This document shows, piece by piece, positions 1 to 64,000 of a stretch of 64,000 nucleotides of DNA (position 1 is its first letter; every line of letters starts with the position of its first letter). The DNA comes from Cetorhinus maximus (lineage: Eukaryota): NCBI RefSeq assembly GCF_964194155.1, contig NC_135909.1:11594001-11658000 (forward strand), given 5' to 3'. The notes under the pieces are model-generated. The model was not told where the DNA came from, did not search any database, and saw only the letters and a program-made list of their open reading frames with translations. Both the position numbers and the translations under genes were made by a program.

Positions 1-309
1 CAAACAAGAAATTGAGTGACCTGTGAGTTCAAACACAGAGAGAGTGAAATGCAGAGTGAAGACTTGAAAACATGGATTTGTTGAGAGTGGGGATTAGGTG
101 CATCCTATGCTCTGTAAAAATTCCAAAGCAGGCTGATGATAAATGCCAGATTCATAAAACATTAGAGAAACAAGTACAATAAATGAAGTACAGCACAGAA
201 CTGATAAAAAGAAAATTAGATCAGCAGAGAGTGAGTGCATGAGGAAGGATTGGAAGGTAACACAAGAGAAAACAACGCAGACCTTTAACAAAAAACGGAG
301 AGTCACTGA

Positions 310-1275
310 AAGGGTCGGCTGGTTAGGAGATCCTGTGGACACATAGGGCTGAGGTACTAAATGAGAACATTACATCTGTCAGCACAAAACAAGAGGATTC
401 TGCTAATGTCACAGTAACGGAGGAGCTGGTGGAGAAACTGGATAGGATGAAAATAGATAAAGAGGCAATTAAAAGGTTGGCAGCACTCACAGCAGAAAAG
501 TCACCCGATCCAGATGCCATACATCCTGGATTACTGAGGGAAAAGTGGAAATAGTGGAGACTTAAGCCACAATCTTTTCATCTTTCCTTGGATATGGGAG
601 TGAAGCCGGAGAACTGAAGGTTGTTAATGTTACATCTGTGTTTAAAACAGAGAGAAATAAACCCAGAAAACACCAGTTAGTCTAATGCTGGTGATGGGGA
701 AATGTTTAGAGACAATAATCCAGTATAAAATTCATTGTCACTTCGTAGAACATGGGTTGATAAATGTCAAGCAGTACAGATTGGTGAACAGAAAATCATG
801 ACTGAAATACTTAATGGTGTTTGATGAAGTTTCAGAGAACATTGACCAGGGGAGTGAGTTTGATGATGTGAGCCTGGACTTCCAAAGTGGGATTAAATGG
901 GCAGTGGCAGCATGGATATAAAATTGAATAAGGGGCAGAAAGGATAATGTAGAGGTGAGCGGTTGTTTTCAGAGTGGAGGGATTTAGGCAGAACCAATGC
1001 TCTCTCACGTCAGGCGGCTGTTCTATTCCCATTCCCAGAGCTCTTTTAAATTTGAATAAATTCCAGCCTATATCCAAGTTTGCTGATGACGCTAGGTTCG
1101 GTGACATGGTTAGTAGTGTAGGTGGGAGCAGCAAGTTTCAAAGGATCATTGACAGATTCAGTGTGAACAAAACTGTGGCTGATGCTGTTCAATATGGGGA
1201 AGTGTGAGGTCACCCATCTTGGAGTAAAGAAAGATCAAAGAATTTCCTAAACAGTCAGAAACTTGGGACTGTGGA
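310..1275 (+). mobile_element. Decayed CR1-type LINE ORF2 fragment
   Basis: Remnants of KSPGPDxIHP, the NVTxxFK region and ISKFADD, with many stops. Confidence 0.75.
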
Positions 1276-1996
1276 GGAGCTGAGGGTGAGTGAGAGTGAG
1301 AGCTGAGTGAGACTGGAGGGTGGATAAAGAGCAGCGGCAGAGCAGCCCGAGAGCAGCAGTGAGAGAGAAGGAGAGAAGAGTGAGAGCGGTGGGGGGGGAT
1401 AAAGAGCTGTGAGGGAGGGGTTGGAGCAAACCGGCCATGTTTATAATAAATAGTCAAAGCATGATATCAGGGGAAAGAAGGGAGCTGGTTGGTTTCTGCA
1501 GATTTCTCTAAATTAGGCTTTGATTTAAACTAGGAGCTGGAAAATTAAACATTTCAATCAGGGTAAGTGTGACAGTCAGTGTAAGTGTAATAAGAGTATT
1601 AGTGCAGAGCAGGTCTAGAGATATTAAATACATTTTAGAGTTTAAACAAGGTACCCATTCGATTCTATAAGAAGGAATAGAGGTTTGTTTTCGATCACGG
1701 ATGGGCAGCTGAGACCTGTTGCTTGCAGTTCCTGACCCATTTGGGAACCTCAGGCCTTGGGGGCCACATGTGTAGGAAGTCCCTGCAGCTGCTCGAGTTC
1801 GAGCTCAGGATTTCCGAAGTTGAGGGGCAGCTGGAGTCACTGAGGAGCATCGGGGAGGATGAGAGTTTCCTGGATCGTACGCTCCAGGTGGTAAACACCC
1901 CAAAGGGAGTGTGTTCAGGGTAGTAGATGGGCGGCCATCGCAAGAGTAGGAAGAGGCAGGAAATGCAGGAGACTTTGGGGTCTGTGCCACTCATTG
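1275..1996 (+). mobile_element. CR1-type LINE 5' end and ORF1 N-terminus (continues at ~6412)
   Basis: GA-rich 5' UTR, then HMCRKSLQLLEFELRISEVEGQLESLRSI (Zn-finger/coiled-coil part of CR1 ORF1). Confidence 0.75.
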
Positions 1997-2603
1997 ACTC
2001 AGAGACGTTTACAGCACAGAAGGACGCCAGTCGGCCTATCGTGTAAGCGCGGGTAAACAAAGATCCGACGACACTAATTTCATTTTCCAGCACTTGGCCC
2101 ATATCCCTAGAGGCTACGACAACGCAAATGAATATCTAAATACTTCTTAAATTTATGAGAGTTTCTGACTCAACCACCTTTCAGGCAGTGAGTTCCAGAC
2201 TCCCATCACCCTCTGGGTGAAAAATATTCTCAACTCCCCTCTTAGCCTTCTACCTCTTACCTTAAATCTATGCCACCTGGTTATTGACCCCTCTACTAAT
2301 GGAAAAAGGGCCTTCCTACCGACCCTATCTATGCCCCTCATAATCTTATTTACCTCTATCAGGTCCCCTCTCAGCTTTTGCTGCTCGAAGGAAAACAACC
2401 TCAGCCGATCCAATCTTTCCTCATAGATCAGACCCTCCAGCCCAGGCAGCATCCTGGTAAATCTCCTCTGACCCTCTCCAGTGCAATGACATCCTTCCTA
2501 TAATGTGGTGACCAGAACTGCATGCAGTTGAGGCCGAAACAGTGTTTTATACAGTTCCAGCATAACCTCTTGTATTCTATGCCTCAGCTAATAATGGCAT
2601 GTA

Positions 2604-2829
2604 GGCAGTGGCGCAGTGGTAATGCTTTAGGGACCCGGGTTCGAATCCCATCATGGCAAGTCTAATGATGACCTTGAAACCATTGTCGATCGTCGTAAAA
2701 ACCCATCTGGTTCACTAATGCCCTTTAGGGAAGGAAACCTGCCATCCTTACCTGGTCCAGACCCACAGCAATGTGGGTGACTCTGAAATGCCCTGTAAAC
2801 AAGAGCAATTAGGAATGGGTAATAAATAC
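2604..2829 (+). mobile_element. tRNA-derived SINE inserted in the LINE
   Basis: A box TGGCGCAGTGG, B box GGTTCGAATCC; tail GCAATTAGGAATGGGTAATAAAT is shared with the LINE 3' end at ~54030-54090. Confidence 0.8.
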
Positions 2830-5800
2830 CCTGCACTGTGACCTTCAGGGATCTGTGGATTTGCACACTAAGGTTCCTCTCATCTTCAGTACTTTCCAAG
2901 GTCCAACAGTTCAGTGTCATCCCTTGCCTTGTTAGCCCTCCCCAAGTGCATTACCTCACACTTTTTCAGGTTGAATTCCATTTGGCACTGCTCTGTCCAC
3001 CCGACCAGTCCATTGATATCCTCCTGCAGATTATGGCTATCCTCCTCACTATTTACCACTAGGCCAATTTTCGTGTCATCAGCTAACTTCTTGATTGTAC
3101 CCACTACATTTAAGTTCAAATCATTTAAGTACACCACAAACAGAAAGGGCCCCAGCACTGAGCCCTGCGGAACCCCACTGGAAACAAACTTCCAGTCACA
3201 GAAACATCCCTCTACCATCACCCTCTGCTGCCTGCCTCTCAGCCAATTTTGGATCCAATGTGCCACTCTGCCATGGATCCCATGGGCACTTATCCTCTTG
3301 GCCATTCTGCCACGAGGGACCTTAAAAAAAAGCCTAGCTAAAGTCCATGTAGACCACATCAAATGCATAATCCTCATCAACACTCCTGGTTACCTCCTCA
3401 AAAAATTCAATCAAACACGACCTTCCCTTAACAAATCCATGCTGACTATCCCTGATTAATCCGAGTCTCTCTAAGTGCAGATATATTCTGTCCCTCAGAG
3501 TTCTTTCTCAGGACTTCCCCACCACCGAGGTTAGACTGACAGGCCTGTAATTTCCTGATCTATCCCTTCCTCCCTTTTTAAATAATGGGACAACGTTACC
3601 AATCCCCCAGTCCTCTGGCACCTCCCCTGTGGCCAGGGCAGATTTGAAAATAACTGACAAGGCCCCTGACATCGCTTCCCTCACCTCCTTCCACAGCCTG
3701 GTATACATTTCATGTGGGCATGCTGAGTATCCATTTTTAAGGCCATTAAACTCTCGAGTACCTCCTCTCTCTCTGTGCGCTAATTTCCTCCAATATTTCA
3801 CAGTCCTTCACCCTGATGTCTTTATCTGCGTTGTCCTTTTCCATTGTGAAGATCGATGCAAAGTACTCTTTGAGGACTGTACCCACGTCTTCTGGGTCCA
3901 CACACAGGTCACCTCTATGGTCCCTAATTGGGCCTATTCTTTCCCTACTTATTCTCTTACTGTTTATGTTTTTAAAAAAACCCTTTGGGTTTTCCTTCAT
4001 TCTACCCACCAATTTTTCTCATGCACTTTCTTAGCTTTCCTAATTTCCTTATTAAGTTCCCCATGAACTTTTTATACTCCTCTAGGACTCAGCCGTATTG
4101 AGCCCTCGGTATCTGTCATAACCTTCTCTTTTTCCCTTAATCCTAACAGTTATGTCCCTTAACATCCAGGGTCCTCTGGACTTGGTCCCCCTCTTTGTCT
4201 TTACAGGAACATACTTGCCCTGTACTCTCGCTATTTCCTCCTTGAATGCCTCCCACTGCTCTGACACAGTTTTATCTGCAAGTAGCTGCTCCCAGTCCAC
4301 TTGGGCCAAATCGTATCTCATCTTCGCAAAATTAGCCCTTCCCCAGTTTACAACTTTTATTCTCGGCCCAACCTTATCCTTTTCCATAACTATCCTGAAT
4401 CTAACTGAGTTATGGTCACTATCTCCAAAATGTTCCCCTACTGATGTGCCTTCCACCAGCCCTGGCGCATTCCAACTATTAGGTCCAGAACTGCCTGCTC
4501 CCTTGTTGGGCTTTCTATGCAATGGCTAAAAATGCTCTCCTGGATGCAACATAAGAATTTTGCTCCCTCCCTACCTTGCATATTGAAAATATCCCAGTTA
4601 TATTTGGGTAGTTAAAATCCCCGACTATTGCTGCCTTATTATTCTTACACATCTCTGAAATTTGATTACATATTTAATCCTCTAACTCTCCCTATCTCAC
4701 CCAACAGCTTGTTTGCCCTTTCTGTGTTTTTTACTTCTACCCATATGGCTTCATTTGATCCCTCCTCACTGCTATAATTGATTCCTTGATCAATATTGCT
4801 ACCCCCTTCCTCTTCTATTCACCCGCACCCCGCTATCATGTCTGATTACCCTATAACCAGGAATGTTGAGCTGCCAATCCTGCACATCTTTTAGCTCAGT
4901 CTCGGTCATAGCTATATCATACTCTCACATGCCAATTTGTGCCCTCAGCTCGTCTGTCTTATTCCTCAGGTTCCATGCATGAAAACGCATTCCACTTAGC
5001 CTTGCTAAACTCACATCTTTCTTAACCAGCCTATGTTTCCTCTGCCTTCCAGACTCATTTACTAGTGTTTTAACTTCTAATTCCATTTCAGCTTCTCTCC
5101 CCTCTGAACCACTTTTCAGGATCCCACCCCCTGACAATTTAGTTTAATCCACCCCAACAGCATTAGCAAACCTCCCCGTGAGGATGCTGCTCCTGCTCCT
5201 GTTCAGATGGAACCTGTCCAACTTGTACAGGTCCCAACTACCCCAGAAACAGTCCCAATGCCCCAGGAATCTAAAGCCCTCCCACCTGCACCATCTCTCC
5301 AGCCACACATTCATCTGCTCTATCCTTCTGCTCCTATACTCACTCCTGTGTGGCACTGGGAGTAATCTGCAGATTACCACCTTTGAAGTCTTGCTTTTCA
5401 ATTTCCTACCTAATTCCCTAAAGTCTGCTTGAAGGCCCTCATTTCTCTTTCTTCCTATGTTATTGGTCCCAACATGGACCACGACCTCTGGCTGTTAACC
5501 CTCCCCCTTCAGAATGCCCTGCAGCTGTTCCGTGACATCCTTAACCCTGTTACCTGGGATGCAACATACCAACCAGGAGTTACGCCTATTGCCACAGAAG
5601 CGCCTGTTTACTCCCCTCACTAATGACTCCCTTCCCACTATTGCCTCTGTCCTCCCCCACTGAGCAGCTGGATCACCCACAGTTCCATGGCCTTGGCCCT
5701 GGTTGGCCTCCTCAGAGGAACCGTCACTCTCACCGTTTTCCATGACCGAAAAACAGTTTGCAAGTGTGGTGCACTCGGGGATTCCCTCACTACCTGCCTG

Positions 5801-6139
5801 GTCCCCTTCTTCCGTCTGGTGGTCACCCATTCCCTCTCTGCCTGCACCTCCTTCAGCTGCAGGGTGACCACGTCCTGAAACGTGCTTTTCACGAGCCTCT
5901 GAGCCTCATGGATGCACCGTAATGCCCCCATCTGCCGCTCAAGCTGCAAAACCAGGAGCTCGAGTTCCTCCAGTCGGAGGCACCTCCTGCACACATGGTC
6001 ATCCAGACCGCCGGGAGAGTCTAGGATTTCCCACATAGCACAGGATGTGCAAATCACAGCACTGAGCTCCCCAGGCATAACTTAACTAAATAGAATATGG
6101 ACTCTTGCTTTTATTTTACCCTTAATCCCACTTGAGTCT

Positions 6140-6400
6140 TGCTGCTTTCACCCTCTCTCTCCCGAAGTCTTGCTTGTTTAACCTCTCCCTCCGGAAGGGT
6201 CTGTGTTTTAACCTCTCTGTCCCAAAGTTTGCCATTTTAACCTCTCTGTCCCGAATCCTCACTGTTTTAACCTCTGTCCCGAATCCTCACTGTTTTAACC
6301 TCTGTCCCGAATCCTCACTGTTTTAACCTCTCCCTCCCAAAGTCTGTCTGTGTTAAGCTCTTTCTCCCGAAGTCTCGCTGTTTTAACCTCACTCTCCCGT
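6140..6400. repeat. ~27-30-bp tandem repeat in the LINE 5' UTR
   Basis: About 9 copies of TTTAACCTCT(CT)GTCCCGAATCCTCACTG-like units. Confidence 0.85.
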
Positions 6401-6411
6401 AGTCACTGTTC

Positions 6412-7850
6412 TCACTGTCAAACCTGTATTCAGCATTGGAGACTGCTGGGAATGGTGACACCCTGAAGGAGTGCAGTCCAGACCATGGCATCAATGGGCA
6501 AGAAACTGCACAGGAGGGAACAGCAAAGAGTAGAAATGCAGTCATTATTGGAGATTTCATAGTCAGGGGGACAGACAGACATTTCTGTAACCATCATTGT
6601 GAGTCCCGCATGATGTGTTCGCTCCTTGGTGCCAGAGTAAAGGACATCACGGGGAGGGTGCAGATTATTCTGCAGGGGGAAGGGAGTGAGCCAGATGTTG
6701 TTGTACACGTCAGTGTCAATAATACAGGGGGGTCAGGTATTGAGGTCCCTCAGTCAGAATTTCAGCAGCTGGGGAGGGAGTTAAAATGTAGCACTAGAAG
6801 GGGGTAATCTCAGGATTACTGCCAGTGCCACGTGATAACGAGAGTAGAAATAAATAGGCAGCATCAATACATGGCTTCAGGCCAGTGCAGGAGGTGGTGG
6901 GGGGAGCTTCAGATTCTTGGGACATTGGGACCAGATCTGGGACAGGAAACACCTATTCCAAAGGAACAGGTTGCACCATGACAAGGCTGGGACCAATGCC
7001 CTCATGAGGAGGGTCACTTGTGAGGTTGGGGAGGGTTTGAACTGAACTGGCAGGGGGTGGGCACCACTATAAAGAAGTAGAAAAGAGCAATAACTAGAGA
7101 AGGAAGTAGAACCATATAAGATAGGAGTAGATGAAGAAGGAATCTAAGAGGAATACAAGGACAGGTTTACAATGTATATGCGTGATCGCACAAAGTCTGG
7201 TGAATAAAGCTGGTGAGCTAGAAGCACAAAGAGCCATGTGGGAAAATGATGTGGGGGCAATGATGAAAACGTGGTTTAAAAATGGTGAGGATCAGGTTCA
7301 TATTCAAGGCTACAAAGTGCTCAGAAAAGAGAGAGAAGGAAAAAAATGGAGGTGTGGTGAGATAGAGAAGCAAATACGCAGGGAAATCACAGAGATGTAT
7401 AAGAACTATAGAGCGGTGATATCTGGGGATTTCTGAAATGTGTTTAGGAGAACTTCCTCGACCAGAATGTTCTCAGTCCAGTTAGGAAGGAGGCATTGCT
7501 GGATCTGGTGCTGGGGAATGAGGTGGGCCAAGGTTGGCCACGTGAACCAAGTGTCTGTGGGTGGACCCTTGGGTAAGAGTGATTGGAAGGGAGCGAACTT
7601 CAATGGGAGGAGAGGGGATTTAGCCAGGGTGAAATGGAACTAGAGACTGACAGGAAAAACTGTAACAGAACAATGGGTGATCTTTCAGGAGGAGATGTTT
7701 CAGGTACAGACTAGGTACTTTCCAATAGGGGGAAAGGGAGGGGAACCAAAGCCAGGGCTCCTTGGATAATGAGGAAGATAGAAAATATGATGAAATAATG
7801 AAGAGGCCGTATGATGCATGTCAGATGAATTCTTCAAGTGTGAACCAGGT
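6412..7850 (+). mobile_element. Continuation of the plus-strand CR1 (ORF1 esterase, deleted ORF2 start)
   Basis: ORF 6436-6807 IIGDFIVRGTDRHFC…LLGARVKD…PDVVVHV; endonuclease remnants at 7131-7643. Confidence 0.8.
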
Positions 7851-7854
7851 CACT

Positions 7855-8590
7855 GCTATTGAATGAGAGTGTGGAATTAACTCTCTCTCTGACCATCTCT
7901 GTTACTGTATGTGAATGTGGAATTAATTAATCCCCAATATCAGTCAATCTGCACAATTAACTCTCTATCTGTCAGTCTCTGTTGCTATGTTTCAGGGCAG
8001 AATTATGATAACTTTCTACCTATCATTAAACATTAGTCTGTAAGAGTGTGGAATTAATTCAGTATCTGTCAGCCTCTATTGCTGTATGCCAATGTGGAAG
8101 TAACTCTCCCTCATCTCCATTACTGTGTGTGAGTGCACAATTAACTCTCATCTGTCAGTATTTGTTCCTGAGTTTCAGTGTGGAATTACCTCTCTGTCCA
8201 TCTTCGTTAGTGTGAGAGGGCAGAATTAATTCTGTATCTGGTATTCTACATTACTGTATGTAAGTGGGGCATTAATTCTCTGTTCATCTCTGTTATTGCA
8301 TGTGAGAGTGGAATTAACTGTCAGCAGTTAACTGTATTAACAGAATTAACTGTATGTGAGTGCAGCATTTCTTTCATTCGTTGAGAGTAATTGAATATAG
8401 AATTAACTCTCTCTTTGACAGTCTCTGTTACTTTATGTGAGTGTGAATTAATTCTCTATCCTTTAGTCTCCAATACTTTTAATGTGGCATTAACACACTG
8501 TGAATCTCTGTTACTGGCTGAGTGTGGAATTTGCTCTCTGTCAATCTATAATAATGTGAGTGTCATTAACTCTCCGTCCGTCAATCTCTG
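7855..8590 (+). repeat. Degenerate ~42-46-bp minisatellite array
   Basis: Consensus GAGTGTGGAATTAACTCTCTATCTGTCAGTCTCTGTTACTGTATGT. Confidence 0.85.
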
Positions 8591-8599
8591 TTATCCTAT

Positions 8600-10015
8600 G
8601 GAAGTGGGTACACTTTCAAGTTAGCAAACTGTAACCAGTAGAGTGTCACAGGAATCAGTGCTGGGTTCTCAGCTATTTACAATTTATATTAATCACTCAG
8701 ATGAATGGAGAGAGCATCACCACATTTTCAGACAATACAGAGATTGGTGGGAAAGCAGGTTGTGAGGGGTACAGAAAGTGTCTGCAAGAGGATATAGAAA
8801 GGTTAAATCAGTGGGCAAACATTTGGCAGATGGAATACAATGTGGGAAAATTTGATGGGAAGAATAGAAAAACAAAACATTATTCAAATGATATATATAT
8901 TAATGGCCTAGACTGTGGTGTGCAGGGAGATAAGAAATCTCAAAATTTGCAGATGATCGGAAGATTGGAAACATTGTAAACTGTGAATGGGATAGTCTTG
9001 AACTTCAAAAGGACATAGACATGTTGCTGGATTGGGCAGGCAAGTGGCAGCTGAAGTTCAATGCAGAGAAGTGTCAGGTGATTAATTTCAGTAGGAAAAA
9101 TATAGTGAGTCTGTATCAAATAAAGGCAGAGCCTCTAAAGGAGGTGCAGGAACAGAGGGACCGAATTGTATATGTACATAGGTCATTGAAGATGGTGGAG
9201 CATGTTGAGGGAGCAGGTAATAAAGCATATAGAATGTTAGGCTTTATTAACAGGGGCACTGAGTACAAGATTCCATCACTGTGAAGAATAAGGAGGTCAT
9301 GTTGAACTTGTATAGGTCGCTTTTTAGGCTTCATTTGGAGTACTGGGTCCAGTTCTGGGTGGCATACTTAAAGAAGGATGTGAAGGCATTGGAGAGACTA
9401 CAGAGGAGATTCACGAGAATGATTCCAAGATAAAGAACTGTAGCTACGAGGATAGATTGGAGAGGTCGGGACTGTTTTCCCTGGAGAAAAGAAGGCTGAA
9501 AGGAGACTTAATAGATGTATTCAAGATCTTGAGGGGTATGGACAGAGTAAATAATGAGAAATTGTTCTCACTCAATAAAACATTAAGAACCAGAAGGCAC
9601 AGACTCAAAATAATTGGCAAAAGGAGTAAATGTGATGTGAGATAGACTCATGACGTTTAACTTAAAATGTAAACTTTTTTCACCTAGAGGGTGGCTGGAG
9701 TCTGGAACAAACTTCCTCAAAGGGTGGTGGAGGCAGGTTTATTTGAGATATTCAAAAGGGAATTGGACTGCTACCTGAAAGGAAAGAATGTGCAAGGTTA
9801 CGGGGACAAGGGAGGAGAATGGGATGAGGCAGAATGCTCTTTCAGAGAGCCAGTGCAGACTCGATAGGCTGAATGGCCTCCTTCGATACTGTGGAGAGAG
9901 ACTGCAGAATGTTGCAGTACAGAGGGATCAAGATCTCCTTGTACATGAATCACAAGAAGTTAATGTGCAGCTGCAGCGAGTAATTAGGAAGGGAAATGGA
10001 ATGTTGGCCTTTATT

Positions 10016-10046
<31 letters not shown>

Positions 10047-10660
10047 GGGGGGTGGAGTATCAAAGTGGGGAAGTCTTGCTACAGCTACACAGCATTGGTG
10101 AGACTACACCGAGAGTACTGTGTTATGTCGTAGTCTCTTTATTTAAAGGGGGATATAATTGCATAGGGGGCAGAGAAGTTTGACTAAACTGATTCCAGAG
10201 ATGAAGGAATTGTCTTATGAGGAATGTTTAAGCAGGTTGGGCTGAACCACATAGGAGTTTCGAAGAATGAGAGGTGATCTCATTCAAACAAATAAGATTC
10301 TGAGGGGGTTTGACAGGGTAGATGTTGAGAGGAGTGTTTCCATTTGTGGAGAAACTAGAACCAGGGGCCACAGTTTAAAAATAAACATCTCCCTTTTAAG
10401 ACAAAGATGAGAAGGAATTTCTTCTCTCAGAACGTCCTTAATCTTTGTAATTCTCCACCTCAGAGAGCAGTGGAGGCTGGGTCATTACATATATTCATGC
10501 CGAGTTAGACAGAATTTTTCATCTACAGGAGAGTCAAGGGTTATAGGGCAGGTGGGAAAATGGGTTTGAGGCCACAATCAGATCAGCTATGGTCTTCTGG
10601 AATGGTAAAGCTGGCCTGATGGGCTGAATGGCCTCCTGTTTCTCTTTCTTATATTTTTAA
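8600..10660 (+). mobile_element. Nested or tandem CR1 3' fragments
   Basis: GVSQESVLG, KWQLKFNAEKC and LFSLEKRRLKGDL motifs; two CR1 3' tails (GGCTGAATGGCCTCC). Confidence 0.85.
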
Positions 10661-12880
10661 TTTGTCAGTGTGGAATTAACCCTCTGTCTGTCAGTCTCTT
10701 TGGCTGTATTTCAGTGTGGAATTAATTCAGTCTGATCTGCGTGTGAGTGTGGAATTGATTCTCTGTCCATCACTCACTGAATGTGAATGTGTAATTTAAA
10801 TCTCTGTCAGTCTCTTTTACGGTTATGAGAGTGGAACTAACTCTCGAACTGCCTATGAAACTGTATATGAGTGTGGAATTCAATCTTTGTCAGTCTATAG
10901 CTGTCTGAGAATATGGAATTAACACGTCAGTCTCTGTTACTGTATGTGAATGTGGAATTACCTCTCTATCGGTCAGTCTCAGTTACTGTGAGTGTGGAAT
11001 TCTCTTTTCCAGTCTTTGTTATGACATCTGGGAGTCCAGTTAAGAACCTGCCAATTTCCATTAATATTTCAGTGAGGGATTAACTTACAACAACAGAGAC
11101 TGAGAGAAATTAGTCATATTAGTCTGTCTGTGTTAAAGTGTATGATTGAGGAATAAACAAACAATCTGTTAGCCTCTGTTACTGAGTGTGTGGAATTAAC
11201 TCTCTATCAGTCAGTCTCTGTTATTGTGAGTGTGAATTCACAGAATCGTTACGCTATAGAAGAGGCCATTTGACCCATCGTGCCTGCACCGGCTCTCTGA
11301 GCATTTTAACTTAGTGCCAATCTCCTGCCTTTGCGCCATAACCCTGCCCATTGTTTCTATTCAAATAATCATTCAATGCCCTCTTGAATGACTCAGTTGA
11401 ACCTGCCTCCACCACAATTCCAGGCAGTGCATTCCAAAACCTAATGGCTCGCTGCTTCTTTTGTAAAACACTTTAAAACCATGCCCTCTGGTTCTCGATC
11501 CGTTTACAAGCGAGAACAGTATCTCTATATCTACTCTGTCCACAAACCTCATGACTTTGAAAGCTTTTATCAAGTCTCCTCTTAGCCTTCTCCTCTCCAA
11601 GGAATGCAGTCCAAACTTCTCCAATCTTTCCTCATAACTGACGTGTCTCATCCCTGGAACCATTCTCATAAACCTCTTCTGCACTCTCTCCAATGCATTC
11701 AGATCCTTCCTATATTGTTAACCTTAACTTTCAATCTCTGTCATGTGTGCAAGTGCGGATTTAGCTTTTTACACAATCATGTCAGTTACTGTACATGAGT
11801 GTGAAATTCACTCTTTGGATGATAATCTGTTATTGTAGGTGAATATAGAATTAACTCTGTCAGTTTCTGTCACTGTATCAGAATGTGGAATTGATTCTGT
11901 ATCTGTCAGTCTCGGTTACTGTATCAGGCCATAGAAATAACTCCTTTTCAGACTCTGCTACTTCAAAAAAGTAAATTCCACACTCATCATCTGTCAATCT
12001 ATGTTACTGTATATAAGTACGATATTAACTCTGAGTCTCTGTCATGTGAGTGAAGAATTGAATCTCTATCATTTTGTCTCTGGTACTGTCTGTGGGTGTG
12101 GAATTCGTACCTTACATGTCAACCTCTGTTGCTGTACGTGAATGCGGAATTAATTCTGTACCTGTCAGCCTCAATTATGCTGTGAGTGTGGTATTCACTC
12201 TCTGCCAGTCTCAGTTACTGTGAGTGAGTGTGAAATTAATTTCTAACAGTCTTGGGTGCTGTGTGTGATTGTGGAATTGCCTTCCTGTCAATGTCTGTTA
12301 CCGGATCTGAGTGTGAAATTAACTCTCTGTTAGAGTCTATCACTGTAAGTGAGTTTGATATGCATTACTGTATGTATGTGGAATTAATTTTCTGTCATTC
12401 TTTGTTGTTACGAGTGTGGCAAAGCAGACAGGGAGACTTCTATTCCCATTGATGGAAATGTAGAGGACCAATGGACGCAGATTTAAGCTAATTGGCAAAA
12501 TAAGCAATGGCAGCATGAGGAAAAATCTTGTCATGCAGTATGTGGATCAGAGAAGTGCCTGAGAAAGTAGTAGAGGCCGGTTCAATCAAGGAATTCAACA
12601 GAGAATTGGATTATTATCCAAAAAGGAAAAATGTGCAGGGCTATGTAGAAAAGGCAGTGAAGTGGCATGAGGTGATTTGCTCCTTCAGAAGGCCAGCATA
12701 GACATAATGGGCAGAATGGCCTCCTTCTGTGCTGTAATCATTCTATGATAAGATGAATTAACTCTCCGTCAATATCTCTTACAATATGAGTGTGGGTGGA
12801 ATTAACACTGTCGGTGACTCTCTGCTATTACATGTGAATGTGAAATCAACTCCCTGTCCGTCTCTGTTACTGTACAGGAA
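10660..12880 (+). repeat. Same minisatellite, interrupted by CR1 3' fragments (11240-11710 minus; 12420-12750 plus)
   Basis: Recurrent TGTGGAATTAAC…TGTCAGTCTCTGTTACTG. ORF 11373-11693 is a CR1 C-terminus. Confidence 0.85.
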
Positions 12881-14199
12881 ACAGTTAATGACCTTATGTC
12901 AGAAATGCTTGGGCCCTACTGTTCTCAAAAGTGCTCGCGGTTAAACCCATCACCTTCTCTCTCTACTCTCCAGTTCTAAATCAGCCAACAAGAACATACC
13001 TTCAAAGTAAGCGAGGAACGGCTTCCACGTGCAACATCCATTCTGATTCAAAAGCATTCTTCATTTGTCAGTTTGTGTTTCTGACCTTGGTTTTGTGAGC
13101 AACACCTGCAATAATTCACTGAAAACATCATGTGGATAGTGGCAACCTGAAATAAAGAGAGAAAATGCTAGAAATACACAGCACATCAGACAGCATCTGT
13201 GGAGAAAGAAAAGGAGTTCATATTTCGGGTCACTGACAATCAACCTGCAATAAAACACTTACTAACATCTGCCCATGGTGACTGTAGTTCCCACAATTCC
13301 CTGCATCCCAGAAACGGCTCTATCAAATGCACTGACTTCCCCGGCATTGAGAGTGCGCATGCTCCCCAGGGCCGGCCCCGGGTCATTCTGAGGTCGAACT
13401 TATCGCCCCATTTCACCAATATGCTTCTGTCCTTTTGAAGTTTAACACTATCCTCCTCACAGTTCACAATACCTCCAAGTTTCATGTCATCCGCAAATTT
13501 TGAAATGGTGCCCCATACACCAAGGAGTAGGTCAACAATATATATCAGGAAGAGCAGGGGACCCAGCGGCTCTAATTCGGGCTCTGAGAGCCGCTGAGAC
13601 TCGGTGTTGGTGACGCTCCGCTCAACCACGCTCGAGCTGAACGGCTCATGCTCGGCGTAGACAGGATTTCCGGTGACAGACATGTTTGCGCCTGCGCACT
13701 GCGGTCCTTCTGGGAGAGATAGGCCGTTTAATATCTCCCAGAGCATTCTGGGAAGCGTTATCGGCCATTTCATTATAAACTCTAACGCGGGAGGAAGCTT
13801 TTGTGTTAATAGTTTCTGTGCAAGCTCTTTTAAAGAAAATCAGCCCCACTCCCATTCTCCTTTACAATAGCCTTAAAACATTGTCCCTCCTGTGTTTACT
13901 CTTGAAAGTTTATTTTTAATCGGCATGCACCACCATTTTCGGCAGAGCATTCAAGACCACAACAACTCGCTGCCTGACAAAGAAATGACAAGGGATGATC
14001 CATTCAATGTGGAAGATGTTGGGGAGGAGGGTGAGGACAAAGGAAGCCTAAAAGCGTTCTGGGAGAGAGCAAATTGGTGAGAGCAGAGCTCGCGAAATGG
14101 AACAGAAATGCTTGAGGGCCCTGTCAATCACAGATAGGAGAGATAACCAGTTGAGAAAAAAGGAAGGTAAATTAGCAGTGTTGGTATGGAATATTACCT

Positions 14200-14740
14200 G
14201 TCCTTACCAAAACACTCATTCCAGCTGAAACAGTGATTTATGTGTACTTTCTTCAATTTGGCACCCCGTATTCACTGTTCACAATGGTGGTCTGATCGAT
14301 GTTAGACAGTTTCAGTGATTGCTTTGATGAACATCTGCTCGGTCAGCAAATACGACACTGAGTTTACGATCTCCTGTGATTTTAATTTTACATCTTGTTC
14401 TTACACTGACGTTTCTGTCCTTGGTATCCTGCAGTGTTCTAATGAATCTCAGTGTAAACTTGAGGAACCATGTCTCATCTTTAAATTGAGCACGTTAAAA
14501 CCTTCCAGTCTCAACATTGAGTCCAACAAGTTGAGAATGTAAACTCAATCCCCATTATGTATCTTTTCCATTGGATATTCACATTTTTATCTTGTTTATG
14601 CTTTTGGATGGCAGCTGTTCATCATCCCATCATTCACACCTCCTTTAGACACATCTTTGGTTTTGTTACTTGAACATGTACCTTAACCTTGCACCATCAA
14701 CTCTTTTGTCTTTTAACCTCTCCTGCCATCTACCCAGATT
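14200..14740 (+). mobile_element. Penelope-like element 3' remnant (GIY-YIG C-terminus and UTR)
   Basis: DVSVLGILQCSNESQCKLEEPCLIFKLSTLKPSSLNIE resembles the PLE endonuclease C-terminus; homologous to 60340-60830 on the minus strand. Confidence 0.7.
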
Positions 14741-15544
14741 TGGAAACCACAAGAGAAAAAAATTATATTAGATTTATTAATAACTAACGAGAGAGAGTTA
14801 ATATTCTGAAAGTAAATGAGCATCTGGCAACGAGTGACCACAATATGTTAGAGGCAGGGAATGGTCACAGAAATGTAACAATTTTCACCTTAAGTAAGGT
14901 CGGTAAGGGCAGAATGAGCAGGAAGTTGAACAGATTAAAATGTGAACAGCTACTAAACGGCTAAAGGAAACAATCAGAGGCACTCAAAGGTGATTTCAGT
15001 ATAATAGGTGTCTGACGCAAGGCCCAAGGAAGGAAACTTCATGGTGAATTTGGAACTGAATTCCACGTTTTAAACCAGTAATTAAGCAGGAACTGTGATA
15101 TCTGCCCTAATATTGATTAACTGCCTTTGACATGATGCTGTCTTCACTATGATGATTCTCTCGTCCTCGATGGTACATGTCGCAGTGAAGGAAGCTGTTG
15201 TCCAAATTAAAATGATGAATTACTGCAGGGTGTCATTTAGATCGGACATACTGCACCTAATAAATATCAACTTCACGATATTTTTCCATCTTAGAAATTT
15301 CTTATTCAGGTAATGATGGAGTGATAGTGAACGAGAGAAGAATATTCAGACTGTGCCAGCTCGTTGCGAGAAATGGGCTGGTCTCGGCTGGTGTGTGTTT
15401 GCAGCAATTGCAGCTCGTGTCCTCGTGTAAATAAAAACAATTTGGGATATTTGTTGCAAACTGAAGTGTTTACAGGAAGCGAGATTCCAATGTTAAGACC
15501 TGCAAACTGTAAAGAAAAATTAGATAAATTTGTGGGAGTATAAA

Positions 15545-15616
15545 TAGCAGAGGATGGTTTCGATCCATCGACCTCTGGGTTATGGGCCCAGCACGCTTCC
15601 GCTGTGCCACTCTGCT
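15545..15616 (-). tRNA. tRNA-iMet-CAT: Initiator tRNA-Met (CAT)
   Basis: Reverse complement AGCAGAGTGGCACAGCGGAAGCGTGCTGGGCCCATAACCCAGAGGTCGATGGATCGAAACCATCCTCTGCTA. A1-U72 pair and ATCG T-loop match the vertebrate initiator; one G12>A change. Confidence 0.95.
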
Positions 15617-15909
15617 ACACATTGTCAGCTGTGGATGAATGTTACTTTGTGTATTAGGGAGATAAATAGTCACTTGCTTTGTGCTTTTGAGCGATGTGTT
15701 GGGAGGATCACCTTGGCTGCACAATTCCACTTTGCAACACCAGAAAAAGACAAAAAAAACACAGAAAAAAAGGCAGCAAGAGGCTGCCAGGATACACAAG
15801 ATGACAGAGAACGATGCCGAGCAAATTAGCAAGACACTGAGGTGGAGAAACTGATCATTTGTCCAAACCATTCCGTTTGTCAGAGATGTCCCCGGTTTGT
15901 AATAATGAG

Positions 15910-16700
15910 TCCTGCTGTGTAACTGTGCACCCTGTTGTGTCTCTGTGCACCCTGTTGTGTAACGGTGATCTCTGTTGTGGACCTGTGCCCTTTTTTTGTA
16001 ACTGTGCATTCTGTTTTGTGTATGTGCACCCTGTTGTATAACTGTGCTCTCTGTTGAATAACTTTGCTCTTTGTTGGCGAGACTGTGTTCTCTGTTGTGC
16101 AACTGTGCTCTCTGCTGTGTTACTGTGCCCTCTGCTGTGTAAGTCTGCCCTCTGTTGTGCAACTGTGCTCTCTTGTGTAACTGTGCTCTCTGTTCTGTAA
16201 CTCCGACCTCAATTGTGAAACTGTGCCCACTGTTGTTTATCTGTGCTCTCTGTTGTGTAATTGTGATATCTGTTGTGTAACTGTGCTGTCTGCTGTGTTA
16301 CTGTGCCCTCTGTTGTTTAACTGTGCCCTCTGTTGTGGAGCTGTGCTCTCTGTTATGTAACTCCGCCCTCTACTGTGTAACTGTGTCCTCTGTTTTTTAA
16401 CTGTGTTCTCCGTTGTGTGACTGTGCCCCTGTTGCGTAAAGTGTGCTCCCTGTTGTGTAACTGTGCACTCTGCTGTTGAGAGATCTTCACTGTTGTGTAA
16501 CGTGCCTCCCTGTCGTGCAGACGTGTTGCCAGCTGTGTAAACATGTTCTCTGTTGTCTCAAGATGCTCCTATACTGTAAATATGTTCTCTGTTGCTCAGT
16601 GAAGATGTTTTCTGTTGGGAAAATATTTTCTTCCTGGGTCCTCGATGTTCCCTGTTATATTAACGTGTTCCATGTCGTGTTCAGATGTTCCCTCTTCTTG
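15910..16700. repeat. 20-bp minisatellite
   Basis: More than 30 tandem TGTTGTGTAACTGTGCTCTC-like units, decaying rightwards. Confidence 0.93.
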
Positions 16701-17695
16701 TGTTAAAATCTGGTTAAGCCACAACTGGAAAAAAGTCATCAATTCTTGACTGTATCTGTTACCTTCTAGGAGTGAATGTGATTGTGCGATACATCCTGAG
16801 AACTCTGTTAGTAGACGTGAGCAAGATTTGTTCTGTATATGTCCATCACAGATAGTGTTTGTGAGTGTAGGATTCATTCTGCATCTCTGTCTCTGGAACA
16901 GTTTGTGAGAGTAGGATTTCTTCTTATGGGTCAATGCCTGGTACTATATGTGAGGGTGAGATTAATTCTGTTTCAGGCAGTGTTACTGAATGTCAATGTT
17001 GGAATCATTCTGTGTCTATCGGACCCCATTACTGCCAGGGGAAGTGGGGTTAATTCTGTATCTGAATGTCTCCATTATTCTTATTATTATTCAGACCTTC
17101 GGGATAGAGGATGATTTGCTTCCACTCTCTCTCTCTCTCTTCCACTCTGAACAGAGTCAGTGTCTGATTCCACGACTGTCCTGCAGCACCCGGCTACTGC
17201 AGACCAAGGATTTGGATTATTTTACAACAATTTCCTGCCATCCATAAACAATCCACTGCTCCATGAATGGGACTGAGTGACAGAGCAGGGAGTTCTGCAC
17301 AGGTCAAATTACTACTTCCCACTCTCAGGATCTACTTATATTTTTATTTGTTCACGGGATGTAGGAGTCGCTGACAAGGCCAGAATCTGTTGCCTATCCC
17401 GAATTGCCCTTCAGACCAGACCCTGCTTGTGTCGCTGCTTTTAATTTTCTGTTTTTTTGCAATGACTATTAATTGAAACAAATGCGTTGGTCTATTTTGT
17501 ATTTGCTACCTCCTCTCTCTTTGGATTATTATAAATACCTTTTTCTTCCGACAGGCAAATATTTGAAAGCAGCAGAATCAAAGTAGTGATTCCGTGACAA
17601 AAGGAGAAGTGCAGCCAGCTCCTTCTCACACAGTAAGTACAGTATCACTCACAGAGAGCAGAGACATCAGTTCCACAAGCACCAACAGCACAGTA

Positions 17696-17902
17696 AGATA
17701 AGAGCAAAATAGTGCAGATGCTGGAAATCTGAAAGAAAAATAGAAAATGCTGAAAAAACTCAGCAGGTCTAACCGCATCTATGGAGAGAAAGACAGAGTT
17801 AACGTTTAAGAGCCATATAGACATGAAACGTAAACTCTGTCTTTCTCTCCACAGATGCTGTTAGACCTCCTGAGTTTTTCCAGCATTTTCTGTTTTTGTT
17901 TG
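17696..17902. mobile_element. Fold-back copy of the Penelope-type short terminal repeat
   Basis: AGAAAATGCTGAAAAAACTCAGCAGGTCTAAC…AGAGAAAGACAGAGTT followed by its reverse complement. Confidence 0.8.
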
Positions 17903-18074
17903 CACTAAGTTATTCCGGCAGTGAGCCCAAGTCTCAGGAATGTCTATTCGTTCAAACGGAGGAGGAGAGTGCGTGAGCCAGATGGGTTTTTATCAATGTG
18001 ACTTTCAAGATTTTTTAAAATTATATGTCACCGGCAGCGGTGGTGGGATTTGATCCGGCGCCTCCATAACATTA

Positions 18075-18455
18075 TCTTAAGGGGGTCCTGATGTGTCTTG
18101 TCACGGCAAATGTGGACAGGATGTTTCCTCTTGGAGGAGAATCTAGAACTCACGGTCACAGTTTAAAAATAACGGCTCGTCCATTTAAGACAGAGATGAG
18201 GAGACTTTTTATTCTTGCTGAGGTTCTTGAGTCTTTGGAACTCTCTTCCTCAAAAGAGGGTGGAAGCGGAGTCTCTGAATACTTTTAAAGCAGGGGTAGA
18301 CTCTTGAAAGCAAATGGGTGAGAGGTTACCGAGGGGAGGCAGGAACGTGGAGTTGAGGTTACAATCAGATCAACCATGACCTTACTGAATGGTGGAGCAA
18401 ATTCGATGGGCCGAGTGGCCTATTCCTGCTCTTTATTCCTTCTGTTCTTATGTTC
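18075..18455 (+). mobile_element. CR1 3' fragment inserted in a minus-strand SINE (17970-18074, 18456-18497)
   Basis: VDRMFPLGGESRTHGHSLK and a CR1 tail; CATTA repeated at both junctions. Confidence 0.7.
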
Positions 18456-19319
18456 ATTAACCTGGAACTCTAGATTCCTGCTACGACGCCATCTCCACTA
18501 ATAAAACTGTCACCGAAACCAAACAGCCACTGTTTAAAACGTGCCTGTTTTCACACCTTGTGCCTACAATAGCTGCTCTTTGTCTGACTCCCCACATCCT
18601 GACTGTCCGGCTCTGTTCCCACTCTTCACTGTCCAATATCAACAAACCAGGGGAGTGTGAACTCAACCAGGAATATTCACTGTTGCTTTGCGGAGAGAAA
18701 GCAGCAGTGATTTTCAATAACAGCTTCTTGCCATTCTGTCTCCCTCCTCCCAGGAGGCTGCTGTTTGTTCCATTCCCCCAGGACCGGAGTCATTCCATTG
18801 GTGGCTCATCCTGTCCCAGATAAAGCTGGGGGAGAGCCGCGTGCATGCGCTCTTCTGCTCCCACCCATTGAGCTCTGGTGGGTCGGAATGACGCATGCGC
18901 AGAATTCTATAACATTCCATGAAACCATTTTGCAGTGAAACGTTTTCCAATTCACTTTTATCCGAGATCAGCAAATGATCTGGAGCTCATGGGAAAGGGG
19001 ACGGTGAAAACTGGGACTCGCCCCATTAAGAGACACAACCTGGGATTTTTCTGTTCAGCTTGTTTGATGTTCAGGGACCTGTCTTCACAAAGCAATCCTA
19101 CAGAAACACTGGAGGAACCCGGGAGTCGGGGTGTTTGCTGGGACCGGGCAGGAGTTAATATCAGACAGGAACTCTCCAGATTAATTCAATCTGAGTGAAA
19201 CACTCACTCACTGAGAGTGAAACCTAACAGCCCTGAGCTGCAGGGTGTACAACAGGGAACTGAGGTTTAAACATGGGCCACTGTTTCTCACTCACTGAGA
19301 CTGTCAAAGAGACATACAG

Positions 19320-20050
19320 TCATAGAGTCATGGAGACATTGCTGCTCAGAAGGAAGCCATTCGGCCCATCCAGTCCATACTGCCTGCCTGTAGAATAATC
19401 CAGTCAGTCCCATTCTCCTGCTCTATGCCTGCAACTTTTTTTCCCACAGGCGCCCACCCAATTTCCATTTGAAATCATTCACCATCTCCGTTTCCACGAT
19501 GCCCATCGGGATCAAGATCCAGGTGATAACCCAGAAAGTAACAATGTTCTTCCAGACTTCCCCCCTGCACATCTTGTCTTAAATTTTAAATCCGTGTCTC
19601 CTAATCCTTCTACTCTCAGCTAATGGGAACTGCCTTCCTTTGTCTACCTGATCTAAACAATCTTGTACACCTCTCTCAGACCTCCCCTCAATCTCGGCTG
19701 CTTCAAGGAGAGCAGCTCTGGATTCCGCAAACAAACTTTGCAGCTATAACCCCTCATGCCTGGAACTATTCTAGTAAATCTCCTTTGCACCGTCTCAACG
19801 ACTCTCACATTCTTCCAAAAGTGTGGTGACCAGAAATGGACACAATATTCTAGTTGCTGCCTAACCAGAGCTTTATAGATGTTAAACATAACGTTCCAGC
19901 TTGTATGCTCAGTACCTCTGTTGATTAAACCAATGATCCCATCTGCTTTCCAAACTACTCCCTCAAAATCTCGTGTCACCTACAAAGATCTAAAGGTCCC
20001 TCTGACCTTTGCACAATTTTTAGAACTGGACCTTATAGTTTATACTGCCT
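19320..20050 (-). mobile_element. CR1 3' fragment
   Basis: ORF 19653-19979: YKALVRQQLEYCVHFWSPH…VQRRFTRIVPG. Confidence 0.85.
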
Positions 20051-21159
20051 CTCTTCTGTTAAAATACAGCATTTTTCCTGAGTGTGGGATTAATAATATG
20101 TCTCTGTTACAATATCATTGCAATCTGAGACTGCAGCTTCTGCCTTTCCACGAGAATCTTTCTGTGTAAAACCAGAGCTTACAAGGATTTCTGCAACTGA
20201 TGCATTGTCTGTGTCTCACCGCCCTCACTCACTCTGTCTCTATCAATCCCTCCACCCCCTCTCTTTTGAACTCCACATGAAGGCGGGATAGTGTTGTTTA
20301 GTGGCTGAGTGCACACAATCTGTGTCTTCAAATGATCAAAAAATAAATCTGCTTCTGAACAAGACCATAATTTAAACCAGTTACGGGTTAACCCAGGCAC
20401 AGCTGTGATTGGCTGCAGCCTCCTGAATCTGGGGAACAGACACTGTGAGCAGCTCCGGTCTCAGAGGGTTGAACAGTTACTGAGCTGGGAAACTACAACT
20501 AATCCCCGTGAATCCACAGCACAGGCCGAGAGGAGAGGAAAGCCAGTTCTGGGAGCTGTAAATCTGAGCCACAGTTTGTCCTGTCAATGTGCAGATGTGA
20601 ACATTGTATCTGCGAGAGTGTGTTAAAGGGGCGGGCGGGTTAGACTAATGTCTCTGTGTTTGTGTGTTCGGCCTCAGCGACAAATTTCCGAGTCCTTCTT
20701 GTGTAAAATCACAAGATTTCCCTGTAATTGGATCGCGATGCTCCCCTGCTCAGCCCTGAAGAGAGAATTTAAGGCAAAGTTTTCGTTAATTTCAAGATTT
20801 CAGTGGAAACACAGCGAAGAAGTCAGCGCTCGGCTGAGAGGGCGCGATCAAAGCAGCAAAGAAACGGGTTTAAATCGAAATTTCTGCCTTTAATTCGGAT
20901 GGAACTTTCTCGACAACAAAGATTCGGATTTTGTTAACAGAAGGAAGCGAGTGTGGGAATCTGAAATGTCCAATTTGAAGTGGAATTGGGGAGTTTATGA
21001 GGAGAGAGAAACACAGAGAGGCTGGAGGAGCCGGGAGCTGACAGCAGGTTGTCTCTGCCCCGTCCGCTCTCTGTCTTTAAGTTGCTCTGAGCCGCCACCA
21101 CTGGTTTCATTTCTGATCCAGTTCTGACTGTCAGACAGATTTTCCACACAGTCTCGGAT

Positions 21160-21831
21160 ATGACTGATACTGCAGCCGCCGAAACGGCTCCTCCAGCCGC
21201 TGCCGCTCAAGTCAAATCTCCCAAGAAGAAGAAGGCGGCTTCCCGATCGAAGGCAGCCGGTCCCAAGTTAGGCGAACAGATCCTCAAGATTGTGGCGGGT
21301 TGCAGCGATCGCAAGGGGATGTCCCTGGCCGCGATAAAGAAAGCTTTGTCTGGCAGCGGTGTCGATGTGGGGAAGCTCGGCTCCCAGATCAGGCTCAGTA
21401 TCAGGAGGAAGGTGGAGAGCGGCTCCCTGGTGCAGGTAAAGGGACAGGGCGCCTCCGGCTCCTTCAAAATCCCTAAGAAGGAATCCCAGGGGAAAGTGGG
21501 AAAGAAGGAGAAGAAACCAACAGCCAAGAAATCTTTAGTGAAGAAACCAGCGGCCAAGAAGGTGAAAACAAAAAAACCAGCAGCTAAGAAATCTCCAGCC
21601 AAGAAAGTAACAGCCAAGAAATCCCCAGCGAAGAAAGCAACAGTCAAGAAAACAAGCAGCAAGAAGGCGGCAACTCCAAAAAAGGCGGTGAAGAAAGCAG
21701 CGCTGAAGAAAAAATCTCCCGTCAAGAAGGTGACGGGCGGAAAGGTTTTTAAAAAAGTGGATAAATCGTCGAAGGCCAAGCCCAAAGTGAAAGCAGCAAA
21801 GGCTAAGAAAGCAGCGCCAGGAAAGAAATGA
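21160..21831 (+). CDS. H1: Linker histone H1 (223 aa), replication-dependent
   Basis: Globular domain (…GMSLAAIKKAL…GSLVQVKGQGASGSFK) and a Lys/Ala/Pro-rich tail with S/TPxK motifs. Stem-loop at 21868-21883; H1-box AAACACA at 21009-21015. Confidence 0.97.
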   Translation: MTDTAAAETAPPAAAAQVKSPKKKKAASRSKAAGPKLGEQILKIVAGCSDRKGMSLAAIKKALSGSGVDVGKLGSQIRLSIRRKVESGSLVQVKGQGASGSFKIPKKESQGKVGKKEKKPTAKKSLVKKPAAKKVKTKKPAAKKSPAKKVTAKKSPAKKATVKKTSSKKAATPKKAVKKAALKKKSPVKKVTGGKVFKKVDKSSKAKPKVKAAKAKKAAPGKK

Positions 21832-21867
21832 AACCAGCCGAGCAAATTGTAAACCTCTGAACACAAA

Positions 21868-21883
21868 GGCTCTTCTCAGAGCC
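21868..21883 (+). other. Histone 3' stem-loop (H1)
   Basis: GGCTCT-TCTC-AGAGCC, followed by a purine-rich HDE-like AAAGAGCTG at ~21900. Confidence 0.95.
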
Positions 21884-22653
21884 GCCCACGTCTCTCAGGA
21901 AAGAGCTGATCCCCGAATCAAATGTCCCTGTCCCGGCGCTGGGAGCAGGTTTCACACTGAAGTGATTTATATTCAATTGAAAATTCCCGGTATCTCACTG
22001 ACATGCACTATACCCAGCCCCTCCCCCAATCTGCAATAAAACAGCGGGGTCCGTGCACCATTGTAACTGGGGATTTGTTCAGCTGCTCTGTCAGTTTCTG
22101 CACGTTCCCTTTTCACAGATTCAAGGTGAGAGTGTGTAAGACAGTTACCCGGGCGGAGTAACCCCGCGTTACAACTCAAAGCCCAACACATGAGTTTGTC
22201 TAATTCAGCTTGAGTGAGGTGTCGGTAAACTGCTCAACCCTCCTGGAGGGGAGGTGTGTGGGGATAGAACAGAAGCTGGGAGTGAAGTGGAAACAGGCGG
22301 ATTTGACGGGGTATAGTGTATGTACTTGGGCTGGAATATTACAGAATTTTATTTGTAAAGGTCTGCAATTAAAAGCTGCGGGTTTCTAGAACAGTTGAAC
22401 ATGAAGCTCCAATCGATAAGTTTTGTGCCGAGCGCTGTGTTAACTTCCATTGTCGACAATTAAATAAAATGTCGTTTCGACAGGCAGGGGGTGGAGCTGG
22501 ATTATCATAGACATTCCTCTGTTCTGTCTGTCATTTAGTCTCCTCCCCGTCCCGCCTCTCACTCTATGCTCCTTTCTCAGTCAGGTCGGGGCGGGCTGTA
22601 TAAAGGAGGAACCGAAACAGCTCATCTCTCATATTCAGCAGCGATCTGAGTGA

Positions 22654-22974
<321 letters not shown>

Positions 22975-23009
22975 ACAACTCGACTCTCTCTACCAAACAC
23001 AACAACAAA

Positions 23010-23025
23010 GGCTCTTTTAAGAGCC
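23010..23025 (+). other. Histone 3' stem-loop (H4 left)
   Basis: GGCTCT-TTTA-AGAGCC-ACCCA; HDE-like AGAGAGCAG downstream. Confidence 0.95.
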
Positions 23026-23824
23026 ACCCACCGCCTCACAGAGAGAGCAGAAACCTGGGAACGGGAGCTGGGATGCGCTTTGATCTGGAATGTTAGTGCC
23101 TGATTTGTTCTGGACGGGAATGTACTGAGAATCTTTTTAATGGTTTATTTACCCGGATGGCCCATTCTGCACTGACACTGAAAGGCCTCTCCACTGCCTC
23201 ATATTTTCGATAGGTTCTGTTTTAAATGAATAATTAGTCAGGTAGTAATGACAGGATCTGGCGGTTCCTCTGACACCAGCCGTTCAATCCGTCAGTGGAT
23301 TTGAGGTTACAATCATATCAGGATCAGGCGAGGCAGGCTTGATGGGCTGAGTGGCCTCCTGCTCCTAATCCAAATATTCGCACGTATGTTCGTGTAGACT
23401 TAGACTGGGAATAACGGAAATTCGAGCCGCTCTTTATCGGCATGAACAGCCCAGAATGAGGGCAATGGGAAGGGGTCTGATGCCCCCAGCACCGTTTCTA
23501 TTTTATTTCCCATTCCATTCCTCGAAGTGAGCGGCGATTTCGAGGGTTAGTTGTGCTGTAGGGAGCAATGGACAGTCCTTCAATTTTTGCCTCGGAAATT
23601 CAGCACTGTCTTTACACAGTTCAAACAACAGACTGGTGTTTCTGTCTAAAAATGAGCAGATTCACCAGGATGATACCTGGTTTAAAAATTGCCGGGACAG
23701 ATCACATGAACTGGAATTTCATTGGGGTTAGGAAATAGCGAGTGAGAGTGAAAAATTGTATTTTAATTTACAAAAAAGGGAAGAACGAAGCATATTCTCG
23801 AGACGGGAATCGGCTGCAAACAAT

Positions 23825-24458
<634 letters not shown>

Positions 24459-24487
24459 AACCCGGCTTCAGCACCAAGTACAACAAA

Positions 24488-24503
24488 GGCTCTTTTAAGA
24501 GCC
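24488..24503 (+). other. Histone 3' stem-loop (H3 left)
   Basis: GGCTCT-TTTA-AGAGCC; HDE AAAGAGCTG downstream. Confidence 0.95.
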
Positions 24504-25438
24504 ACTAAATCGACAAATGAAAGAGCTGCGATCTCCTGTTAAACACTCCAGCACTTAAACAACTCGAAGATAAAATTTATTCTCCCTTGCACCGGTTTAT
24601 TTGTCTTGTCGACATAGCGGTTGTAGAATTGAGAGAATACAGATGATGCAGTTATCAATTGCAGCTCAGGTTATGTCTGCGAATATTTTAGGCCAAGGAT
24701 TTTTTTCCAACGAATTGCGGCACAGGGTGAGGTACGGTTTGTAAGTCAATACTCATTGTTATTATAAGGTTACACTATGAACATGAAGCGATTGTCCGAG
24801 AGTAACCCTCCAGTGCGCAGATATTTTTGATGGTTGTTTTTAGTCAGTTATACAGCAAATAAACAGGCCGCTCGTGTCCGTGCCGGACTGACTATCCTTG
24901 ATTAATCCTTGCCTCTCCAAGTGGAAATTAATTGTGTCCCTCAGAATCTTTTTCATAAGTTTCCCTACCACTGATGTTAAGAGTGACTGGCCTATAGTTC
25001 TTTGGTTTATCCCTAGCCCCCTTTTTGAATAATGGAAACCATTAGCTGTCCTCCAGTCCTTTCACCTCTCCTGTGGTCAAAGATTTGAAAATTAATAACA
25101 GGGTGCCTGCAATCTCCTCCCTTGCCTTCCACAGCAGCCTGGGAAAATCTCATCTGCCCGTATAGGAAGGATGTTGTTGCACTAGAGAGGTCATAGCGTT
25201 ATACAGCACAGAAACAGGCCCATCGTAACCGTGCCGATCATCAAGCACCTATCTATTCTAATTCTATTCTCCAGCACTTAGCCCGTAGTACTTTTAGTTA
25301 TGTCGTTTCGAGGGCTCAACTAAATACTTCTCAAACGTTGTGCGAGTTCTTCCTTCGCCATTATTGGTCCAGAATCACTTACAAATTTGGTCCGGCCGCG
25401 GACAGACAATAGTTCACCCTTTCACAGACTCTGTGAGT

Positions 25439-25454
25439 GGCTCTGAAAAGAGCC
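25439..25454 (-). other. Histone 3' stem-loop (H2A left)
   Basis: Reverse complement GGCTCT-TTTC-AGAGCC. Confidence 0.95.
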
Positions 25455-25484
25455 TTTGGGTTATTAGATTAAAGAATGGCCGCT

Positions 25485-25958
<474 letters not shown>

Positions 25959-26683
25959 TCATTGGTCTCTGTTCAATCCACTTATTTGCCTATATTCTTC
26001 ACCAATCAGATAAATGGAAGCAGAAAAGGGCGGGATTTGCAAATAACCGTCAGAACCAGAAAAATGTCCATTTTAAAAAGCCCGCCAATTTCACTGCGGG
26101 AAAGAAGCGGATTAAAGTAAATGTCGTCTTTGGTCTGAGATTTCAAATCCCTTCTCTTTATTTGGTTTTATTCAGCTCGTGTCATCACCAATCGCAGGCG
26201 CGGGTTTTATCATTTTGTTTAAATGTGGTTCATTCTCCTGTCGCTTTCTAACTGTCCCGGGAGGGAATCAATCCCGGGTCACCGCTTTCCCAGGAGTGAA
26301 ACATTCCGTTCAGACTTCACTCTGAACCGAACACCCTTCGCTGTAAAGAGGGAGCTGATCGAGTCCTCAGACTGTTCTTATTCCGCTCTGTAATAATCCC
26401 ACTCCGGCTGTTACCCTGCGGAAAATTAATAAAATGACTCAGTAACTGTTTCAGGAATTGGGGGAAGGGACAATTAAAGTTGAAAACAGCAGCTAATGAG
26501 GCCACTTAAAGGCTGTGATAACAGAATAACCGCTTTCAGCACAAAGCGAAGGCCGATGAGCTAATTAAAGGGTTAGTGTCTGGGTTACAGGACAGGAGAC
26601 ACTAACAGCAGTGGAAGTTATTTTATATTATAATAATCCAGTAGGAAGATGTCGGGTGCAGCTCCTTAGTAGAGATTGTGAGT

Positions 26684-26699
26684 GGCTCTTAAAAGAGCC
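26684..26699 (-). other. Histone 3' stem-loop (H2B left)
   Basis: Reverse complement GGCTCT-TTTA-AGAGCC; HDE-like AAGGAGCTG. Confidence 0.95.
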
Positions 26700-26738
26700 T
26701 TTGTGTTGTGAATGTGTTTTTCAGTCCGTTCGGGGGTT

Positions 26739-27116
26739 TTACTTGGAGCTGGTGTACTTGGTCACCGCCTTTGTCCCTTCCGACACGGCGTGCTTGGCCA
26801 GTTCCCCGGGCAGCAGCAGGCGCACGGCGGTCTGGATCTCCCGGGAGCTGATGGTGCTGCGCTTGTTGTAATGGGCCAGGCGGGAAGCCTCACCCGCGAT
26901 GCGCTCGAAAATATCGCTCACGAACGAGTTCATGATGCTCATGGCCTTAGAGGAGATGCCGGTGTCGGGATGAACCTGCTTCATCACTTTGTAGATGTAG
27001 ATGGCGTAACTCTCCTTCCTCGACTTTCGCCGCTTCTTGCCGCCCTTTCCTGACGGCTTATTCACCGCTTTCTTGGCGCCCTTCTTAGCAACTGGTTTCT
27101 TCTTCTCTTCAACCAT
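26739..27116 (-). CDS. H2B: Histone H2B (left arm, 125 aa)
   Basis: [13 protein letters not shown]…[21 protein letters not shown]…KYTSSK; octamer-like element upstream; 3' stem-loop. Confidence 0.99.
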
Positions 27117-27599
27117 CTTCAATCTCAATTTCAGACACAGAAATAAACCAAACCCCTTCTGTCCGCTCATTAAATAGACAGTCTGACAGATATATGCTAA
27201 TGAGGAATGAGAAAACAACAATTCTTATTGGACATTTTTAAAAGAAAACAAGTTCTTAATTTGTGATTTATTTGATTGGATAGAGAAATCGACCAATCAT
27301 ATTTAGCTTTCTCCACCAATCATAGGCCTCCTTACTGCAATCAGGAAATACTTTTTACAAAGACCCTCTCCAGGCGGAATTTCTCAGTGTGTAAAGATAC
27401 ACCAGGAAATGTCGCCTGGCAGTCGGTGCGAGGGACTGTACGGTAATGTGGGGTTCCCTCAGGAATTGTGAGGCTTTGGTAAAGTCTGTGATTGTGGGAT
27501 TTATTCACTCCCTGATTCTGTGTGTGAGAGTGGGGTTCCTTCACTGTTTGGAAGGCCGTGGTACAGTGTGCGAGGGCTGGATTTCTTCTGTGTCTGTGA

Positions 27600-28420
27600 C
27601 TTGATGGGACCATGTCTCAGTGTTGGATTCACTTGATATCCTGAGGCTCATTGTGCATCTGTCCGTTATTGGTGCATGTAAGTGAAATTATTGGCTCCTT
27701 GGGACTATAAGACAGTGCGGAATTAAATCAGCATGTGTTTCTCTCGGCCACGAAAAGTATTGGATTTATTCTGTACATGTCAATCTCTGTAACTGTATGT
27801 GAATGAGATTCTTTATTTGTCAGTCCATGTCATTGTAGGTCAGAGTTGTATTGATTCTATGTCTTTCAGCCTGTGGTACTATCTCTGAGTCTGAACTTCT
27901 CATTCACTGTCAATATCTGATACTGTGTGTGAATGTGAGATTAACTCTGTACCTGTCAACATCCTTTGCTGAATGGGGGTGTGAAATTCAGTCTGTATCG
28001 GTCAGTCTCTGCTACTGATTCAAAGTGTGTAATTCATTCTCAATAGGTCCATCTCTTGCAATTTTTGACAGAAGTAACCCCACTGTCACATTCGGCACCA
28101 AAGACTGACAATGTAGAATTTGCCTCAATGGATAGTATTGGTATGAGTGGGATCAATTCTCTCTCAATCAGTGGTACTTTATGGAAGCTTGTAAATCATT
28201 TTGTTTCTGATGGACTCTGGTACCCTGTGTAAGCGTTGAAGCCATTTTCTAACTCAGTGCCTGATGCTTTGCAGAAATGAAGGATTCATTTTGTCCCTAT
28301 CAGTTTTTGGCTGTAAGATTTTTCTGTGTTTCTTGGTCTGTGGTACTGTGTGAATGTCAGATTCATTCTGTATCTCTACATCTCTGGGACCAGTGATTAC
28401 TAACTCTCTAGATGTTTGCA
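27600..28420 (+). repeat. Diverged minisatellite variant in the palindrome spacer
   Basis: GTGTGGGATTCATTCTGTATCTGTCAGTCTCTGGTACTG-like units; also at 16730-17070 and 30740-31450. Confidence 0.7.
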
Positions 28421-29639
28421 GAATTGGGTCTACCTGAAAATTTCTCCACTTCAGCGTTAAGTTCACATTTTCATATCAGATTGACAATCTTTTTTTAAAA
28501 TATTTAGCAATCTTTATACACATAAATGTTTAAAAAGTCAGACTTGTCAACTGCTCTTTAGACCTGTAATTATCTCACCTTGTGTTGTGAGTGAGGAGAT
28601 TCCCCACTGGGTCGTGCAAAACAGGAATCTGGCTGGAAATTAATTTCAATGCCTGGAAATCAGGTAGAATACAAGTCTGAATTTCTGATTTACATCCTTA
28701 GTAGATCAGGCTTCTCGCTGGGAGAGTGAATTTGAAAAGTGGTGTTTAAAACCAAACAAACCAAGGTAGATCCTTCCTCATTTGCTGAGGCAAATCCAAT
28801 GAAAGCAGTTATACTGCAGTAGGAGAATTTTGGGATAGGTACCAGACACAGCTCAGGGCAACTAAACCTGCTATCAGGGAGTGTAAAGGGTAATGGAGAA
28901 GGGGATGGCAGATACATGAATCCCAATATAGAGTTATCCATGTTGCAGTTGAAACCTCATCAGTAATCAGCACTGGCTTAGAATAGCTGGGCCTATTAAC
29001 CTCGGGAAAGGATGGATGTCGAATGGATATGACCGCTGTCCATAAATAGAATCAATTGTGTGCATGTGAATAGATAAGTTGAGCTCACTGCACAAAGAAA
29101 AATAGAAAAAGAACAAAAGGAAAATTAAACAGGCCTGCGGGGAAGAATATGTGAGCAGCTGAGCTGCTCTTGCAGAGAGCTGGCACAGATACGATGGGCT
29201 GAGTGGCCTCCCTCTGCTGTAACAATTGCGAGATTCTAATCTATGTAGCATGAGTGTAAGCCTGACTTATGTTTAATATAAAATGTGTTTCAACTGGAGT
29301 TAACAGCTGTGGGTATTAATCAGTTATTATGTCAGAGTTTTGGATTAAAATTCCATCTCTGTCAACACAACCCTGAATGTCTGTATATCACACAATCTGA
29401 TACATCATCTAGCTTGTAGACACTCTGAGGTTGGGGGAGTGGTATGTAATGCATAGTTCAGTCTGTAGTATGGGTACAATATTGGGATTCATGCAAGATC
29501 TTACAAGTGGGTACTGTTTGTCTGATCTCTTTGTCATTTAATGTGTATTTAAGGTTCTCCTTTTGTTTTGGTAACACAGGGCCTTGCAATCTGAGGGGGG
29601 TGTAATTTTGCTCAGCAATTTGCAAAGATCCCACACAGG

Positions 29640-30720
29640 AGTTTATTACACAAAATTAGAACATGTGATTGGGGATCAAACATTAGCATGGATCAAGGAT
29701 TAGTAAATGGACAGAAAACAGTGTCGGAATAAACAGGAATTTTCGGATTGGCAGGCTCTAACTTACTCTTGATAAAACACAGCCATCAGTTACTTACAAC
29801 ATATATTGATGATTTAGTTGGGTACTGAATGGAACATATTCAAGTTTGTTGATGATACAAAATTGGTGGAAAATTAATCTGTGAGGACACAAAAAACCTG
29901 CTAAGGCATTTAGACAGGTTGTCTGAGTTGTCAAGAACATGGCAGATAGAATACAATATGGTAGTGTGGGTGGGCCCAGTTTTGAAGGGGGAAAAAAGAA
30001 CATGTTTGAATGTGAGACTGGAACACGTTTGCACTCAGAGGGAGCTGGGTGTCCTTGTACATGAATTACAGAAAGTAAAACTGCAAGTACAGCAAGCAGA
30101 TAGGAAGGGAAGTGTTATGTTCACATTTGTTCCAAAGGTTTGAATTACAGGAGTGAAAAATCTTCCATTTATCCAGGGCACAATTAAGGCTACACCTGGA
30201 GTACTGTGTGCAGTTTGGTCTCCTTACATAAGGAAGGGCATAGTTGCTTTAGAGGGAGGGCAATAATTGTTCACTAGCTTGGTTTCTGTGACAAGTGGAT
30301 TTCTTATGAGGGGAGATTGAGGAGACTAGGTCTATATTCCCTGGATTTTAGAAGAATACAGGTTATCTAAATGAAACAAATAAAACTCTTAAGCGGCTTG
30401 TCAGGGTAGATGCTAAGAAAATGGTTCTCCTGGCTCCGGAATCTACAACATGTGGTCACCATCTCAGATCACAGCATTGGCCATTTTGGAATGATATGAG
30501 GAGAAATGTCTTCACTGAAAGTGTTGAGATTCTTTGGAATTCTCCACCCCAGAGAGATTTGGAAGCTCAGCCATTGAGTATGTTCCAGACAGAGGTCAAT
30601 TGATTTTGGATACTAGGGATATAAGGAGAGTGCGGCAAAGTGGAGTTGAGGTAGAACATCTGTCTGAATGAATGATGGAGGAGGTCGAATGGCCAAATAG
30701 CCAAGTCCAGCTCCTATTTC
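29640..30720 (+). mobile_element. CR1 ORF2 3' fragment in the palindrome spacer
   Basis: FVDDTK, WQIEYN and HLEYCVQF motifs plus a CR1 tail. Confidence 0.8.
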
Positions 30721-31535
30721 TGAAGGTTTAATGCATCAGTCCATCTATTCTGCTCGATGTGAGATTCAGGTGTATTCTGCACCAGTCAGTCTCTGGTACT
30801 ATATATAAAGCTGGGATCAATTGTATGTCTGTTGGCACCTGGCAAGCGATGTGAATGTGTGATTCAATCTTTATCTGTGATTCATGAACCTGAATGTGAG
30901 TATGTGATTCATTCTCAAATTTCCATTCTATTAGTATGACATTTGAATGTGAAATTTGCATGTCAGTCTTTGACACTGTACATGTGAGAGTTTCATTCCA
31001 TATCTGTTGGACTTTGTGATGTGTGACTGTGGTATTGACTCCGTATTTACCACTTCGTGATACTGTGAGTGTTTTCTCCTTAAGTAACTGCCAGTCTTTG
31101 GTAATTGATGTCTGACAATGTAACTGTGAAGCTTTGGCCTGTTTGTAAGGCATTCTTTCTGTATCTATCAGGCTCTGGTACAGATTGAGCTTTTGGGACT
31201 CAACCTGAATTGTTCAGTGGTACTGGAAATTCATTTTCTATCTCTTAGTCTCTGGTAGAGTGTCTGTGTGGGGATGTTTTTGTCTTTATTTCTGTGTATA
31301 TGTGTAATTAATCCTGTATTACTCAGCCTCTGGTACTGAGTTTACATGTAGGACTCTGGCTGTATTTGTCAGTCACTGGTAACACGTGTGGCTGTGGATG
31401 GAAGATTCTTTCTATAACTGTCAGGATATCATACATGGTTTGATTATGGGATTATTTTAATATAGTTCAATGGTCCTGAATGTAAATTTGGGAATCATTC
31501 TGAAACTCCCATTCTTTAATAATGTGTGTGCGTGA

Positions 31536-31692
31536 GTTGAAGAGTCATGACTCTGTTCTGTTGAAGGGTCATGAGGACTCGAAACGTCAACTCTTTTCTT
31601 CTCCGCCGATGCTGCCAGACCTGCTGAGTTTTTGCAGGTAATTCTGTTTTTGTTTTGGATTTCCAGCATCCGCAGTAGTTTTTTGTTTTTAT
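31536..31692 (+). mobile_element. Short repeat copy with hammerhead-like motif
   Basis: CTGTTGA-A-GGGTC-ATGAG-GACTC-GAAAC-GTC, then the family body. Related copies at 13150-13235, 33453-33552, 36994-37128, 45810-45925 and 63495-63590. Confidence 0.75.
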
Positions 31693-32074
31693 GACTGTGT
31701 GAGTGTTTGTTCCAGCGGACCACAGCCTCAAGAACAAATTTCACTCCCGATACTCCAACCCCCTACCACTCACACACACATACACAATATCCCAGTGAGT
31801 AAGTCGCACAAGTTACAAGAGTTCCGGGAGGAATCCCGCATTTCCGTGCAGTCCCTCTGTGGAGAAAGGCCCCTCGCACCGACAGCCAGACAACAATTCC
31901 CGGTGTATCTTCACAAACTGAGAAACTGGGACTAGAGAGAATCCTGATAGAATATATTTCCTGATTGTCGTAAAAGGGCTAATGATTGGTGGAGAAGTCG
32001 AAATTTGATTGGCCACTTTAAAAATGCAAACAGAGAAAAGTACAAAATAAGTGGCTGTTGTATTTTATTAAATG

Positions 32075-32140
32075 TCCAATCAGAATCATCGTTCTCCCAT
32101 TCCTCATTAGCATTGGTCTGTCAGACTGTCTATTTAATCG
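32075..32140 (+). promoter_or_regulatory. H2B promoter (mirror copy at ~27165-27235)
   Basis: CCAAT, octamer variant CTCATTAGCAT and TATTTAA, conserved in both arms. Confidence 0.7.
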
Positions 32141-32183
32141 GCGCTCGGAAGTGGTTCGTTTTATTCTGCGTCTGAAAGTGACG

Positions 32184-32558
32184 ATGGTTGATGAGAAGAA
32201 ACCAGCTCCCAAGAAGGGAGGCAAGAAAGCCTTAAAGAAACCGGTAGTGAAGGGCGGCAAGAAGCGGCGAAAGTCGCGGAAGGAGAGTTACGCCATCTAC
32301 ATCTACAAAGTGATGAAGCAGGTTCACCCCGACACCGGCATCTCCTCCAAGGCCATGAGCATCATGAACTCGTTCGTGAGCGATATTTTCGAGCGCATCG
32401 CGGGTGAGGCTTCCCGCCTGGCCCATTACAACAAGCGCAGCACCATCAGCTCCCGGGAGATCCAGACCGCCGTGCGCCTGCTGCTGCCCGGGGAACTGGC
32501 CAAGCACGCCGTGTCGGAAGGGACAAAGGCGGTGACCAAGTACACCAGCTCCAAGTAA
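32184..32558 (+). CDS. H2B: Histone H2B (right arm, 124 aa)
   Basis: [13 protein letters not shown]…KYTSSK from ATG 32184; 3' stem-loop. Confidence 0.99.
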
Positions 32559-32597
32559 GACCCCCGAACTGACTGAAAAACACATTCACAACACAAC

Positions 32598-32613
32598 GGC
32601 TCTTTTAAGAGCC
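32598..32613 (+). other. Histone 3' stem-loop (H2B right)
   Basis: GGCTCT-TTTA-AGAGCC-ACCCA. Confidence 0.95.
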
Positions 32614-33856
32614 ACCCACAATCTCTCTGAAAAAGCTATATGATTTCTTTAGTTATAAGTTATGATTTTACTATGGAGCATTTCGAATTTTGAAATTATT
32701 ATTTTGATCACGTTTCAATCAGATTCTCGGTAACGTAGATTTAACTCGTTCAATTGTTGGGCTTCGTTCATGATGTCCCATAAATTAATGACTTGCCGCT
32801 CACGAAGCGATTGTTTTAAGACGCGTCATATTCGACCCCTGTCCCTGGTTTTGGAGAGAGAGCGAATATAACGCAAATGCCTCAGGTTCCAATTCGGTTC
32901 AAGTTTCGCCTCAATAATCGATCAGTTGATTTCCTATTAGCACCGGTTGTGCAGCAAGCTTCAGTCTCGACGCTGGCAAATTTACTCCAAGCATGTTCAA
33001 TTTTGGCTGTCCCAAATATCTACAATTTCCCGTCTATCAGCAGAACGATGTAAATGGCACTTTCAGCCGGCTGCTTAGAAGGTTTCATGACGGATCGAGA
33101 TTATCTAGAATTGATGCCGGATTCTTAAAGCGAATCCGGCATTTAGGATAAAATGTGAAATAGTCCCATTAGGGACGGACATTTTTGAAACTTTGTCGTC
33201 AGACCGTGTTCACTATTAACTGGATTTTCTATATGAAATGTATTTCTTGTTTTATAAATATATCGATGTAGAATTAAAAAAACACATTCCGTAAATTTGC
33301 GCCATTATTTTCGACTTGTTTTCAGATACACATAAACCCAGACAGAAAATCAGAAATTGAAATATACAAATAACTGTAATCCAGGGAAAGAGAGAGAGAG
33401 ATGAAGAGAATGTAACATTCGAATACTAAATACTGAATAACCATTTCCAATTAGGACTCGAAACGTCAACTGTGTTCCTCTCCGTAGATGAATTTTTCCA
33501 GGTATTTTTGTTTTTGTTTCAGATTTCCAGCATCGTCTGTATTTTGCTTTTATCCAATTAGTACTATGTTCGATCCGTTCTTTTTTGGCTTTTTTTTTTA
33601 CAAATTTGGCGGGCTTTTAAAATTTGAAAAAAAGATCGGTTGGAATCTCAAAATTTGGAGCCGGTCTTTTCCGCCCTCACTCCGTCAAGTCTCCGGACTG
33701 GTGAGTTCAGTAGATATCTGATTGGTGATATGAACAACATTATGAGACGCAGCACAAAGTGACCAATCAAGCAATGCCCGCAGCACCATTCCTCCCGAAG
33801 CTATAAGAGAAGCGAATGTGAGAGGATTTCCTCATTCTCTATTAAAGTGTTTGTGA

Positions 33857-34258
<402 letters not shown>

Positions 34259-34288
34259 AGCGGCCATTCTTTTATCTGATAAGCCAAA

Positions 34289-34304
34289 GGCTCTTTTCAG
34301 AGCC
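34289..34304 (+). other. Histone 3' stem-loop (H2A right)
   Basis: GGCTCT-TTTC-AGAGCC. Confidence 0.95.
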
Positions 34305-35028
34305 ACTCACAGAGTCTGTGAAAGGGTGACCTATTATCTGTCTGCCGCGTGCCGAATTTCAGTAATGGTGAAGCGTTTCTAATGATCCGCAAGGACAACC
34401 AACTCGCATCAACAGAGAAATTACATTTCCACCCGCGTGGTTCGGGACTGGAATGCACTGTCTGGAAGTGTAGTGGAGGCAGGTTCAATAGAGGCATTCA
34501 AGAGGGTATTAGATGATTATTTGAATAGAAAAAATGTGCAGGAATGGGGGATGGGGGGAAGCATTAGGTCATAACACTCATTTGGAGAGCAGATGCAGAC
34601 ATGCGCAAGGGCCGAATGGCCTCCCGTGCTGTGCAAATTCTTTGATTCTATGTCTGTGCACCGGAGTCATCACCTCTTGTTGCTTGAGGCATTGCCTTTA
34701 TTGACATCATGAGCACTGACTTGTAACCCGCAGCTCACCCTTTGCTTGGGATTGATGTCTGCTCGCAGTATTTAATACATTTTCACAGCCGCTTTTTATT
34801 GGAAGTGACCTACAGCACTAAGGTGACCGCAGTCCCAATTTTCTGCTGAAATTAATATACCATCTGCGCTACAATTTACAACTGCATCGTCTGTGATTAT
34901 CAATCCCACAAAAGAGGTTTGTAGACAAGAAAAATAAACTGATGCAAGGGAGCAAATTGTATCTTCGCGATGTCTAAGTCCTGGAGTGGACAACAGGAGA
35001 TTGCAGCTCTTTCATTTGTCGATCTGTT

Positions 35029-35044
35029 GGCTCTTAAAAGAGCC
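35029..35044 (-). other. Histone 3' stem-loop (H3 right)
   Basis: Reverse complement GGCTCT-TTTA-AGAGCC; HDE AAAGAGCTG. Confidence 0.95.
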
Positions 35045-35073
35045 TTTGTTGTACTTGGTGCTGAAGCCGGGTT

Positions 35074-35679
<606 letters not shown>

Positions 35680-36000
35680 TTAATTGCCCATTTCAAAAAT
35701 TCGGCCTTTATTTCCAGCCGTTGACCGACTCGATATCAGAAGACTTTGTTCCTCAATTTTTAAAAATTAAAAATACCATTTCACTGCAATTCAATATTTC
35801 CTTACCCGAATGAAATTCCTGTTCATTTAACCTCTTCCAACAATTTTTAAACCCGGCATCATCCTGATGAACCTGCTTATTTTTGGACAGAAACACCAGT
35901 CTGTTGTTTGAACTGTGGAAAGTCAGTGCTGGACTTCGCAGGCAAAAATTGACGGACTGTCCATTGCTCCCTACAGCACAACCAACCCTAAAATTCACCG

Positions 36001-36192
36001 AAACAAAAATAAAAATGCCTTGAAAAACTCAGCAGCTCTGGCAGCATCTGCGGAGAGGAACACAGTTAACATTTCGAGTCGCTATGACTCTTCAACAGAT
36101 CCTCTCCGCAGATGCTGCCAGACTTGCTGAGTTCTTCCAGGTATTTTTATTTTTGTTTTGGATTTCCAGCATCCGCAGTTTTTTGTTTTTAT
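36001..36192. mobile_element. Fold-back short repeat insertion with ~14-bp target-site duplication
   Basis: Inverted arms; flanked by CCTAAAATTCACCG and CCTAAAAATCGCCG. The left arm has an empty site at ~23533-23546. Confidence 0.85.
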
Positions 36193-37217
36193 CCTAAAAA
36201 TCGCCGCTCCCTTAGAGGTCTGGAGTGGGTAATAAAATGGAACCGGTGCTGGGGGCTTCAGATCCCTTCCCATTGCCCTCATTCTGGGCTGTTCATGACG
36301 ATAATGAGCGGAGAAAGTGACCGGCTCGATTCTCCCGCTATTCCCGGCCTGACAGATCCCGGTTCCTGAAAGGAGATGACAAATTCTGAAAATAGCTCCG
36401 AAAATAGCGCCAAGATCTTGTGACAGGGAGCGCAGTATAACAGATCATAAAGTGAGAGATTAAAAATTGTTGCCTGAAAATTAAGATTATCTTGCATTTT
36501 CCAACACTGGAATTGGCGGGCTTTTCGAATGCAAAAAAAAGTAAATCAATCATAATTTTCGATTTCTTCTCCCTGACTCAGCGATTGGTTAAGAATTAGA
36601 CTAGGAAGAGGCTGACCAATCAGAGCTAGAGTCCGGCTGCAGTCGCTCAGACTGCGGGAATTCCAGGTCGCCGAGTGGCTGAGCTGAAACTGCTGTTTCC
36701 CAAACCCTGTCAGTAACTTCACGAACATCCGTCCGAACATTGGGTTTCGGAGCAGGAGGCCACTCAGCCACGAGCCTGAACCAATTCAGTGAAATCATGG
36801 CTGATCTGATTGTAACCTCATACACCACTGACGCATTGAAAGGCTGGTGTTACCTAAAATAAAACATTTCGAAAATGTGTAGTGGAGCGGCTTTTCAGCG
36901 TCAGTGGAGAATGTGCCATCCAGGATAATAAATAACGATTAAATTGAGGGACTTAGTACATCCCCCCGAAACCCGGAACAAATCATGCACTAAAATGAAA
37001 GAAAAATACTGCGGATGCTGGAAGTCTGAAATATAAACAGAAAATGCTGGAAACCTCAGTAGGTCTGACAGCATCTGTGGAGAGAAAAGAGTTAAACCCT
37101 TCTAGTCTGTATGACTCTTCTTCAGAGATCTTGTTTGTTTCAGACACTAACATTCCCGATCACAGCCCATCCCAGCTCCCGTTCCCAGGTCTCTGCTCTC
37201 TCTGTGAGGTGGTGGGT

Positions 37218-37233
37218 GGCTCTGAAAAGAGCC
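37218..37233 (-). other. Histone 3' stem-loop (H4 right)
   Basis: Reverse complement GGCTCT-TTTC-AGAGCC-ACCCA. Confidence 0.95.
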
Positions 37234-37267
37234 TTTGTTGCGTGTTTGGTAGAAAGGGTCGAGCTGT

Positions 37268-37588
<321 letters not shown>

Positions 37589-39699
37589 TCACTCAGATCG
37601 CTGCTGAATATGAGAGACGAGCTGTGTCACGTTCCTCTTTTATACAGCTCGCCCGGACCTGAGTGAAAAAGGCGGTTTGAGAGCAGGGAGGGGAGGAGAC
37701 AGAATGAAGATTAAACAGAGAGCGGGACGGGGGAGAGAGCCGGAGTGACAGACAGAGAGAGAACAGCCCCTGATCTTTCAGCTCCTCCTCCAGTTTCTGC
37801 AACCGCCAATTTCAACCCGTTTATTACCAATGGAACCGAGACACAAACCCGGACAGACCCGGGCTTCACAGTCAGGAGTTTCCGCAAACCCGGAGCTTTG
37901 AAATATGCTCTCGTTATAATTAACACTCAGTAATATTCCGACCTAAACACAGTCTATTCTAAAACAGGAATCATCCTCAGTAACATCACCATCCTCATAC
38001 ACACACGGTTCCAGCATTTTACAAGCTGTTTGGGGGAATCTCCTGTGTTAAAATTGATGTTGTAAAGCGGCCTTTACCCACCAGTGTACCACCGCCACAC
38101 GTCCACTCGCACCCAACGCCCCTTGCCCCCCGCGCCGACACAGGTTCGGAGATTTTGTTTTCTCTATGATGAGAGTGAAATGGGGACAATTCCCATTGAT
38201 TTTAGCAGCTGAATTGTCGCTGCGGACGATCTGCGCATGCTCTGTTTTAACACGTCCGCGGTTCCGTCACAATGTGGATAACAGCGCATGCGCAACCCCT
38301 CCCCCAACAATGGCCGAGAGCGTCATTCACTCAGTGAGCGGAATAGGGTTTAATTCAGCAGCGATCGGAGACATCACCGCCCCAGAGGGAAGTGAACAAA
38401 CAGCATCTGCTTAAAGCAGCGCATCGGTTTGGAGCCGCGTCCGCAGATATGCTCAGAGATTGGCATTGAGTGTCCGGGCAGCTGAGGCGGAGGCGGCGGC
38501 TGTTTTTAATGGGCTCCCTGAAACACGAGCTGCTCCCGGAACATGGAGTGAGCGGGGGGAAGGGAGAGGCCATTCTCGAGCAGTGTCTGGACAGAGTGAG
38601 AAGAACTCGCCATTGAAGATCATTGCTGCTTTCTCTCCCCAAACCCGAGTGAAGCTTCCTGGCTTAGTTCCGGCTCCCACTGTCCCTTGTTATTGGACAG
38701 AGAATGGCGGGGAAATAGCCGCACAGTAACAATGTTTCCAGTTACACAAAGAAGATCAATTTCAGGCACCAGGTGAGAAGTGTGAAAGAGACATTTTAAA
38801 CTGTACCTGCTTGTTTCCGGGTGTACAGTTAGTTCGAATGGAGCAGCAAATAGGAATCTGACCCTTGCGAAAGTCACTCCTCCATCGGATAGTCTAATTC
38901 AAGGACCTGTGCACAGGACGGGTTGTTTCTGAATGTCATAACATTGTTGTAAAACCGCTCAAAATAGCAGATAAGCAGAAACAGATTGCTGCAGTACTGT
39001 GGTGGGTTCAGATACTGATATGCTGATAGTTTTGCTTTGTTTATTGTTCATTATAATAACACTTATTTTAAAAAATACCTTGATCACTTTTGTATCTTCT
39101 ACTTCATCTATTCTTCAGGTGAAGGAGTTATGTTTTCTGCGTGCACGGAAAGAATTGAATGAACCAGATGGTTCTTCGAAACATGGAAAAGTGCAGCCTG
39201 ATGGTTCCAGTAAGTACAATATCACTCACAAAGCATCGAGATACTGCCAGCTCTTTAGGCCAAAATGAAACATATAGAGACCGACACAGATCCCAAGATT
39301 GAGAGTCGCCCTTTCAATATAAGAGTCAAACAGAGCATTGCTGGGAGAAGTTGTTTACCTTAAACCAGTACACCTGAGGACTAGATACATCAATCCCAGG
39401 GCAAAAGCACAGCCACTATTCGATTTAAATACACGGTGTCACCTCGGCCACAAATTAAATACTAATTATTAACTACGTCAGACAACATTTACCCTATTGT
39501 AATATGCAGGATGAATTGCTACTAAGCACCTCAGAATGTAGAGTGAGCTACACATTAAATACCAGTTCCAAAATTTCACTAAGTGTTAGGCTAGAATATT
39601 AAAGTATGAATTCCATTTTCTTTCAAACTGCAGGAACTAAATAATGGACCAGGTATGAGATTGATGCATATGTTATCACTCCAATTTGTTCTCACAGAT

Positions 39700-42600
39700 A
39701 AAAATTTAATACCAATACACAACTCGCACAGAACTACTGAATGTAGCCTGTCGATCATGCCTGAGATGCAGGTTATGTACCAATACAGAAAACTCCCACA
39801 GTTGCATTCGATGGCAGAGACACATAGATCGAGAATGAACCCCAAACTCACATGAAAATCTAGAGACAGACATAAGAACAACAAATTCCAAATACCACAT
39901 TCAACCCAGGGACTGACTAATACAGAATTAAAGCTACTTTCATATCCATTGCCATTGACTGAAAGATGTAGAATGTAGCCCAGTGTCACATACCCTACCA
40001 GAGACTGGCAAAAGTATAATAAATTCCAGAGTCTCTTATTGTACCTGAGACTGACGGCCAAAAATAAACACATTTACGTCGAGGAGTAGAGATTGAAAAA
40101 TACAGAATGAAGTTCATAATCCCATTCGTTATTGCACAGTGACAGGTACAAATAAACCCCTCACTCACACCCTTTACAAGGTAATGACACAGAATGAGCA
40201 GCACATTCACATACAATACCAGAAACTGACAGATATTGAATGATTCCCACCCTCAGGGTCTGCCAGATGCTGATGAAAACTGAATTAATGCACACTCACA
40301 TTCAGTTTGAGAGAATGACTAACACAGAAGTATGTCCACACTCACCAAAAACTGACATACACTGCATTAATCCCACTTTATACAGGGGACCAAACCCTGA
40401 CATGCAGAAAAAAAAATCCACAGGCCTACACACAGAAAAAGACAATAAGGCATAGACCAAAAGCAGTCATTTAAAGTGCCACCGACTGACAGGCATAAGA
40501 CAAATCTCATTCACAGACAGCAACAGATGAAGAAAAAAGTAAAATCAACTTCACTGACACAATTATTTCCAGATATGGACAGCTAAAGAATGAATGCCAC
40601 ACTCACATATGTTTGGGTTAGAATTAATCTCATTCTCATGTAAATTACCTGGGAACCACTGATACAGAAAAAATAACACATCCACGTGTAAGACAAGAGA
40701 TGGACACATACAGATTGAATGCAACAATATTGCATTTCACAGGTAACTGAAAGGAAGCACTGGTTTTTAATATTTCACAAGTGATATATTGAAGCAGACT
40801 GAATCCCACTGATATAGAATCAGAGAATGATATTCATATAGTTCATCCTGCATTCCTACACAATCCCACAACTGACAGATACAAACAAAAATCAACATTT
40901 GGATACAGGACCAGAGACTGATACTTGCAGAATGAATGAAGTACACGTGTAGTCAAAGACTGATAACTGCAGAACTAAAGTCAAACTCACACTCACTTCC
41001 AGATACTGTCAGCTTCAGAATGAGCCCCACATTCACTTGTAATTCTGGGGACTCTCAATCCCGGCCAAAGAGAACAGTATCATTCCCCTAACTGTACTAT
41101 CCCCGATTGCAACTACATTTCTCTTTTCTCCCCCCACTTGAATGGCCCCCTGTGCCATGTTGCTATGGTCAGTTTGCTCATCCTCCCTACAGTCCCCACT
41201 CTCATCCACACAGGGAGCAAGAATCTCAAACCTGTTGGTTAAGGACAAGGGTTGAGGCTCCTGCAGTGCTACTTCCTGGATCCCTCTACCTGCCTCACTC
41301 ATAGTCACACCCTCCTGTCCCTGACTACTGGCCGAATTTATGGTAGTTAATCTAAGGGGTATGACTGTCTCCTGAAACAGGGCGTCCAGGTAACTCTCCC
41401 CCTCCCTGATGTGTCGCAGTTTCTGAGGCCCAGACTTTAGCTCATCAACTCTGAGCCGGAGTTTCTCGAGCAACCAACATTTGCTACAGATGTGGTCATG
41501 AGGAACCACAATGGGGTCCAACAGCAACCACACCACACAGCTGCAACACATCGCCTGGCACTGCATCTCTATTTTATTTTATTTAATTAGTTTTTCAATT
41601 TGTTGTTAAATTTCCTACTGGTCTTTAACTTATCAATCTGTAAAATATTTCTGCTATTTACCTTTCACCTGAAAGCAAATTAGAATAGAGAATCAAAATA
41701 CACTTTTTAAATCAACTGGAACTCACTCTCTCTGCTGAGTTGAAGCTGAAGTGTTAGACCTCCGATCCTGGGCCCCAATAGTCACCTTTGATCTGAAATC
41801 AACTTAGAATAGGTAGTTCAAACTAGCAGTTACTCACCAATCAATGAACTTATGATCTTCCTGTGATGTCACTCTTTGTGTTTTTTCACTCGACGACAGT
41901 GATTGCAGAGGACACTCTTCCCAGACTGCTTCCCGGCGATGGTGACTGCAGAGGATGCTCTTCCCAGACTGCTTCCCGGCCATTGGGACTGCAGAGGGCA
42001 CTCTTCCCAGACTTCCCAGATCATTCATAATGATTATTAATAGAGAGATTAAACTAATAGAATCAGTATCTTCTACCTCACCTGTACATGAATTCAAAAA
42101 TATACTTTTTACCAACAGGCAAATAATTGAAGGAACCAGAATAAATGTGATGTTTCCTCCAGCCAAATTAGAATGAAGATTCCCACCAGCTCCTTCTCAC
42201 ACACAGTATGTACATTATCACTGACAGAGCACAGAGACACTGACAAGTCATCAGTTTCACAGTCTCAGACAGCATAAATAGTTCCAAAGTAATTTTCCAT
42301 CCATGAATCAAACAGAGCAGGAGAGATAGACATTGTATCCAAGTCACCCAAACTCAGTCCTGCAGATGGAAGTGTCCATAAATCCCAGTCCAAATTCTCA
42401 CCCGCTATTAAATTCTCACTGAGTCAATCCTGCAGTCGTGCTGCCTTCGCTACAAATTAAACATCTGATAAAACTGACACATTTCCAGTTACAAGCTTAC
42501 AGGCTTAACCTTAATGATGTACACTGAGGTTCATGTTAATTGCCAGCCCAATATTCACACACATCATGGACTTATAAATTGCACCATTAATTCCCATAGT

Positions 42601-45050
42601 GTGTCCTGACATATACCTGAGATACCAGTTCAAATCTCAAGTACATTATCAGTTTGAGATATCCTGAAAGCTAGTATAACCTGAGACAGAAGTTCAGATT
42701 ATAGTTTGAAACTCACCCTTATTATGAAACTAAAAGATACAATATTAATTTGATGAATATGAACTCAGCTATAGATCACATACTAATCCTCCATCCTCGC
42801 ACAGTGTCAAGTGGAAATACTGTAACAATTCCAGACTGAGCTCCATTTTACATCCATGTCAAAGTTCTTACTCAGAATCAGACTGAATGTCACAGATCAA
42901 ATCAATTAGTACAACTTGAGTTATACTTGCACACCGATCCAGTATGAGATTAAAGGATTCATTATCTTTCCCAATTGTGTTCAAAGTGACAGATTTAATG
43001 TTGGGCCAAAACTCCCACATATCGTTTGCTTAAGCCGACCACATTAGCTGTGCTCGAAATTTATATACAATTAACCCAATCTTACAAACAGTCCCAGACA
43101 CCGAAGGTTACACAATGAATCCTCTACTCACCAGAGTACCAGTGAGCAATTATCAAACACATGTTCAGTGCCAGATGCTGAGAGACACAGACTGTTTACT
43201 GCACTCACTCACAATATTTCAGTGTGAGTGATACAAAATTATTCTGACACACCAATTATACCACTGAGAGATTGTAGAAAGGGTCTAAGAGCCAAATAGA
43301 ATCACAGGTGCTGACAAAAACAAATGGAAGTCTACATGCACATACACAGACGAACACATGCATGCTTAGACACAGAATAAATCCAATTCCACATACAATA
43401 CCAGTGAATGAAATATACCAATTGAATCCCACAATTTCATACAGTAGCAGTCACTGACAGATACAGAATGAATCTCATGCTCACAAACAGCATGAGGAAC
43501 TGAAATATATATATATGATTCCCAACTTATGTAACAATACAACAGGCATAGAATGCCATCGACAGACCCTGAATTAAACCCAGACTCACACATTAGGAGA
43601 GCCTGACAGATATATATGATTGCCATGCTCATCAACAACACCAGGGACATTCAGATATAAAATCAGCCCCAATTCCTCTATAGTACCAGAGAATGAAATG
43701 TGCAATATGAATCCTACACTCACCTACTCCCCTAGTGACAGACCAGAATGCCTGCCAAACTCATACCCACCTCCAGAGAATAACAAATGCAGACTGAAAC
43801 TACACTCCCACGGAATGCAAGAGATATTCAGATTCAGAATGGTTTCCACATTCACATACAGTAGCACTGACTGGCAAAGAGTGAAACACATGCACACTCA
43901 CAAACCACCATCACCATTAAGAAATTCAGATTGGGTCCTGTTCAATACCAGAAAGTGACTGATCGAACACATCCGTTGCATACGTCCCATTCCACTGTCA
44001 GGCTCAAGGCCTAACCCAACACTCATGCAGTCCCTGGAAATGTAAGATACAGGCTGACTATGACACAGATATATTGTACCAGATATCGACAAATGCAGAA
44101 TGAATGCAACATTCACCTACAGTTCCACGGAGAATGTATCCACACTCACATACAGTAACCAAGACTAACAGGTCCAGCGTGCCTTTCACACAGCACCTGT
44201 GAGTAACAGGCACAGAATGAATCCCACATTCACAAGTTGGATCAGAGAAGGGCCGATAAGAATGTATCTCACATTCACACACAACATGTTGACGGCTTTA
44301 GCACAACATTATAATTACTGCTTGTATAGCAAAATAGAATAAAAAGGTCATATCCACCGTTAGTAATTCTAAGACCTCCCCTTCCCCTCTTAATATAATG
44401 TGAACAATTCTTGCCTGTTGTGTCCATCTCTGATCTGTAAACTTCGACCTAGCAGAGTGTGCTGACATCTACTGGCCAGAGCCGAGAACTGCAACAGAGC
44501 GGAGGGAATTAACATGAACTGTTGGTGTTGCAGATTCCGGTCAATGTGAGGAAGTAGTGATGGGATTTGACAGGGTCGGCATAGAGTTGTAACTATTAAA
44601 TCCAATAAAAAAATCAATATAACTTATTTCTCATGGAATCTGTAGAATGTGGAACTTGTTGTCATCTTTAGCAGTTAAATCAATGAGCACAGCTGTATTT
44701 AAGGGAAAGCTAGGTAGTACAGGAGGGAGAATGGATTTCATGGACCAGCAGATAATGGTACATGAAGTATTCTGGGTGGAGCACTTTGTGGAATAATATA
44801 CCAATTAGACCAGATGGCCCAATGAAATATATTCTGGGTAGAATGAATACCAATTTCCAAAGTGTCTCAGAGACTGACAGATACATAATGAATCTTACAC
44901 TCATAGTGCACCACAGACAGCAACACAGAGTGAATCATACACTCACACACATCCCTAGAGACTGACAGATACATAATGAATCAGACACTCAAATTCTTTG
45001 CCAGAGGTATAGTGAGACAGAGTGAATCCTACACTTAAATACATACACGC
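39700..45050 (-). repeat. Minisatellite in the opposite orientation (blocks ~39700-41030, 43050-44280, 44780-45050)
   Basis: ACAGTACCAGAGACTGACAGATACAGAATGAATCCCACACTCACAT-like units. Confidence 0.75.
41033..41900 (-). mobile_element. CR1 5' end and ORF1 fragment
   Basis: ORF 41033-41566: CCSCVVW…DHICSKCWLLEKLRLRVDEL…LTNRFEIL…VVAIGDSTVRG. Confidence 0.85.
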
Positions 45051-46299
45051 TTAGAATAGTTACAGCAAAACAACAGGCCATTCAGCCCTTCATGTCCGTG
45101 GTCTTTCTGCACCAGAGCCACTCAGTTACTTTTGAACCCCAGCCCTCTCACCACAGCCTGGCAAACCTTTTCCCTTCAGGTGCTTATCCAATTCCCTCTT
45201 AACAACCCCAAATTCTCCTGTCTTTAGCATACTCTCAGGCAGTGAATTGCAGATCCTAATGGTTTCCTACATTAAAAAAAAATCCTGATGCCTCCATTAG
45301 TACTTTTGCCAACCACCATAAATCGATGCCTACTGCCCACAGGATCATTTTATTGTTATCTACACTGTCTAGAACACTTACTATTTCCAACACTTCTACC
45401 AAATCTCCTCACAGCTTTCTCTTTTCGAAGGAGAGTAACCACAGCTTATTCAATCTATCCATGTAACTAAAGCCCTCATCATTACAAACATTCTTGTAAA
45501 CCCTTTCTGCACTCTTCATAAAACCTTCACGTATTTCCAAAGGTTTGGTGCAGAAAATTAGACTAATGCTAGTGACTGTGTGACATCTTTCTGTATCTGT
45601 GCAAGGGAGCCTGTATCTGTCTGATCTCACTTGGTGTGGGAGGAGTTGTAAGGATCAGGGTATGAACTGTCTGCACAGGCAGCCCTTTTCCATAGGCACA
45701 CATGTATGTTAGAGACCGACATGTACACCTCATATCCGACACAGACACAGTGCAAGGGCCAGGCAGATATAAAATTTATCCCACAGTAACAACCAATAAT
45801 ACAATGGAAATATAAAAGCAAAATATTCTGGATGCTGGAAATCTGAAATAAACACAGGAAATGCTGGAAATACATAGCAGATCTGGAAGTACCAGTGGCT
45901 TCAGGTCATGACACTTTGTTGGAACTTGGAACGGTGAGAAATGTGACAGATTTATGTAGAAATTGTCACTTAGGAATACAGAACTTGAGTATTCCTGAAA
46001 AAAAGAGACATGGTGTCGATTTCGTTTGTCTTTCCCTCTTCAGTGTTAACAGTATCCAAATCAGTTGGTGAAGCCGAAAGCAAGACACAGAGTTTGTATT
46101 TATCGAGAGATTTTATTTACTTGTTTAGTCTCACAGCTCTGCTGCTTCACAGCCCTATTTCCCAGCTATCCCCTATGTATATGTGCTTAACCACAAATAA
46201 TACTTTATTTTCTTAAGCTAAGTAATGTAATTGATATTATGTTAACAAACCTTAAATAACTCATTGAGAATACATTAACTTACAGAGCAGATATAATTA

Positions 46300-48960
46300 T
46301 ACCAAATCTCAAAGGGAACAAAAACTTATACTGTATGAGAACGGGGTGCTGATTGGTTGACAAGTATTTGCTGATTGGTAGAGGGGTTGCCATGGGAATG
46401 CAACAGGGAAGAGTTAACTGACAAGCTTTTGTCTTATTTCAAACAGCCAAGTCGACTCTGATTGCTCCAGGCATTTCCCTGGGAAGGAATCAGGGAATGA
46501 TTGTCCACCAAGCTTTTCTTCAGTTGCACGAAGGGCAATGCGTGGACATGTCCATTTTGGTTGCCAAGGTAGTGGCCTGTGTGTGAAGAAATATATCCCC
46601 GAGCATGTGTAAGTGAGGCACACAGCGAGCTCGACAGATAATCTTCAATAGGTTATTAGGAACTATGTACAATTTTTAATGAGTGTTTGCATATGTATGT
46701 ATATATATATATATTATATATATATATATATAATGTGTATAGATAGATACATGTGTGTGTATTTTTTGTGTCAGAAATGTAGAGTCGTTCCAGTTTCACA
46801 AGTTTTTTTTTCATTTCGCCTTGGGACTTCGAAGCCTGGGTGGATCCCTGGCTGACAGGCAAGTAAAGGGGTTAGATGTTTAGTGATTTTGGGGAAAAAA
46901 GAAACACACAATAGAAAAAAAAACTCGGCTGCTGCCTACCGACAGTGTTCAAGTGACACAGAGACAGAGAAAGACAGGGACGTGTTCAATGTGCATCAAA
47001 GAGTTAAGCAGGGATGTTTTAGGCTCTTGAGAAGAGAAAATTACAAGGCTAACGGGACAGTAGTTAACTGTAGAGTCAGTTATATGAATCATTGTTGTGA
47101 TCAGTTCAGTGGTGTTGCTACTGAAACAGTGAGTATAAAGTGCAGTTATTTTGGGTGAGATAAGTCTTGGTTGATGAGGATCAAGTGAATGCTCAAGAAT
47201 TCACCTCAAGAAAACAGTTTGCACGTGTGCCAGCCCCAAGAAAGAAGCCTTTGTGACAAGCCCGTGGTAACTCTTCACTGGTTTATCCATCTGTAAAGAT
47301 ATTGCTGGGCAAAGGAATATCGGGAAATTGAATCACCTTCTTTTGTTTGTATTGAGATCTTTCTGACTGTTTTGTCCGGTTAATGTAGTCTGTTTTTCTT
47401 GTTTTGATCAATATTTTATTCTTTGTGTTCAAAGTTCATGAGCAAATACCTGTGAATTTCTTCAGAATCTTTTCTCACATCCTACACATGTTGGGTTCTA
47501 TCAAGCCAGGTTTCACTCTGGGAACTGACTTATCCAGTTTTACCATCAGCCGGGATCGTAACAGTTGTTACTGTAATTCTTAGCACAATCGGGATTGATC
47601 AGTAAGTATTGTCCTTCTGTGAAATCACACCCAATGTTGGGTACTATGTTCTGAGCTTTTCAAGCAGGATCTTGGTGAGTATGCTCAGTACTTTGCCTGT
47701 TGTTAACAGCTGAAGGCCTAAGCTGTTTGGTATGATCCAACAGTCATTGGGGCAAATGGCCACAGACCTCACATCACACTGACACTGAAATTCATATACA
47801 ACATTAGTTATTTGTGTTGTTGGAAGAACATATGTTTAGTCTTGACGGCAGCATCCTGTTAGTGGAGAATGTCACTCGTGTTGCTACTGCATAGTAGCAT
47901 TGTGAAACGGGTAGCTTTATTAGTTGTTCACGTTTTTCAGATACCGTAACCATTCCAGGGTTATGTCAGGTAGACTGGCCACTCTTCAGAACAGACTTTT
48001 CAGAACGGGCTTAGACCCATTGATGAGTTTGTGTGATAGGCAGTGAGCAATCATTTGATCGATGGAGCCATTATTCTGCAAGATAGCTTTGAAGTGCCTG
48101 ATTTTGGCATCATGTTTCATGATTAGCAAATGGCCTGGTCCCTACCTATCAGTTTGCCGACAAGACTTATCTTATACCGCATGGAACTGTGGGAATCCCA
48201 ACAGTGGCGGTGGGCTAGCAGGAGACAGTAGTAGAGAACGCATTGGCAGATTTCTCAAGTAGTACATTGAGGAAAGGGGGCTCGTTTGACTGGTAAATTT
48301 CAATGAGAATAGAGCAGGTTAGAGCCCATCAAGGTGTCACAGGAATGTTTTACATGTAGCTGCAGATGCAGATATAGAAAACACGTAATTTGTGTATCAG
48401 AAAAAGGAAAGGGATAGGATTTTAGGGGTCATTTCATTGAAGATACGTTTCTCGTGGAAATGGGCAAAGATGTTTACAACAGCTGGGCCTAGAGGGTGTC
48501 CCATGGCAACATTATCTCTTTGGGCATACACGGTGTCATTAAAAGTGAAATGAACTTCATGAGTTACTGAGTTCATATGTTCATTGAATACAGATTCAGA
48601 CAATGGCAGTGAGACTTGATCATCATGAAATAATGACATGGTGCATGTGTGAATGGCTTCCTTGAGTGGTACATTAATCAAGAGGCTAGCAAAGTCAAAC
48701 AGGCAACAAGCGCATGCGCACGCCATTGCTATCGATATGCAAGTCCTGTACGGGCTTCACAAAGGAGAAGAATCCCTTCACCGTGTATGTGGAAAACTCG
48801 CTCAGAACTGTTTGTAGCAACTCACTCAGCCATTTGGCCAATTCATGTTGTGAAGAATCAGTCAGAGATGAGATAGGATGTAAAGGGACATCACTTTTCT
48901 GAGTCTTTGGCAACCCATGTATACGTGCACACAGTGAACCATGAGGGCAAACCCTACCCT
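46300..48960 (-). mobile_element. Second-family Penelope-like element (RT and GIY-YIG), decayed, split by an insertion
   Basis: YGLPKTQKSDVPLHPISS (48695-48913), SLLINVPLKEAI…FTFNDTVYAQRDNVAMGHPLGP (48397-48726) and NVVYEFQCQCD near 47775-47806. Confidence 0.8.
46655..47562 (+). mobile_element. Solo-LTR-like insertion within the PLE
   Basis: ~0.9-kb non-coding block ending …GGATCGTAACA; PLE sequence resumes immediately after it. Contains a (TA)n tract. Confidence 0.5.
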
Positions 48961-50829
48961 ATACTCCACCAGGCAGTTCATTACTCCACACTATCATTCC
49001 GCAATTGGACAACACTTAATAAACAATCCCAATTGTGCTAAGGATTACACTTGCAGTGTGAACTAGGGAACACAGTTTATTAAATAATGGGTCCCCTATT
49101 TACGATGGAGATGAGGAGTAATTTGTTTTCAGTGGATCATTGGCCTTTGAATTATCTTCCCCAGAGAGCAGTGCAGGCTCGATAATTGAACATATTCAAG
49201 GCTGAGTTGCACATATTCTACGAGGGAGTCAAGGGTTGTGGGAGACAGGCAGGAAAGTGGGGTTGAGGGCACAATCAGATCAGCCATGATCGTGTTTAAT
49301 GGCAGAATAGGCTCGAAGGGCTGAATGACCTGCAGCTGCTCAAATCTCTAATGTTCTTCAGACTGTAACTTCTGTCCCCATTTTTACTCCTTTTTTTCAC
49401 ATTTGGTTTTAACCTCATTCTTCTGTTGCATTTGCTTTCGGGTGGCAGCTGCTCCTCATTTTTCCATTCGCACCTCTTTTTGACACATCTCAGTTTTTTG
49501 TTACTTGTTCCTTCACCTCTCCCTTTTGCCGTGCAGCACCAATTCTTTCGTCATTTAATCTCTCCTGCCATGTAGAGCTTCAGCCATCCCCTCTGTCTCC
49601 ACAGCCTCCCTTTCAGTGACTGTCCATTTGTTGGTAATAGCCTTCAGTGTTACCTTGTGTTACCTGCTAATCTTTTCTCTGCTGTTCAAGTTTACTTTTT
49701 GAGCTCTCCTCTGTACTTCCTGTTTTCTGCTTGGTTCCCTAATTTATTATGAATCTGACATCTATCATCAGCCTGTTTTTGGATTTCCAACAGAGCACAG
49801 GATGTGTAGTCAACAGCTCTCAGCTGTCCCAATATTACACTGAAATGAGCTGCCTGTTTAATTAAAGTTTTCGTTATTTAGAATGTTCTGCTCCTTCCTG
49901 ATTGTATCTTTGCTGTTGTCTCTCGGTTTAATTTACACAGCAGCTCATTCCCCTCTGCACCTAATCTCCACTTTCAACAAATCCACATTATAAACTCTTC
50001 ACTCTGCAATTTTCTGTGTTTGAGCTCCCAGGTCAATTGAGTTCTTGGTTGTAATTTCATTGTCCCACTTAATTTACCTGAAAGCAACGTTTGTGTTTGA
50101 ATTATCAACTTATTTGTACTGTAATTATAATTTATATGAATTCCATCTTGCAACAAACTGGAAGTTTTCAAATTAAAATCTAGAGATGACTGACTTGTTG
50201 TGCAAAGACCTGTCTATTCCACTCAGTTGAATAAATCCTGTCCTGAACAGAATGCTTTATCCAGGCAATATCTCTACTTGATGAACTGATGGTGCACGGA
50301 ACTCTCAGCTTTTACTCATTGATCTTCACAGGAGTTGATCCAGTTTTGTTGTCAACTTGTTTGCTGGTGTCGATATACTCGGATTCTTCGCCTGATTTCT
50401 CTCCTGTCCAAGGAAGCTCTCCGAGCGGAGTTCTCAATAATAACTTGACATTTCCTCACAGGATTTCAGTCTAAATGATTTTTGAACTATTTTATGAAAG
50501 GATTTAGTTTTGTGCATGTCTCCCTAGCTCTCCTCATGGTTAGGCAGAAAGTGTTACTGCTGTGTTGGCAAGTAGACGACAGATTTATTTGAAAAGTCAT
50601 TGTGACAGGATTTTGGGTTTGAATCAAATCACAAACCTGGTGGTGATGCATTGCGGCCCCACCTGTCACGTGACCTGCCAGGGGATGACCTCATAATTGC
50701 CCCAGTCCTGTAGCTGTGGATTGGGCGATTTGTAAAAAAACTTTCAGTGGGGCTGATGTGGTCGCATTTGGCTTTGAAAGATAAGTGTATGTCCCCAAAA
50801 CCCGTGCCAGAATTTGTGTGTAACAAAGA

Positions 50830-51075
50830 AGGTTGACACTCCAGTACAGTACTGAGGGAGGGCTGCACTATTGTAGGTGCAGCCCTTAAATAATGATGAT
50901 AAACCAAGGCCCAACCTCTTATTTTATCATAAGTGATCCCATTCCGCTGTGCTGTAGACACACAAGCAGTGGAGTTATGCCCCCGAGCACTCAATCATCA
51001 TCCCAAAGCATGTTCACATTGTTGTTTGTGGGTGTTTCCTGTGCAGAAATTGGCTGCCCCTTTCTGACAGAAAGT
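50830..51075 (+). mobile_element. Deu-domain SINE remnant
   Basis: TGACACTCCAGTACAGTACTGAGGGAGGGCTGCACT…AAACCAAGGCCC…TGTGCAGAAATTGGCTGC resembles the DeuSINE core, recognised from memory. Further fragments at ~52225-52310 and 57175-57280 (minus). Confidence 0.65.
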
Positions 51076-51224
51076 GTCTGTTCATTTTTCCTGAATCAGT
51101 TTCAGTTTTGCTTCAGAAAACATGAAATCTGACTTCAAACTCAACTCAGGTGGGACTCAAAATGACATGAAATCCATCAGCAATAACGGGTACAGGCGTT
51201 AATTGATCAGAGTGTGTGAAGGAC

Positions 51225-52117
51225 TGTTATGACGTTGCAGAAGATATGGACCAAATCCAAGAGGGATAGTTGGTCGTGTTGTCACAAGGGTTTTACATTT
51301 GTATTTATTACGAGATGTGTGCACTGAATTCAGAAGCAACATGCCTGCCAGGACATTTAGAAATTAAAAAAAAAAATTAATTAATATCTTATTAAAGATA
51401 AAAGATGTCAAGCACATACATAAGACTACAAATAGCGCTATAATAACTCCTCAAGTTACTAATTAAACTGGCCCCCTCAGTTACACGCCCTTTAAGGTTC
51501 AAAATAGATTTTAGAATTAAAGCAGACTCAGCAAGTTAACACTGTACCCTGGACAATGGAATGCCTTATGGCTTTTCTCCAACTCCCGTTTAGTTACATA
51601 GCAGACTAACGCAAAAATGCTGGAGGCTTCATTGAGGCCATTTCACACACTCCTGTTAGATCTTACATGGCCTTTTTCAACATAACCTTTCATTCTCCTT
51701 TATATATGTTCCTCTCTTCTTAATATGTAAATTCTATAGACCCAGCTCTCGATGAAATTGTATCATCTTCACAATATAAAAAACTCCCATGTCGCCACTA
51801 TTTCCAGTAACCTTTGGGAAAAATCAACATGTTCCTTAGCCTTGCTTATCTGACTAGTTGTATACAGACTGAGATACCGTTGAAATCCAAATATCCCTTC
51901 AATTATGTAAAATTGCAAATTCCCTTCACACTTTACATGCTAATCCAGGTTCCATGTTTACTCATTAGCATGTCAAGCACCCAGCTTCTTTTGATAAGTT
52001 AAACATGACTCCAAATGTAATTACATTACACGCAGACAGACCCAGCTATACTTACCCCATAAAATTACTTCGCAATAAACCAGAAAATTATTATGAAACT
52101 GTTATACTTGCTTGACA
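51225..52117. mobile_element. Solo-LTR candidate
   Basis: TGTTATGAC…CTTGACA termini flanked by GGAC/GGAA. Confidence 0.45.
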
Positions 52118-54029
52118 GGAACTAATGCTTTCTGTGTAAAGCATTGATTTCAATAAGTAAATAAACTCAGTGTACCACTCCAGGCTAATCCTGAGCAATA
52201 ACTAGTGGCAGGTTTTTAAAGCGATGAAAGATTTCCCAGCGCTATTAAAGGAGCACAGTGATTTCTCTTGCTGCCCTGACCAACATCCCTGACTCAATAA
52301 CACCACCAAAAAGAGCTGCACACGGAGAACTAACGGAAGGGTCAAAGTTTAATATAGAAAACCATACCCATTCCAGATTTCCAAAAGGACACATTGATCT
52401 TCAGAAAACATTCTTCATCAACTCCAATATCTGATCAGTGAGAAACAGGTGTCTCCACCCGCTTGGCTTCATTATGTGCGGAAATTGGAATTGTCTTGTT
52501 TCACAAGCTCATGAAAGTACCTGGGAGCAGTTTATTGTATTTCAATGAGAAATTGTCATCTGATATTTAAAAAATTAACACAGAAAATGTTTGTAACATG
52601 GAGCAGGTTTGTTCATCACAGGATTAATACAAGCTCAATTCTCCTTCCAATGAATGAGGCATGTCGACATTGAGAGAATATTAACAGAGAGGAAAACAAT
52701 TGCTTTCTAATTCTGCTCCCCTGCTGACTATTCCCAAAATCACCATGGAAATGGGGCAATAGACCGATTTCAATTTCCAAATGCTGATCAAAGGATTGGC
52801 AGCTGGTAAAATATGGGAAATGCAGGTTGGAGAGGATAATTTTCTTCCTGCAGGATTTCTTGGGAGACGAGTTGTGTGTGGAACTGTAGCTCAGCACTAG
52901 AGATTGTCAATGTTGAGAGAATAATAGGACCAACAAGTGATGACACTTCATTTCAGTTCCTTCCAGATTTAGTTTTTCTTTATGAATTCGTGGTGGAGGA
53001 ACAAAAGTAAAGTAATCTTCCCCCAAGTTTGTCCTACCATTTAATGAACTCATGACTGGTCTGTCTTTTTGTTCCATTTATCCCTCTTTGTTTCGTAATC
53101 CTTAAAACACTTAACAAACAAGAGCTATCGATTTCAGTTTGGAACTTTTCGGTTGACCCCCAGCGTTTACAGTTGTTTGGGGGAGGGAGTTTCTACCATC
53201 CTTTGTGTAAAGACGTACTTCCTGAAATTACCTTTGAAAGGCTTCATTCTAATTTAAAGGTTAAGCCCCCTTGTTGAGGGCACCACCCCCACACCCGGCC
53301 CCCGCCTCCCGTCGCACCAGAGGTAACAGTTTCTTTCTATCTACCCTGTCAAATCATTCAAGCACCATAAACATCTCAGTTGGATCACCCCTTAGTCTCT
53401 GATATTCACGGCATTACAATACTAGTATTTACAATCTGTCCTCGTCATTTGAATCTGGTATCACTCTGATGAAATTCTGCTGCCCCCACTCCAAGGCCAA
53501 TCTAACATCCCTCAGGTCAGTTGTCAGGAACAGAACGCATTGATCTAAACAGGGTTTTATACACCTGTAATATGATTCCCAATATTTCGTATTCTATTAC
53601 TCTTAGATATTATTTTTATCTTCCAGTTCACGAGCTTTTAATGATGTCTGTTCATCTCTCTCGGCTCCTCCACAGTTTTGAGAATCTCACCACAAAAATA
53701 AACAACCTTTTCTATATATTATAGGTTTAATTAGATGGCCCTTCACTTTAAAGCTCATTTGCTAAAACTTGCTCACTCACTGAACTTATCAAGAAAATGT
53801 CAAACTAAATGTGTTCCGCAAGGACAATGTTATTTTTTTCTGCTCCATCGCCATTAACTTTTCCAGCTGCTCTTTCAGCCACTGTAAATCTGAAGAATGA
53901 AAGGGAAGGAAAAGTCCTGCTCCCTTTCCTGAATCCTATTTGTTCATCAATCCAATAAACCTAGATAAAGAACTGTAATAGCTCAATATCAATTTTGATT
54001 AAGTCTGAAATATTCCATTAAAAAAAATC

Positions 54030-54790
54030 ATTCTAGGTATTTGGACTTCGCTGGTTTGGACAACAATTATTGCCCATCCCTAATTGCCCTTGAGAACGTG
54101 GTGGTGACCTGCCTTCTTGAACCTCTGCAGTCCATGTGGTGTAGGTACGTCCACAGTGCTGTCAGGAAGGGAGTTCAAGGACTTTTACCAGCGACATTGA
54201 AGGAACAGCAATATATTTCCAATTCATGGCTTGAAGGGGAATTTCCAGGTGGTGGTGTTCCCATCTATCTGCTGACCTTGCCGTTCTATATTGTAGTGGT
54301 CCAGGGTCTGGATGGTGCCGTCGAAGGAGCCTTGGTGAGTTCCTGCAGTACACCTTGAACATGGTACACACTGCTGCTACTGTGCGTCGGCGGTGGAGGG
54401 AATGAATGTTTTTGGATGCGGTCTCCATCATGCGAGCTGCTTTGCCTTGGATGTTGTAAAGCTTCTTGGGTGGTGTCGGAGCTGCACTCATCCAGGCAAG
54501 CGGGGAGCATTCAATCACACTCCTGACTTGTGCCCTGTAGATGGTGGAAAGGCTTTGGGGAGCCTGGACGTGAGTTACTCATCGCACAATCCCTGGCCGC
54601 TGACCTGCTATTGTAGCCATAATGTTTATATGGGTATTCCAGTTCAGGTTCTTGTCAATGGTAACTCCCAGGATGTTGATAGTGGGGGATTCAGCGATGG
54701 TAATGCCATTGAACATCAAGGTAATAGTTGGATTCTTACTTCTTGGAGATGATTATTGCCTGACACTTGTGAGGTGCAAATGTTACTTGA
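54030..54790 (-). mobile_element. LINE 3' fragment (likely partner of the tRNA-derived SINE)
   Basis: ORF 54162-54518 MIECSPLAWMSAAPT…IHSLHRRRTVAAVC; tail shared with the SINE. Confidence 0.8.
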
Positions 54791-54899
54791 AACTTGTCAC
54801 CTCCATTGTGACACTGATAACCATCCGATTCCAGGCCTTTTTTTATGCAAAACCTACTCAAACAGGAAGAAGCAATGGACTAAAAATATCCAATAACTT

Positions 54900-54952
54900 G
54901 ATTCGAACCCACGTGTGAAAAGCACAATGGTTTCATAATCCCTCATCTTAAC
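54900..54952 (-). pseudogene. Decayed tRNA-Ser(GCT)-like relic
   Basis: GATTCGAACCCACGTGTGAAAAGCACAATGG…CTTAAC matches the reverse complement of the T-arm and variable arm of vertebrate Ser-GCT. Acceptor stem and anticodon are destroyed. Confidence 0.7.
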
Positions 54953-56254
54953 ATCCCCTCAGAGCCGATCCTAGCTTTAAGTCATGATCTCGTATCCTTT
55001 TTTCCAGCCATGAAGAGTTGGCAAGAAGGTTCTGAAAGTGCAGCCAGGTGTGCAATGTTGGAAATGTGGCTCCAGTAAAAATAAAATCTATCACGTCAAG
55101 TCAGGAACTGTTTGGAATGGAGCAGTGTGAAACATTTACCACGATTTATTTTTTATCTAATCATTGGTTTTCAAACATTCCATCAATGGGAAAAATATTG
55201 CTTAATGTGTATAAGAAATGAATACCTGGGCTGATACTAAATATATTGGCTAACCTTAAATATCTGTACTAAATCTCGCCTTAACATTCTCTCTGATAAG
55301 AGCATCTCCAGTTTGTATTTTTCAGTCCATCCACATACTGAATCCCTCACCACTGATCCCATTCCAGAAAATTTCCACTGCATGCTCTCCAAGGATTGGT
55401 GTTCTTCCTAAAGGTTTTTCCAAGCCCTCACCAAGATCTTATATTCCACATTACAACGTGATACCCATCCAATTCTTTGAATCCTATCTATCCGCGTTAT
55501 TTTTATAAACTTAGCTAATGATTCCTTATAGATGAAGACAAGCTTCCTTCAACAATAATCTCCTTAAAGATTTGGAAAAATGACCTTCCAATCTCCAATG
55601 AATAAATCCTAATGAAATTCTCCAGTCAGCCCATGAACAGCCCGCCCCCTTCATTCCACTTATTGTTGCTTTTATTTTCACTGATCCTACTTCTTCAGCA
55701 CAAATGCTTCGCTCCTCTCCTTTAAATCCTCTTCAATAAGAGGGCACAAATCCTCCATCGACAATTTGCAATTGACTTCTTTAACATATAACTCGTGATA
55801 AAGAAGAGATACGAGAAGGTCTGGCTGTGCTAAATGTTGATAAGTCAGTGGGAGATGGAATGCATCTGAAAATGCTGAGGGCTGTAATAGTGGAAACTGT
55901 GGAGGTATTGGACTGAATCTTCTGAATTTTATTTATTTTTTTTACAGCTACAAATCACTTTGTTACTCCAGGATGCAGAAGTGAATAAAAGTGAATCAGT
56001 GTTGAACAGATTCTGACATCCCACATCTCCATTTTATTTTACATGGAGCAACTTATCCTCAGTGTAAGTGTGTCACTCTAAGAATGAGATCACCACGTCC
56101 TGGGAATATAGCAGCAATCCCGCCAAGGTCTGATCTGCAACCTTGAAACTCAGTGAAAGGTTGTCTCCCTCCCCTCCGAATCTCATTGCCACCTCAAGCC
56201 CAACATTCAGCTTGGGTGGGCAAACAAAACAACCTGATTCCCCACGTCCTCCAA

Positions 56255-56620
56255 CGCAAACTGAACTCCAGAGGTGAGGTGAAAGTGACTGCCCTTGACA
56301 TCAAGGCTGCATTTGACTATGTGGCATTATTGATCCCCAGCAAAACTGGAGACAATGGGAATCGGGGGCGGGGGGTGGGGAGCTCTCTGCTGGTTGGAGT
56401 CATACCCAGCACAAAGAAAGATGATTGTGGTTGTGGAGATCAATCATCCCAGTTCCATGACATCACTGCAGGAGTTCCTCGGTATGGTGTCCTAGGCCCA
56501 ACCATCTTCAGCTGCTTCACTATTGACCTTCCTTCCAGCAGAATTGGGAATGTTCGCTGATGATTGCTCAATGTTCGGCACGATTTTCAACACCTCCGAT
56601 ACTGAAGCAGCCCATGACCA
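56255..56620 (+). mobile_element. LINE RT fragment
   Basis: VTALDIKAAFD…AGVPRYGVLGPTIFS…MFADD. Confidence 0.85.
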
Positions 56621-57342
56621 AATCATCACCCACCCTCTGTCCAGAAGACTCGGGACTGCAAAGAACTCTAAGAAATCTCCTCTCAAATTTCTCGTCTCCA
56701 AGGTAAATAACCCCTACCGCTACAATGTATCGAGGTAATTTAAGTTCCCTCGCCGCGAAATATTCTCGTGAAACGTTACTGCTTCCTCTCCAATGCCTTC
56801 ACATCTTTCCTAAAGTGTGATGCCCGGAACTGGGCGCAATACTCCAGCTGTGGCCGAAATACTCTTTTCCAAGTTCAAAACAACCGCTTTGCTCTTGTAA
56901 TCTATGCTCCCATTCATAAAGCCAAGGGTATTATATGATTCATAAACTATTCTTTCAACCTGCACTGCCTCCATCAATGATTTATGCAGGTGTACATCAT
57001 TTCCCGCTGTTCCGGCACCGTCGTTGGAATTGTAAACTTTATTTTGTCTTTTCTCCCCGTGTTCTTCCGACCAAAATGAATCACTTCACCCTTGTCTGCA
57101 AAAAAATTCAGCCGCCCTATTTTCTAATGTGAATATGTCCTTTTGAAGGAAATTGCTCTTTCACTCGAATTTCTATCGCTCTTTTCACAACCACAGGACG
57201 TCCAAAACACTTCACAGGCAATGAGTGCTCTTGAAATGTCGTCATTGTTCAAATGGAGGAAATTGCTGACCGTTTGAACGTTTTGTTCTTCAATGTCAGA
57301 AATTCCCTTATCTGGAATAGGAAATTACCACATCATGTGTTG

Positions 57343-57433
57343 GGCTCTGTGGCGCAACGGATAGCGTGTTGGGCTTCTAGCTGCTGTTGTACAAGAGATT
57401 TAAAGGTTGTGGGTTCGAATCCCACGAGAGTCG
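57343..57433 (+). tRNA. tRNA-Arg-TCT: tRNA-Arg (TCT) with 18-nt intron (57380-57397); possibly a pseudogene
   Basis: GGCTCTGTGGCGCAACGGATAGCGTGTTGGGCTTCTA/intron/ATTTAAAGGTTGTGGGTTCGAATCCCACGAGAGTCG. Has a G7.G66 mismatch and three G-U pairs in the anticodon stem. Confidence 0.88.
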
Positions 57434-57589
57434 TTTCTTATATAAAAACAAATCAGCAACTGGTTTATCGGAGAAGGGAAACTGCCGTCACCAACCCCTC
57501 TCTGTACAGGTGAATCCAGTCACGCCCCACTTTCCAATCTGAACCACTTAACAGAAGAAAACTCGCCACCGAATAGTGAAACAGTTGGC

Positions 57590-58655
57590 AAAAGGAGTAG
57601 AGCCGCTTCGCCGCTACAAGGATACAGAATTGGCTGAGTGGCAGGAAACAGAGGTTGGTGGTAAATGGATGTGCTTCGGCCTGGCGGAAGGGTTGGGACC
57701 TTTGCTGTTCCTGATAAATATCAATGACCCAGACCTTTATGCCCACGACAAAATTTCAACTTTTGCGGAGGATACAAAGCTTGGAAACATTGTGGAGAGT
57801 GTGGAGGATAGTGTAGAGCTTCAAATGGACTTGGACCTGTTGGTGGAAATGGGGAGAGAGGTGGCAGATGAAGTTCAATGGAGAGAGGTTTGGTCGGAAG
57901 AACTTGGAAAGACAATATAAAATGAAGGGTACAACTCAAAGGGAGGTGGAGAAGCAGTGGGACTTGGATGTTTATGTTCGTAAATCATTGAAGGGACAGC
58001 TTGAGAGAGTGTTTCATCAACCATACAGTATCCTGGACTTTATTGATAAAGGGATAGAGTACAAGAGCAAGAGGCTATGTTGACTTTGCATAATTCACGA
58101 GTTCGGCCTCAACAAGAGAATTGCGTCCGGTTCTGGGCCCCACTCTTTAGGGAGGATGTGGAGGTGCTGGAGAGGGTGCAGAAAAGATTCACGTGAATGG
58201 TTCCAGGGATGGGGAGCTTCAGTTATGAAGATATATTGGAGAAGATAGGGCTGTTTTCCTTCGAGAAAAGAAGGTTTAGAGGAGATTTGATAGAGGTGTT
58301 GAAAATCATGAGAATTCTGGAAAGGGTAGATAGGGAGAATTTTTTTTTCATTCGTGGGAGGATCGAAATGATATGTGATTAGCAAAAGAAGCGAATTGTT
58401 TTCAGAAGTTTTTTTTATTTAATATTTTGAAGCGAGTGGCAAGGGTCTGGAATGCATTGCCCGAGAGTGTGATGGAGGCAGCATCAACTGAAGCATTCAA
58501 AAGGCAATTATAATGTTATCCGAAAAGGAAGAATGTGTAGGGTTACGGGGAGAAGGTGGGGGAATGGTTCAAGAGTTATTCATTCGGAGAGCCTATGAAG
58601 ACATGATGGGCCAAATGGCCTCTTTCTGTGCCGTAACAATGCAGTGATTCTGTGA
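57590..58655 (+). mobile_element. CR1 RT and 3' fragment
   Basis: LGPLLFLININD…FAEDTKLG; LFSFEKRRFRGDL; CR1 tail. Confidence 0.85.
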
Positions 58656-59974
58656 TATTTCGCCAACGAGCATCAGTGACATGCAGCATAACACTATTTC
58701 CCATAACTGCTCCGTCATCTTTCCAAACTGTTTCTGACAGACAGCTCGAAACAAGAATGATGTGAGTCTACAGCCCTGAACATCAAGACCAACACGGTTA
58801 TCACAGCTGTAAGGAACATCTCCTGTTACAGCTTTAGATCAGACACTGGGAAGATTATCACAGGCTCTCTGTCAGACCGCATGATCCTTCAGACAGGTTT
58901 CAAATTGGACACATGGAATGAGCGGCTGTGTGAACATTAGTAGCCCAGGGATAGATTTCTCTATTGCCAGACTAGATTCGTAGTTTCTTTCCAGGAGATT
59001 TGTCTTTTTCTTTCTGAATCCAAACTTGGTCTCTTATTCATTTCCGCTTGTCATTGTTTCATGAATGGCGGCCTCGTTTCTATCTCTCTGAGCCTTTAGC
59101 TCTGAAATTCCTTCTAGAAACGGCCCCAATTACCAACCACAACCCGCACTCCCCAGCCCGCTTAAGACCCTCTTAGAATCCATCCCTTTGACCAAGTTTT
59201 TGTTCAGCTGCCCAAATTTGTGACTCAGTGTCGAATGTTGCTTGACTGAGCTCCTTCGAAGCGCTTTGGGAAGTTTTATTCAATTGCGGTGCTGTTGTTG
59301 AAATTGTTCAAATTTGGATAAATTAATATTCGGAAACAATTTTGTTAAAATTTTCCTCGAATTTCCTCCAATTGTTTCGCGTTGCGAAACTCCTGCCATG
59401 AGGTGGTCACATGATGACCAGTTTGATAGAGTAAATCAGGAGAAACTGTTCCCACTGACGGAAGGGCCGCTAACCAGAGGGCACAGTTTGACGCTGATTG
59501 GGAAAATAGCCAGGAGAGAGATGAGGAGAATATATTTTACACAGAGTGTTGTTGTGAAATGGAAGCTATCTGGACGGGTGGTGGAAGCAAATGCAATAAT
59601 AACATTCAAAATACATTTGGAGAAATATCTGAAAGGAAAAACAACACAGGAATATGGGGAGGGAGCTTGGATGTGGGAGTAATTATATCGCTCAACCAAA
59701 GACCCAGCACAGGCGGAATGACCTCTGTCTGTCCTGTATCCTTCTATGATTCATGGATAGAAATCAGTCCTACATCCTGTGGGGCATGAAGGGTGTGAGA
59801 AGCTGGCATAAGAATTGATCCCTTTGGCGCGGAATGGAAATGGTAAAATATTGTCTTCTTTCAGGGAATCGAAATTGAATTGAGGTATGACTATGTCTGT
59901 TTAAATGTGGTTTGTTACCAGTTCCAGATTATTGAATTTAAAGGGATGTGTTATCAGGCAAAGAGCTTACTATG

Positions 59975-61080
59975 ATACTAAAACAGAAAATGCTGGAAAC
60001 ACTCAGCAGCAACTGTAGAGGGAGAATTAATTAATGTTTCAAGTTAACGATACTCGTTAGCAGAACTGAGGAAAGGTAGAAATGTAATAGGTTTTGAACA
60101 AGTGAAAGAGTCGGGTGCTGGGAAGAGGTTGAAGAAAAGCGCAGGTCTGTGATGGTGTGCGTGCCCGGAGAGATGAAATTACAAAAATAAGTTTCACGGG
60201 GCAAACGCCACAGGGAGTTTTAACTCTTTCAGAGTAAACCCCATTAGCTGCTGTGGTTGGATTTGAACCTGTGTCTTCAGAATATTAGGCTAGGTTTCTG
60301 GAGCACTAATCCAGGAACATTTCCACTATGCCAAACATCTCCCCATAGGACAGGGAGTTGTATTGGTACAGTGAAATAAACAAACGATTGGCCCAGATGA
60401 GGTGTGAATGGCTGGATAGCAGCCGTCCAATTGCAATGAGATAGAATAGAGAATGAGGGAAAAGACGAAATAGCAAAAAACACATGAAACAAAATTGGGA
60501 CAGTGTTTATAATCTAAAAGTATTGAACTCAGTGTGAGCCCTGAAACCTGTAAGATGCCGAGTTGAAAAATGACCGTGTTCTTCCTCGTGCTTACGTTAA
60601 TCTTCATTGGAACGGTGCAGCAGACCAAGAAAGGTCAGAGTGGGAGCAAGGTGGCGAATTGAAATTACAAGTGGCAGGAAAGTCGGAGTCAGGCTTGCGG
60701 ACTGAAATGAGGTGTTGTCAAAGCGGTCACTCAGTCTGTGGGGCCTCATCATGTAGCGGAGGCCATATTGTGAACACCAAATATATTATACTAAATTGAA
60801 AGCAGGACAAGTGTATCATTGTTAAACTTGGAAAAAGTGTTTGGGGCCTTGAATGTTGAGAAGGGAAGAGGTAAAAGAGGAGTTTCAACTCATGCTCTTG
60901 CATGAGATTGTGCCCTAGTAAAGGGAAGGTGTACTGGGGGAGCACCAGCTGTCGCCGAGTGAATGGCCCCTTTGGAATGGTGATTGTGGAGGAGAAGGGA
61001 GGATGTTTTTGGTGGTCATATCATGCTGGCTGTGGTAAAAATATCGGAGGATAATGTGTCGAATATGGAAACTGGCGGGC
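59975..61080 (-). mobile_element. Penelope-like element 3' remnant with terminal repeat; SINE head inserted at ~60240-60343
   Basis: Reverse-complement homology to 14200-14740 (RKHEEEHGHFSTRHLTG region) and to the CAGAAAATGCTGGAAACACTCAGC short repeat. Confidence 0.65.
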
Positions 61081-62039
61081 TGGACGGTGAAAACAAGCGC
61101 CACTGAATCAGCTCCGCTCAATGTACACAGCACATAATAATCCGCAATTTCCGGTCAGCAGCAATTACCACCTCACACAAAGATTTTGCCTCCCCGATGT
61201 TCCTGCACATTTCTCCATGGATCTTCCCGCCCTGATGTCAGAGAAATGCGCAGCACCGCCGCTATCTAACTCCCCCATCTAAACCCAGCGGCAGAGTAAA
61301 GCAACGAAAGTACATGGCACCTTTTTACAGTATTAGCCTTATTCTGGTAGTTTAAATATCGAGTCATTGACTGTGCGGGAGCAAATACATGACTGACTGG
61401 GTGAGCTAGTGATTGAATGAATGGTTAGGTGGGTGACGTGTGTAGGTAGATAGCTGGCTGAGTGAATGAGTTTAGTGGGTGAGTGAGTAGGTGGGTCTGA
61501 TGGTTTAAGTGCTTGACCGTGTCAACATACAGGTTGGGAGCCAGTCAGAAGATCCGCGGAGAGGTCAGGTGGTCGGATCGGGGCGACTGAGTATTCGGTT
61601 GCGCAGTAACCCAGGTGATAGGCCAGAATTTAAACTATTTAACCGTTCCTGGGCATCTAGCAAGCTAATTGTTTGGGATCTGTCCCAAGTTTCTGACTCT
61701 AGTTCAGAGTCGGAGGCATTCGAGGAGGGTCCACGGCAGGAGGGGTAAATGTAAACTTCCCGGGAAGTTCTCACGTTGGTCCACATGGGAAAGACCTTTT
61801 GGCTGAGTTTGTTGACACCGGAACAGCAGAGAGCACGCGCTCCACACGTGGAGTTTCAGTGTCTGTGACGTCAAAGCCAGTGACGTTCCAGGTCACTTTC
61901 AGCAGCGGAGATGGTGCAGATCAAACTCAGCCCGAAATTAACACTGTTTTGCTGTGTTCCGCTCGCTGGCCCACTCCCGAGCCGGAATTCACTCTATAAA
62001 TGTTTATAAATATTTCTATAAGTGCGTGTTGGTCCCGCA

Positions 62040-63010
62040 GATGGTGAGACTGGAGAATTAATAATGGAAAACAAGGAACTGGCAGAACTGTAGAACGGGT
62101 ATTTTGTTTCTGCCTTCACTGTAGAAGAAGGACATATAGAGTGTACAGAGCGATTTAGATTGGTTGGGTGAGTAGACAATAATTGGCAGATGCAGAATAA
62201 CTTGGTAAAATGTGAACTTGTCCACTTTGGCAGGAAGAATTTAAAAGCAGTGCATCATGTGAATGGAGAAATGCTGCAGAACTCTACAGTGCAGAGGGTT
62301 CTGGGGGTCCTCGTTCATGAGCCTCAAGAAGTTGGTATAGAGATGCAGCAAGTGATTAAGAAGGCGAATGGAACGTTGGCGTTTATTACAGAAGGAATCG
62401 AATATAAAATTATGGAAGTTTCCCCACAGTCATACACAATTGGTGAGACAGCATCTGGTGGACTGTGGACAGTCTTAGTCTCCTTTGTTAAGAAAGGATA
62501 TAATTGCATTACAGCAGGTCAGGGAAGATTCAGTCGACTGGTTCCTGGAATGCAAGGGTTTTCTTTAGAGAAAAGGTTGAGGAGGTTGGGCCTATACCCA
62601 TTGGAGTTTTGAAGAATGGGAGGTGATCTTACTGAAAGATATATAATCCTGAGGGGACTTGACAGGGTGGCTGCTGAGACTATGTTTCCTTTTGTGGGGG
62701 ACTCTACAATCAGGTGACTCAGTTTAAAAATATCGGCCTCTCCCATTTCAGACTGACAGAAGGTCATTTGTTTTCTCTCTCTCTCAGTGGGACATTAATC
62801 TGTGGATTTTTCTTCCCCAGAGAGCAGTGGAGGCTGGGTCATTGAAAATGTTCAAGGTTGAGTTGGAGACATTTTTGAGAAAGGAATGAGTAAAGAATTA
62901 TGGGAGGCAGACAGGAAAGTGGAGTTGCGGCCACATTCAGATCAGCCATGCTGGAACAGCTTCGAGAGGCTAAATGGCCTCTTGCTGCTCCTGATTTTCG
63001 TGTTCTTGTT
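62040..63010 (+). mobile_element. CR1 3' fragment
   Basis: KCELVHFGRKN…IKKANGTLAFI…LGLYPLEF; CR1 tail. Confidence 0.85.
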
Positions 63011-63675
63011 CTTGTGTGCCTCTCTCGGCACTGCTGTCCCTGTCCTGCTCACCGTCTCGCTTGCCGGACTGCTCGGGGCCTCAGTAATATCCCGCTCCTC
63101 CGCCTGCTTCCTACCCCTCACCGCCTCACTTGCTGTTCTGCTTGTCACCATCTCCTCAGTTCTTGTGGTGAGATGGGCGGCGACAGGGGTCAGGAGGGAG
63201 GTGCCGATAGGGAGGTGAGGGGCTTGGTAGTCGGGTAGCGAGCGGTGCGGCAGAAGGGTTGGCGTGTAGCGCAGCGAGCCAGGCGGGGAGGGTCTGGCGT
63301 CTGTGCACCTGGCATTCGGGAGCAGGGGAGTGAGTGAGAGGCGGCAAGTGGGCGACCGTCAACGGCTGAACAACGAGGACGTCAGCGGTGGGAGGAAGGG
63401 CGCACGCACCGGCAGACTGAGTGGGTACCGAGTTCCTGTTCCAGCTCGGTGTAAGGAGTTACAGTGTAAAACTGATCACAATTCTAGCATTGCTGAGTTC
63501 TGATGAAATGTCATCGACCTGAAACGTGAACACCCTTTCACTGTCCACGCTGCTGCCTGCCATGAGGTGTAATTCTTAATTGTTTTCTGGTGTTACGACA
63601 GAAACCCAAAAGGAGGGTTGAGGCACTCTGGAGGACAATGAATACACAAAGCGGTTATCTCGCTTACCTGTGGAA

Positions 63676-63766
63676 GGCTCGTTGGTCTAGAGGTATGATC
63701 CTCGCTTCGGGGATTTTCGTTAAATGATCGTGCGAGAGGTCCCGGGTTCAAATCCCGGGCGAGCCC
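63676..63766 (+). tRNA. tRNA-Pro-CGG: tRNA-Pro (CGG) with 19-nt intron at position 37/38 (63712-63730)
   Basis: GGCTCGTTGGTCTAGAGGTATGATCCTCGCTTCGGG/GATTTTCGTTAAATGATCG/TGCGAGAGGTCCCGGGTTCAAATCCCGGGCGAGCCC. Removing 19 nt leaves a 72-nt near-canonical vertebrate tRNA-Pro. Confidence 0.93.
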
Positions 63767-64000
63767 TCGTGTGTTACCACTTGTAATACATATTTCTTTA
63801 CGAGCGAAAAGGCGGGTTTTACTTAAACCCGGGCGAGTTTTTAGAACCTGAGAAGTCATTATAACCAAATTATCACTGCAAAACAGGTGGAGTAAATGCA
63901 GAAACGGTTGCTCATGTAATCGGACGGTTAATTTATCCTAATAAGAGAATGAGTTCATTTATCCCAAGAAGAGAATGAGTGTAACTGAAACTTGAGTTTT

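What the first reader, a model, noticed from the sequence alone, without database searches (positions are those of the whole stretch)
63676..63766. tRNA-Pro(CGG) with a 19-nt intron at the canonical site
Seen: both halves are near-canonical tRNA-Pro with intact A/B boxes and stems (one U7-G66 wobble), split one base 3' of the CGG anticodon by GATTTTCGTTAAATGATCG. Known: the standard intron-bearing tRNA families in mammals are Tyr-GTA, Ile-TAT, Leu-CAA and Arg-TCT, not Pro-CGG. Inference: this may be a lineage-specific or ancestrally retained intron-containing isoacceptor family. I cannot confirm whether it is already catalogued for cartilaginous fish.
Basis: partly seen in the sequence, partly recalled or inferred. 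Interest (0 to 1): 0.7.

Follow-up and report, generated by a model that had tools for sequence, protein, structure and literature searches.

The report
Proline tRNA intron with unpaired anchor
This is one of over a hundred proline tRNA gene copies in this genome that carry a short insert at the standard tRNA-intron site, a class not among the four listed for humans; its branch (anticodon CGG) is likely transcribed and likely spliced, although it lacks the base pair that the splicing enzyme is reported to need.

Summary
Observation confirmed: 63676-63766 is tRNA-Pro(CGG) with a 19-nt insert at 37/38. It is neither unique nor CGG-specific. The genome holds at least 104 insert-bearing Pro genes (of 100 listed: 32 CGG, 49 TGG, 19 AGG) against 8 well-conserved intronless ones, and 42 of 43 Arg-TCG matches also carry an insert. 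AGG and TGG introns keep the anticodon-intron (A-I) pair that TSEN needs. All 32 CGG introns, this one included, have U·U there, while the next three pairs stay in register. A copy on another contig, flanked by a 15-bp target-site duplication, spans a 14-nt leader, the intron and the trailer up to the T-rich stop: likely a retroposed unspliced Pol III transcript. No RNA evidence of splicing was obtained. The window's 9-copy sub-branch shows no exon conservation. In seven birds, 88 of 89 Pro genes are too short for an intron. Ten paper searches found no description, but GtRNAdb could not be checked. The scan noted Pro introns before, here and in other genomes; the notes shown did not mention the U·U site.

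The parts
63662..63675 (+). Likely 14-nt 5' leader of the Pol III transcript
   Evidence: Homology of the target-site-flanked copy L042 (G000:C4) starts exactly here; inferred, no RNA data
63676..63711 (+). tRNA-Pro(CGG) 5' exon, positions 1-37, with A box; anticodon at 63708-63710
   Evidence: ARAGORN and script; differences from the intronless gene
63712..63730 (+). 19-nt insert at the canonical 37/38 site; base -3 (63728) is U, giving U32·U at the A-I position; U33-A, C34-G and G35·U can pair in register
63731..63766 (+). 3' exon, positions 38-73, with B box; G66 gives the U7·G66 wobble; discriminator C73
63767..63792 (+). Likely 3' trailer
   Evidence: Homology of L042 ends at 63792, its last 3 nt shared with the start of the target-site duplication
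63793..63799 (+). Interrupted T run (T3-C-T3), likely weak Pol III stop; first T4 at 63817-63820
   Evidence: sequence; that interrupted T runs can stop Pol III is recalled, not from a call

Best explanation
The locus is one copy of a duplicated tRNA-Pro(CGG) gene family with an insert at 37/38, which is likely transcribed by RNA polymerase III and likely spliced by TSEN and RTCB, probably with low efficiency, through an in-register anticodon-intron helix that has U·U in place of the usual A-I pair. Shown: the anatomy; the family size; spread by segmental duplication (usually 2-3 kb or more of shared flank at 92-99.7% identity); the in-register complementarity; U at intron position -3 in every CGG copy. 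Inferred: transcription from about -14 to the T-rich tract at +27 in the germ line (from a retrocopy of a close relative); excision by TSEN; a mature tRNA marked by A16 that would read CCG. Odds that the branch is spliced: AGG and TGG about 0.85, CGG about 0.55. The window's 9-copy sub-branch (extra G, U26C, A66G) is likely dispensable: intact in 5 of 9 copies, including this one, but not under visible purifying selection; odds that this copy yields working tRNA about 0.4.
For: Family: 104 matches, 0 in the reversed-pattern control; 8 intronless genes at 94-100% identity, one of them CGG. Splice geometry: among 30 distinct loop-intron combinations, U33 pairs with intron -4 in 30, G35 with -6 in 30, and U32 with -3 in 18; the 12 exceptions are all CGG-type introns. 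Eight divergent intron lineages pair at 28 of 40 cells (positions 32-36) against a shuffle mean of 18.6, p=0.002. Transcription: L042 is a 128-nt insert between exact 15-bp direct repeats, running from -14 to just before the T tract, with a 3-nt overlap between RNA end and target, as described for tailless retropseudogenes (PMC5322556 passages). L112 is a weaker second case, ending at +20 with a 9-of-10 repeat. Selection: in 25 of 40 flank-ascertained copies exons carry 17 changes against 31.7 expected, p=0.002, and introns change faster than flanks. 27 of 47 CGG-family copies examined have an intact cloverleaf and invariant bases. Two exon-level hits to the endonuclease domain PF01974 over the cut-off.
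Against: U·U at the A-I position in 32 of 32 listed CGG genes and 46 of 46 family introns of 18 nt or more. In fly and human reporters a C-C mismatch there blocked splicing, and G-U or U-G gave almost no product in fly cells; U·U was not among the pairs described (PMC6614914 section 20). Over all 40 flank-ascertained copies there is no exon conservation (54 changes against 47.2 expected); the 25-copy group was defined after removing two clades; the window's sub-branch has an exon excess (8 of 22 changes, 3.0 expected, p=0.006). Both retrocopies retain an intron, and none of the 12 intronless hits among the 40 scored has A16. Constrained folding gives the in-register helix a probability of 0.00 for the window copy and prefers C34-G36 pairing with the last three intron bases; it also fails to predict the helix in U-A families, so it does not discriminate. 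Invariance of intron -3 to -5 is uninformative, since five other T positions are invariant too. An intronless CGG gene exists, so splicing of this branch is not obligatory.
Confidence: 0.55

Rival explanations
1. The CGG branch is a transcribed but splicing-dead family. It arose from an intron-bearing TGG-like gene, lost the A-I pair, and is carried along in the duplicated blocks of contig C32. Its precursor is degraded, and CCG codons are read by the intronless C16 gene and by Pro-UGG. The AGG and TGG branches would still be true spliced families.
For: U·U in all CGG copies; reporter data on unpaired A-I positions; no exon conservation over all 40 flank-ascertained copies and an exon excess in two clades; 20 of 47 copies broken; only unspliced retrocopies found; yeast destroys pre-tRNAs with a disturbed anticodon-intron structure (PMC10275265 passage).
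Against: Exon deficit of changes in the other 25 copies, although a flank-built tree should inflate exon counts; 27 intact copies with flanks diverged by about 5-8%; three neighbouring pairs stay in register, including a C34-G pair that TGG and most AGG introns lack.
Confidence: 0.33
2. The CGG precursor is cut in a shifted register (U32 with intron -4, or the anticodon pairing with the last three intron bases), so that some products keep one extra G and have an 8-nt anticodon loop. Such a tRNA would be a +1 frameshift-prone proline tRNA.
For: U32 can pair with intron -4 in 30 of 30 distinct introns (shift -1); the alternative C34-G36 helix is the predicted minimum for the window copy. That an extra G in a tRNA-Pro loop causes +1 frameshifting is recalled, not from a call.
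Against: In the shifted register the neighbouring pairs fail (35 paired in 2 of 30); TSEN is described as measuring from the tRNA body; such a product should be selected against; no data.
Confidence: 0.05
3. The insert is a one-off insertion, an assembly error or a SINE-like repeat, with no relation to tRNA splicing.
For: Most copies lie in one duplicated region of C32.
Against: Unrelated introns of 12, 17 and 18 nt in near-perfect genes on C12 and C22 keep the A-I pair; copies spread with kilobase flanks, not as tailed retroposons; Arg-TCG shows the same pattern with C32-G in 42 of 42 inserts.
Confidence: 0.02

Closest known systems
Human and mouse intron-containing tRNA families Tyr-GUA, Ile-UAU, Arg-UCU, Leu-CAA, spliced by TSEN and RTCB (PMC10275265, PMC10485636; passages)
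   Same: Single short intron at 37/38; intact L-shaped body; anticodon-intron helix in the same register; mixtures of intron-bearing and intronless genes occur in Arg-UCU and Leu-CAA
   Different: Isotype Pro (all three anticodons) is not among the four; intron-bearing copies outnumber intronless ones about 13 to 1; the CGG branch has U·U at the A-I position
Saccharomyces cerevisiae tRNA-Pro(UGG): 10 genes with 30-33-nt introns (PMC13079951, passages)
   Same: Proline tRNA with a canonical intron
   Different: Fungal; longer introns; one anticodon only; no homology of introns tested or implied
Tailless tRNA retropseudogenes (PMC5322556, passages)
   Same: L042: no oligo(A) tail, precursor leader kept, 15-bp target-site duplication, short overlap between RNA end and target
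   Different: Described for therian L1; here a non-mammalian genome, and the copy keeps its intron and trailer; the mobilising element was not identified
Zebrafish maternal tRNA genes in repetitive clusters versus isolated later-stage genes (PMC11417395, passages)
   Same: Large repetitive cluster (C32, about 9-21 Mb, with histone genes) beside a few isolated intronless genes elsewhere
   Different: No expression data here; the zebrafish main text does not mention tRNA introns and its supplement could not be read

Membership tests
Canonical eukaryotic TSEN-spliced intron-containing tRNA genes | Single intron between positions 37 and 38 | tested here: met
Canonical eukaryotic TSEN-spliced intron-containing tRNA genes | Intact mature domain with A and B boxes | tested here: met
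   Window copy passes all 20 stem pairs (one extra G·U) and 15 invariant bases tested
Canonical eukaryotic TSEN-spliced intron-containing tRNA genes | A-I base pair between N32 and the third-last intron base | tested here: not met
   U·U in the window copy and in 32 of 32 listed CGG genes; met in 19 of 19 AGG and 47 of 49 TGG genes (the 2 exceptions carry CGG-type introns)
Canonical eukaryotic TSEN-spliced intron-containing tRNA genes | Anticodon-intron helix in register, leaving a 3-nt bulge at the 3' splice site | tested here: inconclusive
   Complementarity at 33-35 is present, but folding does not favour the helix in this or in the U-A families
Canonical eukaryotic TSEN-spliced intron-containing tRNA genes | Pol III transcription with leader, trailer and T-rich terminator | tested here: inconclusive
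   Retrocopy boundaries at -14 and +26 support it for a close relative in the branch; no RNA reads for this copy
Canonical eukaryotic TSEN-spliced intron-containing tRNA genes | Intron removed in vivo, giving a mature tRNA | not testable with these tools
Canonical eukaryotic TSEN-spliced intron-containing tRNA genes | Splicing endonuclease encoded in the genome | tested here: met
   Two exon-level PF01974 hits over the cut-off; whole genes not assembled
Eukaryotic cytosolic tRNA-Pro | NGG anticodon, G37, C73, 72-nt body matching the intronless Pro genes | tested here: met
   69 of 72 positions identical to L031
Tailless retropseudogene (for L042, not the window copy) | Target-site duplication of 8-35 nt, no oligo(A) tail, homology limited to the RNA | tested here: met
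   Exact 15-bp repeats at L042 4829-4843 and 4972-4986; homology limited to 132 aligned columns

The most novel reading that the evidence does not exclude
This lineage keeps germline-type arrays of intron-bearing Pro (AGG, CGG, UGG) and Arg-UCG tRNA genes beside a handful of intronless housekeeping genes, and its Pro-CGG array is efficiently spliced with a natural U·U at the A-I position. That would add two isotype groups to the vertebrate TSEN substrates, supply a natural exception to the A-I pair rule, and make tRNA splicing a gate on proline supply in eggs or embryos.
Probability: 0.25. Interest if true: 0.7.

Novelty: new variant of a known kind. Interest (0 to 1): 0.47.

Why it matters
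Reviews list four intron-bearing tRNA families for humans and treat the A-I pair as the one conserved requirement of eukaryotic tRNA splicing. A vertebrate genome in which about nine in ten Pro and Arg-UCG genes carry introns shows that the vertebrate set is not fixed. It offers three sister branches with nearly the same exons but U-A, U-G or U·U at the critical pair, a ready-made test of what TSEN tolerates. The A16 mark tells spliced CGG-branch products from those of the intronless gene, so one tRNA-seq run would decide the matter. The mechanism itself is textbook, and automated annotation may already list these genes unremarked.

Tried and rejected
RNA evidence: no RNA holder listed among 14 runs; this is no evidence either way. 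On the 5' side (4 of the 14 runs), contigs of a second organism (run X5) cover the flank and 5' exon, and one reaches 6 nt into the intron position: too short to count as a bridge. A depth-4 contig of run X9 covers 67 nt of upstream flank and 12 nt of exon, so it is not a tRNA transcript. Thermodynamic folding does not discriminate between branches (the folding part had an offset error and was discarded, its intactness table is unaffected; one search timed out and was redone). The first exon-versus-flank comparison used copies picked by gene similarity, which favours conserved exons; I replaced it by a flank-ascertained set. The pairing test at positions 32, 33, 35 (23 of 24) was chosen after seeing the data; only the 32-36 test is relied on. 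My recollection that chicken has intron-bearing Pro genes was not supported: 13 of 13 chicken rows are 72 nt. Ten paper searches (two of them on retrocopies and the A-I pair) gave no paper on vertebrate Pro introns. Two papers asked for by DOI were not held, among them the 2020 WIREs review on tRNA introns, which may bear on novelty. The zebrafish supplement was unreadable; the tRNAscan-SE 2.0 supplement is held cut and has no elephant shark entry. GtRNAdb and tRNAscan-SE were not available.

Full report
Observation. The window holds at 63676-63766 (+) a tRNA-Pro(CGG) split after G37 by 19 nt: exon 1 63676-63711, insert 63712-63730, exon 2 63731-63766. ARAGORN finds it only with intron search on. 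The mature part differs from this genome's intronless Pro-CGG gene (L031, G000:C16) at 3 of 72 positions, G16A, U26C and A66G, the last giving the U7·G66 wobble. It passes all stem pairs and invariant bases tested. An interrupted T run follows at +27 and the first T4 at +51.

Family. The window is G000:C32:11594001-11658000. A DNA search with the gene scored 40 of 271 candidates, all matches, 5 of them identical. An exact gapped pattern found 104 insert-bearing Pro genes and none with the reversed control; of the 100 listed, 32 are CGG, 49 TGG and 19 AGG, and 95 lie on C32 between about 9 and 21 Mb. Intronless genes are few: 7 by pattern, 8 at 94-100% identity by a search with L031, one of them CGG (40 of 212 candidates scored, so lower bounds). 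The CGG copies share usually 2-3 kb or more of flank at 92-99.7% identity, so they spread by segmental duplication. Single AGG genes on C12 (two) and C22 have near-perfect exons and unrelated introns of 18, 12 and 17 nt, which points to an old family. Arg-TCG behaves alike: 42 of 43 matches carry a 16-17-nt insert at 37/38; that check followed a lead from earlier scan notes.

Splice geometry. Eukaryotic pre-tRNAs pair N32 with the third-last intron base, the A-I pair (PMC10275265 and PMC10485636, passages). Read, that base pairs with U32 in 19 of 19 AGG genes and 47 of 49 TGG genes (45 A, 2 G); the two exceptions carry CGG-type introns. In Arg-TCG it is G opposite C32 in 42 of 42. In all 32 CGG genes it is U, so U·U; also in 46 of 46 family introns of 18 nt or more. 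The neighbours stay in register: over 30 distinct loop-intron combinations U33 pairs with -4 in 30 and G35 with -6 in 30, and CGG introns add C34-G at -5. Eight divergent lineages pair at 28 of 40 cells against a shuffle mean of 18.6, p=0.002; the lineages are not fully independent. In reporters a C-C mismatch at the A-I position blocked splicing in fly and human cells, and A-U, U-A, G-U and U-G reduced it in fly cells; U·U was not among the pairs described (PMC6614914, section 20 read). Folding does not settle it: the helix is not favoured in the window copy nor in the U-A families.

Transcription. L042 (G000:C4) matches the window only from 63662 to 63792. It lies between exact 15-bp direct repeats, has no A tail, starts 14 nt before G1, ends just before the T tract, and overlaps the right repeat by 3 nt. 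This fits a tailless retropseudogene (PMC5322556, passages) made from an unspliced primary transcript, so a close relative of the window gene was likely transcribed in the germ line; it lacks U26C and A66G, so it is not the window copy itself. L112 (C11) is a weaker second case. None of the 12 intronless hits among those scored has the A16 mark, so no spliced retrocopy of this branch was seen; modified mature tRNAs may be poor templates (recalled).

Selection. To avoid picking copies by their exons I took the 40 best matches to the downstream flank (40 of 78 candidates scored), built a tree on flanks and counted changes. All 40: exons 54 changes, 47.2 expected, no conservation. A decayed 6-copy clade and the window's 9-copy clade show exon excess (23 versus 9.3; 8 versus 3.0, p=0.006). 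The other 25 show a deficit (17 versus 31.7, p=0.002) with introns changing faster than flanks. The split is post hoc, and a flank tree inflates non-flank counts. High mutation in transcribed tRNA genes, offset by purifying selection, is reported (PMC6130373, abstract only), so exon excess may mean transcribed but dispensable. Of 47 family copies examined, 27 are intact and 20 broken; 5 of 9 in the window's clade are intact.

How it most likely works. Pol III likely starts near -14 and stops at the T tract. TSEN would bind the tRNA body and cut after G37 and before U38, the 3' site being positioned by a helix of U33-A, C34-G and G35·U stacked over a U·U pair; RTCB would join the halves. I put this at 0.55 for the CGG branch, about 0.85 for AGG and TGG, and about 0.4 that the window copy itself yields working tRNA. 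The main rival (0.33) is a transcribed, splicing-dead CGG branch.

Comparison with what is known. Humans have introns in Tyr-GUA, Ile-UAU, Arg-UCU and Leu-CAA; budding yeast has them in Pro-UGG (PMC13079951, passages); gain and loss of introns by isoacceptor is common in yeasts (PMC4090602, section 18 part 1). In the supplementary table of PMC8044555, 88 of 89 Pro rows from seven birds span 69-75 nt; one flycatcher Pro-AGG spans 84 nt. Ten searches of the paper library found nothing on vertebrate Pro introns. A key 2020 review was not held, the zebrafish supplement was unreadable, and GtRNAdb could not be consulted, so automated catalogues may already list these genes. PMC8450103, PMC9858662 and PMC4536317 (passages) had nothing on the point. 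In zebrafish, maternal tRNAs come from repetitive clusters and later ones from isolated genes (PMC11417395, passages); the C32 cluster with its histone genes resembles that layout, which is inference only. Earlier scan notes report Pro introns in at least six genomes and twice in this one; they are unchecked notes, and the lines shown did not mention the U·U site or this retrocopy.

Verdict. Real and more than chance. It works like a canonical TSEN substrate, but the CGG branch fails the A-I pair test, so I file it as a new variant of a known kind. Interest 0.47.

Noticed in passing
window 57343-57433 (+): tRNA-Arg(TCT) with an 18-nt intron at 37/38 and a C32-G A-I pair, but a decayed body (three G·U pairs in the anticodon stem, one acceptor mismatch); likely a pseudogene.
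   Followed up: partly
window 15544-15617 (-): tRNA-Met(CAT) gene, initiator-like by its sequence (label recalled).
   Followed up: no
window 23931-35484: Histone genes (two H3, two H2A, two H2B reading frames, named from their translations) with five histone 3' stem-loops.
   Followed up: no
G000:C32, 42 sites with C19 and C1610; one intronless match on C27: Arg-TCG genes with a 16-17-nt insert at 37/38 and a canonical C32-G pair, often about 7 kb from a Pro-CGG gene.
   Followed up: partly
L042 4829-4986 (G000:C4): Unspliced pre-tRNA-Pro(CGG) retrocopy with leader and trailer between 15-bp target-site duplications; maps a likely transcript start and end.
   Followed up: yes
L112 about 291-420 (G000:C11): Second dispersed CGG-type copy with a shortened 13-nt intron, ending at +20, with an imperfect 10-nt flanking repeat.
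   Followed up: partly
L050, L077, L117: Copies with a TGG anticodon but CGG-type intron and flanks and a broken acceptor stem: anticodon change by C-to-T decay, not true Pro-TGG genes.
   Followed up: partly
L040 (G000:C12), L041 (G000:C22): Three isolated Pro-AGG genes with near-perfect exons, T-run terminators next to the gene and unrelated 12-, 17- and 18-nt introns; the best candidates for old, working intron-bearing Pro genes.
   Followed up: partly
L110 (G000:C23): Decayed intronless Pro-AGG copy that appears repeated head to tail with a short spacer.
   Followed up: no
PMC8044555 Table S4, flycatcher CM001988.1:104954049-104953966: One Pro-AGG row spans 84 nt where similarly placed genes in other birds span 72; a 12-nt insert or an assembly error.
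   Followed up: no
window about 63490-63550: Piece of a very abundant interspersed repeat just upstream of the gene (high depth in three of four runs laid).
   Followed up: no
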